NCBI GenBank assembly: GCA_958296135.2
Contig: CATQHZ020000001.1
Coordinates: forward strand, 4,160,001 to 4,224,000
Source: an uncultured Poribacteria bacterium
GTDB lineage: Bacteria > Poribacteria > WGA-4E > WGA-3G
DNA: 64,000 bases
Direction: 5' to 3'
In this document: piece by piece, positions 1-64,000 of the stretch
Numbering within the stretch: position 1 is the first letter of the stretch
Layout of the letters: every line of letters starts with the position of its first letter
Translations under genes and position numbers: made by a program
Notes under the pieces: generated by a model
Told to the model about the DNA's origin: nothing
Seen by the model: the letters and a program-made list of their open reading frames with translations, nothing else
Database searches by the model: none

Positions 1-230
1 GCTAACGGCAACTGCGATAGCAGCGAAGGAGTCTGTTGCCCATCCACCACGCGAACCGTTGTCTCTGACTGATACACCGGCACTGTGAAATCGGTGACGA
101 GGAATGCTCCCAAAACGGAGAGTAAGAAAATCGTAAGCGCGCTCCACTTATTCCGAAAAAGCATCCAAAAATAGTCCGATAATCGGATTTCTCTAATCTC
201 TTCAAGTTGCCGGTCTGTTGTTTCTTGCAT
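1..230 (-). CDS. Wzc/GumC-type polysaccharide chain-length determinant, N-terminal part (runs off window edge)
   Basis: Manual translation from ATG 230: MQETTDRQLEEIREIRLSDYFWMLFRNKWSALTIFLLSVLGAFLVTDFTVPVYQSETTVRV. This matches the Wzz/Wzc N-terminal pattern (EIxLxDY..L..KW, TM helix, PVYxS). It follows a Wza-like gene. Not in the ORF track because no stop lies in the window. Confidence 0.8.
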   Translation of the reverse strand, partial: MQETTDRQLEEIREIRLSDYFWMLFRNKWSALTIFLLSVLGAFLVTDFTVPVYQSETTVRVVDGQQTPSLLSQLPL

Positions 231-387
231 CTTCAGTCTGTTTCCTTTTTTCTCTCGTTCGCAAAGCGTTCGGCTGGCCGCACTGGTGCATTCGTCCATT
301 CTCTGTAGAATAAAAGCACCTGAGCTTGACTGTTACGCCTCAACGGTGTCATCTGGTTGCGCTCGGTGCCCGCAAACTACAGATTCC

Positions 388-471
388 CCGGTAGGCGCTG
401 TTTTCAACCGCTCACAGGTGAGGTTGCGCGCTTACAACGCGTGCCTACGGGGTTGAGGCTGTGTCCATCCT
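388..471. repeat. REP doublet (family B, REPIN-like)
   Basis: GTAGGCGCTGTTTTCAACCGC - spacer GGTGAGGTTG - GCGCTTACAACGCGTGCCTAC-GGGGTTG; homologous to 3439-3520 (inverted) and 23067-23120. Confidence 0.75.
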
Positions 472-473
472 AC

Positions 474-1730
474 CTAATTCCGTAGCCCAAGCACGTTCAC
501 GAGCAGGCTCGTCAGCGAAGCGGCAAACGTCAGTACGCGCCAATCAATCCGCATCCGCTCCCGAATACGGATCTGGTCATCCGGATTGAGGTAAACCTTC
601 GAGTGCATCTCGTCAAAGTTCAATTCCTCGGTTGTGCCGTTTGCACGCGTCAGGATACACTTCTTCGGGTTCGCTCTGTCTTCGTTTAACCCGCCTGCCA
701 TCGCGACGGCCTTTCCTAACAGCACGGGTTCCGTGATAACATATTCGCCCGGTTTATCTACCGCGCCGATGACGCTAATCTTCGCCTCCGCTAGTGGGAT
801 ATACAACGTGTCGCCAGGGCCCAACATCGCCTCCCCGGTATCCGATGTCAAGTCTACGGAAATGCGTCCTTCGTTAGTGATGACTTCCGCCTTGCCCAGG
901 TCTGTGAAATCGGCTCTGGAACCACCGGCGAGTTTTAACGCCTGAACCGCAGGAATTTGTCGTACGGAGATAGGATAGACACCGGGTGCCATCACCGCAC
1001 CGATAACCCGAATAGGACGCTGCTCAAAGGCAGATGGCACGATGATAGTGTCGTAGTCTCGCAAGGGAACATCGGGACCGCCCGCCTCAACGAGCGCGAT
1101 AAAATCTACCGTCTGGTAAAGTTCTCCATCACGCCAGATGGTAACCCCGGTCAAATCAGCGAGCTCATAGTTGATGCCCGCCGCCGCCAGCGCATGCATG
1201 AGGTAAACCTGTCCTGTCTCAAAGACATGCGGATTCCCCCGGCCCCTCGGCTCTACGGCTCCGAGCACCAGAATGGTGCGCTTCGGTTGCATCAGCGTCA
1301 CGAAAACGCGCGCACTCGGCAACCGCTCAGCAAATGCCGCCTGCATCCGAGCCTCGAGTTCCGAAATCGTCACTCCTGTCGCTTTGATAACGCCTATCAG
1401 CGGATAGGAAATGTAGCCATCCGGTTGTATCGGGATAGGCGTGCGCTCCTTGCTATATTCCGGATACCCTTCCACCGTTACCACAACCTGGTCACCGGCT
1501 TGCAATTGATACGTCGTGAACTCGTCGCCGTGCGCTACCTTGGTTGCTGGCACAATAGGCACTCCCTCGTCTTCAATAACGGTGCCTTCGGCCGCCACCG
1601 ATTGTGCCACTAGGGAGAGGGGCTGTCCCCTATCGTGGCCCGCGCCAAGCGAACTTCGGCCTATTCCGAGCTGCCCCAGAATTAACAGGAACATCACGAA
1701 AGCCTGGAACCTTAAAAATGCTGTCTTCAT
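474..1730 (-). CDS. Polysaccharide biosynthesis/export protein with SLBB repeats (Wza-like)
   Basis: Signal peptide; Poly_export motif YQLQAGDQVVVTV..IQPDGYISYPLIG; repeated V.GAV..PG.Y SLBB motifs. Confidence 0.85.
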   Translation of the reverse strand: MKTAFLRFQAFVMFLLILGQLGIGRSSLGAGHDRGQPLSLVAQSVAAEGTVIEDEGVPIVPATKVAHGDEFTTYQLQAGDQVVVTVEGYPEYSKERTPIPIQPDGYISYPLIGVIKATGVTISELEARMQAAFAERLPSARVFVTLMQPKRTILVLGAVEPRGRGNPHVFETGQVYLMHALAAAGINYELADLTGVTIWRDGELYQTVDFIALVEAGGPDVPLRDYDTIIVPSAFEQRPIRVIGAVMAPGVYPISVRQIPAVQALKLAGGSRADFTDLGKAEVITNEGRISVDLTSDTGEAMLGPGDTLYIPLAEAKISVIGAVDKPGEYVITEPVLLGKAVAMAGGLNEDRANPKKCILTRANGTTEELNFDEMHSKVYLNPDDQIRIRERMRIDWRVLTFAASLTSLLVNVLGLRN

Positions 1731-1953
1731 CAATCCAATTGCTCCTCAGCCAGTAGGGCGAAGGGCTGTCCCGCGCCAAGCGAACACCAGCCTATAATGA
1801 ACAACCTCTGTCTGAAATAATTTATCTGTTTGTTGCATCATTGAACCAAATCCATCGTTAATTCTGTTTTAGCGGCTACCGTGCGAAAATGCAAGTAACG
1901 GGGGCAAGATCCGGCGCTCGGGTTTCCCGACAGAATAGAAAAGCGTTTCTCCA

Positions 1954-2796
1954 TCAATTCAGGCGCGCTAGCAACTGACGCAGCACCCGAATATTCCGCT
2001 CAATAGCCGCTACTTCCACCGGATTCTCCTCAATCTCAAGACACCTCTCAAAAACAGAAATCGCGTCGCTGTAAGCACCAGTTCTGTAGAGCATGTAGCC
2101 GAATCCGCGAAGATCGCCGGCGGAATGCGGCAGGAACCAAGTGATGCGCTGCGCCGCTCGCAGTGCTGCCGCATCGCGACCCAGGCGTGTATAGGCATGC
2201 ATGAGATTCCGCAAAATACGCGCTAAAATCTCCCTATTCGTCGCTTCGGTTAACATGCTCGGCAGCAGGCCTACCGACTGTCCGAAGGTTCCCTGGAGTT
2301 TCGCCTCCAGGGCCTCCTCCGACATGACTTTCCCAGTGTCAAACGCGTCAATAAAAACGTCCAGATGTTCACGCTTATATTTCACGAGGAAATGGCTCGG
2401 GAAATTCACGCCGACGAGCGGCAAACCTGCGCGTCTGCCGACTTCGATGTAGACGACAGACAGCGTAATCGGCAGCCCCATTTTTCTGTTGAGGACGACG
2501 TTGAGGAAGTTGTTACTCAGCGCGTAGTAGTCCTTATTATTCCCCTGAAATCCCTGCTCCTCAAAGAGATAGCGGTTCAGCTCAGCGATGTGATGCTCGG
2601 GGAACGCCGTTTCCTGCACCTTTTGACGAATAGCGTCAGCCATCTCATCTAACCGATGCAGATAAGCGGCGATATCCAGCTTAGGATAATCGCTTTGTGC
2701 AATGAGCAGGGCACCGACTGCCAACTCTAACTCATTATCGGGTAAGTTCGCGAAATCAAAAACCGGGTCTGGTGGACGATGTACCATGGTTCCCAT
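1954..2796 (-). CDS. SirB1/YchA-family transglutaminase-like protein with C-terminal TPR
   Basis: GFQGN..DYY, FLN.VL.RK.G.PITLSVVY, GVNFPSHFLV, ILARILRNL motifs. Start codon uncertain (2796 or 2787). Confidence 0.85.
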   Translation of the reverse strand: MGTMVHRPPDPVFDFANLPDNELELAVGALLIAQSDYPKLDIAAYLHRLDEMADAIRQKVQETAFPEHHIAELNRYLFEEQGFQGNNKDYYALSNNFLNVVLNRKMGLPITLSVVYIEVGRRAGLPLVGVNFPSHFLVKYKREHLDVFIDAFDTGKVMSEEALEAKLQGTFGQSVGLLPSMLTEATNREILARILRNLMHAYTRLGRDAAALRAAQRITWFLPHSAGDLRGFGYMLYRTGAYSDAISVFERCLEIEENPVEVAAIERNIRVLRQLLARLN

Positions 2797-2896
2797 CCCC
2801 CTATTTTGCAGGGCTTTTGTCGTTCGCAATGCGTTCGGACAGCATCAATTGGACGAAGAAAGGTTCTTGCCAGGGTGCCTTCACAGTAGTCAGGTG

Positions 2897-3334
2897 TCAA
2901 GGCTTACGTTCCTTTTTTTTATCGGGTTGCTGTCTCACAATTCTGCGCGGCAACCCGTTATCCAACACCCCTAAAAGCGTCAGATGAAGTTGCGCGCGGG
3001 GCGGGAGCGTCTCTGTCAACGCTTCTTCCGCCTGTTCTATCTGTCGCTGCATCTCTTTCCGTTTCGTCCGGTGCTCCGCCAAAGTCTCCTGAATTTCCGC
3101 GTCTTCGATGGCCGGATCCTTTGCGAGTTGGTTTAAGATTTGCAGAGTTTTCGTCGCTTGAATCTGTTTTTGCCGTTTGAGTTCCCACATCGCTTTGATT
3201 TGGATTTTCTGTTCTTCCGTTACGCCGAGGTCAGCCAGTGTTGTGCCTTTTTCCTTTTGCGCCCAGGCGATAACGGCGCACGTGGCGAGAATGGCGAGTA
3301 TTCCGACGGTGCGTTGTATCCACACATTTTGCAT
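2897..3334 (-). CDS. Secreted helical protein, Spy/CpxP/periplasmic metal-sensor-like
   Basis: AGGAGG RBS before ATG 3334; signal peptide; LGVTEEQK..IK motif and coiled coil. Confidence 0.6.
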   Translation of the reverse strand: MQNVWIQRTVGILAILATCAVIAWAQKEKGTTLADLGVTEEQKIQIKAMWELKRQKQIQATKTLQILNQLAKDPAIEDAEIQETLAEHRTKRKEMQRQIEQAEEALTETLPPRAQLHLTLLGVLDNGLPRRIVRQQPDKKKERKP

Positions 3335-3356
3335 ACGTCTGCCTCCTGTTAAGAAA

Positions 3357-3385
3357 AGTTTAACACAGCATCGGAAAAATGTCAA
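3357..3385 (-). promoter_or_regulatory. Sigma70-type promoter
   Basis: TTGACA-N17-TAAACT on the minus strand upstream of ATG 3334. Confidence 0.55.
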
Positions 3386-3438
3386 GATAAAAATTCGTTT
3401 GCACAAAAACGCGCGATAGACTACAATAAACTTAAATT

Positions 3439-3520
3439 AGGACAGCCGCAGAACCAACCCCGTAGGTGCGGTTTTCAACAGCACAACCTCACCCGGGCGC
3501 GGTTGCAAACCGTCACACCG
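3439..3520. repeat. REP doublet (family B, REPIN-like)
   Basis: AGGACAGCCGCAGAACCAACCCCGTAGGTGCGGTTT matches the reverse complement of 23085-23120 almost exactly. Confidence 0.75.
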
Positions 3521-3663
3521 ACAGGAAAGACATCGTTTTTGCATTGAGCCAGCGGGACAATCCTCTTCCGCGCCTACCGGGGGCGAATTATAGCATTTGC
3601 GTAAGTCCGGAACATATCTCGAACTGTCTAAAACACCAATGCAACGTTCAGAGGAGCCCTATT

Positions 3664-3924
3664 TTGGAAAAAATCCGCGAACTCGCTGCACTACTCACAT
3701 CAGGAATTGAAGACTACGACGAGCAAGTCAAGGTACTTCAGACCGAAAGGTTGAAATACATCCGCCTCGCCATGACTGAAGGATTCGGCACAGGTGAAGG
3801 CGAATCTAAAGACTCATGGCTCCTGCACCTGAAGCAGCTGGAAGATTCGTTGACGCGCCGGCGAGACGCGCTGCGGCAGGCGATTCTCATGGCAGGCGAT
3901 GACATGCGTCAATCGGAGGAATAA
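3664..3924 (+). CDS. Small helical hypothetical protein
   Basis: GAGGAG RBS before TTG 3664; its stop abuts ATG 3925. The longer track ORF from 3466 runs through repeats. Confidence 0.55.
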   Translation: MEKIRELAALLTSGIEDYDEQVKVLQTERLKYIRLAMTEGFGTGEGESKDSWLLHLKQLEDSLTRRRDALRQAILMAGDDMRQSEE

Positions 3925-6900
3925 ATGGAACTTGTTTTATCGCGTTCAAACCGTAGGGCGCGGGCCTGGCCCTCGCCAAGCATAAGCGTTCAAACCGTAG
4001 GGCGAGAGCCTGTCCATCGCAAGGCACCTACCTTACGATGGAACTTCTGGTGCACAATCCTGCTGACATGCTTCACTTTCGTGGGATACACCCTCGCGCA
4101 AAAAACGGACACCACCGAAATCATTGAAAACGCATCCCGGCACCAGAATCTGGGGCTCGCGTATCTCGAAGAGTCCCAACCCTCTAAAGCTATCGCTGAG
4201 TTTGAGGCACTCATCGCTCTGCTCCCCAATGAGGGAATCGGCTACGGTAACCTCGCGGTCGCGCATTTAAGGCTCCAACAGGCAGATGCCGCCGAATCGG
4301 TAGTGAAGCAGGGTATCCAAGCGGCACCGATGGATAGTCAACTCCACTTCATCTTGTCGGAAGTCTATCAGCTGCAGGGGAAAACCGTGCTGGCGGTAGC
4401 GGCGATGACGGAGGCGGTGCGACTCGCCCCCGATAACCTTGAATTTCGCTATAAACTCGCACGCCACTATTTGGGACAGAGAAATAAGCCGGAAGCATTA
4501 CAGGAAGCAAGCACACATCTACAGGCACTACATGACATTTCGCCCGCCAACATTGTCGTGCTGATGAAACTTGCACAAGCGCGCCTATCGCAAGGTGAAC
4601 CCGAACAAGCCAAGCACCTCGGCGCAGAATTGCACGCGCTATTATCGGATACCGACGCAGAGAAACTGAAATACCTCACGCAGGGGATGACACAGATCGA
4701 ACAAGGTGACGTGAAAACGGCGGCGCGAAATTTCCGCATCTTTGAAAACTTGCATCGCGCCACCCCGCGCTATCAGCAAGGCATCGGCGAATTGGTGACA
4801 GACATCTTAGGGCATCCGATCGAAACGTTCAGCCCAGGCTCCAAAGCGCGGCTCACTGCCAAACAGACCGGGGCTATTCCGGTGCAGTTTGTCGACATCA
4901 CTGCAGATATCGGACTGGGCAATGTCCAAGTTCCGATGGAAACGGGCACGCCTTCAGTCTCTCTCGCTGACTACAACGGTGATGGAAATCTAGACATGTA
5001 TATCGCACCGATAGGCATGCTCTTCCGGAATGCAGGAGAAACGTTTGTCCGCGCTCACCAATTTCCCGAATTGGGTGCGCACACGGCGACGTTCGCCGAT
5101 CTGGATAAAGATGGCACGCAAGAACTCCTCTTGCAAACCCACGCCGGAATTACCGTCGTGCACTTGCAAGATACAGATACCGTAGCGCGAGGGGCTGGCC
5201 CTCGCCACGCTCCAATCGTGCGACATGCAGATGCTGAAGAAGCCACCCCCGCGCGCTTATTGCCAATTGACACAGACCACGATGGAGATCTGGACTTGCT
5301 TTCAAACTACACCGTGGAGCGAGGGAAACCTGTCCCTCGCCGGGCGCAGAGCCCCCCACGAATGTATCGTAACAACGGCGATAGCACCTTCACCGATGTT
5401 TCAGAGCAAACCTTCCAGCAGGATACCGTAGGGCGAGGGCCTATCCCTCGCGATGCTTCAGTCGGGACAGCCGCACTCGCCGCTGATTTCGACGACGATG
5501 GCGACATTGATATCTTCACAACGCACGGCGGAACGGGATGCACGCTGTGGGACAACCTCCGCCAAGGGAGACTCCGTGCCCGAACCGATGAAACCGGCAT
5601 CGCGCAGGATGCACACTACTCGGCAGCCGCCGCTGGCGATTATGATAACGATGGCAATGTCGATATCTTCCTAACCACCGAGACAGCCTATCACCTCTAT
5701 CGCAATCGAGGCGATGCCAGTTTTGTGCCAGAACGTAGAGGTGGATTTCTATATCCACCCGAAGCAGGAGCGCGGGCCACCGACGTTCAAAATATTGACT
5801 ATGATAATGACGGGTTTGTTGATATCTGGATGCTCGGCGAACAGGGGATGTCCCTCCTTCGGAACGATGGAACAGGGCGGTTCACCGAAGCGCGAAACTC
5901 GCTACCACCGGATATCGCCGGCATTGCCGGGGCAGTCGGCGATGTGGATAATGATGGAGCACTAGACCTTTTTTTCATTGACGGCCCAGGGCAATTGCGC
6001 GTCCTGCAAAACCGCGGCGGCAACCAAAATAATTGGATACAGGTGAAACTGGAAGGCATTACCGCAGGAAATAACAAAATTAATCGAGACGGCCTCGGCT
6101 CAAAATTGGAGGTGAAAGTCGGGGACCTGTATCAGGTGCAGTATGTCTCACAACAAGTTTCGCATTTCGGGTTAGGCGCGTTTGAGGCGGCTGATGTCGT
6201 CCGAGTCGTCTGGACAAACGGCGTGCCACAAAACGTCATCGCGCCCAAAGCAAGACAGCGGATTTTAGAGAAACAGGTGCTGAAAGGTTCCTGTCCGTTC
6301 CTCTACGTCTACGATGGCGAACGCTATCGGTTTGTCACCGATTTGTTGTGGCGCGCGCCGCTGGGGCTCGTCACCTCCATGGGGTTCATCGCGCCCGATG
6401 AGACGAAAGACTTCGTCAAAATCCCGGCATCCTACATCCAGCCGAAAGATGGAAAATACTCCATCCAAATCACGGAGGAATTGTGGGAGACAGCGTATTT
6501 TGACGTAGTGAAACTCATCGCGATCGACCATCCTGAAGGCACGGATATCTTCACGAATGAGCAATACACCCCACCGCCGTTTGCGGAATTCAAGGTGTAT
6601 GGCGTTGCGGAGAAACTGCATCCGAACGCTGCTTTCAATCATCGCGGAGAGGACGTTTCGGAGGCGTTGCAGGCGTTGGATTACCGCTATGCGGTAGAGC
6701 ATGCACCCGGTGTTCATCAAGGCGTTGTTGAACCTCACGCGATTATCTTAACTCTTTCCAGCCAGCCGCAGTCTGTCCCTCGCCGTGCCCAGGCCGCTAT
6801 AAATAACGATACACCCGTAACGTTGTTCCTCAGCGGCTGGATTTTCCCGACAGATACGAGCATCAACGTCGCGCTTTACCAAAATCCTGCAATAAGTCCG

Positions 6901-7623
6901 AAATTCCCATCAGTATCAGTGAAAAATGAAGCCGGCGAATGGCAAACGGTTATTGAGATGATTGGCCTGCCCGCGGGCAAAAACAAGACTATCGCCGTAG
7001 ATCTGACCGGCAAATTCCTGTCCGACGACAGACAGGTCCGGATTGACACCGATTTGCAGATTTACTGGGACGCGGCATTTTTCATCGTCGGTGAGCAGGA
7101 TGTCCCGATGCACCTCACCGAATTAACACCGGACAGCGCGGATTTGCACTACCGCGGCTTTTCGGAGATGTATCGTCCGACACCGCACGCACCGCATCTG
7201 TTTGACTACGAAAAGATGACAACAACGGCGCAGTGGCGGGATCTGGCGGGACACTACACCCGCTACGGCGATGTGAAACCGTTATTGCAAGCGGTTGACG
7301 ATATGTATGTCATTCTCAACGCCGGTGACGAAATCACGGTAGAATTTGATGCATCGCGCCTGCCGGCGTTAAAGGCAGGATGGGTGCGCGACTTCATCCT
7401 CTATAGCGATGGATGGGACAAAGATGGCGACATCAACACGCTTACCTCGCAAACGGTGGAGCCGCTCCCGTTTCACGGAATGTCTGCTTATCCCTATCCC
7501 GATACCGAGCAGTATCCTGACGATGCCGAGCACAGACGGTATCGGTTAGAATACAACACTCGGCGAGTAACGCATCGGTTGCCGCCATTGCCCGGGGCCG
7601 CAACAAATGAACGTGACAATTAA
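3925..7623 (+). CDS. Secreted TPR + FG-GAP/VCBS repeat + ASPIC/UnbV (CRTAC1-like) protein
   Basis: N-terminal TPR helices; multiple DxDxDGxxD Ca-binding motifs; NRDGLGSKLEV...HFGLG..VRVVW.NG ASPIC motif; GSCPFLY C-terminal domain; GGAGGA RBS. Confidence 0.85.
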   Translation: MELVLSRSNRRARAWPSPSISVQTVGREPVHRKAPTLRWNFWCTILLTCFTFVGYTLAQKTDTTEIIENASRHQNLGLAYLEESQPSKAIAEFEALIALLPNEGIGYGNLAVAHLRLQQADAAESVVKQGIQAAPMDSQLHFILSEVYQLQGKTVLAVAAMTEAVRLAPDNLEFRYKLARHYLGQRNKPEALQEASTHLQALHDISPANIVVLMKLAQARLSQGEPEQAKHLGAELHALLSDTDAEKLKYLTQGMTQIEQGDVKTAARNFRIFENLHRATPRYQQGIGELVTDILGHPIETFSPGSKARLTAKQTGAIPVQFVDITADIGLGNVQVPMETGTPSVSLADYNGDGNLDMYIAPIGMLFRNAGETFVRAHQFPELGAHTATFADLDKDGTQELLLQTHAGITVVHLQDTDTVARGAGPRHAPIVRHADAEEATPARLLPIDTDHDGDLDLLSNYTVERGKPVPRRAQSPPRMYRNNGDSTFTDVSEQTFQQDTVGRGPIPRDASVGTAALAADFDDDGDIDIFTTHGGTGCTLWDNLRQGRLRARTDETGIAQDAHYSAAAAGDYDNDGNVDIFLTTETAYHLYRNRGDASFVPERRGGFLYPPEAGARATDVQNIDYDNDGFVDIWMLGEQGMSLLRNDGTGRFTEARNSLPPDIAGIAGAVGDVDNDGALDLFFIDGPGQLRVLQNRGGNQNNWIQVKLEGITAGNNKINRDGLGSKLEVKVGDLYQVQYVSQQVSHFGLGAFEAADVVRVVWTNGVPQNVIAPKARQRILEKQVLKGSCPFLYVYDGERYRFVTDLLWRAPLGLVTSMGFIAPDETKDFVKIPASYIQPKDGKYSIQITEELWETAYFDVVKLIAIDHPEGTDIFTNEQYTPPPFAEFKVYGVAEKLHPNAAFNHRGEDVSEALQALDYRYAVEHAPGVHQGVVEPHAIILTLSSQPQSVPRRAQAAINNDTPVTLFLSGWIFPTDTSINVALYQNPAISPKFPSVSVKNEAGEWQTVIEMIGLPAGKNKTIAVDLTGKFLSDDRQVRIDTDLQIYWDAAFFIVGEQDVPMHLTELTPDSADLHYRGFSEMYRPTPHAPHLFDYEKMTTTAQWRDLAGHYTRYGDVKPLLQAVDDMYVILNAGDEITVEFDASRLPALKAGWVRDFILYSDGWDKDGDINTLTSQTVEPLPFHGMSAYPYPDTEQYPDDAEHRRYRLEYNTRRVTHRLPPLPGAATNERDN

Positions 7624-7683
7624 CCGCAGTGCAAAGTAAAATAACCCATAGTTAAACCCGTTTTTTCGCCAAGGACAACCGCT

Positions 7684-10600
7684 ATGCAATTCAACCTCAA
7701 CCAAACACGCCACTACCTCCGCGAAGCCGATTTTAACTCCCTCTTCATTGACGGCCTCGGATGGGACCGGCATCAGCAATCCCTCACCGTTACCGTTGAT
7801 GAAACCGCTTATGTCCTCACCGCTATTGTCGAAAAGCGCGGCATGGTGTTTTTTGAGTGCGCAACAACCGATGAAGCGCAAATGCCCAACTACTCCACGC
7901 GGCGCAAAATCCAACGAAAAGTCGCCGAATCTGTCCACGAACACGTTATCATTTACACCGACGCTGCGAAAACTACCCAGATCTGGCAGTGGGTCAAACG
8001 CGAACAAGGAAAACCCGACGCGTGCCGCGAACACCGCTATCATCACCAACAAACTGGTGACGCAATCCTCCAAAAACTCAAGACCATCGCCTTCAGCCTG
8101 GCGGAGGAAGAAGGACTAACACTACCCGATGTGACAGGCCGCGTCCGCGCCGCCTTTGACGTGGAACGCGTTACCAAACGCTTTTATGAACGTTTCAAAA
8201 AGGCACACGATGCATTCCTCACATTTCTGAAAGGCATCCCTGATGGAGAGATGCAGCAGGGGTATGTCTCCGTCATGCTCAACCGTCTGATGTTCATCTA
8301 CTTCATCCAGAAAAAGGGATGCCTCAACGGCGATGCCGACTATCTCCGCACGAACCTCACCCGAAGCAAAGCAGCAGGCACCGACAGGTTCTATAAAACG
8401 TTCCTCTGTCCCCTCTTCTTTCAAGGCTTCGCGACACCCGAAACCGAACGCACTGAGGAGACGAACCGACTCCTCGGCGAGGTGCCCTATCTCAACGGCG
8501 GTATCTTCCAACGCCATCAAATCGAGCAACAACACGGCGAAGCTATCCACATCTCCGACGCGGCGTTTGAGCAGCTCTTCGCTTTCTTTGAACAGTATCA
8601 GTGGCACCTTGATGAGCGGCCGCTGCGCAACGATAACGAAATCAACCCCGATGTTCTCGGCTATATCTTCGAGAAATACATCAACCAGAAGCAGATGGGG
8701 GCCTACTACACCCAAGAGGACATCACCGAATATATCAGCAAGAATACACTCATCCCGTTCCTTTTTGACGCGGCGCGCAAGGGGTGCAAAGTCGCCTTTG
8801 AAGGTGATGCAAGTGTCTGGCACCTGCTCCAAACTAATCCAGACCGGTATATTTACGATGCTGTCAAAACCGGTGCCCAACAAAATTTGCCGCCGGAAAT
8901 CGCCCTCGGCATTGACGATGTCTCTCAACGGGCGGCGTGGAATACCCTCGCATCGGACGCGTATGCGTTGCCAACAGAAATCTGGCGCGAAGTTGTCGCA
9001 CGGCGGCAGCGGTATGAACAAGTGCGCGCCAAACTCGCAAACGGCGAGATAGCCGACATTAACGCGCTCATCACCGAGAATCTCAACATCCGCCAATTCG
9101 CGCAAGACGTGATCGAGCATTGCGAGGGCCCCGAACTACTCCGAGCGTTTTGGAACGCTATCACACAGGTGACAATCCTCGATCCGACGTGTGGTTCAGG
9201 TGCGTTCCTCTTCGCCGCGCTGAATATCTTGGAGCCGCTCTACGAAGCATGCCTGGAACGGATGCAAGCCTTCGTTGATGAAGCAGAGCCGGTCTCGCCG
9301 CCCAGTAGGAGAAACCTCCCGGTCTCGCCGCCCCACGCTCGCCGCGCCCAAAAATACCCCGACTTCCGTGACATCCTCGCGCGTATTGCAAAACACCCGA
9401 ACCGCCGCTACTTCATCCTCAAGTCAATTATTATCAACAACCTTTACGGGGTAGATATTATGGACGAGGCAGTGGAGATTTGCAAACTCCGCCTCTTCCT
9501 CAAAATGGTAGCGCAGCTTGACGACGTGAACCAGATCGAACCGCTGCCAGACATTGACTTTAACGTGCAGGCCGGCAACACGCTTGTCGGATACGCCACC
9601 TACGACGAGGTGGAAAAGGCAGTCACGGGAAGATTTGACTTTGACAACACGATGGCGCGCATCCGTGAACGCGCCGAGGACGTTGAGAAACTCTTCTCTC
9701 TCTTTCGTCAGCAACAGACAGAACTGGGCAGCGATGTAACGCTGGCGGACAAACAGGCGTTGCAGGAGAAACTGGCAGAGTTATCCGACGAACTGAACGG
9801 CTACCTTGCAGAGGAATATGGTATGGATACCAGCAAAACTGATACGTATCAGCAGTGGCTTTCGTCGCATCAACCGTTCCATTGGTTCACCACGTTTTAC
9901 GGTATCCTCAAAGAGGGCGGCGGGTTTGATGTGATTATCGGCAATCCGCCCTATCTGGAATTAAGACAGATTGATTACGCGCCGCCGACAAATCTGGCAA
10001 GTTACCAGAGTAAGGCAATTCATGCAATGTGCGTGGAACGGAGTTTACAACTCTTAAATCCGCAAGGGTGCATGAGTATGATTGTTCCGATGGCGTTGGT
10101 TTCTACACGACGCATGCAAATCGTCCAAAGCCTTTTGGAAAAAAGCCGTAATGTCTGGTATGCTAACTATTCATGGCGGCCAGGTAAGTTGTTTGATACC
10201 GTAAATCGGGCACTGACGATTTTCGTCGCAGTGCCTTCAGAATGTGGCCAGACCTTTTCTACGGACTATCAGAAATGGACTTCCCAAAATCGGGATTTGC
10301 TGATGTATGCGGTTAATTATGTAGAAGTACCGCGCCACAGGCATGCGTTTTGGGTGCCAAAGTTGGGAAAGGAACTTGAAAGTTCCTTGCTCGAAAAATG
10401 TACGAAAATAAGAAATTCGCTGCGGTTAACGGCGCGTAAAGGTAAGCATCAAGTTTATTACCGTGCCGCCGGCGGGTTGTATTGGAAGGTATTTACGGAT
10501 TTTCCACCGGCATTTACGGTTAATGGCCAGGCGAGTCGTTCCTCTACCGCGACATCATTCGGCGTTGAAACCACCGAAATCGCAAAACCTATTATCGCAA

Positions 10601-10953
10601 TGTTGAGCAGTAATTTATTTTGGTGGTGGTATACGGTTGCGTCAAATTGCCGCCATCTTACCCCGTATGACCTGCAGAATTTCCCTGTTCCTCAATCTGC
10701 GCTTGAGGAACAGGAACTCGCTAGACTCGGCGAGGCGTATTTGGCGGACCTACGTCACAACAGTGAAATGAAGGTTCGCAATCAAAAGTCAACAGGTCGA
10801 ACCGAAACGCAGTCGTTCAAAATCCAAAAGTCTAAACCGATTATTGACAAAATCGACCGGGTGCTTGCGCAACACTACGGGTTCACGGATGAGGAACTAG
10901 ACTTCATCATCAACTACGACATTAAATATCGGATGGGGCTCGGCAATGCCTGA
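7684..10953 (+). CDS. Type IIG/Eco57I-like restriction-modification enzyme (amino-methyltransferase)
   Basis: VPYLNGGIF, LGYIFE, GAYYT, motif I LDPTCGSGAF, motif IV GFDVIIGNPPY; C-terminal TRD ending IDRVLAQHYGFTDEE. Confidence 0.85.
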   Translation: MQFNLNQTRHYLREADFNSLFIDGLGWDRHQQSLTVTVDETAYVLTAIVEKRGMVFFECATTDEAQMPNYSTRRKIQRKVAESVHEHVIIYTDAAKTTQIWQWVKREQGKPDACREHRYHHQQTGDAILQKLKTIAFSLAEEEGLTLPDVTGRVRAAFDVERVTKRFYERFKKAHDAFLTFLKGIPDGEMQQGYVSVMLNRLMFIYFIQKKGCLNGDADYLRTNLTRSKAAGTDRFYKTFLCPLFFQGFATPETERTEETNRLLGEVPYLNGGIFQRHQIEQQHGEAIHISDAAFEQLFAFFEQYQWHLDERPLRNDNEINPDVLGYIFEKYINQKQMGAYYTQEDITEYISKNTLIPFLFDAARKGCKVAFEGDASVWHLLQTNPDRYIYDAVKTGAQQNLPPEIALGIDDVSQRAAWNTLASDAYALPTEIWREVVARRQRYEQVRAKLANGEIADINALITENLNIRQFAQDVIEHCEGPELLRAFWNAITQVTILDPTCGSGAFLFAALNILEPLYEACLERMQAFVDEAEPVSPPSRRNLPVSPPHARRAQKYPDFRDILARIAKHPNRRYFILKSIIINNLYGVDIMDEAVEICKLRLFLKMVAQLDDVNQIEPLPDIDFNVQAGNTLVGYATYDEVEKAVTGRFDFDNTMARIRERAEDVEKLFSLFRQQQTELGSDVTLADKQALQEKLAELSDELNGYLAEEYGMDTSKTDTYQQWLSSHQPFHWFTTFYGILKEGGGFDVIIGNPPYLELRQIDYAPPTNLASYQSKAIHAMCVERSLQLLNPQGCMSMIVPMALVSTRRMQIVQSLLEKSRNVWYANYSWRPGKLFDTVNRALTIFVAVPSECGQTFSTDYQKWTSQNRDLLMYAVNYVEVPRHRHAFWVPKLGKELESSLLEKCTKIRNSLRLTARKGKHQVYYRAAGGLYWKVFTDFPPAFTVNGQASRSSTATSFGVETTEIAKPIIAMLSSNLFWWWYTVASNCRHLTPYDLQNFPVPQSALEEQELARLGEAYLADLRHNSEMKVRNQKSTGRTETQSFKIQKSKPIIDKIDRVLAQHYGFTDEELDFIINYDIKYRMGLGNA

Positions 10954-10960
10954 TACGCTA

Positions 10961-12232
10961 TTATCTTGCTGCGTCACGGCGAATGCGCCGCAATGGGACA
11001 TACAGACAAACCGTCGCAACCAGCAAAATCCCTGCCAACACTGCATAAGGAGACGCATCCGCCTCATAAAGCCAACCGCCGAGGAGCGGCCCGAGGATAC
11101 GCCCCAGACTTAAAAATGCGTCCATAATGCCGATAGCCGTGCCTTGCCCAATGTGCGTCTGCTTAGAAATCCACGACGTATTCGTCGGACGGATGAGTTG
11201 GTTGCCGATGCCCGCAATAGCCAAATAACCCGTGAGCATGAGGAACCCACTTTCCGCCACCGCCGTAGCACCGCCACCCATCCCTGTCCCTCGCATCGCG
11301 TGGAATGACAAAAGTGCCATCCCTACCGCGTTCAGCACCATCCCGACGAGGATGAGCCGCCGTTCCCCGAACCTGTTAATCAACCGTCCGAGTAAGCCGC
11401 CTTGCAACGGCACGACAATCACACCGATTATCGCGAACATCCACCCCATCTCTTTTTGTCCGTAGTTCCACCCTTTTTCAATGAAAAGCGGAAACGTCGC
11501 CTCCAATCCCGCGAAACTGAAGGTAGTAAAAAACGCAACGAGGAAGAGCGGATTGAGCGGCGATTTCAACGCTGTCCAGAATTCCTTGTAACCGTAGTGC
11601 GAAGGCCTGTCCCTCTCACGCTCCCGACCGGATTCGTCGTGTTTCTCTCCCTCCGATAGGCGCGCTTTCAAACCGCGTCTATCGACATGAGGGAGCGACT
11701 CTGGCAACAGGAGCATCACGAAGAAAAAGGTGAGCAGCGACAAACCGCCTGCGACAAAGAACGGCACATCGTGCCGCCCCAGGATGCCGCCAATCGCAGG
11801 CCCCAGGATGAAACCGAGCCCCATCGCCGCGCCCATCAATCCCATCCCTTTCCCGCGCGCCGCTAACGTTGTGACATCGGCGACGTAGGCCATCACCGTC
11901 GGTAGCACTGCTGCTGAAGCGATGCCGGCTGCACCCCGCGCGATGAAGAGCCACCCGTAACTTTTCGCAAGTCCGAAACCGACTAAAGCGATGGCGTTAC
12001 CGAGCAAACCGAGCAGAATCGCCGGCTTTCGGCCATGCTTGTCGGACAGTCTGCCCCACAGCGGTGCAAACACCAGTTGCATCCCGGAATAGATGGACAT
12101 CAATACGGCAATCTCGGTGGGCGTTGCCCCGAGATCTTCGGCGTAATAGGCGAGGTTAGGAATGATGATGCCAAACCCAAGCATCACAAAAAATAGGGTT
12201 AAAAATAGCAGCAGCAGTCTCGATTTTTCCAT
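10961..12232 (-). CDS. MFS transporter, TetA/DHA1-like
   Basis: About 12 hydrophobic helices; motif A GRLSDKHGRKP; motif C GFILGPAIGG. Confidence 0.9.
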   Translation of the reverse strand: MEKSRLLLLFLTLFFVMLGFGIIIPNLAYYAEDLGATPTEIAVLMSIYSGMQLVFAPLWGRLSDKHGRKPAILLGLLGNAIALVGFGLAKSYGWLFIARGAAGIASAAVLPTVMAYVADVTTLAARGKGMGLMGAAMGLGFILGPAIGGILGRHDVPFFVAGGLSLLTFFFVMLLLPESLPHVDRRGLKARLSEGEKHDESGRERERDRPSHYGYKEFWTALKSPLNPLFLVAFFTTFSFAGLEATFPLFIEKGWNYGQKEMGWMFAIIGVIVVPLQGGLLGRLINRFGERRLILVGMVLNAVGMALLSFHAMRGTGMGGGATAVAESGFLMLTGYLAIAGIGNQLIRPTNTSWISKQTHIGQGTAIGIMDAFLSLGRILGPLLGGWLYEADASPYAVLAGILLVATVCLYVPLRRIRRDAAR

Positions 12233-12269
12233 ATTTTATTTTGGCACAAAGCGTAACGAACACAACATC

Positions 12270-12800
12270 CAACCGCAGCGCGAGAGCCTGTTCCTCGCAA
12301 GACTTGGCAAACAAGGTAAGGCCACCCCATTCCACCGTAGCGCGAGGGCCGTCACGCCGAAACTTTGTCATCTCTGCCGCCTCGCTGCAGAGATGTCCAC
12401 TGTCCCTCGCAAGGCTTGGCAAAACCACGTGCCACCGTAGTGCGAGGGCCGTCACGGTCACGCCTACAGAAAACGTGCGTGTGTCGCCCCGCGTAAACAC
12501 GCCACCTTTAACGTTGTCATCTCTGCCGCCTCGCTGCAGAGATGTCCACTGTCCCTCGCAAGGCTTGGCAAAGTAACCACCTCTGCATATCGGGCTGACG
12601 CTGGCAGGCTCCATATTTAAGAACATATTCATCTATTATAGCAGGTTTACCGAGATGTGTCAACATTAAAAACGTCTTTTCCTTCCACCGTCGCGCGATG
12701 CCCCTTCCACCGTCGCGCGATGCCCCTTTCACCGTCGCGAGGGAAAACCTGTCCCTCGCGAACGTTCAACCCGCCGAACGCATTGCGAAATACAACAAAC
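12270..12800. repeat. Cluster of nested and tandem REP-like family A copies
   Basis: Copies at about 12272, 12335 and 12435, the last two split by inserts. A ~59-nt block TTGTCATCTCTGCC...GGCTTGGCAAA is duplicated at 12365 and 12514. A 22-nt tandem CCTTCCACCGTCGCGCGATGCC starts at 12681. Confidence 0.8.
12635..12663 (-). promoter_or_regulatory. Consensus sigma70 promoter facing the MFS gene
   Basis: Perfect TTGACA-N17-TATAAT on the minus strand, about 400 nt upstream of the MFS ATG. Confidence 0.7.
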
Positions 12801-12896
12801 TTTTTTATTGAATTTTTATTGAATTTTTGCTATCATAAATTGAGAGGTGCAAACACCCCCGATAACCCATTCACAACAGGACTGACGCAGCTGCTT

Positions 12897-12949
12897 CCGT
12901 AGAGCGGGGGCCTGTTCCTCGCTGTGCGCGGTTTCAAACTGCGCCTACC
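12897..12949. repeat. Hybrid A+B REP doublet upstream of dnaE
   Basis: GTAGAGCGGGGGCCTGTTCCTCGC followed by inverted GCGCGGTTTCAAACTGCGCCTAC. Confidence 0.75.
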
Positions 12950-13015
12950 AGACAGAAAATTCAGTTAACCACATCAGCCCAGAAGGCGCTGAACAACCGC
13001 TAGGAACAACAAAAA

Positions 13016-16000
13016 ATGTCTTTGGAATTCGTTCATTTGCACAACCACAGCGAATATAGCATGTTGGATGGCGCGTGCCGCATCTCGGACATGGTGGCCT
13101 GGGCCGTGGAGAACAGCGCACCGGCTGTCGCACTCACCGACCACGGTAACATGTTCGGCGCATGGGAGCTTTACACCAAAGCCACCGCCGCCGGGGTCAA
13201 TCCCATCGTCGGATGCGAGGTATATGTCGCACCCGGCCACCGAACAACCCGCGGGAAGGGACAAGGCGGTCCGTATCATTTGACGCTCCTCGCCGAGAAC
13301 GCGACCGGCTATCAGAACCTCTTGAAATTGGTGTCGCTTGCATACATCGAAGGGTTCTATAGCAAACCGCGCATCGACATGGAAATCTTGCGGGAATACC
13401 ACGGCGGAATTATCGCCCTCACCGGATGCATCCAAGGACAGGTACCGCAGCTCCTCTCTTCAAACAAGCGTGACGAAGGTGTCAAAAACTTCTTGGAATT
13501 GCAGGAGATTATGGGTGAGCGGAACCTCTACGTGGAGGTGCAAAATCACTACATCGACAAGGAAATCGCCGCCTACCCGATAATGGTGGAGTTGGCGAAG
13601 GAATACAATCTGCCGCTCGTCGGCACAAACGACTGCCATTATCTCCGCAAAACAGACCATCGTATGCACGATGTCCTGCTCTGCATCCAGACAAAGAAAA
13701 CCGTCAACGACGCAGAACGGCTGCGGTTTGACAACCACTTCTATTTCAAGAGCATTGACGAGATGCGCGAGGTGCTGAAGGATTTCCCGCCCGAGGCAAT
13801 CAGCAACACGCTTGAAATCGCCAATCGGTGCAACCTCAAACTCGATTACGGCCAAAGCCTGATGCCGACGTATGAGGTACCGGAGGGACATACAAACGAC
13901 AGTTATCTCAAGGAGCTCTGCTACGAAGGGCTACGCAAAAAATATGGTGGACACCTCTCCGAAGAGATATGCAAGCGGTTAGACTACGAACTTGACATCA
14001 TTAAGCAGACCGGCTATTCCGGCTATTTCCTCATCGTGTGGGATTACGTCAATTACGCGAACCAACAGGGATACCCGCTCTCCGCGCGCGGCTCCGCCGC
14101 CAGCAGTCTCGTGCTGTACGCCCTCAGCGTCATCACGTTCAACCCAATGGATTACGACTGCCTGTTTGAGCGGTTCCTCAACCTTGAACGCATCAGTCCA
14201 CCTGACATCGATATCGACTTCGCCGACCGGGCGCGGGAGCACGTTATCGAGTATCTTGTCAAAAAATACGGACAAGATTCTGTCGGGAAGGTCGCGACGT
14301 TTGCGACACTCGGGGTGAGATCGGCGATTCAGGATGTCGGCCGCGCGCTAGAGATGGACATGAGCGAGGTGAAAAAGTTGACGCGGCTGATTCCGGAGAT
14401 TCCGAAAATCACGCTGGACGATGTGTTGGAACAGGTTCCTGAATTCCAGGCACTCGCCGGGAAACCGGAAAATCGGGAGTTAATCGAGCTCAGCAGCGCC
14501 GTTGAAGGCATGAAACGGCATGTGTCGTGCCATGCCTCCGCCATCGTCGTTTCAAACGGCCGCCTCGCGGATCACGTTCCACTCTTCAAGGATAAACATG
14601 GGCAAGTCGCCACGCAATTTGAAGGCAAAACCGTAGAAGATGTCGGCATCGTCAAATTTGACTCCCTCGGCGTGCGAAGCCTTACCGAGACTTACGACTG
14701 CCTCAACCTCATCCGCGAAAAGCACGAGAAGGACATCAAGCTGGAGGACATTCCGTTTGACGATAAACCCACCTACTCGCTCATCAGCAAAGGGTTGATT
14801 GCTGGTTTATTCCAATTGGAAACTTCTCCAGGCATGTATCGCGTTGTTACGCAGCTCAAACCCGATACGTTTGAGGAGTTCACAGCGATTCCGGCACTTT
14901 ACCGTCCCGGGCCGCTTGAAAGCGGCACGATGCAGCAGTTCATCGATAGGAAGAACGGCTTGCAACCGGTGACTTACATGCATCCATCGCTTGAGGACGC
15001 GCTTAAGAACACATACGGGGTCTGTGTCTATCAGGAACAGGTGATGCAGATCGCGCGCGATATGGCCGGGTTCACACTCGGTGAGGCGGACATCCTCCGC
15101 TCCGCAATGGGCAAAAAGGACGAGGCACTGCTCGCCGCACAGCGCGATAAATTTGTCCAAGGCGCAATGGAAAACGGCATCGCCAAAAAGGAAGCGGAAG
15201 AAGTGTTTGCCCTGCTTGAACCTTTCGCCGGCTACGCCTTCAACAAATCGCACTCGGTTGCATACGCTATGTTGGCCTACCGCATGGCATATCTCAAAAC
15301 GCACTACCCGCGTGAATTCATGGCCGCCATGATGACCGGGGAGGCAGGCAGCACGCCGAAAATGACGCGATACCGGACCGAATGCGCGAGACTCGCCGAT
15401 TTCCTCGGGGTTGAAATCAACCTACTCCCCCCGGACATCAACAGTAGCCAGAAAGATTTCACGGTGAATGGCAATGACATCCTTTTCGGACTCCTCGCCA
15501 TCAAGAGTGTCGGCGACGCAGCGATAGACGAAATCGTGGCGGCACGCGAAAAGGGCGGCTCCTTCACATCGCTACAGGACTTCTGCGAACGCGTCAACAC
15601 CAAATTGGTGAACAAGCGCGCCATCGAAAGTCTCATCATGAGCGGAGCCTTCGACTCGCTTGAAGGACACCGGGCGCAACTACTTGAAAACGTAGAACTC
15701 GCCATGAAGGCATCGCAGACAGCGCGCGATGAACGAGAACGCGGACAGATGAGCATCTTCGGCGACATTGAGGAAAAGCCACCCATAACCGTAACCTTCA
15801 CGGAAACCGAAGAATGGAAACCGCTCGAACGCCTCATGAAGGAGAAAGAACAGCTCGGCTTTTACGTCTCAGGACACCCGTTGGAAGAATACGGTGACGT
15901 TATCGACAACTTCACCAACGCGACTACGGAGAACCTCGTCGAACATCAAATCGGCAGCGAAATCTACCTCGCCGGGATGATCACGGAGGTGAAACTCCTC

Positions 16001-16528
16001 ACCACGAAGAAAAAGGGCGATTCTATGGCAGCCCTCGGATTTGAAGATCTGGAAGGCGCAGTAGAAGTCGTCGTTTTTCCGGATGCATATAAAGCCTCCT
16101 CCGCCTTGTTAGAAGAGGGGAACGTGGTGTGGATCCGCGGCACTGTCGGCCAAAACCGCCGAAACGGCGACGCGCAGGAAGAACGGCAAATCCTCGCCGA
16201 AGAAATCTCTGATATTAGGGCTGTCATTAAGCAGCAAACCTCCGCGGTTGAAGTGACTATCCTGGAGGAAGACATTGACAACGTCCAGAAACTGGAGAGG
16301 CTCCAGCAGATCGCACAACAGAGCGAGGGCGACAATGACCTGATTCTCCGCCTTATGAGCCCGAAGTTCGGCGAAGTCATCGCGCAGTGTAGTGCTGCGT
16401 ACGACATCGCCTACGAGCCCCCGGTTATTGAGAAAGTGAAAGATTTATTCGGCGCGAATTGCATCAAACCGAGCAACCGTACCATCCGCCAAAATAAGAA
16501 CCGTGCCTCACAGATGGATTACGTGTAG
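13016..16528 (+). CDS. dnaE: DNA polymerase III subunit alpha
   Basis: PHP motifs FVHLHNHSEYS..DG, TDHGN, TNDCHY; RGSAASS; PDIDIDF; GYAFNKSHS; C-terminal OB fold. Confidence 0.98.
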   Translation: MSLEFVHLHNHSEYSMLDGACRISDMVAWAVENSAPAVALTDHGNMFGAWELYTKATAAGVNPIVGCEVYVAPGHRTTRGKGQGGPYHLTLLAENATGYQNLLKLVSLAYIEGFYSKPRIDMEILREYHGGIIALTGCIQGQVPQLLSSNKRDEGVKNFLELQEIMGERNLYVEVQNHYIDKEIAAYPIMVELAKEYNLPLVGTNDCHYLRKTDHRMHDVLLCIQTKKTVNDAERLRFDNHFYFKSIDEMREVLKDFPPEAISNTLEIANRCNLKLDYGQSLMPTYEVPEGHTNDSYLKELCYEGLRKKYGGHLSEEICKRLDYELDIIKQTGYSGYFLIVWDYVNYANQQGYPLSARGSAASSLVLYALSVITFNPMDYDCLFERFLNLERISPPDIDIDFADRAREHVIEYLVKKYGQDSVGKVATFATLGVRSAIQDVGRALEMDMSEVKKLTRLIPEIPKITLDDVLEQVPEFQALAGKPENRELIELSSAVEGMKRHVSCHASAIVVSNGRLADHVPLFKDKHGQVATQFEGKTVEDVGIVKFDSLGVRSLTETYDCLNLIREKHEKDIKLEDIPFDDKPTYSLISKGLIAGLFQLETSPGMYRVVTQLKPDTFEEFTAIPALYRPGPLESGTMQQFIDRKNGLQPVTYMHPSLEDALKNTYGVCVYQEQVMQIARDMAGFTLGEADILRSAMGKKDEALLAAQRDKFVQGAMENGIAKKEAEEVFALLEPFAGYAFNKSHSVAYAMLAYRMAYLKTHYPREFMAAMMTGEAGSTPKMTRYRTECARLADFLGVEINLLPPDINSSQKDFTVNGNDILFGLLAIKSVGDAAIDEIVAAREKGGSFTSLQDFCERVNTKLVNKRAIESLIMSGAFDSLEGHRAQLLENVELAMKASQTARDERERGQMSIFGDIEEKPPITVTFTETEEWKPLERLMKEKEQLGFYVSGHPLEEYGDVIDNFTNATTENLVEHQIGSEIYLAGMITEVKLLTTKKKGDSMAALGFEDLEGAVEVVVFPDAYKASSALLEEGNVVWIRGTVGQNRRNGDAQEERQILAEEISDIRAVIKQQTSAVEVTILEEDIDNVQKLERLQQIAQQSEGDNDLILRLMSPKFGEVIAQCSAAYDIAYEPPVIEKVKDLFGANCIKPSNRTIRQNKNRASQMDYV

Positions 16529-16637
16529 GCGCACACCGTAACCCAGATAACGTCCCTTTAATCCGTAGGGCGAGGGTTCCCCTCGCCATGGTGTGCCCCC
16601 CGTGCGCGTTTTCTGTCTGAATCAGGAGAAATTATTT

Positions 16638-17459
16638 ATGCAATACCGCACCCTCGGCAAGACAGGCCTCAGTGTCTCAGAAATCGGATACGGCGGCGGC
16701 AGAGTCCGCCCCGAACACGATGAAACGCAACTCATCAAGATGCTCCATCACGCGCTTGACAGCGGCCTCAACTATCTCGACACCGCGCCCACCTACGGCG
16801 GCGGCTATAGCGAAACCGTCATCGGCAAGGCCATCGCCGACCGGCGAGATGCCTGCATCGTCGCCACCAAGACAGAAGCGTTCGATCCGGATGGCATCGC
16901 CGCCGATGTGGAAGGTAGCCTCCAACGCCTCAGCACCGACTACATTGATGTGCTGCAATTCCACGGCGGCTGGTTCTATGCGGAACATACCGAACAGATT
17001 CTGAACGGCGGCGGGTTAGCGGCGTATCTGAAACTGAAAGAGGAAGGAAAGGTTCGCTTTATTGGGTTCTCTGCGGATGGTCCCTCCGGCGGCGTGGAGC
17101 AACTCATTGCCACCGGCACCTTTGATATGATGCAGATTCATTACAACCTAATGTATCAAAGCACCTGCGATGCGTTCAGCAAACGCGGCGTTATCCCCGA
17201 TGCCGCCGCACAAGAGATGGGCATCGTGCTGATGCGTTCCACGACAAGTAACGCCTTCCAAAATCTCATGCGCCACTGCTTCCCCACCGAGATGGCAGAC
17301 GTTGACGTGGATAGTTTTCTGCTCAACTTTTCCCTATCGAACCCGTTGGTAGATGTCGCCCTGATGAGTCTGCAAAGCAGGGCCGATGTCGATTGGACGA
17401 ACGCTGTCTCCGACGATGTCGCCTCGCGGCTCAATCTGCAGGCAATCCACGGTAGGTAG
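16638..17459 (+). CDS. Aldo/keto reductase
   Basis: MQYRTLGKTGLSVSEIGYG, NYLDTAPTYG, SLQRLSTDYIDVLQFH, GKVRFIGFS; CAGGAG RBS. Confidence 0.92.
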   Translation: MQYRTLGKTGLSVSEIGYGGGRVRPEHDETQLIKMLHHALDSGLNYLDTAPTYGGGYSETVIGKAIADRRDACIVATKTEAFDPDGIAADVEGSLQRLSTDYIDVLQFHGGWFYAEHTEQILNGGGLAAYLKLKEEGKVRFIGFSADGPSGGVEQLIATGTFDMMQIHYNLMYQSTCDAFSKRGVIPDAAAQEMGIVLMRSTTSNAFQNLMRHCFPTEMADVDVDSFLLNFSLSNPLVDVALMSLQSRADVDWTNAVSDDVASRLNLQAIHGR

Positions 17460-17549
17460 GCGCGGAATATGAGCATAGCCAACGGTGCAGCGGCCTCCGT
17501 AAGGCGGGGGCCTGTGCCCCGCCATCGTTCAACAACAAAACCCGCCAAA

Positions 17550-17921
17550 CTACGCCTCTGATGCCGCCTTCTTGCTCAACACCTCCACGAGATGATAAGC
17601 ATAGCGTCCGACATCCTGAATCTCGGTCCCCCGGTCTTCCAGCCGAACTTTGAGCGTCCAGATATACCCCGGCTCATAGTTGAAACCTTGGATGCTTTCG
17701 TAGAAAAATTCCCACGCCTGCGTCTCCTCGTTGAATACAAGGAAGCAGGTCTGCTCAATGAAACCCTGGCAGGTTTCGGTATAGGGACCGATGATGAGAA
17801 TCTCCATGTTTACCTCGCCGGGCGCGATGAGGGAGTCAATTGTGTCTGTCCTATCGCATCCAAGGCTAAGCGATAAAAGTAGCAATGCGATGGTTAGCAT
17901 GGATTTGGTTAGAAATTGCAT
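17550..17921 (-). CDS. DUF4377-like lipoprotein
   Basis: Lipobox SLGC; C.G....C..V, WEFFY..IQGFNYEPGY motif; AAGGAG RBS. Confidence 0.75.
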   Translation of the reverse strand: MQFLTKSMLTIALLLLSLSLGCDRTDTIDSLIAPGEVNMEILIIGPYTETCQGFIEQTCFLVFNEETQAWEFFYESIQGFNYEPGYIWTLKVRLEDRGTEIQDVGRYAYHLVEVLSKKAASEA

Positions 17922-17970
17922 GTTTTCTCCTTGTTCAGACAGCCGTAGGGAGGGGGCCTGTCCCCCCATC

Positions 17971-20900
17971 CTACGTGTCATGGAACGTTTCAGGTAACCC
18001 CGCGACAATCTCCTGCGTCTTCAGACTCACCGTGATGACAGAACCGATGAGCGCCACGATATACCGTGGCTTCTCCGTGTTGTTCGCATCGTTGACAAGC
18101 TGACTCCTATCATACGTCTTCACCTGATACCCATTGATGAGCCAGTCCAACGCCGAACGTTTCCCCAACCGATACGCAAACGCTTCCGCCGGAATCCCAG
18201 CCAACGTGAGAAACTCGTTGTATGCCAGCCGCGTCCGGTCTTTGGACAACCGCATCTTTTCCACGCGCAAATTGAGCGGCGCATCCGGTTTCGTGATGAA
18301 CTTGAGCGGATATTGCGGCTGCGCCTCGTAGTTCACGTGAATCTCCGCCAACCGCGCCCCGGCGTTCGCAAATGCCCAGAAGTCCCCGGCGTAGGGGATA
18401 TGCGGCAGATCGCGCTTCAGGTCCGCGGCGTAGCGTTCACGATACGCCGGATGGTGCAGGATGCCATACGTATAGTTGAAGATGTCCCACTTGGCGATGG
18501 AATCGTCGCCGTAATGCGCGCGAAATGCCGCGAGTGCCCAGTCAGTGACGTTTTCACGGCGGTTGGTGCCGTCTTCATCGTAAACATAGAAAGGGAAGCA
18601 CTGCGAAGCACCTTGCGGGAGTATGTCGGCAATTTTGTTTACCATGAGCGCGAACATCGGCCAGGCCCTTCCGGTCTTGAGCCAGATGACCCGGTTTTCT
18701 GTCTCTGTCGCCGGCGTCGGAAAAGTGATCGGAAACACGGACACGATATGATTGAGCGTTTTGTCAAAAAACAGATTCGTTTTCGTGAAGGGCCGGTAAA
18801 TTGCCTGCCGGATTTTCTCTTCCGCAAATTCTGCGGTTTGGCCGCTCATCAGTTTCCTTTTCAAACCTGAGCTCCACTTGACTTTTGTTCCATCATCCAC
18901 GACGAAATCATCGACAGACATATCCCGATTTGTTCGCCGCTCCCAACCGAATACCTGATAGTTGTAGGTTTCAATGGTAGACTTGACGTTTTGGATGAGG
19001 GTGTCTTGGTTAAAATTATAAAGCCAAGCATCCCGGGCCGTTTGCAACCCGAGCCCGAATTGACGAAAAATCGCCGGAACAGATGCATCGGTTGCTGTCC
19101 TCGCTTTTTTGAGCCCAATAGGGACAAAAGTGCCAAATTCCGAGTGAAGTCCGCTAGTAATCCATGTATGCCGCGCATCAGGTTGAATCTGTTGCCACGT
19201 CACATTGCCTACATGCTGGCATTCCGCTAGAAATTCAAAGGTGCGGGATTTATTCTGGCATCGCGTCTCACCATTGTAAAGGATGCGAGGCGGCTTGGAG
19301 GATGCCTGTTTTGTTTTCACAAAAAGGTTAATGCACACACCGCACTGAATGCCAAAGACATTCGCATCTCCCGGTTGCCCTTCCCGGACATTCCCACCAA
19401 GGTCTAGCACATGAAGCATGTCAAAATCTGACGCGAGATGTTTCCGCATGCCATCAAATGAGATGCCTTCGAGAAAACTGTGGTTCGTCACGAGCGCGAC
19501 AATGCCCGCCTCGCCAATCCGATCCGAGGCCCACCGAAGTGCTTTCACGTAGGGGTCGTAGAGCGAATTTTTGTTTGCCGCTTTCGAGTCATTCGCATAA
19601 GTAGCCCGGACTCGCGCATCTATCGTGGGATACTTGCGGTTCTTGTTGTTATCGTTCTCGTTTTTCTGCCCTGTGTTGTAGGGCGGATTGCCAATCACAA
19701 CGAACATCGGCGATGCCTTCTGCTTTGCCACGCGCGCTGTGTTCTCCGCTGTCAAGAGCGAGAGCTGCCGGGCTTCCGCCAAATCGAACGTATCCACAAG
19801 GGAGATGCCTTCAAACGGGAGATACTTTTCGGTGGCGGCGTAAAACTCGTGTTCAATGTTGATGCTCGCTATGTAATACGGCAGCAATAACACCTCATTG
19901 CACCACAACTCCGAACGGTATTTCGCCTCTAACTGGAACCGGTCTATCTCGCGCATCAGGCGGACGATGAAGTTGCCTGTGCCGACAAACGGGTCGATGA
20001 TGTGAACGCCCGCCTCGGAGAGGGAGCGGTTGAATTCGGTTTTCAGCAGATAGTCAACGCTCTTCACCATGAAATCGACGATAGGCTGCGGCGTATAGAC
20101 GATGCCGTGCGTATCGGCGACTGCTGCAGAATCGCCCTGAAAAAACTGCTCGTAGACGGTATTCAGGAAATGCTGTTTTTGCGAGAAATCGACGAGGGTG
20201 ACCGCTTCGCGTTCAATCGCCCGGTAGAAAGGGTTCAGATTTTTGAGGAATTCGTCCCTGCTGAACGCATCCTCGGTAAGTGCCCTGATAACCTGCTCAA
20301 TTTCGCGTGCAATAATATTGCGCTGCGTAAAATCCGGATTCCCAAAAACAGTCCGAAACGTTCGTTCCGTTAAAAGGTGCTGGATAAGCATCTCCTTCAC
20401 CGCCGCTTCGGAGAGGTTCGGGTTAATCGCTGTCTGGCAAAGCCGATGGAAATTGGCGAAGGCTGTTTGGAACCGGGCACTCGTGCGATGTTGGGCTTGG
20501 ATGAGTTCCGCCGCCTCGCGCTTCAGTGCCGGGACAATGTCCCGAAATTCGGTGACAGCGGCTTCCCACTCGGCGGCATGTTCGCGTTCGTAGGCGAAGA
20601 AGCGTTTGAGGACAGCGACGAGGTTCTCCCGACCCGTGATGTCCTCGTCAAGCACGAGGGCTCCGTGCTGATACAACATCGCGCGTTCTGGGGTTTGAAA
20701 GAGGATGTTATCTTGCGGGTAGCCGGCATCAAACTTGCGCAGGGCTTCGGTAGCCAGATTGCCTTGAATGCCTTTCGCCTCCCAGGTACCACAGGGGAGG
20801 TTGTATCCGTCAAGCAGGACACCGTCGAGACGGATGAGGTTGCTGTGTTTCCCCGCAGCGCGGGTGCCTGTCCCCGGGGCTTTTTCCACCGGAGCGCGCG

Positions 20901-21117
20901 GGCCTGTCCCCCGCGAACCCTCCGGAAGTCGCAGCGTGTATTCACAGACGAGCGTCCAATTTTTCTGGCGCGCGCAGACTTCAAGGAGTGCTTGAAAGGC
21001 GGCGCGCACGGCAGTTTCGTGGGTGACTCCGTGCTGGTGATACCGCTCAAGCGCATCGTAATAGACGGTTATCGCTTTGTGGTTCGGTTTTATGTTGAGT
21101 GTTTTTGTTGTTCGCAT
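17971..21117 (-). CDS. Type ISP-like restriction-modification protein (nuclease-MTase-TRD, no helicase domain seen)
   Basis: N-terminal R.DG...WEAK nuclease motif; GIVYTPQPIVDFM, IIDPFVGTGNF, GNPPY; LlaBIII-like C-terminus (YRPF, YGILH..YRERY..DLK.DLP.IP, SALDW....YQV). Confidence 0.85.
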   Translation of the reverse strand: MRTTKTLNIKPNHKAITVYYDALERYHQHGVTHETAVRAAFQALLEVCARQKNWTLVCEYTLRLPEGSRGTGPRAPVEKAPGTGTRAAGKHSNLIRLDGVLLDGYNLPCGTWEAKGIQGNLATEALRKFDAGYPQDNILFQTPERAMLYQHGALVLDEDITGRENLVAVLKRFFAYEREHAAEWEAAVTEFRDIVPALKREAAELIQAQHRTSARFQTAFANFHRLCQTAINPNLSEAAVKEMLIQHLLTERTFRTVFGNPDFTQRNIIAREIEQVIRALTEDAFSRDEFLKNLNPFYRAIEREAVTLVDFSQKQHFLNTVYEQFFQGDSAAVADTHGIVYTPQPIVDFMVKSVDYLLKTEFNRSLSEAGVHIIDPFVGTGNFIVRLMREIDRFQLEAKYRSELWCNEVLLLPYYIASINIEHEFYAATEKYLPFEGISLVDTFDLAEARQLSLLTAENTARVAKQKASPMFVVIGNPPYNTGQKNENDNNKNRKYPTIDARVRATYANDSKAANKNSLYDPYVKALRWASDRIGEAGIVALVTNHSFLEGISFDGMRKHLASDFDMLHVLDLGGNVREGQPGDANVFGIQCGVCINLFVKTKQASSKPPRILYNGETRCQNKSRTFEFLAECQHVGNVTWQQIQPDARHTWITSGLHSEFGTFVPIGLKKARTATDASVPAIFRQFGLGLQTARDAWLYNFNQDTLIQNVKSTIETYNYQVFGWERRTNRDMSVDDFVVDDGTKVKWSSGLKRKLMSGQTAEFAEEKIRQAIYRPFTKTNLFFDKTLNHIVSVFPITFPTPATETENRVIWLKTGRAWPMFALMVNKIADILPQGASQCFPFYVYDEDGTNRRENVTDWALAAFRAHYGDDSIAKWDIFNYTYGILHHPAYRERYAADLKRDLPHIPYAGDFWAFANAGARLAEIHVNYEAQPQYPLKFITKPDAPLNLRVEKMRLSKDRTRLAYNEFLTLAGIPAEAFAYRLGKRSALDWLINGYQVKTYDRSQLVNDANNTEKPRYIVALIGSVITVSLKTQEIVAGLPETFHDT

Positions 21118-21167
21118 GGCGTTCAATAACGGTTGTTGGTGCAATGACGTTCTAAAAAAGATTTCGC

Positions 21168-21196
21168 TTGCATTTATCGCGAAAAATCGGTATACT
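21168..21196 (+). promoter_or_regulatory. Sigma70-type promoter for radC
   Basis: TTGCAT-N17-TATACT about 50 nt upstream of ATG 21247. Confidence 0.5.
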
Positions 21197-21246
21197 CTCC
21201 TTAACATTCTTTTAATTAACATTTTCTATTAATTGAGAGGAAGGCA

Positions 21247-21993
21247 ATGTATAACGTAACTGGTCCACGAATGAAGGACCTCCCGGCAGATGAACGGCCA
21301 CGCGAGCGGCTCCTGAAATACGGCCCCGAAACCCTCAAAGACTCCGAACTCCTCGCGATTCTGCTCAAAAGCGGTTTCAAAGGCACTACCGCCCTCCAAC
21401 TCGGCGAACAGATACTCATAGAATATCAGGGAGATCTGAAGCAGATGGCCGATACCCGCGCGCAACGATTTGAGAAGATTAAAGGCATCGGCAAAGCGAA
21501 AGCCGCGGAAATCGTCGCCGCCCTCGAGCTCGGAAAACGGTTGGCACGCTTCCACGGCGAACGCGACAAGATTACCTCCCCTAGCGATGTTGCAGACCTG
21601 CTGATGTCCAAAATGCGCTACCTCCAAAAAGAAATCGTCTGCGTCCTCTGCCTGGACACCAAAGGCGGCGTGACGACGAAAGGCATTGCCGGAGACCTCG
21701 GCGATGCTTTGACATGGGGGAAGCGGCTTTCAGAAACAACGATTTTTGAAGGCACGCTCAACGCCAGCGTTTTCCATCCCCGCGAAATCTTCCGCTTCGC
21801 AATTGAGGAATCTGCCAACTCCGTTGTCCTTGTGCATAACCATCCATCCGGCGACCCGCAGCCAAGCCAAGAGGACATTCGGGCGACGAAACAACTCATG
21901 GAGGCAGGCAATCACATCGGCATTAAGGTGCTAGATCACATCATCATCGGTGATGGCATCTTCGTGAGTCTGAAGGAGGAGGGCTTTATTTAG
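21247..21993 (+). CDS. radC: RadC/JAB-domain protein
   Basis: ERPRERLLKYG..L.D.ELLAILL; HhH GIGKAKA; JAMM motif HNHPSGDP.PS.ED; LDHIIIG. Confidence 0.95.
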   Translation: MYNVTGPRMKDLPADERPRERLLKYGPETLKDSELLAILLKSGFKGTTALQLGEQILIEYQGDLKQMADTRAQRFEKIKGIGKAKAAEIVAALELGKRLARFHGERDKITSPSDVADLLMSKMRYLQKEIVCVLCLDTKGGVTTKGIAGDLGDALTWGKRLSETTIFEGTLNASVFHPREIFRFAIEESANSVVLVHNHPSGDPQPSQEDIRATKQLMEAGNHIGIKVLDHIIIGDGIFVSLKEEGFI

Positions 21994-22041
21994 GCGGCAT
22001 CTCCTAAAGCTTGTAGGCGCGCTTTGCAAGCGCGCACGCGC

Positions 22042-22782
22042 CTAGATTAGCTCGCGTTGCCTCAGCACCTCATAGAGCAGCACGCCTGCCGCTACCGAAA
22101 CGTTGAGCGACGCAATCTCTCCTAACATCGGGAGCCGGACGAGGTAGTCGCAGTGCTGCTTGACGAGCCTGCGGATACCATTGGATTCACTCCCCAAAAC
22201 GAGGCACAACGGCACAGTCAAATCGGCATCGGTATAGGTAAGCTCGGCATCCTCAGCGGCGCCGACAACCCACACGCCCGCGGCCTTGAGCGTCTCAAGC
22301 GTACGGGCAACGTTCGTCACTTTGGCTATCGGCACATAGTCAGACGCACCAGCTGACGCTTTGTGGACAGCCGCGGTGACATCTACGGCGCGGTTCTTCG
22401 GAATAAACACGGCATCCACATCCGTCGCGTCAGCAGTACGGAGAATCGCGCCGAGGTTCCTCGGGTCTTGAACACTGTCTAACATGACGAACAACGCCGG
22501 TTTGTCCTGACGCTGAACCTTCTCCAGAATCGCCTGCAGCTCCCGATAGCGCGTTCGGCTGACCTTGGCTATAACGCCTTGGTGTGGAATATCGGGCTCC
22601 AGCGCGTCTAGGTGGTTTCGGGCGCAACGTTGATAGCGAACGCCGTTTCGTTCCGCTAACTTGATAATTTGGCGGATGCGCGGGTGGCTGCTCCCCTCGG
22701 CGAGCCAGATGTGCTCTATCTCGCGCACGCCGCTCCGCAAGAGTTCTATAACTGGGTTCCTGCCAACTATCTGCTCTGCCAT
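22042..22782 (-). CDS. rlmB: 23S rRNA (guanosine-2'-O)-methyltransferase, SpoU family
   Basis: HQGVIA, LD.VQDPRNLGAILRTA, LVLGSE..G, SLNVSVA SPOUT motifs. Confidence 0.92.
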   Translation of the reverse strand: MAEQIVGRNPVIELLRSGVREIEHIWLAEGSSHPRIRQIIKLAERNGVRYQRCARNHLDALEPDIPHQGVIAKVSRTRYRELQAILEKVQRQDKPALFVMLDSVQDPRNLGAILRTADATDVDAVFIPKNRAVDVTAAVHKASAGASDYVPIAKVTNVARTLETLKAAGVWVVGAAEDAELTYTDADLTVPLCLVLGSESNGIRRLVKQHCDYLVRLPMLGEIASLNVSVAAGVLLYEVLRQRELI

Positions 22783-22803
22783 ATCGGTATCTGCCCGAAT
22801 CAA

Positions 22804-23043
22804 CTAATTGCCACGGACGAACTTAATATCCGGACCGCGGGGCGTAATTTTGATACCCGGGTCATCGGTTTGGCACAGCACGCAGGTGATGTCGCCGACG
22901 TTGGCATTCTCCATGCGCGGTGCCAATTCACCCCGTTTAAAGACAAATCCTAAAATCTCGTCCGCAGGTATTGTGCTGTCACAATTACCGCACGGAATGG
23001 CTTCCCCCGCTTTGACTGTGGCTAAAAGTTCTGCTGCTTTCAT
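22804..23043 (-). CDS. Small hypothetical protein with two CxxC motifs
   Basis: CGNC and CVLC; AAGGAAG RBS; lies in a co-oriented gene run. Confidence 0.6.
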   Translation of the reverse strand: MKAAELLATVKAGEAIPCGNCDSTIPADEILGFVFKRGELAPRMENANVGDITCVLCQTDDPGIKITPRGPDIKFVRGN

Positions 23044-23066
23044 CGTCTTCCTTTCATTCAGTGAAC

Positions 23067-23120
23067 CCGGTAGGCACGGTTTTCAAACCGCACCTACGGG
23101 GTTGGTTCTGCGGCCGTCCT
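23067..23120. repeat. Family B REP-like element after iolD
   Basis: CCGGTAGGCACGGTTTTCAAACCGCACCTACGGGGTTGGTTCTGCGGCCGTCCT. Confidence 0.8.
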
Positions 23121-24984
23121 ACAAAAAATACCGCTCTTTCTGTTTGTCAACTTCGTATTCTTCATACGCCGCCTTCGCGGCGTCAACTTCCGAGACTTGC
23201 GCGATGGGCACATCCCACCACGATTCATACCGCGGCACCTGCTCGTAGTAGTCCACGTCAATCTTCACCACAGTGGTACGCGATGCTTCGCGCGCGTCGT
23301 GCAGTGCAGATTTTAACTCCAACAACGTCTTCGCTTCAATCACGTTCGCGCCAAGGCTGGCGGCGTTCGCGGCGAGCTCTACCGGCAAAAATGCGCCTTG
23401 CAACTGTCCGCTCTCCGCTTCGCGATAGCGGAAACGGGTGGCAAATCCCTGCACCCCGGTCGCACGTGACAACCCGCCGATGCTACTATGTCCATCGTTG
23501 TTTACCAACACGACAATCAGTTTATAGCCTTCCTGAATGGAAGTGATGATTTCCTGCGCGAGCATCAGATACGAACCGTCGCCTACCATGACATAGACAT
23601 CGCGCCCCGGGGCCGCCATTTTGATGCCGAGCCCGCCGGCGATTTCGTAGCCCATGCACGAGTAGCCGTATTCCAAATGGAACTGCTTCGGGTTGCGAGC
23701 GCGCCACAATTTATGCAAATCGCCCGGCAGACTGCCCGCTGCGCACACCATCACATCTTCAGGACGGGACACCTCGTTCACGACACCGATGACTTCACTC
23801 TGACTCGGCAACGGGCCGTGTCCAAGGTGATAGAGCCGCTCCACCTCTTCTTCCCATTCGTCCCGATAGTTCTCAATGCGCGCCGCGTAGTCAGCAGACA
23901 CCCGATAGTTGCCCACAGCGGTAGCGAGTTCTCCTAGCGTGACACGCGCGTCGGCGACGAGCGGCAAGGCGGCATGCTTGAACGCATCAAACGCCGCAAC
24001 GTTAATACCGATGAAACGGACATTCGGGTTTTGGAACGCGGTCTTCGAGGCCGTGGTAAAATCGCTCAGACGTGTGCCGATGGCAATAACCAGGTCTGCC
24101 CCCCGTGCGGTGATGTTCGCGCCCGGTGTCCCCGTAGCACCGATTGCCCCGAGGTTCTGTGGATGATTATAAGGCAGGGAACCTTTGCCCGCAAAGGTCT
24201 CGCCGACAGGAATGCCGGTCTGCTCCGCAAATCGGGCAAGCTGATCGGTGGCCTCACTGTAAATCACACCGCCGCCAGCGATGATTAAGGGACGCTCACT
24301 CTCGCGAATCCATGCAGTCGCGCGTTTGAGCGCGCCTACATCAGCACGCGCCCGCGGAATCTGGTAAACCCGCTTTTCAAAAAGTTCGACCGGATAGTCA
24401 TAGGCCTCCGCTTGGACATCTTGCGGGAGGGCCAGCGTGACCGCGCCGGTTTCTGCCGGTGAGATGAGCACGCGCATCGCCTCCGGCAGCGCAGTAATAA
24501 TTTGCTCCGGCCGATTGATTCTGTCCCAGTAGCGCGAAATAGGTTTGAAGCAATCGTTCACCGAGAAGTCCTGCGAACTCGGCGACTCAAGCTGTTGCAA
24601 AACCGGTGCGACAAGGCGGGTTGAAAAAATATCGCCCGGTAGCAGGAGAACCGGCAAACGGTTAATCGTCGCGCCAGCGGCACCGGTAATCATGTTCGTC
24701 GCGCCCGGCCCGATAGACGTAGTGCAGGCAAGCGCGCGCAGCCGGTTGTTCATCTTAGCAAACGCCGCGGCGGTATGCACCATCGATTGCTCATTCCGAG
24801 TCTGGTAAAAACGGAACGAGTCGGCGGATTGATGCAACGCCTGTCCAATACCGGCGACGTTGCCGTGCCCGAAGATGCCGAACATGCCGGCAAAGAATTG
24901 CGTTTCATTGCCATCGCGTTCAACGAACTGCTGTTGAAGAAACTGGACAATGGCTTGTCCCATCGTGAGTTTTCGTGTTTTCAT
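23119..24984 (-). CDS. iolD: 3D-(3,5/4)-trihydroxycyclohexane-1,2-dione hydrolase (ThDP-dependent)
   Basis: IFGHGNVAG, RNEQSMVH, SIGPGATN, SLPGDLHKLW, EYGYSCMGYE, GDGSY, WWDVP. Confidence 0.96.
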   Translation of the reverse strand: MKTRKLTMGQAIVQFLQQQFVERDGNETQFFAGMFGIFGHGNVAGIGQALHQSADSFRFYQTRNEQSMVHTAAAFAKMNNRLRALACTTSIGPGATNMITGAAGATINRLPVLLLPGDIFSTRLVAPVLQQLESPSSQDFSVNDCFKPISRYWDRINRPEQIITALPEAMRVLISPAETGAVTLALPQDVQAEAYDYPVELFEKRVYQIPRARADVGALKRATAWIRESERPLIIAGGGVIYSEATDQLARFAEQTGIPVGETFAGKGSLPYNHPQNLGAIGATGTPGANITARGADLVIAIGTRLSDFTTASKTAFQNPNVRFIGINVAAFDAFKHAALPLVADARVTLGELATAVGNYRVSADYAARIENYRDEWEEEVERLYHLGHGPLPSQSEVIGVVNEVSRPEDVMVCAAGSLPGDLHKLWRARNPKQFHLEYGYSCMGYEIAGGLGIKMAAPGRDVYVMVGDGSYLMLAQEIITSIQEGYKLIVVLVNNDGHSSIGGLSRATGVQGFATRFRYREAESGQLQGAFLPVELAANAASLGANVIEAKTLLELKSALHDAREASRTTVVKIDVDYYEQVPRYESWWDVPIAQVSEVDAAKAAYEEYEVDKQKERYFL

Positions 24985-25004
24985 GATACATATCTCCTGG
25001 GTAA

Positions 25005-26012
25005 TTACAGGCCGCCGCGTTCGGCGACAAATGCCTCCACTTCGGGGAGTGTCGGCATAAAATTGGCACAGCCGTGCCGAGTGACGACAATCGCGCCGGT
25101 TGCATTGCCAAACCGCGCCGATTTTCCCCAACTCCACCCGTTCAGGTTACCGTAAATGAAGCCGCTGGCGAACGCATCGCCGGCACCGAGGGTGTTGTAA
25201 ACCGCAACCGGAAAAGGTTCGGCGTGCATCCTCTCCCCAGTCGCTAAATGGATATCCGCACCTTCAATCCCACGCTTCACAATCAACGCCTTCAACCCCG
25301 CACTTAAGAGCGTGTCAATCGCCGCAGCAATATCTCCCGCAATATCAGGATTTGAGATTTGGGAGTGCGCAATCGTGAGTTGCGAGAGGTTCGTCAGCGT
25401 AGCAGCCTTGATTTCCTCCTCGGTGCCGATAGCGATGTCAATTTGGGGCAAGACAGAACGGACGACAACCCCGAATGCCCTCGGGTCATGCCACTGGTCT
25501 GCCCGGAAATCCAGATCCAAGAAGACCCGGGTTCCATCAGCCTGCGCCTTTTCGGCGGCATAGAGTGTGGCACATCGGCTCGGTTCCTTGCTCAAGCCGG
25601 TACCGCTTATCAGCACCGCTCGACTTTCGGCAATCGGCGCGGCGAGGACATCGTCAATCGTGAGCTCAATATCGGCGCAATTGTCACGATAATAGATGAG
25701 CGGAAACCGGTCTGGCGGTTCAATGCCGAGGACGACAGCACTCGTGCGGTGCCCCGGCTTATGCACGATGAACCGCGTCTCCACGCCTTCTGCCTTCAAA
25801 AACTTGAGCAGAAATTCACCAACCGGGTCTTCGCCGACACCGGTGAGTAGCGCGGCCCGGAGCCCGAGGCGTTGAATCCCGACGCTAATGTTAGTGGGGC
25901 ACCCGCCGACAAACGCGCCAAAACTCTGAATATCGGCGAACGCGGCACCGATGTCATTAGAATAGAGATCCAAGGAACTGCGCCCGATGGCAAGAATATC
26001 ATACATTTTCAT
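25005..26012 (-). CDS. iolC: 5-dehydro-2-deoxygluconokinase (PfkB family)
   Basis: GRSSLDLY, VGGCPTN, PPDRFPLIYYR..CAD, LGAGDAF..G; adjacent to iolD. Confidence 0.93.
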   Translation of the reverse strand: MKMYDILAIGRSSLDLYSNDIGAAFADIQSFGAFVGGCPTNISVGIQRLGLRAALLTGVGEDPVGEFLLKFLKAEGVETRFIVHKPGHRTSAVVLGIEPPDRFPLIYYRDNCADIELTIDDVLAAPIAESRAVLISGTGLSKEPSRCATLYAAEKAQADGTRVFLDLDFRADQWHDPRAFGVVVRSVLPQIDIAIGTEEEIKAATLTNLSQLTIAHSQISNPDIAGDIAAAIDTLLSAGLKALIVKRGIEGADIHLATGERMHAEPFPVAVYNTLGAGDAFASGFIYGNLNGWSWGKSARFGNATGAIVVTRHGCANFMPTLPEVEAFVAERGGL

Positions 26013-26018
26013 ACTTTT

Positions 26019-27992
26019 CTAGGCTTGAACCGGGATTTCCGCGAGGAGTTTCTCCGTCTCAATAATGGCTTTCGTCGGTGATGACAACTTTTCGCCGATT
26101 GCCACAATCAACATACAAAAATCGTAAGCGGTTTGCAAATCGCCCTGGAGATACGCGCTTTCAGCGGCATTGAAATAACAGACAGTAGCGGCGGCGCAGC
26201 ATTCTTCCACTTGCGATTCTATATTCGCATACGCATAGTTGTCTGCCGAAAGGATATAGGCCTTCCCCGCCTCTACCCACGCGCGCTGCAGTTCAAGCCG
26301 CCGTGCAAGGCGCGAATAGTAGACAGCACTATTTCTGGCGTTCTTTCTCGCAGGCCGCTGTTTATTCGCCGCGGCGTAAGCGAACCGGGCGCGCGTGTAA
26401 CAATTGGCAACGAGTTCCATATCGTCCTCTTTGCCGAAGGCGTGCGCTTGTTTTTGATAGAACGCGCCGAGCTTCTTATACTGCGCGTTCGCTTGCCGCC
26501 TCCGTTCCTGTTGCGAACAAATTACGGCTTGTTGATAGATGCGAAGGGCATCGCGTTCGTGCGGGTATTGAATATCGCTATGGATTTTGTCCAAGAGAAA
26601 TTCCGGCGAAGCCTCCTCAATCAGCAACCGGTAACTGCTCGCCGCCCTGACAACGGGTTGGACCGGCGGTGGCAGGACAGGTGCCTCTGCCACCGCCGCG
26701 TCTTCATGCTCCAGCCATGCCCGCAGGAGTGCCTCTTCGTTCGTCGGTAGTTTCTGAATGAGCGCAATAACACTATCAACCGTCGGGGCCGATGCGTTCC
26801 GAACGCCCTCCCAAGAACTGAGGTGCTGGAAAAGGTTATCTGCCTTTTCAAGGAGTGAGGCGTTCCCGGCGGTATCCCCATTTTGCGGGACATACTCCTT
26901 CAGGCAGAGATGATGTGCCTTGTGAAGTTCGGAAATAAGGCGCGGATATTCAGACGCATGCACCTGCCGGCCTGCTTCGTCGTAATGTTGATTCAGCTGC
27001 GCTACCAACTTCTTGTTTTTGTTGCTTATCTCTTTCCGCTGGTGTTCATAAAAGAGATTTTGGTTAATCCGCTCCGCCACCTCGCGCGAGATGCGGAAGG
27101 TTTTTCTGCCGCGTTCTAGTGCCTCCGCGAGTGTCGTTTTTCGGGAACCAGTGCCCGCGTTAATAAGGCGTGATGCATGCTTCACGTATTCACTTTGGCG
27201 TATTTCGTTAAGCGCGTCATACATCTCATCGGCAGTCTGGTAACGCTTGTTAAGTTCACGATGGAGTGCCTTCTGCAAAAAACCGCGCAAGAGTTCAGGG
27301 CAGCTGTCCAGATGCTCAATTTCGCCCGAGGTTTTTTGCGTGTCCATCTCCTGGCCTTGCCCAGAAAAGGGAAAGCGACCGGTCACGGCTTGATAGATGA
27401 TCAGGGCGGTAGTGTAAAGGTCTACGCGAAGGTCATATTTACCAAAGTGCTGCTCGGGTGCCATATACCGCCGGGTACCCGTCATCGTCGCCGCGAATTC
27501 GGTGGTATCGCTGAAAATGCGCGCAATGCTAAAATCTGCCACTTTCGCTTGTTTATCCGCCGTGAGAAGGATGTTCTCCGGCTTCATGTCCCGGTGCATA
27601 ATCTTCTGAGAATGTGCCATTTTTAGCCCGCGGCAGACATCTAAACTAATATTGAGTGCCTCTGTTACGTTCAACACCCCGTTCTGCATCAATTCGTGCA
27701 GGCTTTTCCCTTCAACATACTCCATGACAATCAACGCCATGTACCGGTCGAAGCCGGGTTCAACGGTATGAATTGAGACGATATTGGGGTGTCCCCAAAT
27801 CTTCGACATCGAGCGGATTTCGCTGATGAGGTATTTCATTCTCCCTTGTAAATAGGAGTCCTTGTGTAGCGCCTTAATCGCCACGGCGCGGTCTGTCATT
27901 TCTTCGTGCGCGCGAAAAACGGTAGAAAAGCTGCCGCTACCCAGCAGTGCCTCTATCTTATATTTCCCTAGGATCTGTTCGTTAATCTGCAT
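26019..27992 (-). CDS. Hanks-type Ser/Thr protein kinase with C-terminal helical repeats
   Basis: LGSGSFSTV, VAIK, HRDMKPEN, DFS (DFG variant), GT..YMAPE; Ala/Tyr-rich helical C-terminus; no TM segment seen. Confidence 0.9.
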   Translation of the reverse strand: MQINEQILGKYKIEALLGSGSFSTVFRAHEEMTDRAVAIKALHKDSYLQGRMKYLISEIRSMSKIWGHPNIVSIHTVEPGFDRYMALIVMEYVEGKSLHELMQNGVLNVTEALNISLDVCRGLKMAHSQKIMHRDMKPENILLTADKQAKVADFSIARIFSDTTEFAATMTGTRRYMAPEQHFGKYDLRVDLYTTALIIYQAVTGRFPFSGQGQEMDTQKTSGEIEHLDSCPELLRGFLQKALHRELNKRYQTADEMYDALNEIRQSEYVKHASRLINAGTGSRKTTLAEALERGRKTFRISREVAERINQNLFYEHQRKEISNKNKKLVAQLNQHYDEAGRQVHASEYPRLISELHKAHHLCLKEYVPQNGDTAGNASLLEKADNLFQHLSSWEGVRNASAPTVDSVIALIQKLPTNEEALLRAWLEHEDAAVAEAPVLPPPVQPVVRAASSYRLLIEEASPEFLLDKIHSDIQYPHERDALRIYQQAVICSQQERRRQANAQYKKLGAFYQKQAHAFGKEDDMELVANCYTRARFAYAAANKQRPARKNARNSAVYYSRLARRLELQRAWVEAGKAYILSADNYAYANIESQVEECCAAATVCYFNAAESAYLQGDLQTAYDFCMLIVAIGEKLSSPTKAIIETEKLLAEIPVQA

Positions 27993-28072
27993 GGCGACTC
28001 GCTACAAGTTAAAGTTGTGGGAAGAATACCTTTTCGTTGTCCCGGTTGCGGGGGAAATGTTGTTACCGTTGC

Positions 28073-28105
28073 GCTAACGTTAGCAAAAATCGGGTTAATT
28101 GTCAA
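28073..28105 (-). promoter_or_regulatory. Promoter with overlapping palindromic operator for kinase-iolC-iolD
   Basis: TTGACA-N17-TAACGT; the -10 box lies within the perfect palindrome GCTAACGTTAGC (28073-28084). Confidence 0.55.
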
Positions 28106-28128
28106 GAAAAAACGGAAACTGCCGCTGT

Positions 28129-28770
28129 TTACGGCGTGGCTTGCACCGCGGCTACCAATTTCTGTGCCCTTTCGGTGAGCACGTTGAATTCACCGGCTTC
28201 AATGAGGCGGTTATCCACGAGCGCGCTTCCGACACCTAAGGCGGTGGCACCGGCGGCGATAAACTCGGCGGCGTTATCGGCGTTGATGCCGCCCGTCGGC
28301 ACGAGAGGAATCTGTGGCAGGGGAGCTTTCACATCTTTGATATAAGCGGGCCCGACTCCCCCCGATGGGAACACCTTGACATAATCTGCCCCGGTCTCCC
28401 ACGCCGCCAGAATCTCTGTCGGCGTAAAGGCACCGGGGATAACGACTTTGCCGTATCGGTTGCATACGTCAATCACATCGGGTTTTGTAACGGGACTGAC
28501 GATGAATGCCGCGCCGGCGAGCATCACGGCGCGCGCCGTCTCCGCATCAAGGACGGAACCGGCCCCAACGAGGACAGCATCGCCGTGCGCCGCGGAAACG
28601 TCGCTGATGACTTGTAACGCATTCGGCGTTGTCATCGTCACTTCAATAACGTTGACACCGCCTGCGTGAATTGCTTCGGCGGCTTTCATCAGTTCGTTCG
28701 CGCTATTGGCACGAATGATGGCGATAATCCGGCACGCCTCGATGCGTTGCATCTGTTCTAACTTTGTCAT
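28129..28770 (-). CDS. eda: KHG/KDPG aldolase
   Basis: IEVTMTTP, VGAGSVL, FIVSP, PGAFTPTEI, VKVFP, PTGGI. Confidence 0.93.
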   Translation of the reverse strand: MTKLEQMQRIEACRIIAIIRANSANELMKAAEAIHAGGVNVIEVTMTTPNALQVISDVSAAHGDAVLVGAGSVLDAETARAVMLAGAAFIVSPVTKPDVIDVCNRYGKVVIPGAFTPTEILAAWETGADYVKVFPSGGVGPAYIKDVKAPLPQIPLVPTGGINADNAAEFIAAGATALGVGSALVDNRLIEAGEFNVLTERAQKLVAAVQATP

Positions 28771-29021
28771 AATTTTTTCTTGCAATACGTTTGTGAATAT
28801 GTTATGATTATTAAAGAGGTAGTTTTGTTGTTCCCAGTGGTTGTTTGACGTTGGTTGAGAGGGCATCCCCCCTGCGCGGTTCGCAGTGACAACGTCAAGT
28901 CTGTCTGGTAAGGCAACGTCATCAGTCCAGGGCAGCCAAACAACGCGTTGCGAACATCAAAAAAGCCTGAAACCGCGTTGGCAGACGCGGCAGCCCTCAT
29001 TCATAACGTAGGTTCTAAAGC

Positions 29022-30347
29022 ATGGAAGTTGTTCCACTACTCCCTTATCTTATCAGTTTAGTCGTTTTGCTGGTGCTCTCCGGGTTTTTCTCGGGCTCGG
29101 AAACGGCGTTATGCGCGCTAACTCGCGTGCAAACCGAGCGGCTCCGCCTCAAAAAACGCGGCGCGAACGCGATTGTAAACTTCGTTGACAACCCCCGCCG
29201 GTTGTTTATTACTGTGCTACTCGGCAACAACTTAGTGAACGTCGCGTTTGCTATCCTCATGCTATGGGTTGTCAGGCGCGTGTTCCCAGCACCGCAATAC
29301 ACCGAAGTCATCCAACTCGCCGCGGCGACAACGTTCAGCGTGCTCCTGATGCTGATTTTCGGGGAATTGGCACCCAAAACGTTTGCGATTAAATACGCCG
29401 AGCCCTTTGCATCTTGGACAGCAAAGCCGCTGTGGGTGTTCTCCATTGTGATTACGCCGGTGCGCGCTGTCCTGCGCCGGATTATTGACTTCCTCGCGCC
29501 CATCTTCGGCGGAAACTTCGCACCGAGGGAACAGTTGACTGCAACAGATTTTCAAAACATCGTTGACACCTATCACGAAGAAGCACTACCCCCGGATGAA
29601 CGCGAAATCGTCAGCAATATCCTGCAATTACGCGCCATTGAGGCGAAAGAAATCATGGTGCCACGAACCGAAGTCGTCGCCGTGCCTACCACCGAGTCAA
29701 TTCAAGATACCTTAACCCGCGCAAAGGCATCCGGTTTCTCACGCATCCCTGTCTATCAAGAACAGATTGACAATATCTGCGGCATCTTCTACGTGAAAGA
29801 TCTGCCGCAGTGGCGACACTTGGAACTTGCGTCTCTCACGATTGAGGCGTTTCTCGCAATACGGGAAGCGCAGCCAGCCGCACCCAGCGCACCGCTCATT
29901 CGCGAACCAATCCGGGTCCTTGAAACAAGGAAAATCGGGATGGTGCTACCGCAGCTGGCGCGCGAAAAAACCAAAATGGCGATTCTCCTCGATGAATACG
30001 GCGGTGTCTCAGGCATTGTCACCACCGAAGACATCGTTGAACAGGTTGTCGGCGACATCGTTGATGAACATGACATCCCCGCCGAATCTCGCTATATCCA
30101 ACACTCCGAAGAACCGCTGGCACTGGAGACTTCCGGACGCGTGAGCGTCCGTGAAATCAACCAACAGTTCGGATTAAAACTGAGCGAAGAAGGAGCCGAC
30201 ACTATCGGCGGCTATGCATTCGGACTCTTCGGCCGCGTCCCATCCGTCGGTGAATCCTCCGTTGACAACAACGGACTCACTTTTGAAATTGTCGCGACAG
30301 AGGGAAACCTCATCACGCTGCTGTTTATCCGGGCCACCGGTGCCTAG
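29022..30347 (+). CDS. CNNM/CorC (hemolysin-family) CBS-domain membrane protein
   Basis: FFSGSETAL, LLGNNLVN, GELAPK, IMVPRTE, FSRIPVY, DEYGG.SGIVT.EDIVE. Confidence 0.92.
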   Translation: MEVVPLLPYLISLVVLLVLSGFFSGSETALCALTRVQTERLRLKKRGANAIVNFVDNPRRLFITVLLGNNLVNVAFAILMLWVVRRVFPAPQYTEVIQLAAATTFSVLLMLIFGELAPKTFAIKYAEPFASWTAKPLWVFSIVITPVRAVLRRIIDFLAPIFGGNFAPREQLTATDFQNIVDTYHEEALPPDEREIVSNILQLRAIEAKEIMVPRTEVVAVPTTESIQDTLTRAKASGFSRIPVYQEQIDNICGIFYVKDLPQWRHLELASLTIEAFLAIREAQPAAPSAPLIREPIRVLETRKIGMVLPQLAREKTKMAILLDEYGGVSGIVTTEDIVEQVVGDIVDEHDIPAESRYIQHSEEPLALETSGRVSVREINQQFGLKLSEEGADTIGGYAFGLFGRVPSVGESSVDNNGLTFEIVATEGNLITLLFIRATGA

Positions 30348-30354
30348 GCGCGCA

Positions 30355-31695
30355 ATGTATCGCATAGAGGAAACATTGAAGTTACTGCTCTTATCCCTTT
30401 TTTTAATAGGCGCAGGAGGTTCAGCACAACTGGCCGTGCTCGCCTCGTTCGCTATCGTAATACTGATTTGTCTCGCACTGTCAGCCTTCTACTCTGGTTC
30501 AGAAACGGCACTCGTCTCTGTCAATAAAATGCGGATAAACCAACGTGTTGACACCGGCGATGCCAAGGCGAAAATCGTACACCGACTCATTGAATCGCCA
30601 GACAAGATGCTGGCACTCACGCTCGTCGGCACAAACCTTGCCAACGTCCTCATCGCCCAATTCGGAGAACGGCTGACGGCGGGCGCACTGCCGAACCTCA
30701 CCGAAAGCCTACAAGGACTCATCGCCACGGTGGGCATCACTACCCTGCTCCTCATCTTTGGTGAGATTTTACCAAAAACCATTTTTCGTGTCAAGGCCGA
30801 GAGCTTGGCACTGCGATATGCTTATCCCTTGCGGCTCTCTGAACTGATACTAGCCCCGATTATTTCACTTGTGCAAACGGCATCGCGCCTCATCGTCAAA
30901 CTGATAGACAGAGGGACGAGCGCGCCAAGCCCCGATGCACAGCGCGAAGAACTCCGCTTGTTAGCCACGATGGGCGAACGCTCCGGCAACCTCCTCACCG
31001 ATCAGCGGCGGATGATTCACAGCCTGTTGGACCTGCAGCATCGCACAGTTGCACAAGTAATGGTGCCACTCGTGGACATCGTCGCAACAGAAAAAAGCAC
31101 GACGTATGAGGAATTTTTGCAAATCGCCGCCGATGCAGGCTGCTCGCGAATTCCTGTTTATGAAGAACAAAGCCATAACTTCGTCGGGATTGTCCACCTC
31201 CTGGATGTCATCTATGCGGATAGCCAACCCGACACGATTGAACCGTTTATCCGCACCGATTTGCACTTTGTCCCCGAATCGAAGAACATTAACGCGCTCC
31301 TCAAAGAGATTCAGGAAAGCCAGCATACGATGGTATTCGCTGTTGACGAATACGGGGGCATCGTCGGGCTCGCGACTGTCGAAGATTTGGTTGAAGAAAT
31401 CATCGGCGAATTCGCCGATGAACGCGACGGCCCAGATTTCATCCATCGCATTACCCCGCGCATCCTTGAGTGCGACGGCAGAGCCGAAGTCGATATACTG
31501 ATAGAACACTACGGGCTACCTATTCCCGAAGGTGACTATGAGACAGTCGCCGGCTATATCCTGGGGCGGACTGGCACAATCCCCAAAACGGGGACAGAAC
31601 TGGAGTTGGAAGATGCTGTCATCACCATTACCGATGCGGATGCGCGGGCCATCCGAAAAATTCGCATTCGGCGGCGACTGGGACGTTTCTCATAG
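30355..31695 (+). CDS. Second CNNM/CorC CBS-domain membrane protein
   Basis: FYSGSETAL, GTNLAN, GEILPK, SRIPVY, VDEYGG..GL.TVEDLVEEIIGE. Start is 30355 (ATG) or 30376 (TTG with GAGG RBS). Confidence 0.9.
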   Translation: MYRIEETLKLLLLSLFLIGAGGSAQLAVLASFAIVILICLALSAFYSGSETALVSVNKMRINQRVDTGDAKAKIVHRLIESPDKMLALTLVGTNLANVLIAQFGERLTAGALPNLTESLQGLIATVGITTLLLIFGEILPKTIFRVKAESLALRYAYPLRLSELILAPIISLVQTASRLIVKLIDRGTSAPSPDAQREELRLLATMGERSGNLLTDQRRMIHSLLDLQHRTVAQVMVPLVDIVATEKSTTYEEFLQIAADAGCSRIPVYEEQSHNFVGIVHLLDVIYADSQPDTIEPFIRTDLHFVPESKNINALLKEIQESQHTMVFAVDEYGGIVGLATVEDLVEEIIGEFADERDGPDFIHRITPRILECDGRAEVDILIEHYGLPIPEGDYETVAGYILGRTGTIPKTGTELELEDAVITITDADARAIRKIRIRRRLGRFS

Positions 31696-31778
31696 GGAGC
31701 CGCCCAACAATGGACTTAGACGAAATTAATCTGATGCGTCTCGTTTCTGTAGGTGGAGATTCGCCGGAGCGGGCGCCG

Positions 31779-32519
31779 CTATAAAATCCCAAGCGGCGGC
31801 ATGACGACAATTTCATCTGTCACCATCCCCAACGGCTGGCGGCAGACAGACACCACCGCTTCCGCGACATGCTCCGGTTTCAGCATCTGCTCAAAGTCTG
31901 GATGCACCGAAATTTCATCCCAAAACGAAGTATGCACCGAGCCGGGTAACACAGCCGTAACCCGGATGTTATGCTGACGGCCTTCCTTGGCTAATACCTT
32001 TGTGAACGCCAGCGCGCCCGCCTTCGCGGCGCAATACGCGCTGGACGCGGGGAAAGACTCCCGCGCCGCAATGGAAAGCACGTTGATAATTTGTCCACTG
32101 CCTTGCGCGAACATCGATGGAAGCGCGTGCTTCGCGCAGAGAAAGACACTCTTTAAATTGGAATCAAGGACGCTGTCCCAATCCTCCGGGGCGAAATCCA
32201 CCACAGGACCGAAACGGCCGCTGCCCGCGTTGTTCACCAAAATATCCACGCGCTGATACGTCTCCAGCGTCCGTTGGAAGAGCCGCGCCACAGCGTCTAC
32301 CTGCGTGACATCAGTAGGAACGGCTATCGCCGCAACACCTTCCTGTCGGAACGCCGCAGCGACGTTCTCAACATCGTCAGGGGTGCGCGCGGCGAGAACC
32401 AGCTTCGCGCCTGCCTCAGCGAAAGCGAACGCTGTCGCCTTGCCGATGCCTCGCGATGCACCGGTAATGACTGCAACCTTTCCCGCAAGCGTTTCTACCT
32501 CTATAGCTGGGTATCTCAT
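31779..32519 (-). CDS. Short-chain dehydrogenase/reductase
   Basis: TGASRGIG, LVNNAG, catalytic YCAAK. Confidence 0.92.
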   Translation of the reverse strand: MRYPAIEVETLAGKVAVITGASRGIGKATAFAFAEAGAKLVLAARTPDDVENVAAAFRQEGVAAIAVPTDVTQVDAVARLFQRTLETYQRVDILVNNAGSGRFGPVVDFAPEDWDSVLDSNLKSVFLCAKHALPSMFAQGSGQIINVLSIAARESFPASSAYCAAKAGALAFTKVLAKEGRQHNIRVTAVLPGSVHTSFWDEISVHPDFEQMLKPEHVAEAVVSVCRQPLGMVTDEIVVMPPLGIL

Positions 32520-32554
32520 GAGCGAGTGCCTCCTAGCGCGCCGCTTGTCCTGCG

Positions 32555-33136
32555 CTACGTGCTATTTTGGATGCATTTCAGAAATTCGGAGCGAGTGGAA
32601 TTGTTCTCCCGAAAGATGCCGCGCATGACATTCGTCGTCATCTTCGGTGCCTGCTTCTCAACGCCGCGCGCCATCATGCACAGGTGTTGCCCTTCCATGA
32701 CGACAGCGACACCTTGCGGCTCCAAGGCGGTTTCCAAGGCCTCGGCAATCTCGCGGGTGAGCCGCTCCTGCACCTGCAACCGTCGTGAAAACATATCCAC
32801 GATGCGCGGAATCTTACTCAACCCGATAATCCGTTGCCGCGGAATATAACCGACGTGACACCGCCCCCAAAACGGGAGGATGTGGTGCTCGCAAAGACTG
32901 TAAAACTCGATGTCTTTGACAATCACCATCTCGTCGTAGTCCTCGTTAAATACCGCGTTGTTCAAGATTTTGTCAATGTCTTGATGGTAGCCGCTCGTCA
33001 AAAATTGCATCGCTTTCGCGGCGCGGTGCGGCGTTTTCACTAAGCCTTGGCGGCCCGGGTCTTCACCCAGATTCTCTAGCATCCGCGTGAAGAGCCCTTC
33101 TAATTCAACAGTCTCGTTACGCTGTTTATTTTTCAT
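32555..33136 (-). CDS. folE: GTP cyclohydrolase I
   Basis: [41 protein letters not shown]. Confidence 0.97.
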
Positions 33137-33197
33137 ACCTATAGGCGTAGCATTGGCACACACACCCGCGCTACGCAAGCAAAATGCGTCTCCATCT

Positions 33198-34025
33198 CTA
33201 TTCACCGTAATAGTCAAAATGATTTTTCGGCGTCTCGCGCAAACGGATACGGTGTAAGGACACCGGTGCTACCGCCGGTGCCAGCGCATCCCACAACACC
33301 TTCACGAAGTTCTCCGACGTGGGGTTCAGCGTCTCGAACTCTGGCGTATCCAGATTGAGATGCCTGTGATCAAACCGTGCATAGACTCGGGTTGCCACCG
33401 CTTCGTCCAGCAGATGCAGCCCCGCGACGAGCCCCGTTTTCGCATCGACATCGCCCTTTACGGTGACTTCAAGGACGTAATTGTGGCCATGCCCCGCCGG
33501 ATTGTTGCACTTCCCGAAGATATCGCGGTTTGCCGCGTCGCTAAGGACGTGGCTGTGCAGACGATGCGCAGCACTAAACTCGTAGACTTTGGTTAGGTAA
33601 ACCATCTGTCCTTCTCCATAATAGTCGGCGAATTGCGTTGTCGCCGAATACAGGCGCACCCGATGCAGCAAGCCGCCCGGCAGAGACGAAGCCAGCCGCC
33701 CCCAAATCTCAATCGCGATGTTTTCGTTCGACGGTTGCAGATGCGGGTTGCGTGAGAACACCGGATGCTGAAGGTTCAAATGCCGATGATCATAGTGTGC
33801 AAGCACTTCTGCCTTCAACAATGCGTCTAACGTCACCAAATTGATAACCATCCCGTTGTCCGCATCGAGTTCCCCTTTCAGCATCACCTCAAGCACGTAG
33901 TTGTGGCCGTGGCTATTCGGGTTCGCGGCGGCACCGAAGAGCGCGAAATTCTCCGCGTCGCTCCATTCCGGGATGCGATTGTAGTGCGAGGCTTCAAAAG
34001 CAGTCTGCCGGGTTAAGTAATACAT
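33198..34025 (-). CDS. Tandem-domain 6-pyruvoyltetrahydropterin synthase/QueD-family protein
   Basis: Two T-fold repeats, each with F.A.H, HGHNY.LEV, DHRHLN and P.EN; directly upstream of folE. Confidence 0.88.
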
Positions 34026-34058
34026 ATCTTCAAAGGAATCACGCGCGGGAAAGCCCTC

Positions 34059-34343
34059 CTACCGCGGTAGTGCTATCAATTCGTCTCCAGCCGACTCATA
34101 TTGCACCGACATGAGCCATTCGCCGCTACCGCGCAGCTGCACGTTGCAGCCTTTTAGCCATGCAATCAAGAGTGTCCGGTCGCGCGCTTCCCACTCGCAG
34201 ACCATCCGTCCGGAGAGTGTATCGCAAAGCACTCGGATGTTCTTGACATCCGCGGTCGCCTCTTCACGGAACCGCTTCAGCAATCGCGCGACATCTTGGC
34301 GCGTCATGCAGGCGATGGCATGTGTCGTGATAAATTTCGGCAT
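34059..34343 (-). CDS. Small DUF4242-like protein
   Basis: MPKFI..H N-terminus and GRMVCEWEA motif; sits in a tight operon. Confidence 0.55.
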   Translation of the reverse strand: MPKFITTHAIACMTRQDVARLLKRFREEATADVKNIRVLCDTLSGRMVCEWEARDRTLLIAWLKGCNVQLRGSGEWLMSVQYESAGDELIALPR

Positions 34344-34374
34344 AAGTCAAATCCGGTCCATCCTGATTCCGTTT

Positions 34375-35223
34375 TTAGTCGCGGGCGATGGGCGCGCCGA
34401 CAAGATTGCCCCACTCCGTCCAGCTGCCATCGTAGTTGCGCACCTTCTCATAACCGAGCAGATACTTCAGCACAAACCACGTATGCGATGAACGTTCACC
34501 GATGCGGCAGTAAGCGATAGTCTCCTTGTCCGCGTCAACGCCTGCGCCGCCGTAGATTTCCTGCAGTTCGTCGTGAGATTTAAAGGTGCCGTCTTCGGCG
34601 ACAGCGGTTGCCCACGGGATGTTCGCCGCGCCGGGGATATGTCCGCCGCGCTGCGCTGTCTCGTTCATGCCGGGCGGCGCGATGACTTCGCCTGAAAATT
34701 CTGCCGGCGACCGGACATCCACGAGGTGAATCACACCCTGCTCCAACGTCGGCAGGATGTTGTCCTTCGTCGCGCGCACGTTATCGTCAGGAAATTTCGC
34801 CCGATACCCGGTGCTCGGATAAGAGGGAACCGCGGTGACGAGGGCTCTGCCTTCATCTATCCATTTTTGGCGGCCGCCGTTCATCACCTTGAGTAGGCTT
34901 TCGTCATGCCCATAGTAACGGAATTGCCACAACGCGTAAGTCGCGAACCAGTTGTTATTGTCGCCATAAAAGACGACGGTGGTATCGTTGCCGATGCCGC
35001 TGTCGTTGCAGAGTGTCTCAAACTGCTCTTTCGTGAGAATGTCGCGCCGAACCTGGTCGCAGAGCTGCGTCTGCCAGTTGAGCCCGACTGCACCGGCGAT
35101 ATGTCCTTCGGCGTAAGCAGACGTATCGACATCCACTTCAAGCAGGCGGATGCCGGCATCGCCGCCGTGTTGTGCTACCCACTCCGTGCTTACCAAGACA
35201 TCGGGGTTTGCGTAATTTGCCAT
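34375..35223 (-). CDS. Tandem rhodanese sulfurtransferase (CysA/SseA-like)
   Basis: LVSTEWV, GHI.GA, LVDVRSP.EF.G, active site YCRIGERSS, YDGSWTEWG. Confidence 0.95.
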   Translation of the reverse strand: MANYANPDVLVSTEWVAQHGGDAGIRLLEVDVDTSAYAEGHIAGAVGLNWQTQLCDQVRRDILTKEQFETLCNDSGIGNDTTVVFYGDNNNWFATYALWQFRYYGHDESLLKVMNGGRQKWIDEGRALVTAVPSYPSTGYRAKFPDDNVRATKDNILPTLEQGVIHLVDVRSPAEFSGEVIAPPGMNETAQRGGHIPGAANIPWATAVAEDGTFKSHDELQEIYGGAGVDADKETIAYCRIGERSSHTWFVLKYLLGYEKVRNYDGSWTEWGNLVGAPIARD

Positions 35224-35254
35224 TTCTGTTTTAAGTCTCCTTTGTTGTTACTAT

Positions 35255-35283
35255 ATTATACTTTGCTCACAGCAGTTTGTCAA
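35255..35283 (-). promoter_or_regulatory. Consensus sigma70 promoter of the sulfurtransferase-pterin operon
   Basis: Perfect TTGACA-N17-TATAAT, followed by AAGGAG RBS and ATG 35223. Confidence 0.75.
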
Positions 35284-35377
35284 CTACCGGAGGCGTTTTT
35301 CGTTTGTCCCGGTAGGCGAGCCCTCCCGGGCTTGATACCCATTGAAGGCCCCGCCTCACTGGGATGTTCACAATACC

Positions 35378-36958
35378 TCATAACCTATTCGTCGTCTTCG
35401 GTGCGGTTTTCGGGACGCGCTCCGCATCCTCATCCGCGAGTGCCGCCGCAGGAATATAGTTGCTGTAATCCGATATATTCCCGTGCGTCACGGCGTAAAC
35501 GACAATGTTGATGAGTTGCCGCGCTGCTGCAGGCGCGAATTCGTCTAACACCTTATTCCGGTCTTGATAGTGACCGAAGAAAGGTTTCTGCACCGCGCCA
35601 TCCATCACGTGTATCATCGCCTCGGTGTCTACGAGAACAGCCAGCCGCCCGTCAATGAAAACGCCTTGCAACTGGCTATACGCTCCATGATGGAGAAGGG
35701 TGCGTCCGATCTTCCGCACAGGAAAACGGAGCGGGCCGTTCAATTCATAGAAACTGTCGTAGAGCTCGTGGTCGCGGGGGATAACCGTGAGGTGGTATTC
35801 CGGCAAAATTTGCCGTAAGACACGCCGCGCCGGACGCATTGCGTCCTCCGTATTGCCGTGCGTCGGCATATAGATAAACCCACCGCGATTGATAACGTAT
35901 TCACGGATGCGCTGCGCCTCCCGCTCGGTATACCCTTTGGTAGCACGCGCACTCTGCGTATCCCAGATAGCGTCGCTGAGACCAAGCGTGTTACTCTGAA
36001 GGACCGAACCAGAGACCGGCTCCATGAAGATAATCGGCGATTCAAAGAACGCCGCATCGGTAATTTGAACTGCGTCAACAAGTTGAGTGTGAACGCCGGT
36101 TTGCGCGTTCAACGCCTTGACTAAATAGGGCAGACCTGCCCCAAATCGGAGATGTCCGATACCGCTGCCTCATATATCAAGGTTCGGGTGCAGCGGATCA
36201 TCGAGCCGGACGAGGTTGAGCCGCCCCAGTATCTCCTTGCCACGGCCTTGGATAATAGCCCCCGGTGTGCCCTTCGGGAGCGGCGGCACACTGTTACCGA
36301 GGACAATGTTCTCCGTAACGTCTGCCAAGGCGGCATTCATATTTGCAACGCCAGCCCCTCCGACGAGCGAGTCCAATCCGGAATGGCTTTTCCCGCGGCC
36401 TTGACTAACTCCACCGGCGGAGCCGAAAGCCCCGCGCCCGGTGCCAGCATCCGCACCGCCGCCATCTCCACCACTGAGTGCTGCTGTGAGGGAACTCCCC
36501 TGACTCAAGCCTGCGGAAATCGGCGCATCCGATTCTATCGCCAGGTCTGCCGCCGTTGAGAGCGGCTGTGTCGTGTCTGGCCGAATAGGCGCTGCGCCGG
36601 CAACGTTCACCTGCTCACGCTTGGGGGCTGCCGGCCTGTCGGCTATCACCGGCATCGTAGATACCGATTTCAGAGACGATGTCGCCTCCCGCGCAACGGT
36701 TTCCGAACGACGCGAAGTCGGCTCAGATTCCCGCGCCACTTGCCAATTGACCACGGGCGTAGGCGCAACAAACGGCTCCGGGGCATTCAACTCCCGCAAC
36801 TTCGCCTTCGGCGGCGTGACGGTGAAGAAACTGACATCGATGGTGTCCCTTGGCATCTGATATTTGACAGTGAGCGCAATATACGCTACGGCGACCGCGA
36901 GGCACACGTGCGCCACCAGCGATAGCGTCAATGCCAAATGTATACGACGCGATTTCAT
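35378..36958 (-). CDS. Membrane-anchored DUF4159-like protein with one in-frame TGA (candidate selenoprotein, 526 aa, U263)
   Basis: Track ORFs 36170-36973 and 35378-36112 share a frame, with TGA 36172-36170 the only stop between them (..NLDI*GSGIGHLRFGAGLPYLVKALNAQTG..). The C-terminus carries DUF4159-like motifs (REYV..GGFIY, IP.DHELY.SFY, L.G.FIDGRLAV, NIVVYA). GGAGG RBS before ATG 36958. Confidence 0.7.
36126..36160 (-). promoter_or_regulatory. Candidate bacterial SECIS element
   Basis: Two hairpins follow the TGA: AUCGGA-CAUC-UCCGAU, then UGGGGCA-GGUC-UGCCCUA. The apical GCAGGUCUGC matches the top of the E. coli fdhF SECIS. Confidence 0.6.
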
Positions 36959-37015
36959 GATACCTACCTCCATTTCTTATGAAAGGTTAGAACATTACAA
37001 TCTTTATTATCTTAT

Positions 37016-37044
37016 ATCTTACCTGTTTTTCACATATTTGTCAA
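37016..37044 (-). promoter_or_regulatory. Sigma70-type promoter for the TGA-containing gene
   Basis: TTGACA-N17-TAAGAT. Confidence 0.55.
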
Positions 37045-37519
37045 GTTTTTTATGCAAAATCCCAGAACGATTCGTTTTCGGTGTTTGATGTCATCCGTGA
37101 AAATCAACACCGGACCGCGCTCTGTAGGGCAGTCCCGCCTGCTCTTGACCTGTTCGGGCTCGGGCACTCCCGAACGACAGAAAGAGGATAACTAAATCGT
37201 CCTGGGGATTCAATGAGCCCAGTGGAGAAAAAAGTGCAAATAGTGTAAGGTGTAAAATGAATGCACGATGCAATGTTTTGACAGACTCATTAGGTGCCGG
37301 ATATAGGCTCGGTTTCTAGCCGCGCGCCTCGGCCCCGGTAGGCGCGGTTTCCAACCGCGCACTTTGTAGAACGCGCTTCCACTGCGCTCCTACCGATTCG
37401 GCACCGGCCCTAAATAACGGTTGATGCTCAACTACAGCGGCGCGCATCCCAAGACGCACCCGCGACAACTAATACGGTGCGCGCTTACAACGCGTGCCTA
37501 CCGATGAGGAGACAAATTC

Positions 37520-39823
37520 GTGACGAATAAACAGATTCTCGCCGCCATTTTGGCACTGCTGCTAACCGCCACCCTCTTTGTGACAACCGCCACCGCCCAA
37601 CTCGAGGCGGCGGTACCGGGTACCGACGCAGCAGTCGTTATCCCCGATGCGGCCTTGGCAGCAGCGATCCGTGAGGCACTCAGCCTGCCTGCCGAGCACT
37701 CCCTCACCGCACAAGACATGTTCGCATTAAGGACACTTGACGCAACCAATCGCGGGATAACAGCCCTCACCGGCTTGGAAGCCGCAACGAATCTTATAAC
37801 TTTGAACCTTGCTGGGAACACCGGTGTCTCGGATGTGTTGCCGCTTGCCAGTCTCACACAATTGGAGGAACTGTGGCTCGACAACACCGGTGTCTCGGAT
37901 GTGTTGCCGCTCGCAGGCCTCACGCAATTGGAGGAACTGTGGCTCGCCAACACTAGTGTCTCGGATGTGTCGCCGCTCGCCAGTCTCACACAATTGGAGG
38001 TGCTGTATCTCCACGGCACTGGTGTCTCGGATGTGTCGCCGCTCGCCAGTCTCACACAATTGGAGGTGCTGTATCTCTGGGGCACCGGTGTCTTGGATGT
38101 GTCGCCGCTCGCAGGCCTCACACAATTGGAGGAACTGTCTCTTGACAACACCGGTGTCTTGGATGTGTCGCCGCTCGCCAGTCTCACACAATTGGAGGAA
38201 CTGTGGCTCGGCGGCATCGGTGTCTTGGATGTATCGCCGCTTGCCAGTCTCACACAATTGGAGAAACTGTATCTCCACGGCACTGGTGTCTTGGATGTGT
38301 CGCCGCTTGCCAGTCTCACACAATTGGAGGAACTGTCTCTTGACAACACCGGTGTCTTGGATGTATCGCCGCTTGCCAGTCTCACACAATTGACGAGGCT
38401 GTGGCTCAACGGCACTGGTGTCTCGGATGTATCGCCGCTTGCCAGTCTCACACAATTGACAGGGCTGTATCTCTGGGACACTAGTGTCTTGGATGTATCG
38501 CCGCTCGCACGCCTCATACGATTGGAGGAACTGTCTCTCGGCGACACCGGTGTCTTAGATGTGTCGCCGCTCGCAGGCCTCACACAATTGACGGGGCTGT
38601 GGCTCAACGGCTGTCCGCTGAGCGATGCCTCCCTCCACACCCATATTCCCGCCCTGCAGGCGAAAGGGATATACGTGGCATTTGATGCCCCTACCGAGTT
38701 GTCGCCTGTCGTCCACGTCGGAACGGATGCACTGCCACCAATGTATTGGATAAACACAACGTATCGCAAGTTGTATCGGCTCACCGGGGATGCCGTGAAA
38801 TACCTTAATCCGTATGTTCAGAACGCCACCAGCATCGTCGTGGATGTGGCAGGAAATAAGCTCTACTGGACAGAGCAGACCGGGGAGAGAAGCGGCAGAA
38901 TTCTTCGCTCAAACTTCAACAGTTTCACCAGTGAATTGGTAAGGGACTTAACCAGCGTGCCGCGCGACTTGGCGATTGACTCGGCGGGCGGCACACTCTA
39001 CTTAACGAACTCCTGGGGTAAGATTCAACGTCTCAATGTCGACGGTTCAGGCTTCCAGCCCAATCTCATCACCGGCTTGGAGTCGCCACAGCACCTAGCC
39101 CTGGATGTGGCGGGCGGCAAGGTTTATTGGACAGCACCGGGGAGCATCTGGCGTGCGACTCTCACCGGCAAAAACAGAGAAAAACTCATCGCAGATTTAG
39201 GTGCTATAGGCAGCATCGCGGTGGCAGGATCCAAGATTTATTGGACAGAGGAGAACAAAAATGACACAAAGAGCGGGAAAGTCCGGCGCGCCGCCCTAGA
39301 CGGTTCCAATGTCCAGACGCTCGCCACGTTGCTGAGCGTTCCGAGTGGGATTGCGGTGGATGCAGTGGGCCGTAAACTCTATTGGACAAATTCCAAGGGA
39401 CGCATCCAACGGGCGAACCTTGCGGGCAACAATATCCAGAATCTGGTGACGGGACTTGGCATGCCTGCCGAGCTTGCGTTGGGACGCACCGGCGGACGTG
39501 CTGCACCCACAGTGCCTGCAATACTTCCAGAAAAAACTGTCCTGCTCCCAAACTATCCAAATCCGTTCAATCCGGAGACGTGGCTCCCCTATCTGTTGTC
39601 AAAACCAGACGAAGTCACTGTGACGATTTACGCGGCGAACGGCGCAGTAGTGCGCACCTTGGCCCTCGGACATCAGCACGCTGGCAGTTACGCAAGCCGA
39701 AGCCGTGCAGCCTATTGGGATGGCCGGAACGCGCTAGGTGAGCGCGTTGCTAGCGGTGTCTACTTCTATACGCTCACCGCTGGCGAATTCCACGCAACGC
39801 GGAAGATGCTCATCCTGAAGTGA
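37520..39823 (+). CDS. Secreted internalin-like LRR + LDL-receptor class B (YWTD) propeller + C-terminal FlgD-like domain protein
   Basis: Signal peptide; IPD..L..AIR cap; 22-aa LRRs; KLYWTE/KVYWT/KIYWTE/KLYWTN repeats; LLPNYPNPFNPETW...YWDGRN..GE.VASGVYFY tail. Confidence 0.9.
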   Translation: MTNKQILAAILALLLTATLFVTTATAQLEAAVPGTDAAVVIPDAALAAAIREALSLPAEHSLTAQDMFALRTLDATNRGITALTGLEAATNLITLNLAGNTGVSDVLPLASLTQLEELWLDNTGVSDVLPLAGLTQLEELWLANTSVSDVSPLASLTQLEVLYLHGTGVSDVSPLASLTQLEVLYLWGTGVLDVSPLAGLTQLEELSLDNTGVLDVSPLASLTQLEELWLGGIGVLDVSPLASLTQLEKLYLHGTGVLDVSPLASLTQLEELSLDNTGVLDVSPLASLTQLTRLWLNGTGVSDVSPLASLTQLTGLYLWDTSVLDVSPLARLIRLEELSLGDTGVLDVSPLAGLTQLTGLWLNGCPLSDASLHTHIPALQAKGIYVAFDAPTELSPVVHVGTDALPPMYWINTTYRKLYRLTGDAVKYLNPYVQNATSIVVDVAGNKLYWTEQTGERSGRILRSNFNSFTSELVRDLTSVPRDLAIDSAGGTLYLTNSWGKIQRLNVDGSGFQPNLITGLESPQHLALDVAGGKVYWTAPGSIWRATLTGKNREKLIADLGAIGSIAVAGSKIYWTEENKNDTKSGKVRRAALDGSNVQTLATLLSVPSGIAVDAVGRKLYWTNSKGRIQRANLAGNNIQNLVTGLGMPAELALGRTGGRAAPTVPAILPEKTVLLPNYPNPFNPETWLPYLLSKPDEVTVTIYAANGAVVRTLALGHQHAGSYASRSRAAYWDGRNALGERVASGVYFYTLTAGEFHATRKMLILK
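37823..38614 (+). repeat. 12 x 66-nt coding tandem repeat (LRR units)
   Basis: Near-identical GGTGTCT(C/T)GGATGT..CCGCT.GC...CTCACACAATTG segments alternate with variable segments. Confidence 0.92.
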
Positions 39824-40291
39824 GTGTGTCTCGCAGTTATAGTACCGGTTTCACAAACTGCTAGAATGACGGGGCATGCCATCGCCAGAGGCCGACGGTG
39901 CCTTGGCCCGCCACGGCATGTCCGAACCGTCATGGGCAGTCCCGTGCCTGCAACGATGTCAACCCCTGTCGTGGACATTCCCCCCCACGGCGGGGGTTTC
40001 TTCTGGAGGTACCCTGCTTTTGCGGCGATGCGTTTAATACCAAATGAGGTTGATTTGTCTCGTCACTGTAAGTCCAGATCGGATGAAGTTTAAAGAAAGA
40101 AACGGCTCATTTTTCCCCGACAGAAACGGGCGGAAACCATAGACATCCGCCCTTACACTCGCAGCGCGTGCTCGCTTCCCGAACATTGTCCGATTTCATA
40201 CTCAACCTTCATCTGCTCCTACCCTATAAGGATGGACCCAGCGTAGCTTTTCATGGGTGCCATCAAAAACGAAAAACTGAATACCTCGGAG

Positions 40292-40321
40292 TTGACACGC
40301 AAACCGAAATTAAGGTATACT
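40292..40321 (+). promoter_or_regulatory. Sigma70-type promoter for livG-livF
   Basis: TTGACA-N18-TATACT. Confidence 0.6.
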
Positions 40322-40383
40322 ATATTTAGAAACATTGAGACTTGGAGGGCTCTCCTACTGGGGAACACGATTCGGGAGTGAAC

Positions 40384-41166
40384 ATGACAGAAAATACCCA
40401 ACATATCTTGGATACAAAGCAGCTGAGCCGACACTACGGCGGTGTCATCGCCCTGCACGATGTCACGCTGCATGTGCGCCCATCCGAAATTTTTAGCCTC
40501 ATCGGCCCCAACGGGGCAGGAAAAACGACACTGTTTAACTGCGTCACAGGATTGGATAAACCGACAGCCGGAACCGTCAATTTTTTAGGCACACAGATTA
40601 CGGGCCTCCGGCCAGACCAGGTTACGGAGCGCGGCATCGCCCGAACGTTCCAGAACATCCGGCTCTTCTCAGAACTGACAGTGCTCGATAACGTCAAAAT
40701 CGGCAGGCATCCGCGCACGTCGAGTGCACTGCTCGGTGCTGTGCTACGCTCGAAGAAGCAACAACAGGAAGAAGCAGACATCGCCGAACGCGCACGGGAA
40801 ACACTAGTGTTTGTGGGACTCGGCGACGTTGTGGAGCAGACAGCAGGAAACCTCTCCTACGGAGATCAGCGGCGCGTCGAAATCGCCAGAGCCCTCGCAA
40901 CCGAGCCCAAACTCCTCTTGTTGGACGAACCCGCCGCCGGGATGAACCCACAAGAAACACAGGAACTCATCACGCTTATCTATACCATCCGCGAACAAGG
41001 AATTGCAGTACTGCTCATCGAACACGATGTTAAACTCGTCATGCAGATTTCCGACTGGGTCACCGTTTTGGACCACGGACAGAAAATCAGCGACGGGAAA
41101 CCGGCAGACGTGCAAAACGACGAACGCGTCATCACGGCGTATTTAGGAACAGCTGACGATGCTTGA
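40384..41166 (+). CDS. livG: Branched-chain amino acid ABC transporter ATP-binding protein
   Basis: GPNGAGKTT, RTFQNIRLF, LSYGDQRRVEIARAL, LLDEPAAG, IEHD, VI.AYLG. Confidence 0.92.
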   Translation: MTENTQHILDTKQLSRHYGGVIALHDVTLHVRPSEIFSLIGPNGAGKTTLFNCVTGLDKPTAGTVNFLGTQITGLRPDQVTERGIARTFQNIRLFSELTVLDNVKIGRHPRTSSALLGAVLRSKKQQQEEADIAERARETLVFVGLGDVVEQTAGNLSYGDQRRVEIARALATEPKLLLLDEPAAGMNPQETQELITLIYTIREQGIAVLLIEHDVKLVMQISDWVTVLDHGQKISDGKPADVQNDERVITAYLGTADDA

Positions 41167-41863
41167 ACTCAGGAACGTTCACACCTCATACGGTAATATC
41201 CGCGCCGTCCGAGGCATTTCAATTGAGGTGCATCCGGGCGAAATGGTCTGCCTCATCGGCGCAAACGGTGCCGGCAAATCGACAACACTGATGACTATCT
41301 CCGGCGTTCATAAGCCCGCACAGGGAAGCATCCACTTTGAAGGCGAGGACATTACTGACACCTCGCCTGAGCAACGCGTCGCGCTCGGTATCTCACAGGT
41401 ACCGGAAGGACGGCTTATCTTCCCGGAGATGACAGTCTTGGAAAACTTAGAGCTGGGGGCATACCTCCGAACCGATAAACCCGCGGTCAGCACCGATTTA
41501 GACAAAATGCTTGCCATGTTTCCGGTGCTAGCCGAACGGCAGAAACAGCGCGGGGGCAGCCTCAGCGGCGGCGAACAGCAGATGCTCGCCATCGGCCGCG
41601 CACTGATGTCAAACCCGCGGCTGCTCTTGCTGGACGAACCCTCGCTCGGGCTCGCACCGCTCATTGTCAAACAGATTTTTGAAATCCTCCAGCAGATTAA
41701 CGCCGAAGGCACGACAATTCTGCTGGTAGAACAGAACGCGCACATCGCGCTAGAACTCACACACCGCGGCTATGTCATGGAGACAGGCGAGATTCCCATC
41801 GAAGGCTCTTCCGCCGAATTATTAGCCGATGAACGAGTGCAGCAAGCGTATCTGGGGGAGTAA
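41159..41863 (+). CDS. livF: Branched-chain amino acid ABC transporter ATP-binding protein
   Basis: GANGAGKST, VPEGRLIF, LSGGEQQMLAIGRAL, DEPSLGLAP, VEQN. Confidence 0.92.
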   Translation: MLELRNVHTSYGNIRAVRGISIEVHPGEMVCLIGANGAGKSTTLMTISGVHKPAQGSIHFEGEDITDTSPEQRVALGISQVPEGRLIFPEMTVLENLELGAYLRTDKPAVSTDLDKMLAMFPVLAERQKQRGGSLSGGEQQMLAIGRALMSNPRLLLLDEPSLGLAPLIVKQIFEILQQINAEGTTILLVEQNAHIALELTHRGYVMETGEIPIEGSSAELLADERVQQAYLGE

Positions 41864-41970
41864 CAATTTTTTCGTTCGCGATGCGTTGTTCGGGTGTCTC
41901 TGGGGTTGAGACGTTGTCTTGTCAGGCCGCATTGACGTTGTCAGTGCTTACGTTTTTGAGGTATAGTTTA

Positions 41971-42792
41971 ATGTATCCAACGCTGATTGATTTCGGGCAC
42001 TTCGGTATCCACAGTTATGGACTGATGTTGGCATGCGCGTTTATCACTATCGTGTTCGTGTTGCAACATGAATTGAAGCGGCGCGGTTTTGTCTCGGAAA
42101 TCGCATCGGCCATCGTGATGGCGGCAGGAATAGGCGGCGTTGTCGGCTCGAAACTCTACTCCGCACTTCAAGACGGCCAACTCCGCTTTGACGAACTCTT
42201 CTCAACGAGTGGACTCGTCTGGTACGGCGGCTTAATCGGGGGCAGTCTCGCCGCGAGTCTCTACATCCTCCGTTCGCCGAACCCTTATTTACCGACAATC
42301 GATATAATTGGTCCGACGCTGCTACTCGGTTACGGCATCGGACGCATTGGGTGCTTTCTCGCCGGCGACGGTGACTATGGCCCACCATCAGATTTACCGT
42401 GGGCGATGGCATTCCCAAACGGCACCGTGCCGACAGATGTCCCAGTGCATCCCACACCGCTCTATGAGACCCTCATTTCGCTCGCTTTCTTCGGTATCCT
42501 ATGGACGCAACGCCGCCGAATTGAGAATACGCCCGGGGTCATGTTCGGCGCGAGTCTTGTCCTACTCGGTGTAGAAAGGTTTATCGTGGAATTTTGGCGC
42601 ATCAATCCGCCAGTACTGGCGGGATTGACAACGGCACAAGTTTTTAGCGTGTTCCTCGTCATTTTCGGCATCGGTTTTATCTTCTGGATGCGCAGCCGCC
42701 CGAAGACTGTGCCGGTGGCACCTGAAGTGGAACCGTCTGCACGGGAAGCGTCAAAAGGGAGGCCGCGGCCCCGGAAACGGCGGCGTAGGTAG
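41971..42792 (+). CDS. lgt: Prolipoprotein diacylglyceryl transferase
   Basis: YGLM, GLVWYGG, GRIGCF..G, PWAM.FP, HPT.LYE, RFIVEFWR. Confidence 0.92.
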   Translation: MYPTLIDFGHFGIHSYGLMLACAFITIVFVLQHELKRRGFVSEIASAIVMAAGIGGVVGSKLYSALQDGQLRFDELFSTSGLVWYGGLIGGSLAASLYILRSPNPYLPTIDIIGPTLLLGYGIGRIGCFLAGDGDYGPPSDLPWAMAFPNGTVPTDVPVHPTPLYETLISLAFFGILWTQRRRIENTPGVMFGASLVLLGVERFIVEFWRINPPVLAGLTTAQVFSVFLVIFGIGFIFWMRSRPKTVPVAPEVEPSAREASKGRPRPRKRRRR

Positions 42793-42823
42793 GTGACATT
42801 CTTCACGCTAAGGAGCAAAACCC

Positions 42824-42919
42824 ATGATGAATTCACAATTTGAGTTCTGGGACGACACGGAAAACTACCGTGCATGGGAAGAAAACGCAATAGCAAGCTT
42901 CCTTGAAGATGAAATGTGA
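42824..42919 (+). CDS. Small acidic 31-aa ORF (MMNSQFEFWDDTENYRAWEENAIASFLEDEM)
   Basis: AAGGAG RBS 8 nt before the ATG; below the ORF-track size cutoff. Confidence 0.35.
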   Translation: MMNSQFEFWDDTENYRAWEENAIASFLEDEM

Positions 42920-42929
42920 GGATAGCAGA

Positions 42930-43046
42930 TGCGGGGGACAGGCCCCCGCACTACGGTGAGGTGGATTCGGTTTGAAATCGCTGCGGCGGAGAACAGGCCC
43001 CCCGCGCTACGGTATCGGCAGGCGCGGTTGCAAACCGCGCCTACTG
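42930..43046. repeat. REP-like cluster (2 family A + 1 family B) at the left edge of the defence island
   Basis: GCGGGGGACAGGCCCCCGCACTAC, GAACAGGCCCCCCGCGCTAC, CAGGCGCGGTTGCAAACCGCGCCTAC. Confidence 0.85.
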
Positions 43047-43051
43047 ATACC

Positions 43052-43423
43052 CTACTCCAACTTATTCTGATTTGTCTTCGGCCGCCACGTCCGAATCAAC
43101 TCTGTCTCCAATAATAACGTCGCCGCCGCATCCCCCGTGAACTCTACCGAAAAGACAACAATCGTCCGATACAACTGCAATTGATTCCGCAATTCCACGT
43201 TCGGTTCTTCTGACGACAAATGCTCCAGCAACCGCCGACGCACGCACGTCCGAGACTCACCGACATAGACGCACTCCAGCCGCTCACTACCGCTGCGCGG
43301 CCGCCATATCGCATACACACCCCGCCGCTCTTTCGGTAACTGCGAGACCTCGGCGCGCGTATACGGACGAAACTCACGCCGCAAGTTATGTGCCACTAAA
43401 TAAGCGTTCGATGCCTCTCGCAT
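43052..43423 (-). CDS. Stand-alone GIY-YIG nuclease
   Basis: GVYAIW...VYVGES..VRRRLLEH...LETELI....P..N; starts just after the DUF1156 stop. Confidence 0.8.
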   Translation of the reverse strand: MREASNAYLVAHNLRREFRPYTRAEVSQLPKERRGVYAIWRPRSGSERLECVYVGESRTCVRRRLLEHLSSEEPNVELRNQLQLYRTIVVFSVEFTGDAAATLLLETELIRTWRPKTNQNKLE

Positions 43424-43437
43424 GACGAAAGTCCCCC

Positions 43438-46250
43438 CTAGAACAAGCTGCGCTGCCGCGCCGAACGGCTCGCATCCCATATCTCTGTCCACTGCTGAAC
43501 CAACGTGTTGTAAGCCAACGCGCTCGCCGAATCGTCTAACGCCTCATAATAACTATACAACACGCGCGCCAGACGCTCCGCCGAATCCTCCTGAGCCCCC
43601 ATCGCACGAACCACCGCCGCACACGCCTGAATCCCACCGCCAACCGCCGTATCCGTCAGGTGAAATACCATCCGCTGGCACCCCTCCCACGCCGACACCT
43701 CGGCACTCAATTCCCGCTCATAATACTCATCGCGACGGAAAAGCTTCACCCGGCCGCGCGCCGCTGTCAATACCTTCTCGTGCAGATGTGCTACGTCTAC
43801 ACCCGTAGCGGTAGCCAGCAGCTGCGCCGTGCCAAAATTCCCCTCCTGATACCCGTGCTGCTTGAACCACGTCAAACAGAATTGCGTCGTCTTATCCAAC
43901 GCGCCGCTCTCCTCCTCATGATACGCGGTGATCTCGTCGTTGATAGACTTCAGTGCCTCACGGATAGGGATAATCTCCCCGCTGATGCGCATCACCTTGC
44001 TATAACGGGAATATACCTCCATGCCAGGGCCGATGGCGGCTTGCGCCAGATCTACGGGACTGATTCGTGCCGTGCGGGTAAGTCTGCGAAGCGCGTCCGG
44101 CATCGCCTTTTTCAGTTCCGCCTGAAAGTTCCGGAGGGTGATGAACGGTGCGTCTTTCGGGCGCGGCCGGCAGACGAGCACAATAGACGAGGCGAGCATG
44201 TTTTTCGTTGTCTTGAACCCTTTCGTTTGCTCAGTGCGCATGGGCCAGGTGCAGACTATCTGAAAGCCGGCGTTCACGATTGCCATCAGCATTGTTTCCC
44301 AACCGGTGGAGGTTTTGCCATCCTTTTCCTCTTCCTGCTGTTTGTAGGCATAAAAAATAGAAGAGGGAAACTCAGCGGAGCAATGTTGGCGCATCCGCAG
44401 CAGTGCCTTGCTGAGCAACTTCTCGAACCGAGTTGACGAAGCATCAAACCGCGATGGGATAGCGACTATCTCTTCCGCCTTGGGCGTTAGCATACCCGAG
44501 AACAACTCCGGATACATATCGCGAAGCAGCGGCCGGATCCACACATAGAAGAAATCCGAGAGGTCGGCGTAGTCAATATTATCGTAGTAGGGCGGATCTG
44601 TGACAAAAACGGGCCCATCGGCGGCGTGACGGGTAGTGGTTGCATCGGCTTGATACACTTCACCTTGATGCGCAGAAACTGGCAGATTCCCAATCACCTT
44701 TGCAATCCACGCCACCTGCGCCATCCAATTCTGGGTTGAAGTGGAGAAAGGATTGACTTCAGAAAAACTCCACGTCATCTGAAGTGCCTGGCGCGTGAAT
44801 GTAGGTGCGATAAAGGTGCCAGAAGGTTCCCAATACGAGAAACGGCAGTTAGTTTCAGCAGTTCTGCCAACGGCCAAAGCGAGATAGGTGCACACGGAAT
44901 CCGCGTATTTGGCTTCCGCGCCATCGTGTGTGAGACGCGTGTGAACCTCTGACAGCAAATCGCCGAAGGTATTCAAAGCGACGAGTTGCCTTTCGGTAAA
45001 AAGTTGATGCCAATGCGTAATGCCGTAGCTGCGGCCGCTCACCAAAGTTGGGTTATTTGGCATCGCTTGCCGCGGGCGCCGCTGGGATTCAGCGGACATC
45101 GCCACGTCAATATGTTCCGCTGTCGGCGCGACGAATAACTTGGGTTGTCCCTCGGCGACTATCGCTGTCATCGTTTCGCCCATCTTGCCGGCTCTCGCCT
45201 GCTCGCGGACATAATCCAATCTGACTGCGCTACCGCAGGCGATACAGTGCGCGCCTGTGCGTTGGACGGTAGGTTTAGGCATACCATCATCATCGTGATT
45301 AATATACTTATTTATTGTGAGGGGGGGGGCGAAGGCCCTTTCACCACCCACGAAATAGTATTCAATTCGCGATTAACAACGGGCTTAACCCAATGCTCAT
45401 TCCCTTTCTTTTTACAAAGGTGGAACGTTGTCATCAGCGGCTTATGCAGACCGCAGGCAGGGTTAATACACGGCACCGTGCGCGTCCACAACCATGCAAC
45501 TACAGTAGCAGAGGTCCCGTCGGGCAGCTGCACATCGGGGTAGAGATGCCCAATGCGTTTGTATGCCTCCTCGCGCATCCACGCACCATAGTAACGGATA
45601 TCGTTCGCCAGCCCTGACGTGCCTTTCCAAGAAACGCGCTCGGCATGTTTGCCTGTGCCGGCGAACATGCCGAGCGGATCTGCATCGGGATTCACCGGTT
45701 TCTGATTGTGGAACTGCGGCGGCAATTCAATCATCGCCTTTGTTATCAGCACAGGCAGCGGGTTCAAATCGGAACCGCGGGCGAGTAAGCCCAGTCGCTG
45801 CGCCTCCAGCGAGATGGAACCGCCGCCACAAAACGGATCGTAAACCGCGGGGCAGTGCTCGCCGAGGTATCGCAACACCGCATCGGGTTCCGCGGGGGCA
45901 GTCTCGCCGCGGTGACGTGCAATAGAACGGGCAATTTCATATCGCGCCGCCGCCAAGATATTCTCATCGTTGCTATTTTTCCACACAACGAGCTGCCGGA
46001 GGATACCGTGGAGTCGGTTGCGTTCTGCGCCCTGGTCGCTCTCGGTAGGAAATTCATCCTCGCAAGAGCCCGGGTCATCCACCATACTGGCAAAAATCAC
46101 AGCGCGGCATGCTGCGAGGGGTCGCCGCGCCCAATATCGGTGTAACGTTGAGGGGTGGCCATGCGTCAGGGAGGCATCCTTCGCTGACTCTCGGTTGATG
46201 GTCTCCAACGGCAGGCTCACCTCAATCAGTTTCTTTCGGTGTGTTGACAT
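43438..46250 (-). pseudogene. DUF1156-family adenine methyltransferase split by a frameshift at a C9 tract (phase-variable, pseudogene or read error)
   Basis: The 5' ORF has KKLIEV.LPL..I, LH.YWARRPL and motif I DPFCGGGSI. The 3' ORF has LFT.RQL, motif IV TDPPYYDNI.YADLSDFF and STGWET. One extra C in G9 (45321-45329 on +) fuses them into about 937 aa. Confidence 0.85.
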
Positions 46251-46302
46251 ACCGGTATCTCGCTATTATCAGGACTCTTTCATTTTCGATTTCAGTTTCC
46301 GG

Positions 46303-46376
46303 CCTGTAAGGGTGGATTGCTATATCCGCCTGTCATCGGATGCGAACAGACAGTTATAGAAATCTGTCCTTACAGG
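46303..46376. repeat. Inverted pair of REP-like family C
   Basis: CCTGTAAGGGTGGATTGCTATATCCGCCTG ... CAGACAGTTATAGAAATCTGTCCTTACAGG; related copies at 5735, about 40128 and about 57494. Confidence 0.7.
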
Positions 46377-46399
46377 GCTCAGTGGAGAAAGGCATCGTT

Positions 46400-47182
46400 C
46401 TAAGTTTGCGGCGGGGCATCTAACCCCAAACGTCCCCGCAGGTAGAGGCTCAATTTTTTCATCAACCGCAGATGACGCGTTGGCGAAATGGAACCGATAT
46501 AAGCTGCTGCCTTCACCGGACCGACCGGCATCCATTCCAGAAAACCGAGCCGAATCACCGATTCCGGTGCTTTCAGGTGCATGAGGTTATCGTCTTCTGG
46601 TGTGACTTTCTCGTCAAAACCTTCAATGTAGGAACGCCGTGCCGCCGCGCTTGAACTGAGGCCACAACACAAGAAACAGGCATAGTTTGATGGCAGCGTT
46701 CGATAACCTGCTGGTGCCTTGCGGAGTAAAAGCACCGGGCGCGGTTTTGCGATACGCGCTACCTTTTCCTGCAGACGCGCTGCCCGCTCTTGATATTTTG
46801 TGAGTGCTGCCGCGTAACGTTTTTGGCGTTCATACAGCGAACTCAACCGAATATAGACATCGGGGAGTTCCGCAGAGATTTCTAGCGCGCTCTCAAGCCG
46901 AAGTATTGCCGCCGGCAGGTTATCCTGCATCTCACAAAGCATTGCCACTCGGAGCAACGTCTGGATGCGGGCATGTGGTTCTTGCTCTTGGGCAAGTCGA
47001 TGCTCCTCGCTCAGCTGCAGTGTGCGAAGACGAGCCAGCGGCAGCCGCGCCAAGGCTTGCTTTTCCTGAAAGTAGGCCTGAATCCCCTTTTGAAACGCCT
47101 GTGCTTCGGCGTGGAGGGCCGCCGCCGCTTCATGCACGCCTAACGAAAGAACGATGACATCACGCGCCTTAGGTTCATGCAT
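46400..47182 (-). CDS. PemK/MazF-like toxin with internal helical/TPR insertion
   Basis: N-terminal RDVIVL; later K.RPVLLL..., LCCGLSS, GFDE.V, SVIRLGFL, IGSISP.RH.RL.K.L..YL (MazF-like). The intervening ~120 aa are helical with a TPR-like pair. The ATG overlaps the upstream stop (ATGCATGA). Confidence 0.65.
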   Translation of the reverse strand: MHEPKARDVIVLSLGVHEAAAALHAEAQAFQKGIQAYFQEKQALARLPLARLRTLQLSEEHRLAQEQEPHARIQTLLRVAMLCEMQDNLPAAILRLESALEISAELPDVYIRLSSLYERQKRYAAALTKYQERAARLQEKVARIAKPRPVLLLRKAPAGYRTLPSNYACFLCCGLSSSAAARRSYIEGFDEKVTPEDDNLMHLKAPESVIRLGFLEWMPVGPVKAAAYIGSISPTRHLRLMKKLSLYLRGRLGLDAPPQT

Positions 47183-47702
47183 CCACATCTTCTCCTGCAT
47201 CCACGGTATAGTCGGGTTCATCGTCACCATAAGCTGCCTCAATCCCGCGCGGACCGAGACGTAACAACGAATCCCACGGCTCTTCAGCATCGTCATCCCC
47301 GATGCTATAGTCGGGTTCATCGTCGCTGTAGGCCGCTACAAGTCCTCGCGGGCCGCCGCGCAGCAGCGCATCCCACGGCGCGTCCGATGTTTCTCCCTCT
47401 ATCGGCGTAACCCACGGGCTCAGCCCATTTTCCGCTTCATACTTTTCCAGGAGATTCTGAATGAAGTCTATCAACGGGGAGAAAAACTGTTGCTCATCTG
47501 CACCGATGTTAGTGATGAGCCGGTCCAACGTCATCACCAACTGTTGATACTCTTCATCCTTCAATGATGTTACGAACGGTTCTTCGGTTCCGTTGACGAA
47601 TGTGTCCACCGCTGCGGCAAGCAAGTGCGGCGCGCTATCCGTTTTAACGGTAGGCACCACACCGACAGAGTTGGGTGGCATGCGTTGGCTGTCCGTTGAC
47701 AT
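47175..47702 (-). CDS. Putative antitoxin with duplicated acidic W..L..G...AY.DDEPDY motif
   Basis: AAGGAG RBS; HigA-N-like helix pair (EEYQQLV..LD.L...LLEKYE); two acidic repeats with a 99-nt period; translationally coupled to the toxin. Confidence 0.6.
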   Translation of the reverse strand: MSTDSQRMPPNSVGVVPTVKTDSAPHLLAAAVDTFVNGTEEPFVTSLKDEEYQQLVMTLDRLITNIGADEQQFFSPLIDFIQNLLEKYEAENGLSPWVTPIEGETSDAPWDALLRGGPRGLVAAYSDDEPDYSIGDDDAEEPWDSLLRLGPRGIEAAYGDDEPDYTVDAGEDVDA

Positions 47703-47730
47703 GATTAACTCCTTTTGTGTCGTTCTAAGT

Positions 47731-47759
47731 AGTATACCATGCAAAAGTGGTATCGTCAA
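47731..47759 (-). promoter_or_regulatory. Promoter with inverted-repeat operator for the TA pair
   Basis: TTGACG-N17-TATACT; inverted repeat ATACCA-N8-TGGTAT (47734-47753) spans the spacer. Confidence 0.6.
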
Positions 47760-47775
47760 AAAAAGCGGAGGCACC

Positions 47776-50700
47776 TTATCCTTGGAATTCGGCACCGAGT
47801 TCCGCGCTGTTATTTTTCACAGAACGCGCGGTGTTCTCCGAGAACCCATCGGCCTTGTCTGCCGTGACGATAACCTCCACAGTCACCTCGCCGCCATCGT
47901 CGTGCAAAGCGCGGGCAATCTCACTCTGTAGGAATTCGATATCCTCCCTGAAATCTATCTCCAATTGCAGCGTTTTAGTGACGACAACGCGCCTCGGCCC
48001 GGTCATCTCTGCGGAGTCGGCCTCTGGGAGCACTCTCACCAGCGGTTCTTCGGGCTCCGGTTCAGGAACCGGCTCCTCCATCAGCAATTTCGCCATTTCG
48101 GGACTTATCAGCACGGCGGCACTCCCCTCGCCTATTCTGACAGCTCCCGACACCGGTTCGAGAAACCGGTGGTTTACGTAGTTTCCATCTTCATACGCCT
48201 GTGCGTATCCGAAGTGACCCTCCGCCACCCCGGCTCGGATGCATCGGATGAGGACATCCGGGCTTTTCAGGCGTGGCATGTAAAGGTGACGCGCCATGAA
48301 CTCCCAAAGCGTATCCAGCACAATATGCTCCTGATAATTCTCGCTGGACCAGATATATCGGCTCAGCATGTCTGCGAATAACGCCGGTGCCATATCCGTG
48401 ATGATTGTCTCGTCCTTTTCAAACTGTTTGCGCGCATGCCAGAGAATCCGGCCATCATCGGGGCTAATCTCCGTTTCAGTGATGTGGTATTCATCCTTCC
48501 TCGGGTTCTCTTGCGATGGCACCAACAAACGTCGATACGTCTTGAACAACCGCTCCCTCGCCGCATCGTCAGTTACCTGCACATTATCTACCGTCTGGTC
48601 AAAGCGCGCATCTTTCAGGTTTGGCACAGCGGAGTAGAGTTCGTGCCCGTTGAGGATAGAATCCCAAGCGAGGTAGCTTCTGACGATATTTTCCAACTCT
48701 CGGATATTGCCGCGCCGCGCGCCGATGAAGAGAAGCGTATTCCGATAGGCGCGCTGCGTCTCGTCAGAACCGCGGTACCGGAGAATATGCTCCACTTCCG
48801 CCCGCGCCGTATCCGAATCTGTGTGCCGGCTCGGTAGAAGGCGATGCGGCGGCAAAATCACAATCTGGAGCCTATCCGAATCCGGCACCTCCCGCGGCGA
48901 TGTCGGACAGACGTGAGCCCCCGGGTCCCTCCCCACAGTTTTATTCAGCATCTCAATGATATGTCCATGCACATCTCCCTCCGTGAATCCCTTCGACCGG
49001 TCGACTGCCACCTTAGTGAGGTTTTCCTCGGCGTGGAAATAATACCGGTCGTCCAGATTATAGAGGAAATAGAGCGCGTTGCTCATGCGGTGGAGCGCGT
49101 CGTTGTAAACCGAAACGCTCTGCCCCGGCAGCACGGTGCCGAGGTGAATGCTCCGGATATTAATGCCTTTGACGGCACCACTCGGCGCGCTGCCGAAGAA
49201 TACCGTGCGCGCAACGCGCCGCGCCGCCCCACCCATATCAAGAAACGATTGACTCGCGCTGTCAATCCGGTCTGTCAAACCACCATCGCTATCAACTTCG
49301 GTGATGACAGGAGGCCACTGGCCGCCTTGGCGGCTCAGCAGCCCCGTAAATTCGTCCGCAAGCGACGGATCGCTCAAGGTGAGGTCTGCAGGCATTATCA
49401 TCGGCGAACGGTTCTCCCGCTGATAGAGGCGGCTAATACAATTCGCCATGATGCGCAGGACACCGCGCGTACGCTGGAAACCGGGCACAGCACCCCAATC
49501 CGAATGGAGCCTGTCGAAGACCTCGGGATGAATCGGGTAGCAGTCCTTCATCCGCTGAAGGTATTTTGCATCGCTGACATTGTCGGGGTATTCACGGCGC
49601 GCATTCTGGTAGTGCTTTCGGAACGCCTCACACGTCAAATCGCGAGCATCCTCGTCAATCTCGCTGCCGAACAGCCGGCGGCGCACCACCTCAAACGCCT
49701 CGTTAATCTCTAACGGTGCCCAGACGTTCTCAATCCGTTCAAAGATTTCCTCAACAACGTTCGCTTCCTGGCCCGCGTCTTCTTCCTTACCGCTCTCGTC
49801 AGGGCGAATGTCTATATCCGCCTGTTCCGCCAGGAGTTCCTCGAGTTTCTGGAGTGCCTCGTTGCCGGCTGCCGCGCCTGCCTGCGTCTGGCTCTCTGGC
49901 AACGTCACAACCAGCGCGATGTGCTCACAGCGGCGCACCGACTCGGTCAGCGTCTGGAGGAAGGTATAGATGCTATCTTGCGTAACACCTGTGACATTGC
50001 GGACATACGCAACCAGCTCATCGATTAAGATGACAGACGGACCGACTTTCTCAAAGAGAGCATCCAACTGCTTGCCACCGGGGGAGATGCCCTGCCGCGC
50101 CGCTTCACCGATGATGTCGTAAGCATCTTGTCCGCCAAGTTGATTCGCCATCATGCCCCAGAGGGTGTTGAGCGGCTCGCCGCGCTTTGTCGCATCGGCA
50201 TCCGTGGTGGAGAGGTAAGTGCCGACAAGCACAGAGACGTTTGCATCGATACCCATCGCCGGATGCCATTCGGCTTCCTGCATGATGTCGTGAATTTCCG
50301 CGCGCAGGCGGGCGTATGTGTCTTCCGGCAGCGTGGTGAGAATTTCCGCACTCGTCACGAGGTGATAGAGCGCAATGAGGCTGTGCGTCTTGCCACCGCC
50401 GAACCCTGTCTTCATCTGGATAACTGGTTCGCCGCCCTGGTTTCCGCTGAGCCGCCGCAAAGTATTAACGATTAATCCGCGGAGCCCCGGCGTAATGTAC
50501 GTTTGGTTGAAAAAAATCTCCGCCTCGCCGTACTCCGCCGTCTTCGCTCTGCCTTCGTAGACTTCCTGCAAGTCCGCCGCGAATTCGGATTTCCGGAAGG
50601 TGCCGGTGATGACATCCTCGTTGGGACGAATCACATCTCGCCAAGCGGGAAGCTCGACACCCTTTCTCCGGTTTTTTGTTTTTCGCACAGCATTGTTTGG

Positions 50701-51195
50701 CTGCTTCTGTCCTGATGACGTTGGATTAGCAGACCGGATTGACGTTGTCAATGCTGGCATGTCTGTCCCCTTTTGTTGTTTTTCGTGCTCTTCGATGAGA
50801 TTATCACGTATCCCCTCAACTTGTTGTCTTTCGATGGGACAATTGATTGCGCCAAGCATATAGGCAATATCATTGAGGCGCGCGCGGGTATCCTCCCGGT
50901 CCAAGTCGCCTGCCCCGGGGTGCGCCGAGAGGTTCCGCGCGTCCGCTATCATGCCGACACGGCTGCGGATATCCCGCTCGGTGTTGAACTGCAGCGCGAA
51001 GACATCGTCCCAATATCTCCTGATGCAGTGTGCGAAATCGCCCACATCTAACGGACTCCTCTCTTCGGAGAGCTCTTCCACCGTCGTGCCGCGAACCTGC
51101 TTGAGACACCGCCTCAGGAACGGGCGCATCGCCTCGCGATAGATGTTCAGCGCGCGATTGAGGGTTTCTTGGTTCGGGTATTTGGATTGATTCAC
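47776..51195 (-). CDS. DUF499 AAA+ ATPase with N-terminal Swt1-like HEPN domain
   Basis: AGGAGG RBS and GTG 51195; HEPN motif RNLSAH; WRDVIRP..DV...EFAADL; Walker A FGGGKTH; Walker B ILIDELVAY; YPIHPE; FQRTRGVLR. Confidence 0.88.
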   Translation of the reverse strand: MNQSKYPNQETLNRALNIYREAMRPFLRRCLKQVRGTTVEELSEERSPLDVGDFAHCIRRYWDDVFALQFNTERDIRSRVGMIADARNLSAHPGAGDLDREDTRARLNDIAYMLGAINCPIERQQVEGIRDNLIEEHEKQQKGTDMPALTTSIRSANPTSSGQKQPNNAVRKTKNRRKGVELPAWRDVIRPNEDVITGTFRKSEFAADLQEVYEGRAKTAEYGEAEIFFNQTYITPGLRGLIVNTLRRLSGNQGGEPVIQMKTGFGGGKTHSLIALYHLVTSAEILTTLPEDTYARLRAEIHDIMQEAEWHPAMGIDANVSVLVGTYLSTTDADATKRGEPLNTLWGMMANQLGGQDAYDIIGEAARQGISPGGKQLDALFEKVGPSVILIDELVAYVRNVTGVTQDSIYTFLQTLTESVRRCEHIALVVTLPESQTQAGAAAGNEALQKLEELLAEQADIDIRPDESGKEEDAGQEANVVEEIFERIENVWAPLEINEAFEVVRRRLFGSEIDEDARDLTCEAFRKHYQNARREYPDNVSDAKYLQRMKDCYPIHPEVFDRLHSDWGAVPGFQRTRGVLRIMANCISRLYQRENRSPMIMPADLTLSDPSLADEFTGLLSRQGGQWPPVITEVDSDGGLTDRIDSASQSFLDMGGAARRVARTVFFGSAPSGAVKGINIRSIHLGTVLPGQSVSVYNDALHRMSNALYFLYNLDDRYYFHAEENLTKVAVDRSKGFTEGDVHGHIIEMLNKTVGRDPGAHVCPTSPREVPDSDRLQIVILPPHRLLPSRHTDSDTARAEVEHILRYRGSDETQRAYRNTLLFIGARRGNIRELENIVRSYLAWDSILNGHELYSAVPNLKDARFDQTVDNVQVTDDAARERLFKTYRRLLVPSQENPRKDEYHITETEISPDDGRILWHARKQFEKDETIITDMAPALFADMLSRYIWSSENYQEHIVLDTLWEFMARHLYMPRLKSPDVLIRCIRAGVAEGHFGYAQAYEDGNYVNHRFLEPVSGAVRIGEGSAAVLISPEMAKLLMEEPVPEPEPEEPLVRVLPEADSAEMTGPRRVVVTKTLQLEIDFREDIEFLQSEIARALHDDGGEVTVEVIVTADKADGFSENTARSVKNNSAELGAEFQG

Positions 51196-51278
51196 GTTTT
51201 TCGTCCTCCTACAATAGGCGATTTTTGGGAATTGTATCAAAATTGTTTTTTGTATGAAGAAAAAACGTCCCGCAGCAC

Positions 51279-51302
51279 GTAGGGCGAGGGCCTGTCCCTC
51301 GC
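51279..51302 (+). repeat. Consensus family A REP-like element
   Basis: GTAGGGCGAGGGCCTGTCCCTCGC; other intergenic copies at about 1753, 16565, 17499, 17945, 60613, 63371 and 63417. Confidence 0.9.
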
Positions 51303-51322
51303 TATGCACTCCGAGCCCCGCA

Positions 51323-54300
51323 TTAAATAGGTTTCCACCATGGCGCAATTCGTGGCCGGAAGCCCCTCTGGAGTTCATCGCCGCGGCAATAATCACGAAG
51401 TCTTCTGCTGCCAAATACCTCGCGATGCGGGTTTGATTTGTGGGAGTTGCCCCATCGATACCAAAATTGATACAGGAGCGCGTGCAGTTTGGCATCGCTG
51501 TCTGGTGGGACACCGCCGAGCTCTTCCTCTTCAATCACGTGATGCCACCACAAGGCGATAGGTGAAAGTGCCGGTTTCAGTTGCTCCAAAACCGCCGAGA
51601 TGCGAAACAAATCTCTAGTTTTTAGTGCCTCGCGATAAACCTTTCTGCAGCTTCGTTCGTACTGGGCGATTTCAGCAGCCCACGCTGCGTGTTTGCGAAC
51701 CCACTCACTCGGATCGTTTGCTTGCAATGCCTTAAGCACCTGAACCGCTGCGCAGGTGCCAAACCATGGCAAAATGGAGACCCCTAGGTTGCGTTCCTTC
51801 GCGGTGTGGCTCACTAAGTATTTCTGCGTTGCCAACTGCCACAATTCGTCCTTGCCACCCTCAGTCAAAGCGGCAAGTGTCATACGCATAATGTCGTAGT
51901 CGTTTGGACTTTCTTCCAAGAGTCTGCGCCGGAATTGACGGTGTTCCGGCAAGTTGCAGTCCTTCACCCGCCAGAGCTGCGCGAGAAACGTGGCATTGTA
52001 CGTTCTGGCGTTCTCTGCCTCCCATCGGCGATAGTAGTCCATCGCAGCACTCGGTTTGAAACGGAGTAGTAAACAGAGGACTGCGTCTGTCAGGTCCAAT
52101 ACCTTTCGATGCTGTGGCCTTCGTGCGAGAAACCCCTCTGCCACTGCTGCGAGAAACCCCTCTGCCACGTCCAAGAATTCGTCTGGGTGTTGTTCGGCCC
52201 AAATCCGAAGGACATCTCTGTTGATGGTAAAGCACGATTCGGCTACCAGACCTGGGATACCCTCAGGCCCTTGAAGGATTGAACTCGGTGTCTTCAGCAG
52301 GTCGCGCCCCCACCGGGAAAATGCCGTGCGCCGGTCTGGGGAGCAGAGGAAAGAGCCCACAATTTCTGGCGGTAGGGACTTGAGTGTCTCATCCGGAGGT
52401 GCATCGTTGCCCTCATAAATAGGGACTGTGAAGAGCCAGCTGTTCTCGGCGAAAAGATGCAGGCGGAGTCTTTCATCAGTAGCAGCATGAGTCAAAAATT
52501 GATGTGGTTCCGATAACGCGAGCCAGATGAGCGGAAATGTTCCGGCCGCGTTCGGTTCTCTCCTTTTTAACGCTTTCACCGCCCGTGCAGCGGCGTTCTC
52601 TTCCATTTGGGTGCCATAGGCGTAAAGCGCACACCAGTACTCTTGCACAGACCAGACAGGCACGCCGCCGGTCATCGTGGGTTGAGCGTCGGCGGAGAGT
52701 GGCGGTAAGGCTGCCAATTGTTGCTGCGCCAAATCCCGCACCGCTGCCGGGAGCAAATATGCAAGCAAACTTGGTATTGGTTCATAGGCAATGGAGTACC
52801 GCAGCAACTCATTGTCCGCCAAAAATTCAAACCACTCCATCAATTCACCCTCGGCGGCGGAGAAAAGGAGGGTTTGGGTTAACAAACTTGCATCATGAGC
52901 AATATTCTGTGAGGACGCATCTTCTTGAGCCAGACGTTGCCGCATGCCAAGAATAGCCGCCGTGATTTTAGCACAATCGTTTGGCTGAAAAATAACGCAT
53001 TGAACGTCGTGGAGGTTATACAGCGGTGCGTTGTGTTTCAAAATGTCTACCTTGAACTCACACGCCAGTGTCGCGTAATGTTCGGGCTCGAATTTGGCCC
53101 ACCAGGGCATTAATTCCTGCATACAAGCAACCTTTAGAGTCATACTATGGTTTTGATGCCTGCCTGAATCCGGTAGGACGTAGCGCAAAACTTGCTTGAT
53201 TTGAACCAGATCCAGCTCCCTCAAAGCCGGCAAATCGGTGCGAACCGCTAATTCGCCCAGGCCAGGATAACTCTGATTCGCATTCTCGACCGGTGACTCG
53301 CTTGTGAATAACGACTCCCGCGCGCGAATCCGATCGACAAAGGGTCTGAAACGATGCTGTCGCCATTGGGCTTGCCCCTCTTTCTCTTCTGCCGAGAGGG
53401 GCCATTGTAATCTCGGCGGTAGTTCCACGAGACAAAGGGACGCCGCGAGGTGACGAACACCCGCCAAGACATCCGAATCCTCGTCGGCTTGTTCGGCTAA
53501 TGAGCACAGCGCATCTACAACCGCTTCAGTGTATCCCCAACGCATCAAGAGACTCAACGTTTTGTCAAAGTCGTGCACGTAACGGTTGTCCTCGTCACGC
53601 AGGTGTGCGGCGCACCTTGCAAGCGGTTCTAGGAATGGCGGTGCTGGCCGCTGTGAGAGTATGGAGAGGGCAGCGGCGGCTAAGCGCGTTTGCGCAGCCT
53701 CTCGCTTCCGCGTCGCTTGCGATATCGCGCCCCCTTCGCTAGGGTTCACTATTGGATTTGCTGGCGTGCGGAGCCATCGGGTAAGATATGGATGCCGATG
53801 CAGTGCTTTCTCGGGTGCCTTGCGCCAGACGGTGGCGAGCGGTACGATGAGTGCCATTTCCCGATTGGGGAAGTTGGATTCTTCAAACTGAAGTTCAACA
53901 AGGTGTGCATAGGCATCCGGATCTTCTTCCGCCCAAAAGGAGACCCGGGCTTCCGTAATTCGCGCGTTGTGACTTCCGAACCAAGCCTGCATTAACGCGG
54001 CGCGTTTTTGCGACAGTCGCTTGGGCGGGATGTCAGGCGGTGCTATCGCTGTCAGTTGTAGCGCGACAAAAAGTGCCTCGGTTCGCAACTCTTCTGAAGG
54101 AATTGGTTCAAGTTCTTGCCGGAACCGATCTGCCAACTCCCTCACGTCGGTAACGTCCGTCGCGTCAAAAATCTTGGAAAGGTAAAGTGCCCACCCGAGT
54201 ATCACGTGTTCCCGACTTAACACCGCTTGCATCTTGGAAGCCTTTGAAGCGATGCGTTGTTCTACCAAGTCTTGACGAATTTCCGAATAGCTTGGCTTGT

Positions 54301-55777
54301 CGAAGCACTCACGGAGCAGTGAATAGGAAGCATGTGGGGCTGTTTCAGCATTCCGCCACTTCGCTTCGCGTGCAAGTTTGGCCAGGATGTCCTCAGCGTC
54401 CTCGGTTCTTTGCCAATCCAGTTTTTGACGAATCTGTGGGGCTGTCCGTTCGATTTTGTCACGCAAATCCATCCACAAGACTAACTCCTTCGTCACGGAA
54501 TCAAAGGTATGCAATCGCTCCCGGAGCCGAACGCATGTCTGAAAGTATCGAGGAATGCTCGCAATCTCCCGCAAGGCATCCGGTAATTCGTCTGCAGGGA
54601 GCCCTTCTCGAGCGAGGGCTGCCGTTAATTCCGAGTCATTAAAAGCGGGAACCGAAATGTGATGGCATCCTTTCCACAAGGTGTGTTCGAAGTCCCGGTA
54701 TGCTTCCAAAGTACGTGTGGTAAACAGCATACGGATTCTGCCCTTCCATGCATCTTCGTGGGTGAAATATTCGTCCAGAATTCGCTTTGCCGCTGTAATT
54801 GCCTGCCTTTCATTGACACCGTCAAGGACAATAAGAGTTGGCTGGCACCATCTGTTTTCAACCTTCTTTTGCAACGTGACGATTTTCCGCGCCTCCCGAG
54901 AAGGATAGACGTGCTTGAAGCAAGAATGCAGCAGCTCCTGTATGGAGTTGCAATGCTCCCACTCTGGACTGTTTAACCAAAAAGTGACGACATTTTCATC
55001 CGCGCAAATGGGCTTCACTGCCTTGGCCGCGAGCCACGATTTACCGGTGCCTTCCTCGCCTTCCAGATAGCAAGGTTGGGGCGAGTTCTGCCACCATTCT
55101 TCGACGGCCGCTGCGAGGGATGGGCGCGGTATCGCTTTGGACAAGTTTATCTCATAACTGAAGCGCATGTGGTGAGCCCGATGTTCACCAAAACGCTTGC
55201 AGAGATAGGCTGCAGCATCCTTCTGAACCCGCTCGTACGTCTGAATGCCTTGTCCCAGTTTGCATCGGAGTTCCTCGATTTTCTCACGCGTTTTTGGGTC
55301 TGCCGCCTCCGCTTGAACCCACTCCGATAATGCTTTTTCGTTGGTTGCAAAGCAACCAAAGCCTTGGAGACTTTCCCAGTAGGTAACGCAGAGAGCCCCG
55401 ATGTCTGAAAGTTCATCAGACAACTCAAGGGTGACAATATCCAAGCCCGTTTCTTTTTCAACCTCCTCCAATCTATCCCGCAATTGAGCCGTATCACGGG
55501 ATACGGCTAAGACATAAACTTGGAGCTCGGACACGGTTCGTACAGCGCGGCGAATGTCTCCTTCAATTGATGATGCTTCAAAGTTTGTTGTGGTATACCG
55601 CTTGGCTTGAATCGATACCTCACCCGATAAACTTCTCGCATCGCCGCTGGGTTGGTCACCCGATCTCGCGACGACAAAAGGAATTTCAAGCGGCGATTTT
55701 AGCAATATAGCAGCGAATTCTTCAAACTCTCTAGGTTTCAAAGACTGAACGAGTTTTTTTAATTTTTGCCATTCCAT
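51323..55777 (-). CDS. Avs-like protein: Mrr-like PD-(D/E)xK nuclease + STAND NTPase + helical/HEAT C-terminus
   Basis: REFEEF..LL, GDQ..GD...IQAKRY nuclease motif; Walker A GEEGTGKS; Walker B LIVLDGVNE; TTR sensor; HEAT-like DPSEWVRKHAAWA; AAGGAG RBS. Confidence 0.75.
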   Translation of the reverse strand: MEWQKLKKLVQSLKPREFEEFAAILLKSPLEIPFVVARSGDQPSGDARSLSGEVSIQAKRYTTTNFEASSIEGDIRRAVRTVSELQVYVLAVSRDTAQLRDRLEEVEKETGLDIVTLELSDELSDIGALCVTYWESLQGFGCFATNEKALSEWVQAEAADPKTREKIEELRCKLGQGIQTYERVQKDAAAYLCKRFGEHRAHHMRFSYEINLSKAIPRPSLAAAVEEWWQNSPQPCYLEGEEGTGKSWLAAKAVKPICADENVVTFWLNSPEWEHCNSIQELLHSCFKHVYPSREARKIVTLQKKVENRWCQPTLIVLDGVNERQAITAAKRILDEYFTHEDAWKGRIRMLFTTRTLEAYRDFEHTLWKGCHHISVPAFNDSELTAALAREGLPADELPDALREIASIPRYFQTCVRLRERLHTFDSVTKELVLWMDLRDKIERTAPQIRQKLDWQRTEDAEDILAKLAREAKWRNAETAPHASYSLLRECFDKPSYSEIRQDLVEQRIASKASKMQAVLSREHVILGWALYLSKIFDATDVTDVRELADRFRQELEPIPSEELRTEALFVALQLTAIAPPDIPPKRLSQKRAALMQAWFGSHNARITEARVSFWAEEDPDAYAHLVELQFEESNFPNREMALIVPLATVWRKAPEKALHRHPYLTRWLRTPANPIVNPSEGGAISQATRKREAAQTRLAAAALSILSQRPAPPFLEPLARCAAHLRDEDNRYVHDFDKTLSLLMRWGYTEAVVDALCSLAEQADEDSDVLAGVRHLAASLCLVELPPRLQWPLSAEEKEGQAQWRQHRFRPFVDRIRARESLFTSESPVENANQSYPGLGELAVRTDLPALRELDLVQIKQVLRYVLPDSGRHQNHSMTLKVACMQELMPWWAKFEPEHYATLACEFKVDILKHNAPLYNLHDVQCVIFQPNDCAKITAAILGMRQRLAQEDASSQNIAHDASLLTQTLLFSAAEGELMEWFEFLADNELLRYSIAYEPIPSLLAYLLPAAVRDLAQQQLAALPPLSADAQPTMTGGVPVWSVQEYWCALYAYGTQMEENAAARAVKALKRREPNAAGTFPLIWLALSEPHQFLTHAATDERLRLHLFAENSWLFTVPIYEGNDAPPDETLKSLPPEIVGSFLCSPDRRTAFSRWGRDLLKTPSSILQGPEGIPGLVAESCFTINRDVLRIWAEQHPDEFLDVAEGFLAAVAEGFLARRPQHRKVLDLTDAVLCLLLRFKPSAAMDYYRRWEAENARTYNATFLAQLWRVKDCNLPEHRQFRRRLLEESPNDYDIMRMTLAALTEGGKDELWQLATQKYLVSHTAKERNLGVSILPWFGTCAAVQVLKALQANDPSEWVRKHAAWAAEIAQYERSCRKVYREALKTRDLFRISAVLEQLKPALSPIALWWHHVIEEEELGGVPPDSDAKLHALLYQFWYRWGNSHKSNPHREVFGSRRLRDYCRGDELQRGFRPRIAPWWKPI

Positions 55778-55849
55778 GTTTGTCTCCTTTAAGTAAACTC
55801 ATAACGTACCGCAATAGGCGGTGAATTTTTGCGGCGTGGGCAATCCGAT

Positions 55850-55923
55850 TAAACGCGACTCGGTTTCGTTAATAATTATATCATATTAAACGCCACTCGG
55901 TTTCGTTAATAATTATATCATAT
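55850..55923. repeat. 37-nt tandem duplication containing a TATAAT box upstream of the Avs-like gene
   Basis: TAAACGC(G/C)ACTCGGTTTCGTTAATAATTATATCATAT x2; TTGCAA-N17-TATAAT on the minus strand. Confidence 0.8.
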
Positions 55924-56026
55924 TCATGTCGAAATTGCAAGCAAAAAGACTTTTGCACCCAGGTGCCTCAGTTTCCCCGAAAACACACGCGACTGTTGAG
56001 CGAGGGCCTTCCCCTGTCATGCAGGT

Positions 56027-56130
56027 TTGCTGAGTGATGAACGCTCGCGGGGGACAGGCCCCCGCGCTACGGGAAAAAAACGGGTTGCTGAGTGATGAAC
56101 GCTCGCGGGGGACAGGCCCCCGCGCTACGG
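56027..56130. repeat. Direct repeat of a family A REP-like unit at the right edge of the defence island
   Basis: TTGCTGAGTGATGAACGCTCGCGGGGGACAGGCCCCCGCGCTACGG x2. Confidence 0.9.
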
Positions 56131-56144
56131 TAGAAGGAGCCCCT

Positions 56145-57404
56145 TTACCTTACTTGTCCATCGCCATAAATAATATACTTATAACTCGTCAACCCCTCAA
56201 GTCCCATCGGCCCGCGGGAGTGGAGCTTCTGTGTGCTAATCCCTACCTCCGCACCGAGCCCAAATTCATAGCCATCCGTGAACACCGTGCTGGCGTTGAT
56301 ATAGACAGCGGCGGAATCCACCTCCTTCAGGAACCGTTGCGCGGCGGAATAACTCTCGGTGATAATCGCATCCGAATGGTGCGAACCGTATGTCTCGATA
56401 TGCTCCACCGCGCTGCCAAGACTATCAACCACCCGCACCGAGAGGATATAGTCAAGGTATTCGGTGCGCCAATCGGTTTCAGTCGCGGGGGTGGCCTCCA
56501 GAACGAGCTGCCGCGTCCGTTCGCACCCGCGCACCTCTACCTTGGCATCGCGCAACTGCTCCCCGATAACCGGCACGAATTCTTCGGCGACTGCCTCGTG
56601 GACGAGCAGTGTCTCTACTGCATTGCAGACACCCACTTTGTAACCGACTTTCGCATTCAGGGTGATGTTGGCTGCCATGCCCAGGTCGGCGGCTTCATCG
56701 ACGTAAATATGGCAGATGCCATCCGCATGGCCAAGCACGGGGATGTCCGATTCACGCATGAGGTATTGGACGAATTCGTTGCTACCCCGCGGAATAACCA
56801 GATCGATGAATTCCGGCAGCCGGATGAGTTCACGCACGGCTTGTCTATCCGTTGTTTCCACGAACTGAATCGGGTCTGGGATGCCTTCGGCTGCCGCCGT
56901 CTCACTGAGAATACGCGCCAACACGGTATTAGAATGAATCGCTTCCGAACCACCGCGCAGGATAACGCCGTTCCCAGATTTAATGCACAGCGCGGAGACT
57001 TCCACGGTGACATCGGGACGCGACTCATACACCACGGCAACGACACCGATAGGCACGCGGATTGTGCCGATTTTGAGGCCATTCGGCCGCTCGCCCATGC
57101 TGATGATTGAACCAATCGGGTCTGGGAGTGCTGCCACTTGCCGAAGGTTGTCCACCATCCGGTCGATTTTCTTGTCGTCAAGCAGCAGCCGTTGCATGAG
57201 TGGCGCGGCGAGTCCTGTTTTCTCACCGTTACCCAGGTCTACGCGGTTTGCCGACTGAATTTCGTCTTTGGTGTTGCTGACGTTTTCCGCCATCGCTAGA
57301 AGCGCGTTATTTCGCACATCGGCGGAGCTGCGCGAGAGGACACGCATCGCGGCTTTCGCCTTTTGGGCTTTGGATTGAATCATTTGTTGGATGTTTTCAC
57401 TCAT
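56145..57404 (-). CDS. proA: Gamma-glutamyl phosphate reductase
   Basis: RVPIGVVAVVYESRP, KSGN..ILRGGSEA, GICHIYVD, CNAVETLLVH, NAST.FTDG.EFG.GAE.GISTQKLH.RGPMGL. Confidence 0.97.
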   Translation of the reverse strand: MSENIQQMIQSKAQKAKAAMRVLSRSSADVRNNALLAMAENVSNTKDEIQSANRVDLGNGEKTGLAAPLMQRLLLDDKKIDRMVDNLRQVAALPDPIGSIISMGERPNGLKIGTIRVPIGVVAVVYESRPDVTVEVSALCIKSGNGVILRGGSEAIHSNTVLARILSETAAAEGIPDPIQFVETTDRQAVRELIRLPEFIDLVIPRGSNEFVQYLMRESDIPVLGHADGICHIYVDEAADLGMAANITLNAKVGYKVGVCNAVETLLVHEAVAEEFVPVIGEQLRDAKVEVRGCERTRQLVLEATPATETDWRTEYLDYILSVRVVDSLGSAVEHIETYGSHHSDAIITESYSAAQRFLKEVDSAAVYINASTVFTDGYEFGLGAEVGISTQKLHSRGPMGLEGLTSYKYIIYGDGQVR

Positions 57405-57521
57405 CGTGTTTCCTCCACTTGGTTTGTTTGAGCTCGCCTGCGCTCAAACACGGCGAGCTAGGAAATGAACGGCTAATCTTTTCCATCGAAGATAGGCGGA
57501 TACAGACATCCGTCCTGACAC

Positions 57522-57740
57522 TCATCGCGGTTCTTCCCATTTGACGTTCTCGTAAATATCCGGTACGGGCAGCGCGCAGTTAATTGATGCCAGCCGCAGC
57601 ACCTCATCACGCGCTCGGAGTTCGCGCACTATCCACTCGGAGCCTCGGCGCAGGTAGTGTTCCACGCGAACCTCTTTTTGCGCGACGAGCACATATTCCC
57701 GTAGAGATGCCAATTGCCGATGCAGCCATTTTTTGTTTTT
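57522..57740 (-). pseudogene. C-terminal remnant of a Uma2-family endonuclease
   Basis: KKW..RQLASLREYVLVAQ...RVEHY.R....W......L.SI.C.LP...IYE.V; the 5' part is replaced by a REP array. Confidence 0.7.
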
Positions 57741-57745
57741 CCTAC

Positions 57746-57890
57746 GTGGTTTGGCCCGGCGCGGGACAGGCCCGCGCCCTACGGTTCTTGCGTCAACGTG
57801 GCCCGGCGCGGGGCAGGCCCTCGCCCTACGGTTCTTGCGTCAATGTGGCCCGGCGCGGGACAGGCCCTCGCCCTACGGTTCTTGTGTTAA
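57746..57890. repeat. 3 x ~47-nt tandem array of family A REP-like units
   Basis: TGGCCCGGCGCGGG(A/G)CAGGCCC(G/T)CGCCCTACGGTTCTTG repeated three times. Confidence 0.9.
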
Positions 57891-59092
57891 TCCAGCAAGA
57901 CGAGATTATCGCGATGGATAATCTCATCGTAATCGCGGTAGCCGAGGATTTTATCAATATCCTTCGTCTGCTTGCCGGCAAGTTGCGCCGTTTGGGTTGA
58001 GTTATAGTTGACAAGCCCGCGCGCAAACTCCCTTCCCCAGGTTGACGAAATGTCCGTGAAACACGAGACAGTATCGCCGTAGTCAAAATGTCCCTCAACG
58101 CGGCGAATGCCAACAGGCAGCAGACTTTTTCCGCCTTGCACGAGGGCATCCCGCGCGCCGTTATCGACTAACAGTCTACCTTTCGGCGGGCGCGAATAAG
58201 CAATCCACCGTTTCTTGCCAGCGATGCGCGATTGCGGCAGGAATAACGTGCCGAGACGTTCGCCTTTCAGGAGCCGCGTCACGACAAGCGGTTCACTCCC
58301 AGCTGCCAACACCATCATCTCCCCGGAGCCGGTGACAATCTCGGCGGCGCGCAGCTTCGTCAGCATGCCGCCCGTGCCCGCGCTGGTGCCCGCATCCCCC
58401 GCCGCCGCCCACATCTCCTCCGATATCGCGGCGACGGTATCAATGAGCTGCGTTTCCTGATGAAGCCGCGGATCGGCGGTATAAAACCCCGCCTGATCGG
58501 ACAAAATGACGAGGAGCTGTGCCTCGGCGAGGTTCGTTACGTAGGCAGACAGCGTATCATTATCGCCGACTTTGATTTCTTCCACCGCAACGGTATCATT
58601 CTCGTTGATAATCGGAATCACGCCGAGGTGGAGCAACGTCCGGAGCGTGTCGCTCATGCGGATGTAGCGTTTTCTGTCGGAGAAATCGTCCTGCGTGAGC
58701 AGCATCAGCGCGGCACGCTGCCCATAGTAACGAAACCGCTCTTCATACGCCGACATCAGCCGAATCTGTCCGACTGCGGCAGCCGCTTGCAACCCCGGTA
58801 ACGTCTGTGGACGCTGCCGAAAACCAAGCTGCGGCCACCCCGCCGCAATCGCACCCGACGTGACAAGGATTACCTCCACCCCATCTTGTTTGACAATCGC
58901 CAAGTCATGGACAAGCCCATCAAGGGCGGCCTCGTTGAGGTTCGCGCCCGTTGAAAGCGTGCTACTGCCTACCTTCACGACAAGGCGTTGCACCCGGGAG
59001 AGGTGCCGCTCGCTACGCGGCAAACTCAGGAGCTCTGGTTGCCCTACAGATTCCCGCACCGAGGGCTTTCCGCCTCCTTCACGACTCGCCAT
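57887..59092 (-). CDS. proB: Glutamate 5-kinase with PUA domain
   Basis: VVKVGSS, VTSGAIAAG, AAVGQ, PIINENDTV, GDND.L, GTGGM.TK, KSLLP.G. Start uncertain (59092 or GTG 59059). Confidence 0.96.
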   Translation of the reverse strand: MASREGGGKPSVRESVGQPELLSLPRSERHLSRVQRLVVKVGSSTLSTGANLNEAALDGLVHDLAIVKQDGVEVILVTSGAIAAGWPQLGFRQRPQTLPGLQAAAAVGQIRLMSAYEERFRYYGQRAALMLLTQDDFSDRKRYIRMSDTLRTLLHLGVIPIINENDTVAVEEIKVGDNDTLSAYVTNLAEAQLLVILSDQAGFYTADPRLHQETQLIDTVAAISEEMWAAAGDAGTSAGTGGMLTKLRAAEIVTGSGEMMVLAAGSEPLVVTRLLKGERLGTLFLPQSRIAGKKRWIAYSRPPKGRLLVDNGARDALVQGGKSLLPVGIRRVEGHFDYGDTVSCFTDISSTWGREFARGLVNYNSTQTAQLAGKQTKDIDKILGYRDYDEIIHRDNLVLLD

Positions 59093-60371
59093 GCAAGGCT
59101 CGGGGGCTGTATGTGAACTCGAATTCATCGATCTGGACTGTATCTCCTTCTACTGCGCCTGCGCGATGGAGCGCATTCATCACACCCATCTTTTTCAGTT
59201 TCCGATAGAGCAGAATCAACGCTTGCTCGTTCTCCATATCTGTCATGAGCACCGCGCGCCGCGGCTCCCCACCCCGGATAACGAAGCCGTCAGCCGTTTC
59301 GACAAGTTCAAAGCGCGCCCGCGGCTCTGATGGCAGCTTTGGTTCAAACGTCATCGTGGCTTCCGCCGCTGTTCGCGCGCGCGCCTCCAGATGCCGTAAC
59401 GAACGATACGCTTGATGCATCAAACGGTTCACGCCTTCACCCGTGATTGCCGAGATGGGGAAGACGGGCCGTTTGCCGAAATAGGCCTGCACGCGCGCCA
59501 AATTCGCCGCCGATTCTGGCATATCTATTTTATTCAAGGCGATGAGATGCGGCAACTCTGTCAACATTGCGTTGTAATGCCCCAACTCAAGATTCAGTTG
59601 CTCATAATCAGCAACCGGGTCCCGCCCATCTGTTGCACCCAGGTCAAGCACGTAAATCAACATTTTCGTGCGCTCAATATGGCGCAAAAATTGATGCCCG
59701 AGCCCTGCGCCTTTGTGCGCGCCCTCTATCAATCCGGGAATGTCTGCGAGGACAAAATTCTGCTCACGATTGATGCGGACTACCCCTAAATTCGGACGAA
59801 GCGTGGTAAACGGATACGCCGCGATTTTCGGCGTGGCGGCAGAGGTTCGCGCCAATAACGTCGACTTGCCTGCGTTCGGATACCCCACCAACCCGACATC
59901 GGCGATGAGTTTCACCTCAAGGCTTATCTCGCGTTCTTCCCCCGGCTCACCCTTTTCCGCGACGCGCGGGGCCTGGAACGTGCTGCTTTTAAAGCGAGCA
60001 TTGCCTTTGCCACCGATGCCGCCGCGGGCCACGACAACGCGCTGTGCCGGCACCGTCAAATCGGCGAGAACCTCCGCGGTGTCCAACGTTCTCACAATTG
60101 TGCCGACAGGGACTTTGACGATGCAGTCTGCGCCATCTGCGCCGTTACGCTGTTTGCCGGTGCCGTGCGCGCCGTTACCCGCGACTTGACGAGGGTTATG
60201 ACGAAAATCGATGAGTGTGCTCATGCCGAGCGTCGCGACGAAAATCACATCGCCACCGTGGCCGCCGCTGCCACCATCGGGCCCACCGCGCGGCACATAT
60301 TTTTCGCGACGGAAACTGATGCACCCGTTGCCGCCATTGCCGGCTTTGACTTCAATTTTGGCAGTGTCCAT
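59079..60371 (-). CDS. obgE: GTPase Obg
   Basis: Gly-rich Obg fold (FRREKYVPRGGPDGG), GYPNAGKST, YPFTT, DIPG, NKID. Confidence 0.97.
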   Translation of the reverse strand: MDTAKIEVKAGNGGNGCISFRREKYVPRGGPDGGSGGHGGDVIFVATLGMSTLIDFRHNPRQVAGNGAHGTGKQRNGADGADCIVKVPVGTIVRTLDTAEVLADLTVPAQRVVVARGGIGGKGNARFKSSTFQAPRVAEKGEPGEEREISLEVKLIADVGLVGYPNAGKSTLLARTSAATPKIAAYPFTTLRPNLGVVRINREQNFVLADIPGLIEGAHKGAGLGHQFLRHIERTKMLIYVLDLGATDGRDPVADYEQLNLELGHYNAMLTELPHLIALNKIDMPESAANLARVQAYFGKRPVFPISAITGEGVNRLMHQAYRSLRHLEARARTAAEATMTFEPKLPSEPRARFELVETADGFVIRGGEPRRAVLMTDMENEQALILLYRKLKKMGVMNALHRAGAVEGDTVQIDEFEFTYSPRALHGES

Positions 60372-60604
60372 TTTTTTGTTGTTCCTAGCGGTGGTTCAGC
60401 TGTGTCTATGAAAATAGCGGCTGCCTATCAGGCCGAACTCACGTTGTGAGTTCTTACCAACTTGTTGAACTTTTTGTTGTTCCTAGCGGTGGTTCAGCTG
60501 TGTCTATGAAAACAGCGGCTGCCTATCAGGCCGAACTCACGTTGTGAGTTCTTACCAACTTGTTGAACTTTTTTGTTGTTCCTAGCGGTGGTTCAGCTGT
60601 GTCT
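60372..60604. repeat. ~98-nt tandem repeat (about 2.4 copies) upstream of obgE
   Basis: CCTAGCGGTGGTTCAGCTGTGTCT recurs at 60384, 60482 and 60581; each full unit holds the hairpin GAACTCAC-GTT-GTGAGTTC followed by TTAC. Confidence 0.92.
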
Positions 60605-60660
60605 GTGTGTGCGCAGGGGACAGGCCCCCGCGCTACGGTGAATAAGGACGGTTAGCGTCT

Positions 60661-60867
60661 TTACACCGCCTCAAAACCGGCTTCCGTTATTGCCGCTGTA
60701 AGGTGGGCAGTTGTGACGCGCGTCTCGTCAAAGCGCACGTCGGCTTCGCCCTTCCGCAGGTTAACTTTGGCGCGCTGAACGCCTTCGACTTCTGTCAATG
60801 CCGCTGTCACCGTCTTCACGCAGTGTTGACAGGACATCCCGTTAATTTTGAGTTTTAGTTTTGTCAT
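60661..60867 (-). CDS. Heavy-metal-associated (CopZ-like) chaperone
   Basis: GMSCQHC motif, AI..AGF. Confidence 0.9.
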   Translation of the reverse strand: MTKLKLKINGMSCQHCVKTVTAALTEVEGVQRAKVNLRKGEADVRFDETRVTTAHLTAAITEAGFEAV

Positions 60868-61049
60868 GATGATACCTTCCTCGGAAAATTACGGCCACAT
60901 TCAGGGCACCGCCGCGTCTCTGTCCGAATAGCTAAACCGCAGTTTGGACAGACGCGCTTCGTCTGAAAACGGGTGGAGATACGTGAGATAAGGATTATCC
61001 CAAAAAAGAGGATGAGTAGGAACGCAACTTCCCAAAATCCGATATTCAC
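60864..61049 (-). CDS. Small membrane protein with zinc ribbon
   Basis: TM helix, then CPNCG...CPECG; ATGA overlap with the HMA gene; GGAG RBS. Confidence 0.7.
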   Translation of the reverse strand: MNIGFWEVAFLLILFFGIILISRISTRFQTKRVCPNCGLAIRTETRRCPECGRNFPRKVSS

Positions 61050-61143
61050 CTTTTGTTCTCCGCAGCTCCTGATAACGGGTTGTAAGCCCTAGTCATTCAA
61101 CGGTTCATTTTAACAATTGCGCAAGGACAGCCCCTCAACCGGG

Positions 61144-61983
61144 CTATGTGGCCAAGCCGCGCAAGGTTGCCAGATTCACCGCGTGCATCGTTTTCAATTC
61201 CGGCGTTTCAATGATGAGCGGCACCTCCGCAAACCGGGCATCATTGACGATGAACGCGAACGCCTCCAAACCGATGTTGCCTTTGCCGAGGTGCGCATGC
61301 CTGTCCACGCGGCTCTCATATTCCGATTTCGCATCGTTGAGATGAAACGCCTGCAACCGTTCCAAGCCGATAACCGCGTCAAACCGCGCAAAAACTGCCT
61401 CGCAATCCGCCGCCGTCCGCATATCGTAACCGGCGGCGAAGACGTGACACGTGTCAAAACAGACACCGAACCGCGCCGGATACCGCGACATCGCAATCAC
61501 ATCGCGCAGGTGCTCAAAGCGGTACCCGAGGTTTGTCCCTTGCCCAGCGGTGGTTTCAAGTAGCACAGTGACTTCCGGCGCATCGGTAGTTTCAAAGAGT
61601 TCGTCAAAACTTTCTGTCAGCCGTTTCAAACCGAAACGTTCGCCTTCGCCCAAATGCGCACCAAGGTGTGTGACGATGCCGCTGATGCCGAGCCGCGTCG
61701 CCAATTCCAGCTGCACCTGAAACTGCGCGCGCGACTTTGACAGCACATCCGGTTTCGGCGAGGCAAGATTGCTCAAGTGGATATCGTGCGCCACCACCTC
61801 GCGAATCGGCGACTCGCTCCACGCCGCCCTAAATTTTTTGAGCCCATCAGTGGCAATGGGTTTGGGTTTCCACTGGTTCGGATTTTGAAGAAAAATTTGT
61901 ATCGCATCACAGCGGAGTTTATCGCCGTTTTTGATGGCGTTGTGTAAACCGCCCGCTGTCGATACATGCGCACCAAGAATCAT
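61144..61983 (-). CDS. nfo: Endonuclease IV
   Basis: GAHVS.AGG, QIF..NP..W, LETTAGQG..LG, CFDTCH.FAAGY, HLND.K.....DRH, IETP. Confidence 0.95.
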   Translation of the reverse strand: MILGAHVSTAGGLHNAIKNGDKLRCDAIQIFLQNPNQWKPKPIATDGLKKFRAAWSESPIREVVAHDIHLSNLASPKPDVLSKSRAQFQVQLELATRLGISGIVTHLGAHLGEGERFGLKRLTESFDELFETTDAPEVTVLLETTAGQGTNLGYRFEHLRDVIAMSRYPARFGVCFDTCHVFAAGYDMRTAADCEAVFARFDAVIGLERLQAFHLNDAKSEYESRVDRHAHLGKGNIGLEAFAFIVNDARFAEVPLIIETPELKTMHAVNLATLRGLAT

Positions 61984-62058
61984 TTTTTTTGTATGTTCGC
62001 CAAGCGTCCGGTCAGTCAAGACCGCGCAGGGCACCCTCCTTTGCGTTTCGGTTTTTTT

Positions 62059-62237
62059 CGAGACCGGGAGGCTCTCTTACCGCAGGCAATCGAGACCGGG
62101 AGGTCTCTCCTACCGAAGGCAATCGAGACCAGGGGCTCTCCTACCGAAGGCAATCGAGACCAGGGGCTCTCCTACCGAAGGCAATCGAGACCAGGGGCTC
62201 TCCTACCGAAGGCAATCGAGACCAGGGGCTCTCCTAC
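62059..62237. repeat. 6 x 31-33-nt tandem array of REP-like family D
   Basis: CGAGACC(A/G)GG..CTCTCCTACCGAAGGCAAT units at 62059, 62091, 62124, 62155, 62186 and 62217; the minus strand begins GTAGGAGAG. Confidence 0.92.
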
Positions 62238-62297
62238 TGATGATGTCCTGAAACTTCATGCGAGCCCGACTACAGAAGTTAATCCGGTAAACAAGGG

Positions 62298-63347
62298 TTA
62301 GCATCGGTGCAAGGCAGTCTTCACACCGCGATGCGCGGCGGCATTCTCAAACGCCTCTAAGCCGCGCTCAATCGGGAACCGCGCGGTTAACAACGGCGCG
62401 AAATCTAACGCCTTTTCTATCAACAGCTGCCGCGATGCCGCAAGGCTTGCGCGCGAAAATGCCCACGATGCCATCAGTTTATGTCCATCGTAGTGAAACT
62501 GTTCTAAGTTAATGCGGAGTTCCTCGCCTTCCGGGGCGAGCCCGAAGAAATTGATGCACCCGCCTCGCCGCACAACGTCAAACGCGAGCGCGATGGCAGC
62601 AGCGTTGTTCGTCGTCGCTGAAATGACGGTGTCCACCCCACCGTGAGTAATGTCTCGGAGGTGCGCGACAGCGTCATCAGAGACATCAAACGCTGCATCG
62701 GCACCGACTTCTTCGGCGACGGTTCTGCGATGCACGAGCGGTTCCAGCATATACGTTGCTAAACCGCGTCGTTTTGCGAGCTGCGTTAACATCAATCCGA
62801 CCGGTCCCGCGCCGAGGATTGCGACGGTACCAGTAGGCGCGTCCTCCCGGCCGCAAGGGCTATCACCCAACGTCTCCTGCATCGCATTGAGACAACAGCC
62901 GAGGGGTTCAAGGAATAGCAGCACCTCTGCAGGAATAGTTTCCGGCACGCGGATGAGTTTGCCGGTATCCACACCGTGCTTTGGCATGCGGATGTATTCC
63001 GCGTAGCCGCCGTCAATGTCATGTCCGATGCCTTCGATGGTGTTGCAGTATTTATCCCGGTCATTTTTGCAGTCAAGACAAACGCCACAGGAAAGCATTG
63101 GATTGACGGTAACCTTCTCGCCTATTTTGACATCCGGGTGTCGGCTCTCCACAATGAACCCGGCAAGTTCATGTCCCATCACGACAGGGGGCGCGTAGTC
63201 GGATACGTCGCCTCGGAGGGCGGCCAGGTCGGATGCACAGATGCCGCACAGTTCCATCTGGATAAGCACATCGCCCGCGTCAAGCATCGGGATAGGTTTA
63301 TCTTCGATGCGCAGTTGGCCGATTTTTTCAAAAACGATGGTTTTCAT
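62298..63347 (-). CDS. Zinc-dependent MDR dehydrogenase (sorbitol/iditol dehydrogenase-like)
   Basis: CGICASD, GHE, CGVCLDC..C structural Zn site, GAGPVG. Confidence 0.9.
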   Translation of the reverse strand: MKTIVFEKIGQLRIEDKPIPMLDAGDVLIQMELCGICASDLAALRGDVSDYAPPVVMGHELAGFIVESRHPDVKIGEKVTVNPMLSCGVCLDCKNDRDKYCNTIEGIGHDIDGGYAEYIRMPKHGVDTGKLIRVPETIPAEVLLFLEPLGCCLNAMQETLGDSPCGREDAPTGTVAILGAGPVGLMLTQLAKRRGLATYMLEPLVHRRTVAEEVGADAAFDVSDDAVAHLRDITHGGVDTVISATTNNAAAIALAFDVVRRGGCINFFGLAPEGEELRINLEQFHYDGHKLMASWAFSRASLAASRQLLIEKALDFAPLLTARFPIERGLEAFENAAAHRGVKTALHRC

Positions 63348-63450
63348 GTTTTCATTTGTTGGAAACTACGGCGCGGGAAAACCTGTCCCTCGCGCGCGCT
63401 TCTTTCTCCCAGCACAGCGAGGGACAAACCCTCCTACGGAAACAAGGACA

Positions 63451-64000
63451 TTAGGAAAATTCATACGGCACAGTTTCCGCCTGATGTGTCTTAGAGGATT
63501 TCTCTGCCAAGTCCATCACGGCGATGACGCGGCGCGCCGATTCTGGCGTTACCAACAGCGGGGTGCCATCGTTCAAGTGCGCGACGATGTTCTGGTAATA
63601 ACTGGGGCCAGGGCGACCGTGGAACCCTACCATCTGCTCCTTCGGGTGTCCTTCCACTTCAGAGAGCACCTTGAACTGTCCATCGCCTGAAACAATCGCG
63701 CCGTGAGAACCGAGCAGTTTCCACCGCGGTCCGCCGATTTTCGCGATGTTTGACATTTGGATATTCGCCATGCACCCGTCTGCGAAGCGGATGATGGCTT
63801 GCACGTGGTCTTCGTTGGAAATGTCGTCCCAGACGAGGTTCGGCTGGTAGAACCCGGTGACGTTAATCATCGGTGCTTCAATGACGTTGAGCAACCAATC
63901 GAGGTAGTGCGCCCCCCAGTCGTAGAATTGCCCACCGGAGATGGCTTTCACGCTACGCCACCAATCCGGATTCGGTCTGCCGTATCCGCCGCCCCACATC
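63451..64000 (-). CDS. Gfo/Idh/MocA oxidoreductase, C-terminal part (5' end outside window)
   Basis: WWR.....GG..YDWG.H.LD, ED.......F..G, G..G motifs. Confidence 0.85.
   Translation of the reverse strand, partial: MWGGGYGRPNPDWWRSVKAISGGQFYDWGAHYLDWLLNVIEAPMINVTGFYQPNLVWDDISNEDHVQAIIRFADGCMANIQMSNIAKIGGPRWKLLGSHGAIVSGDGQFKVLSEVEGHPKEQMVGFHGRPGPSYYQNIVAHLNDGTPLLVTPESARRVIAVMDLAEKSSKTHQAETVPYEFS

Follow-up and report, generated by a model that had tools for sequence, protein, structure and literature searches.

Evidence for an uncatalogued family of membrane-anchored DUF4159-type selenoproteins in Poribacteria

Introduction

Known bacterial selenoprotein genes have in common a UGA codon that aligns with cysteine, an intragenic hairpin just 3' of it, and the presence of selA, selB, selC and selD. 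In the part of the literature covered here, BSepDB divides the bacterial selenoproteome into 111 families and subfamilies (PMC13326102), and the bacterial SECIS (bSECIS) consensus is given as a hairpin with a loop of 3-9 nt, a stem of 4-16 bp and a G within the first two nucleotides of the loop, placed 16-37 nt from the UGA and having a minimum free energy (MFE) at or below -7.5 kcal/mol (PMC13188914). A table of the latter review also lists a glutamine amidotransferase (GATase) selenoprotein with the motif GxUxG (PMC13188914, in part). In E. coli fdhF, which we checked on NC_000913.3, codon 140 is TGA and is followed by the 10-mer GCAGGTCTGC.

Poribacteria are sponge symbionts, and their genome bins are described as enriched in selA and selB in the portion of the source covered (PMC5649159). 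The DUF4159-type domain, a widespread domain with no known function, has been solved structurally in Hoch_4089 of Haliangium ochraceum (4i66). We found no DUF4159 protein listed as a selenoprotein in the parts of the literature covered, nor did we find the family described here among catalogued selenoproteins, where Table S2 of BSepDB or Table S2 of deep-Sep might list it under another name.

Results

One reading frame interrupted by a single TGA

The window, that is the whole stretch of 64,000 nucleotides of Poribacteria DNA that was analysed and to which all positions refer, carries on its minus strand a reading frame that begins with ATG at 36958-36956, extends for 526 codons to 35381 and stops on a TGA at 35380-35378. 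Its sole in-frame interruption is the TGA at 36172-36170 (minus strand), residue 263 in the context HPNLDI-U-GSGIGH, which we read as selenocysteine (Sec), U263; the complete selenoprotein gene would occupy 35378..36958 of the minus strand with this one internal Sec-UGA. Under translation table 11 the locus yields two ORFs (36170..36973 and 35378..36112) that share one frame, as the original prediction had recognized. That prediction also gave the gene a promoter and ribosome-binding site of its own. We can read a GGAGG from the sequence 8 nt 5' of the ATG (36967..36971, minus strand), so the second of these elements is present; the first is a consensus match only, the promoter-like TTGACA-17-TAAGAT upstream of the gene (37016..37044, minus strand), and is weak when taken alone, the scanned region having 3 such sites where shuffles gave 1.4 +/- 1.3. 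A tRNA scan of the window found none. No RNA data set was listed for the gene: four sequencing runs contain the stretch, all from a single study that may represent the source sample, stored as contigs and not recorded as RNA. A search of the window with Rfam at gathering thresholds gave 0 matches, which is uninformative because, to our knowledge, Rfam holds no bacterial SECIS model.

Conservation of the UGA and its exchange with cysteine

We found exactly one TGA in all 17 full-length matches recovered from 41 genomes, at identities of 48-100%, and in the 17 aligned orthologues, where column identity was checked, it occupies one and the same alignment column. Extension to 176 species-level genomes of the phylum gave 102 rows of relatives, 85 of them by our count with exactly one TGA and many of these from single-contig assemblies, so that the codon is not peculiar to the present assembly, as the original prediction had feared it might be. 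Fifteen rows of the phylum-wide search cross the Sec site without a stop. The codon at the Sec motif of the fetched loci was TGA in 111 cases, TGT in 14 and TGC in 2, and cysteine occupies the site in the stop-free forms examined as DNA or protein, among them P0002, P0003, P0005, P0006, P0009, P0012, P0017, P0023 and P0039; the homologues thus show Cys in place of the Trp or Arg that the original prediction had named as signs of a nonsense mutation.

All 16 comparisons showed higher identity downstream of the TGA than upstream, and orthologues share 56-93% of their residues in the C-terminal domain versus 35-78% in the part before the TGA. These alignments indicate that protein-level selection is running on past the TGA. 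General reassignment of UGA is not the explanation, because this gene and some of its orthologues themselves terminate on TGA. In the tree the Cys forms nest within the Sec forms twice, and this nesting suggests the direction Sec to Cys, with replacement following duplication and fusion.

Hairpins downstream of the UGA

Two hairpins follow the UGA on the minus strand, at exactly the positions and with exactly the sequences originally claimed. Hairpin 1 (36145..36160, AUCGGA-CAUC-UCCGAU) starts 9 nt past the UGA and has no G in its loop; one base separates it from hairpin 2 (36126..36143, UGGGGCA-GGUC-UGCCCUA), the probable SelB-binding SECIS apex. The GGUC loop of hairpin 2, at 36136-36133, lies 33 nt past the UGA and caps a stem of 6-7 bp with an MFE of -10.4 or -7.7 kcal/mol. 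Its 4-nt loop, the G at the first loop position, the stem length, the distance and the MFE all lie within the bSECIS consensus.

The apex of hairpin 2 is identical to that of E. coli fdhF over the 10-mer GCAGGUCUGC, which places the GGUC loop on a GCA/UGC stem top, whereas the bulged U below the apex in fdhF is absent here; both the identity and the missing U had been correctly noted in the original prediction and hold on the E. coli sequence. The two elements differ further in spacing, the GGUC loop being 18 nt from the UGA in E. coli fdhF and 33 nt from it here, with the spacer filled by the second, G-less hairpin, and the encoded protein has no relationship to formate dehydrogenase. Looping out of hairpin 1 is not needed to correct the spacing, since 33 nt is already within the 16-37 nt range. 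In a crude scan of the whole 5.19 Mb genome, a site had to have a TGA flanked on each side by 80 or more open codons and, 16-37 nt past it, a 5-bp hairpin closed by a GG[U/G]N loop; 6 places qualified, this gene among them. The occurrence of an fdhF-like hairpin after the TGA is more than chance. In the same genome, another gene with a conserved TGA likewise carries a hairpin with a GGUC loop, 24 nt past the codon.

Across all 72 distinct Sec genes the core of hairpin 2 (GGGGCA-GGUC-UGYCCU) is identical, a single G-C to G-U change excepted. Of 12 distinct Cys genes, 9 deviate from it (loop GGUU in six, GGAC in one, stem changes in two) and the other 3 keep it exactly. The codons for R271, G273, A274, G275 and L276, which underlie hairpin 2, are identical in 17 of 17 orthologues. 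At invariant residues, codon identity is 0.80 across codons 264-282 (n=11) as against 0.48 elsewhere (n=135), a contrast with a Mann-Whitney p of 1.4e-4 that is indicative only, the sequences being kin. The codon usage and the invariant core show constraint at the level of the RNA around the hairpins; some of the nucleotide conservation in hairpin 2 might be due to strong amino-acid constraint on RFGAGL combined with codon preference. Hairpin 1 (MFE -6.2 kcal/mol), with 97.3% of cells paired and three invariant pairs, is kept in Cys forms as well, and is a candidate spacer or auxiliary element. In a covariation test on these near-invariant hairpins the observed score was matched by 78 of 500 shuffles and is thus not significant; the only pair varying on both sides is located in a proposed outer stem and not in hairpin 1 or 2. 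That outer stem, columns 6-11 with 58-63, was rejected, having 85% of cells paired and 18-19 unpaired sequences at two positions.

Selenocysteine machinery

The genome contains SelA (518 bits), SelD (351 bits), a tRNA-Sec gene (selC, 78 bits) and selB, which adjoins the tRNA-Sec gene; selD itself has an in-frame TGA. The original prediction would have been undone by the lack of selABC, and each of these genes, together with selD, was found. Co-occurrence of the gene with the machinery across the phylum is uninformative, because the SelB wing-3 domain is detected in 166 of 176 genomes. Genome G123, which is 94% complete and has the TGA gene, gave no SelB wing-3 match.

Domain architecture

A single hydrophobic segment at about residues 6-31 (36866..36943, minus strand), following the sequence MKSRR, is the predicted N-terminal anchor, in line with the membrane-anchored product originally proposed; Kyte-Doolittle 19-residue windows exceed 1.6 at window starts 5-15 only. 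By the positive-inside rule the protein is probably oriented with its N-terminus in and its C-terminus out, which would place the domain in the periplasm. A linker of roughly 190 residues rich in Pro, Ala and Gly separates the anchor from the conserved C-terminal domain (residues 215-526; 35381..36316, minus strand), for which an alpha/beta fold of DUF4159 type is modelled. The assignment to DUF4159 made in the original prediction is borne out by a Pfam match (PF13709) that scores 70.5 bits (gathering cut-off 25.9) and covers residues 343-489 (35492..35932, minus strand) and positions 65-201 of the 202-position profile, and by the best Foldseek match of the structural model, 4i66 (E 7e-10, probability 1.00, TM 0.71 normalised to target), together with a profile match at E 3e-5. 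The first 64 profile positions have no match in this protein. NCBIfam gave just sub-threshold TonB matches on the Pro-rich linker and matched no selenoprotein model, and an ESM Atlas search with a natural Cys homologue returned DUF4159 clusters only.

The AlphaFold2 model has a pTM of 0.77 and a mean pLDDT of 68.9. It places the Sec loop after the first long strand of the fold, a placement that is uncertain as the loop itself has a pLDDT <50. The edge after the first strand is the usual ligand-binding side of alpha/beta folds. The loop is Gly-rich (D-[IF]-U-G-x-G-[IV]-G-x-[LF]-R-F-G-A-G), and Sec is the only chalcogen residue outside the membrane. Poribacteria also have many canonical DUF4159 paralogues of the same anchor-linker-domain layout, in which the first strand is followed by SD-WWAD, whereas the loop of the present family is 10 residues longer and holds Sec or Cys. 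The DW motif that the original prediction expected near the site does exist, in the form of this SD-WWAD, in the canonical paralogues; those proteins are without the Sec loop.

Sigma-factor fusions and gene neighbourhood

Paralogues of about 740 aa fused to sigma factors make up 29 of 36 matches, to which locus L043 is to be added. They consist of Sigma70_r2, in most cases Sigma70_r4_2, one membrane helix and the same domain with Cys, and the one from genome G069 carries the TGA. Compared with ECF sigma factors that have a C-terminal extension, the protein of the window has no sigma domain (Sigma70 region 2 and region 4 were absent in a Pfam search) and MKSRR alone precedes its helix. The sections of the ECF literature covered name no DUF4159-type extension among the C-terminal extensions. 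Family f1, the lineage of the window, has no sigma-fused paralogue and one match per genome, except for G173 with a second, partial TGA-bearing copy. In family f3 the gene immediately downstream of the sigma fusion encodes a stand-alone Sec protein.

The gene order gene-rhodanese-orf94-PTPS-GCH1 is found in 37 of the 40 listed f1 loci and not in f3. The rhodanese neighbour, at a gap that varies from 250 to 580 nt, has a perfect consensus promoter of its own. We therefore abandoned the link to selenium that the original prediction drew from this neighbour, and rejected the rhodanese as a clue to function, given synteny confined to f1, the separate promoter and the variable gap.

Discussion

That the locus is one intact gene whose UGA stands for selenocysteine is strongly supported by the comparisons of sequences. 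From the conserved TGA, the Sec/Cys pair, the constraint on the RNA and the machinery in the genome we infer that a ribosome reaching UGA263 would meet a hairpin (GGGGCA-GGUC-UGCCCU) 33 nt downstream that recruits SelB with Sec-tRNA(Sec), that selenocysteine would be inserted, and that translation would continue to the real stop. A single N-terminal helix would hold the product in the inner membrane, with the DUF4159-type domain facing the periplasm. Sec would form the reactive centre of an envelope site that is redox-active or binds a ligand or metal, a role suggested by the architecture of the paralogues and by the position in the fold. Taken as a whole, an intact selenoprotein gene for a membrane-anchored DUF4159-type domain with Sec as its reactive centre is in our view highly probable, and it would add a well supported, uncatalogued membrane-anchored family to the bacterial selenoproteome.

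We give almost no credence to a pseudogene created by a nonsense mutation or by a sequencing error in this assembly: apart from the stop itself nothing speaks for it, the genes bearing the TGA have exactly one stop each and zero frameshifts, and the recurrence of the TGA across the phylum, together with the better conservation of the downstream half, already refutes this reading. A true stop between two genes, the upstream one for an anchored linker protein of 262 residues and the other for a separately initiated cytoplasmic DUF4159 protein, accords with the two table 11 ORFs, with public gene calls that split the locus and with a library of 1.84 billion proteins, in which at least 11 clusters of N-terminal fragments end right before the TGA and others begin just after it. 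We consider it extremely unlikely all the same, since no start codon is available before TTG at 36112, and the 19 codons that separate it from the TGA are conserved better than any other stretch of the protein; every orthologue keeps them in frame with the preceding part, and in all Cys homologues the two are contiguous. The called starts of the fragments moreover vary among clusters, a separate C-terminal product would lack the anchor used by all stop-free homologues, and it would take coincidence to explain both the SECIS-like hairpin and the alignment of Cys with the TGA. Stem-loops downstream of stop codons can stimulate read-through, and the UGA might accordingly be read at low efficiency by a near-cognate Trp or Cys tRNA while the hairpins merely slow the ribosome. 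This too is very unlikely, for the stop-free relatives always align Cys, which is the signature of Sec, the GGUC loop is the SelB-binding apex of fdhF in a genome with complete Sec machinery, and it is exactly this loop that drifts when TGA gives way to TGT.

Granting that U263 is selenocysteine, its function may be considered separately. In nearly all selenoproteins Sec is found at the reactive centre, which makes the loop that follows the first strand the likely functional site of the DUF4159-type domain and gives a handle on this domain. Sec could be the catalytic nucleophile of a hydrolase that resembles class I glutamine amidotransferases and works on a substrate in the envelope, by analogy with the GxUxG selenoprotein related to CTP synthase. 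Weak Foldseek matches to GATase1 and ThuA-like proteins (E 0.009-0.3, and 0.07-0.3 for class I glutamine amidotransferases) lean that way, as do the flavodoxin-like/GATase1 class shared by the weaker fold neighbours of the best match and the precedent of GxUxG itself, to be set beside the local I-U-G-S-G. We regard the hydrolase as unlikely. The GATase1 nucleophile elbow sits after the fourth strand, whereas the Sec loop follows the first in the model; canonical DUF4159 proteins have no Cys at the site at all; a Cys-His-Glu triad could not be assigned; and the fold matches beyond 4i66 are non-significant. The GxUxG protein is, in addition, cytoplasmic, with another motif and another position of Sec in the fold, and its NCBIfam model is unmatched here.

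Returning to Sec as the reactive centre of an envelope site, the DUF4159-type domain may be an envelope sensor, because in close paralogues a Cys version of this domain is the extracytoplasmic extension of an ECF sigma factor that spans the membrane, a fusion that suggests a role in envelope signalling. Carried further, this analogy would give transmembrane signalling within one polypeptide, the Sec/Cys loop sensing and the domain serving as the periplasmic sensor of a tethered ECF sigma factor, with the stand-alone Sec proteins of f3 as redox partners, for example by a selenylsulfide that joins their loop to the homologous one of the fusion. We put this forward as a rather doubtful proposal. 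If true, the sigma-fused protein of G069 would be the first selenocysteine-containing sigma factor, and selenium chemistry would here serve the perception of envelope signals and not catalysis.

The fragment clusters also have a practical consequence. As annotation splits these genes at the TGA, proteome and pangenome analyses of Poribacteria miscount them.

Gene structure and conservation of the in-frame TGA

The DUF4159-type gene is a real feature that very probably represents a new selenoprotein family using the ordinary bacterial selenocysteine (Sec) mechanism. It runs on the minus strand of the window (G000:C1:4160001-4224000) from the ATG at 36958 to a terminal TGA at 35380-35378, its sole interruption being the TGA at 36172-36170; read-through would give a 526-residue product in which U263 is flanked as HPNLDI-U-GSGIGHLRFGAGL. 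On the same strand a promoter-like TTGACA-17-TAAGAT (37044-37016) lies upstream, GGAGG is found 8 nt 5' of the ATG, a perfect 6-bp hairpin (hairpin 1, 36160-36145) begins 9 bases 3' of the in-frame TGA, and one base past it stands a second hairpin of 6-7 bp with a GGUC loop (hairpin 2, 36143-36126). The frame, TGA, hairpins, promoter and ribosome-binding site of the original prediction are thus all present in the sequence.

That prediction had asked whether the TGA is peculiar to this assembly or kept in homologues, and whether it aligns to Cys. A search of 41 related genomes with the read-through protein yielded 17 full-length matches, at 48-100% identity and spread over five genera in two families; each of the 17 has a single TGA and is otherwise free of stops, and an alignment of 17 Sec genes places it in one column. 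Extending the search to the 176 available genomes of the phylum, at a cut-off of E<=1e-80, gave matches in 78 of them: 54 of 111 in f1, the family of the window's lineage, plus the window's own genome, 23 of 29 in a second family, f3, and none of 35 in the nine other families. Within the genomes searched, the selenoprotein family is confined to these two families of Poribacteria. Among the 102 rows listed by this search, 85 carried one TGA, 15 spanned the site stop-free and two were fragments that fell short of it. A motif scan of 123 fetched loci read 111 TGA, 14 TGT and 2 TGC at the site; these loci overlap between sources, and the distinct 123-nt segments comprise 72 TGA and 12 Cys forms.

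Every stop-free relative that could be read has Cys in the TGA column. One group of Cys forms stands alone (about 530-545 aa, e.g. D-I-C-G-N-G), with a single divergent member having a second Cys ten residues further on. A second group, of about 740 aa, carries Sigma70_r2 (in most cases together with Sigma70_r4_2) and then a membrane helix ahead of this domain (V-C-G-S-G). The third and more distant group, the canonical DUF4159 paralogues found in these genomes (about 493 aa, at 30-36% identity), is without the 10-residue segment and has SD-WWAD in its place. Other DUF4159 subfamilies (protein clusters P0046, P0048, P0049, P0060 and P0069) place a conserved Cys a little ahead of that position in the loop (V-D-C-S), and several are likewise fused to ECF sigma domains; across the DUF4159 domain family, Cys seems to recur in the loop that follows the first strand.

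The most conserved stretch of the aligned protein is encoded by the 19 codons that separate the TGA from the earliest potential restart codon. In all 16 orthologues compared, the part downstream of the TGA is closer to the window's protein than the upstream part (e.g. 92 vs 78% identity, 56 vs 41%). To judge from these comparisons, translation very probably runs on beyond the in-frame TGA. The codon is not reassigned, since TGA also serves as the terminator of the selenoprotein gene and of several orthologues.

The family is systematically mis-called in public protein collections. In a library of 1.84 billion proteins only three full-length clusters span the site, all with Cys, whereas in at least 11 fragment clusters the last residue is the one encoded just upstream of the TGA. 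Fragments ending there include P0068, P0084, P0094-P0097, P0108, P0109 and P0134, with endings such as HPNLDI, HPNADI, HPSADI, HPSLYG, HPDAVI and HPSEAI; C-terminal fragments with arbitrary starts also occur in public collections.

The candidate SECIS

Mean pairwise codon identity at invariant residues of the 17 Sec orthologues was 0.80 for codons 264-282 (n=11) against 0.48 elsewhere (n=135; Mann-Whitney p 1.4e-4, which is only indicative as the sequences are related), and the codons of R271, G273, A274, G275 and L276 were identical in all 17. The hairpin 2 core, GGGGCA-GGTC-TG[C/T]CCT, was found in 72/72 distinct Sec sequences, the sole variation being G-C to G-U. It was kept in only three of 12 distinct Cys sequences; the other nine deviated by a GGTT loop (six), a GGAC loop (one) or stem changes (two). 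The constraint on hairpin 2 therefore relaxes where TGA becomes TGY, as a SECIS predicts.

The bacterial SECIS consensus in the Fig. [quoted passage not shown] Its apex 10-mer is, as had been predicted, that of E. coli fdhF (NC_000913.3), and the bulged U of fdhF is indeed missing; the fdhF loop, however, lies 18 nt after the TGA rather than 33. Hairpin 1, whose loop is without G and which is retained in Cys genes too, may be a spacer or an auxiliary element. Base-pair covariation was not demonstrable for either hairpin in the alignment of relatives since the helices hardly vary. A candidate outer stem around the hairpins was unsupported in the covariation test.

Sec machinery and a second TGA gene

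The search for Sec machinery called for by the original prediction recovered every component in the window's genome, G000: SelA (518 bits), SelB as a 653-codon frame, tRNA-Sec (78 bits, gathering score 47) and SelD (351 bits). The tRNA-Sec gene (loci L004/L042, G000:C1:2394175-2394450, minus strand) directly adjoins the 3' end of selB. The selD gene (G000:C1:2864299-2865270, plus strand) has its own in-frame TGA (VKCAG-U-ASKL), with a GGCUCC-GGG-GGAGCU hairpin (GGG loop) 17 nt 3' of it, and corresponds to the already known Sec form of selenophosphate synthetase. Co-occurrence of the TGA gene with the machinery is uninformative, because SelB is general in the phylum (wing-3 domain in 166/176 genomes); in one genome, G123 (94% complete), the TGA gene was present and a SelB match was not found. 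In the best-supported reading, which we consider highly probable, the in-frame UGA would be decoded by SelB-dependent insertion of Sec via a SECIS inside the coding region.

Outside the window, a 509-codon frame at G000:C1:1121327-1122853 (plus strand) contains one TGA (DDES-C-U-ANG) and, 24 nt 3' of it, a GGGCG-GGUC-CGCUC hairpin. It had no match in Pfam or NCBIfam. Matches occurred in 24 of 31 related genomes, with as many as 18 in a single genome, and almost all rows spanning the site had one TGA; this is a much-amplified second candidate selenoprotein family.

Protein architecture, function and origin

A single hydrophobic segment at about residues 6-31 follows MKSRR, and by the positive-inside rule the remainder of the selenoprotein should lie on the periplasmic side. 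The predicted topology agrees with that of the sigma-fused paralogues, in which the helix separates this domain from the sigma domains, whose place has to be the cytoplasm. Residues of about 35-214 are Pro/Ala/Gly-rich, poorly conserved and gave only sub-threshold TonB matches in NCBIfam; residues 215-526 form the conserved domain, which matched Pfam DUF4159 at 70.5 bits (profile positions 65-201). In an AlphaFold2 model of this domain (pTM 0.77, mean pLDDT 68.9) the Sec loop, modelled at pLDDT below 50, connects the first long strand to the first helix. Membrane-helix Cys aside, 16 of 17 Sec proteins have no Cys-like residue other than Sec, and the 17th has one extra Cys near its N-terminus. 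The chain offers no resolving Cys.

Against other chemistries, we tentatively favour a redox-active or ligand/metal-binding sensor site, a possibility suggested by the predicted extracytoplasmic setting of a single exposed Sec, in a Gly-rich loop on that edge of an alpha/beta fold which binds ligands, and by use of the same domain as an extracytoplasmic extension of ECF sigma factors. The best match among solved structures was 4i66 (Hoch_4089; E 7e-10); the remaining matches were GATase1/ThuA-like and weak (E 0.009-0.3), and a GATase-like hydrolase role is improbable. The evidence for the selenoprotein itself is solid and its surprise for a specialist moderate; the possible tie to ECF-type signalling holds more interest.

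In a tree rooted on canonical DUF4159 paralogues (support values 0.78-0.99), two TGC forms and ten sigma-fused TGT forms were nested within the Sec forms, the TGT clade being sister to a sigma-fused gene still with TGA. This is suggestive of Sec being ancestral in the subfamily and Cys derived twice. The sigma-fused TGA copy, in which an in-frame TGA replaces Cys, was found in one genome only (G069:C50:191500-196409, locus L153, also fetched as L140); its frame is open from locus position 1939, in the order sigma region (MPTDRNLIHQ...), helix, domain. It would be a candidate sigma factor fusion with selenocysteine, its rivals being paralogue recombination or an assembly chimera.

In the literature searched we found no paper linking DUF4159 with selenoproteins, and none on DUF4159 outside the Pfam database paper. 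The passages compared from the family table in PMC13188914, a 2026 review, contain neither PF13709 nor 'sigma', 'transmembrane' or 'periplasm', and the protein had no match in NCBIfam release 20, which includes the selenoprotein models that the table cites. To judge from the passages compared, the nine new families of deep-Sep (PMC12013277) differ from this one.

Gene neighbourhood

Downstream of the selenoprotein gene, f1 genomes carry a two-domain rhodanese, a 94-codon ORF, PTPS and GTP cyclohydrolase I; of the 40 f1 loci listed, 37 keep this order. The rhodanese (34375-35223, minus strand) is 86-97% identical across f1, more conserved than the selenoprotein, and has, as originally noted, its own promoter, a perfect TTGACA-17-TATAAT consensus (35255-35283, minus strand). 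Considered as a functional link, this neighbour is better read as synteny among close relatives, given the variable gap (250-580 nt) and its own promoter consensus. Further along the minus strand, 31779-34343 encodes the 94-codon ORF without Pfam match, 6-pyruvoyl-tetrahydropterin synthase, GTP cyclohydrolase I and a short-chain dehydrogenase, which looks like a pterin or queuosine-precursor set syntenic in f1. Divergently, 37520-39823 (plus strand) encodes a 767-residue protein with leucine-rich repeats, LDL-receptor class B/DUF5050 beta-propeller repeats and an FlgD Ig-like domain, which we take to be a eukaryote-like repeat protein of a kind common in sponge symbionts. The f3 Sec genes occur in clusters with, in this order, a PD40 beta-propeller protein, a sigma-fused Cys paralogue, a stand-alone Sec gene and a CarboxypepD_reg/PD40 protein, with additional Sec copies nearby.
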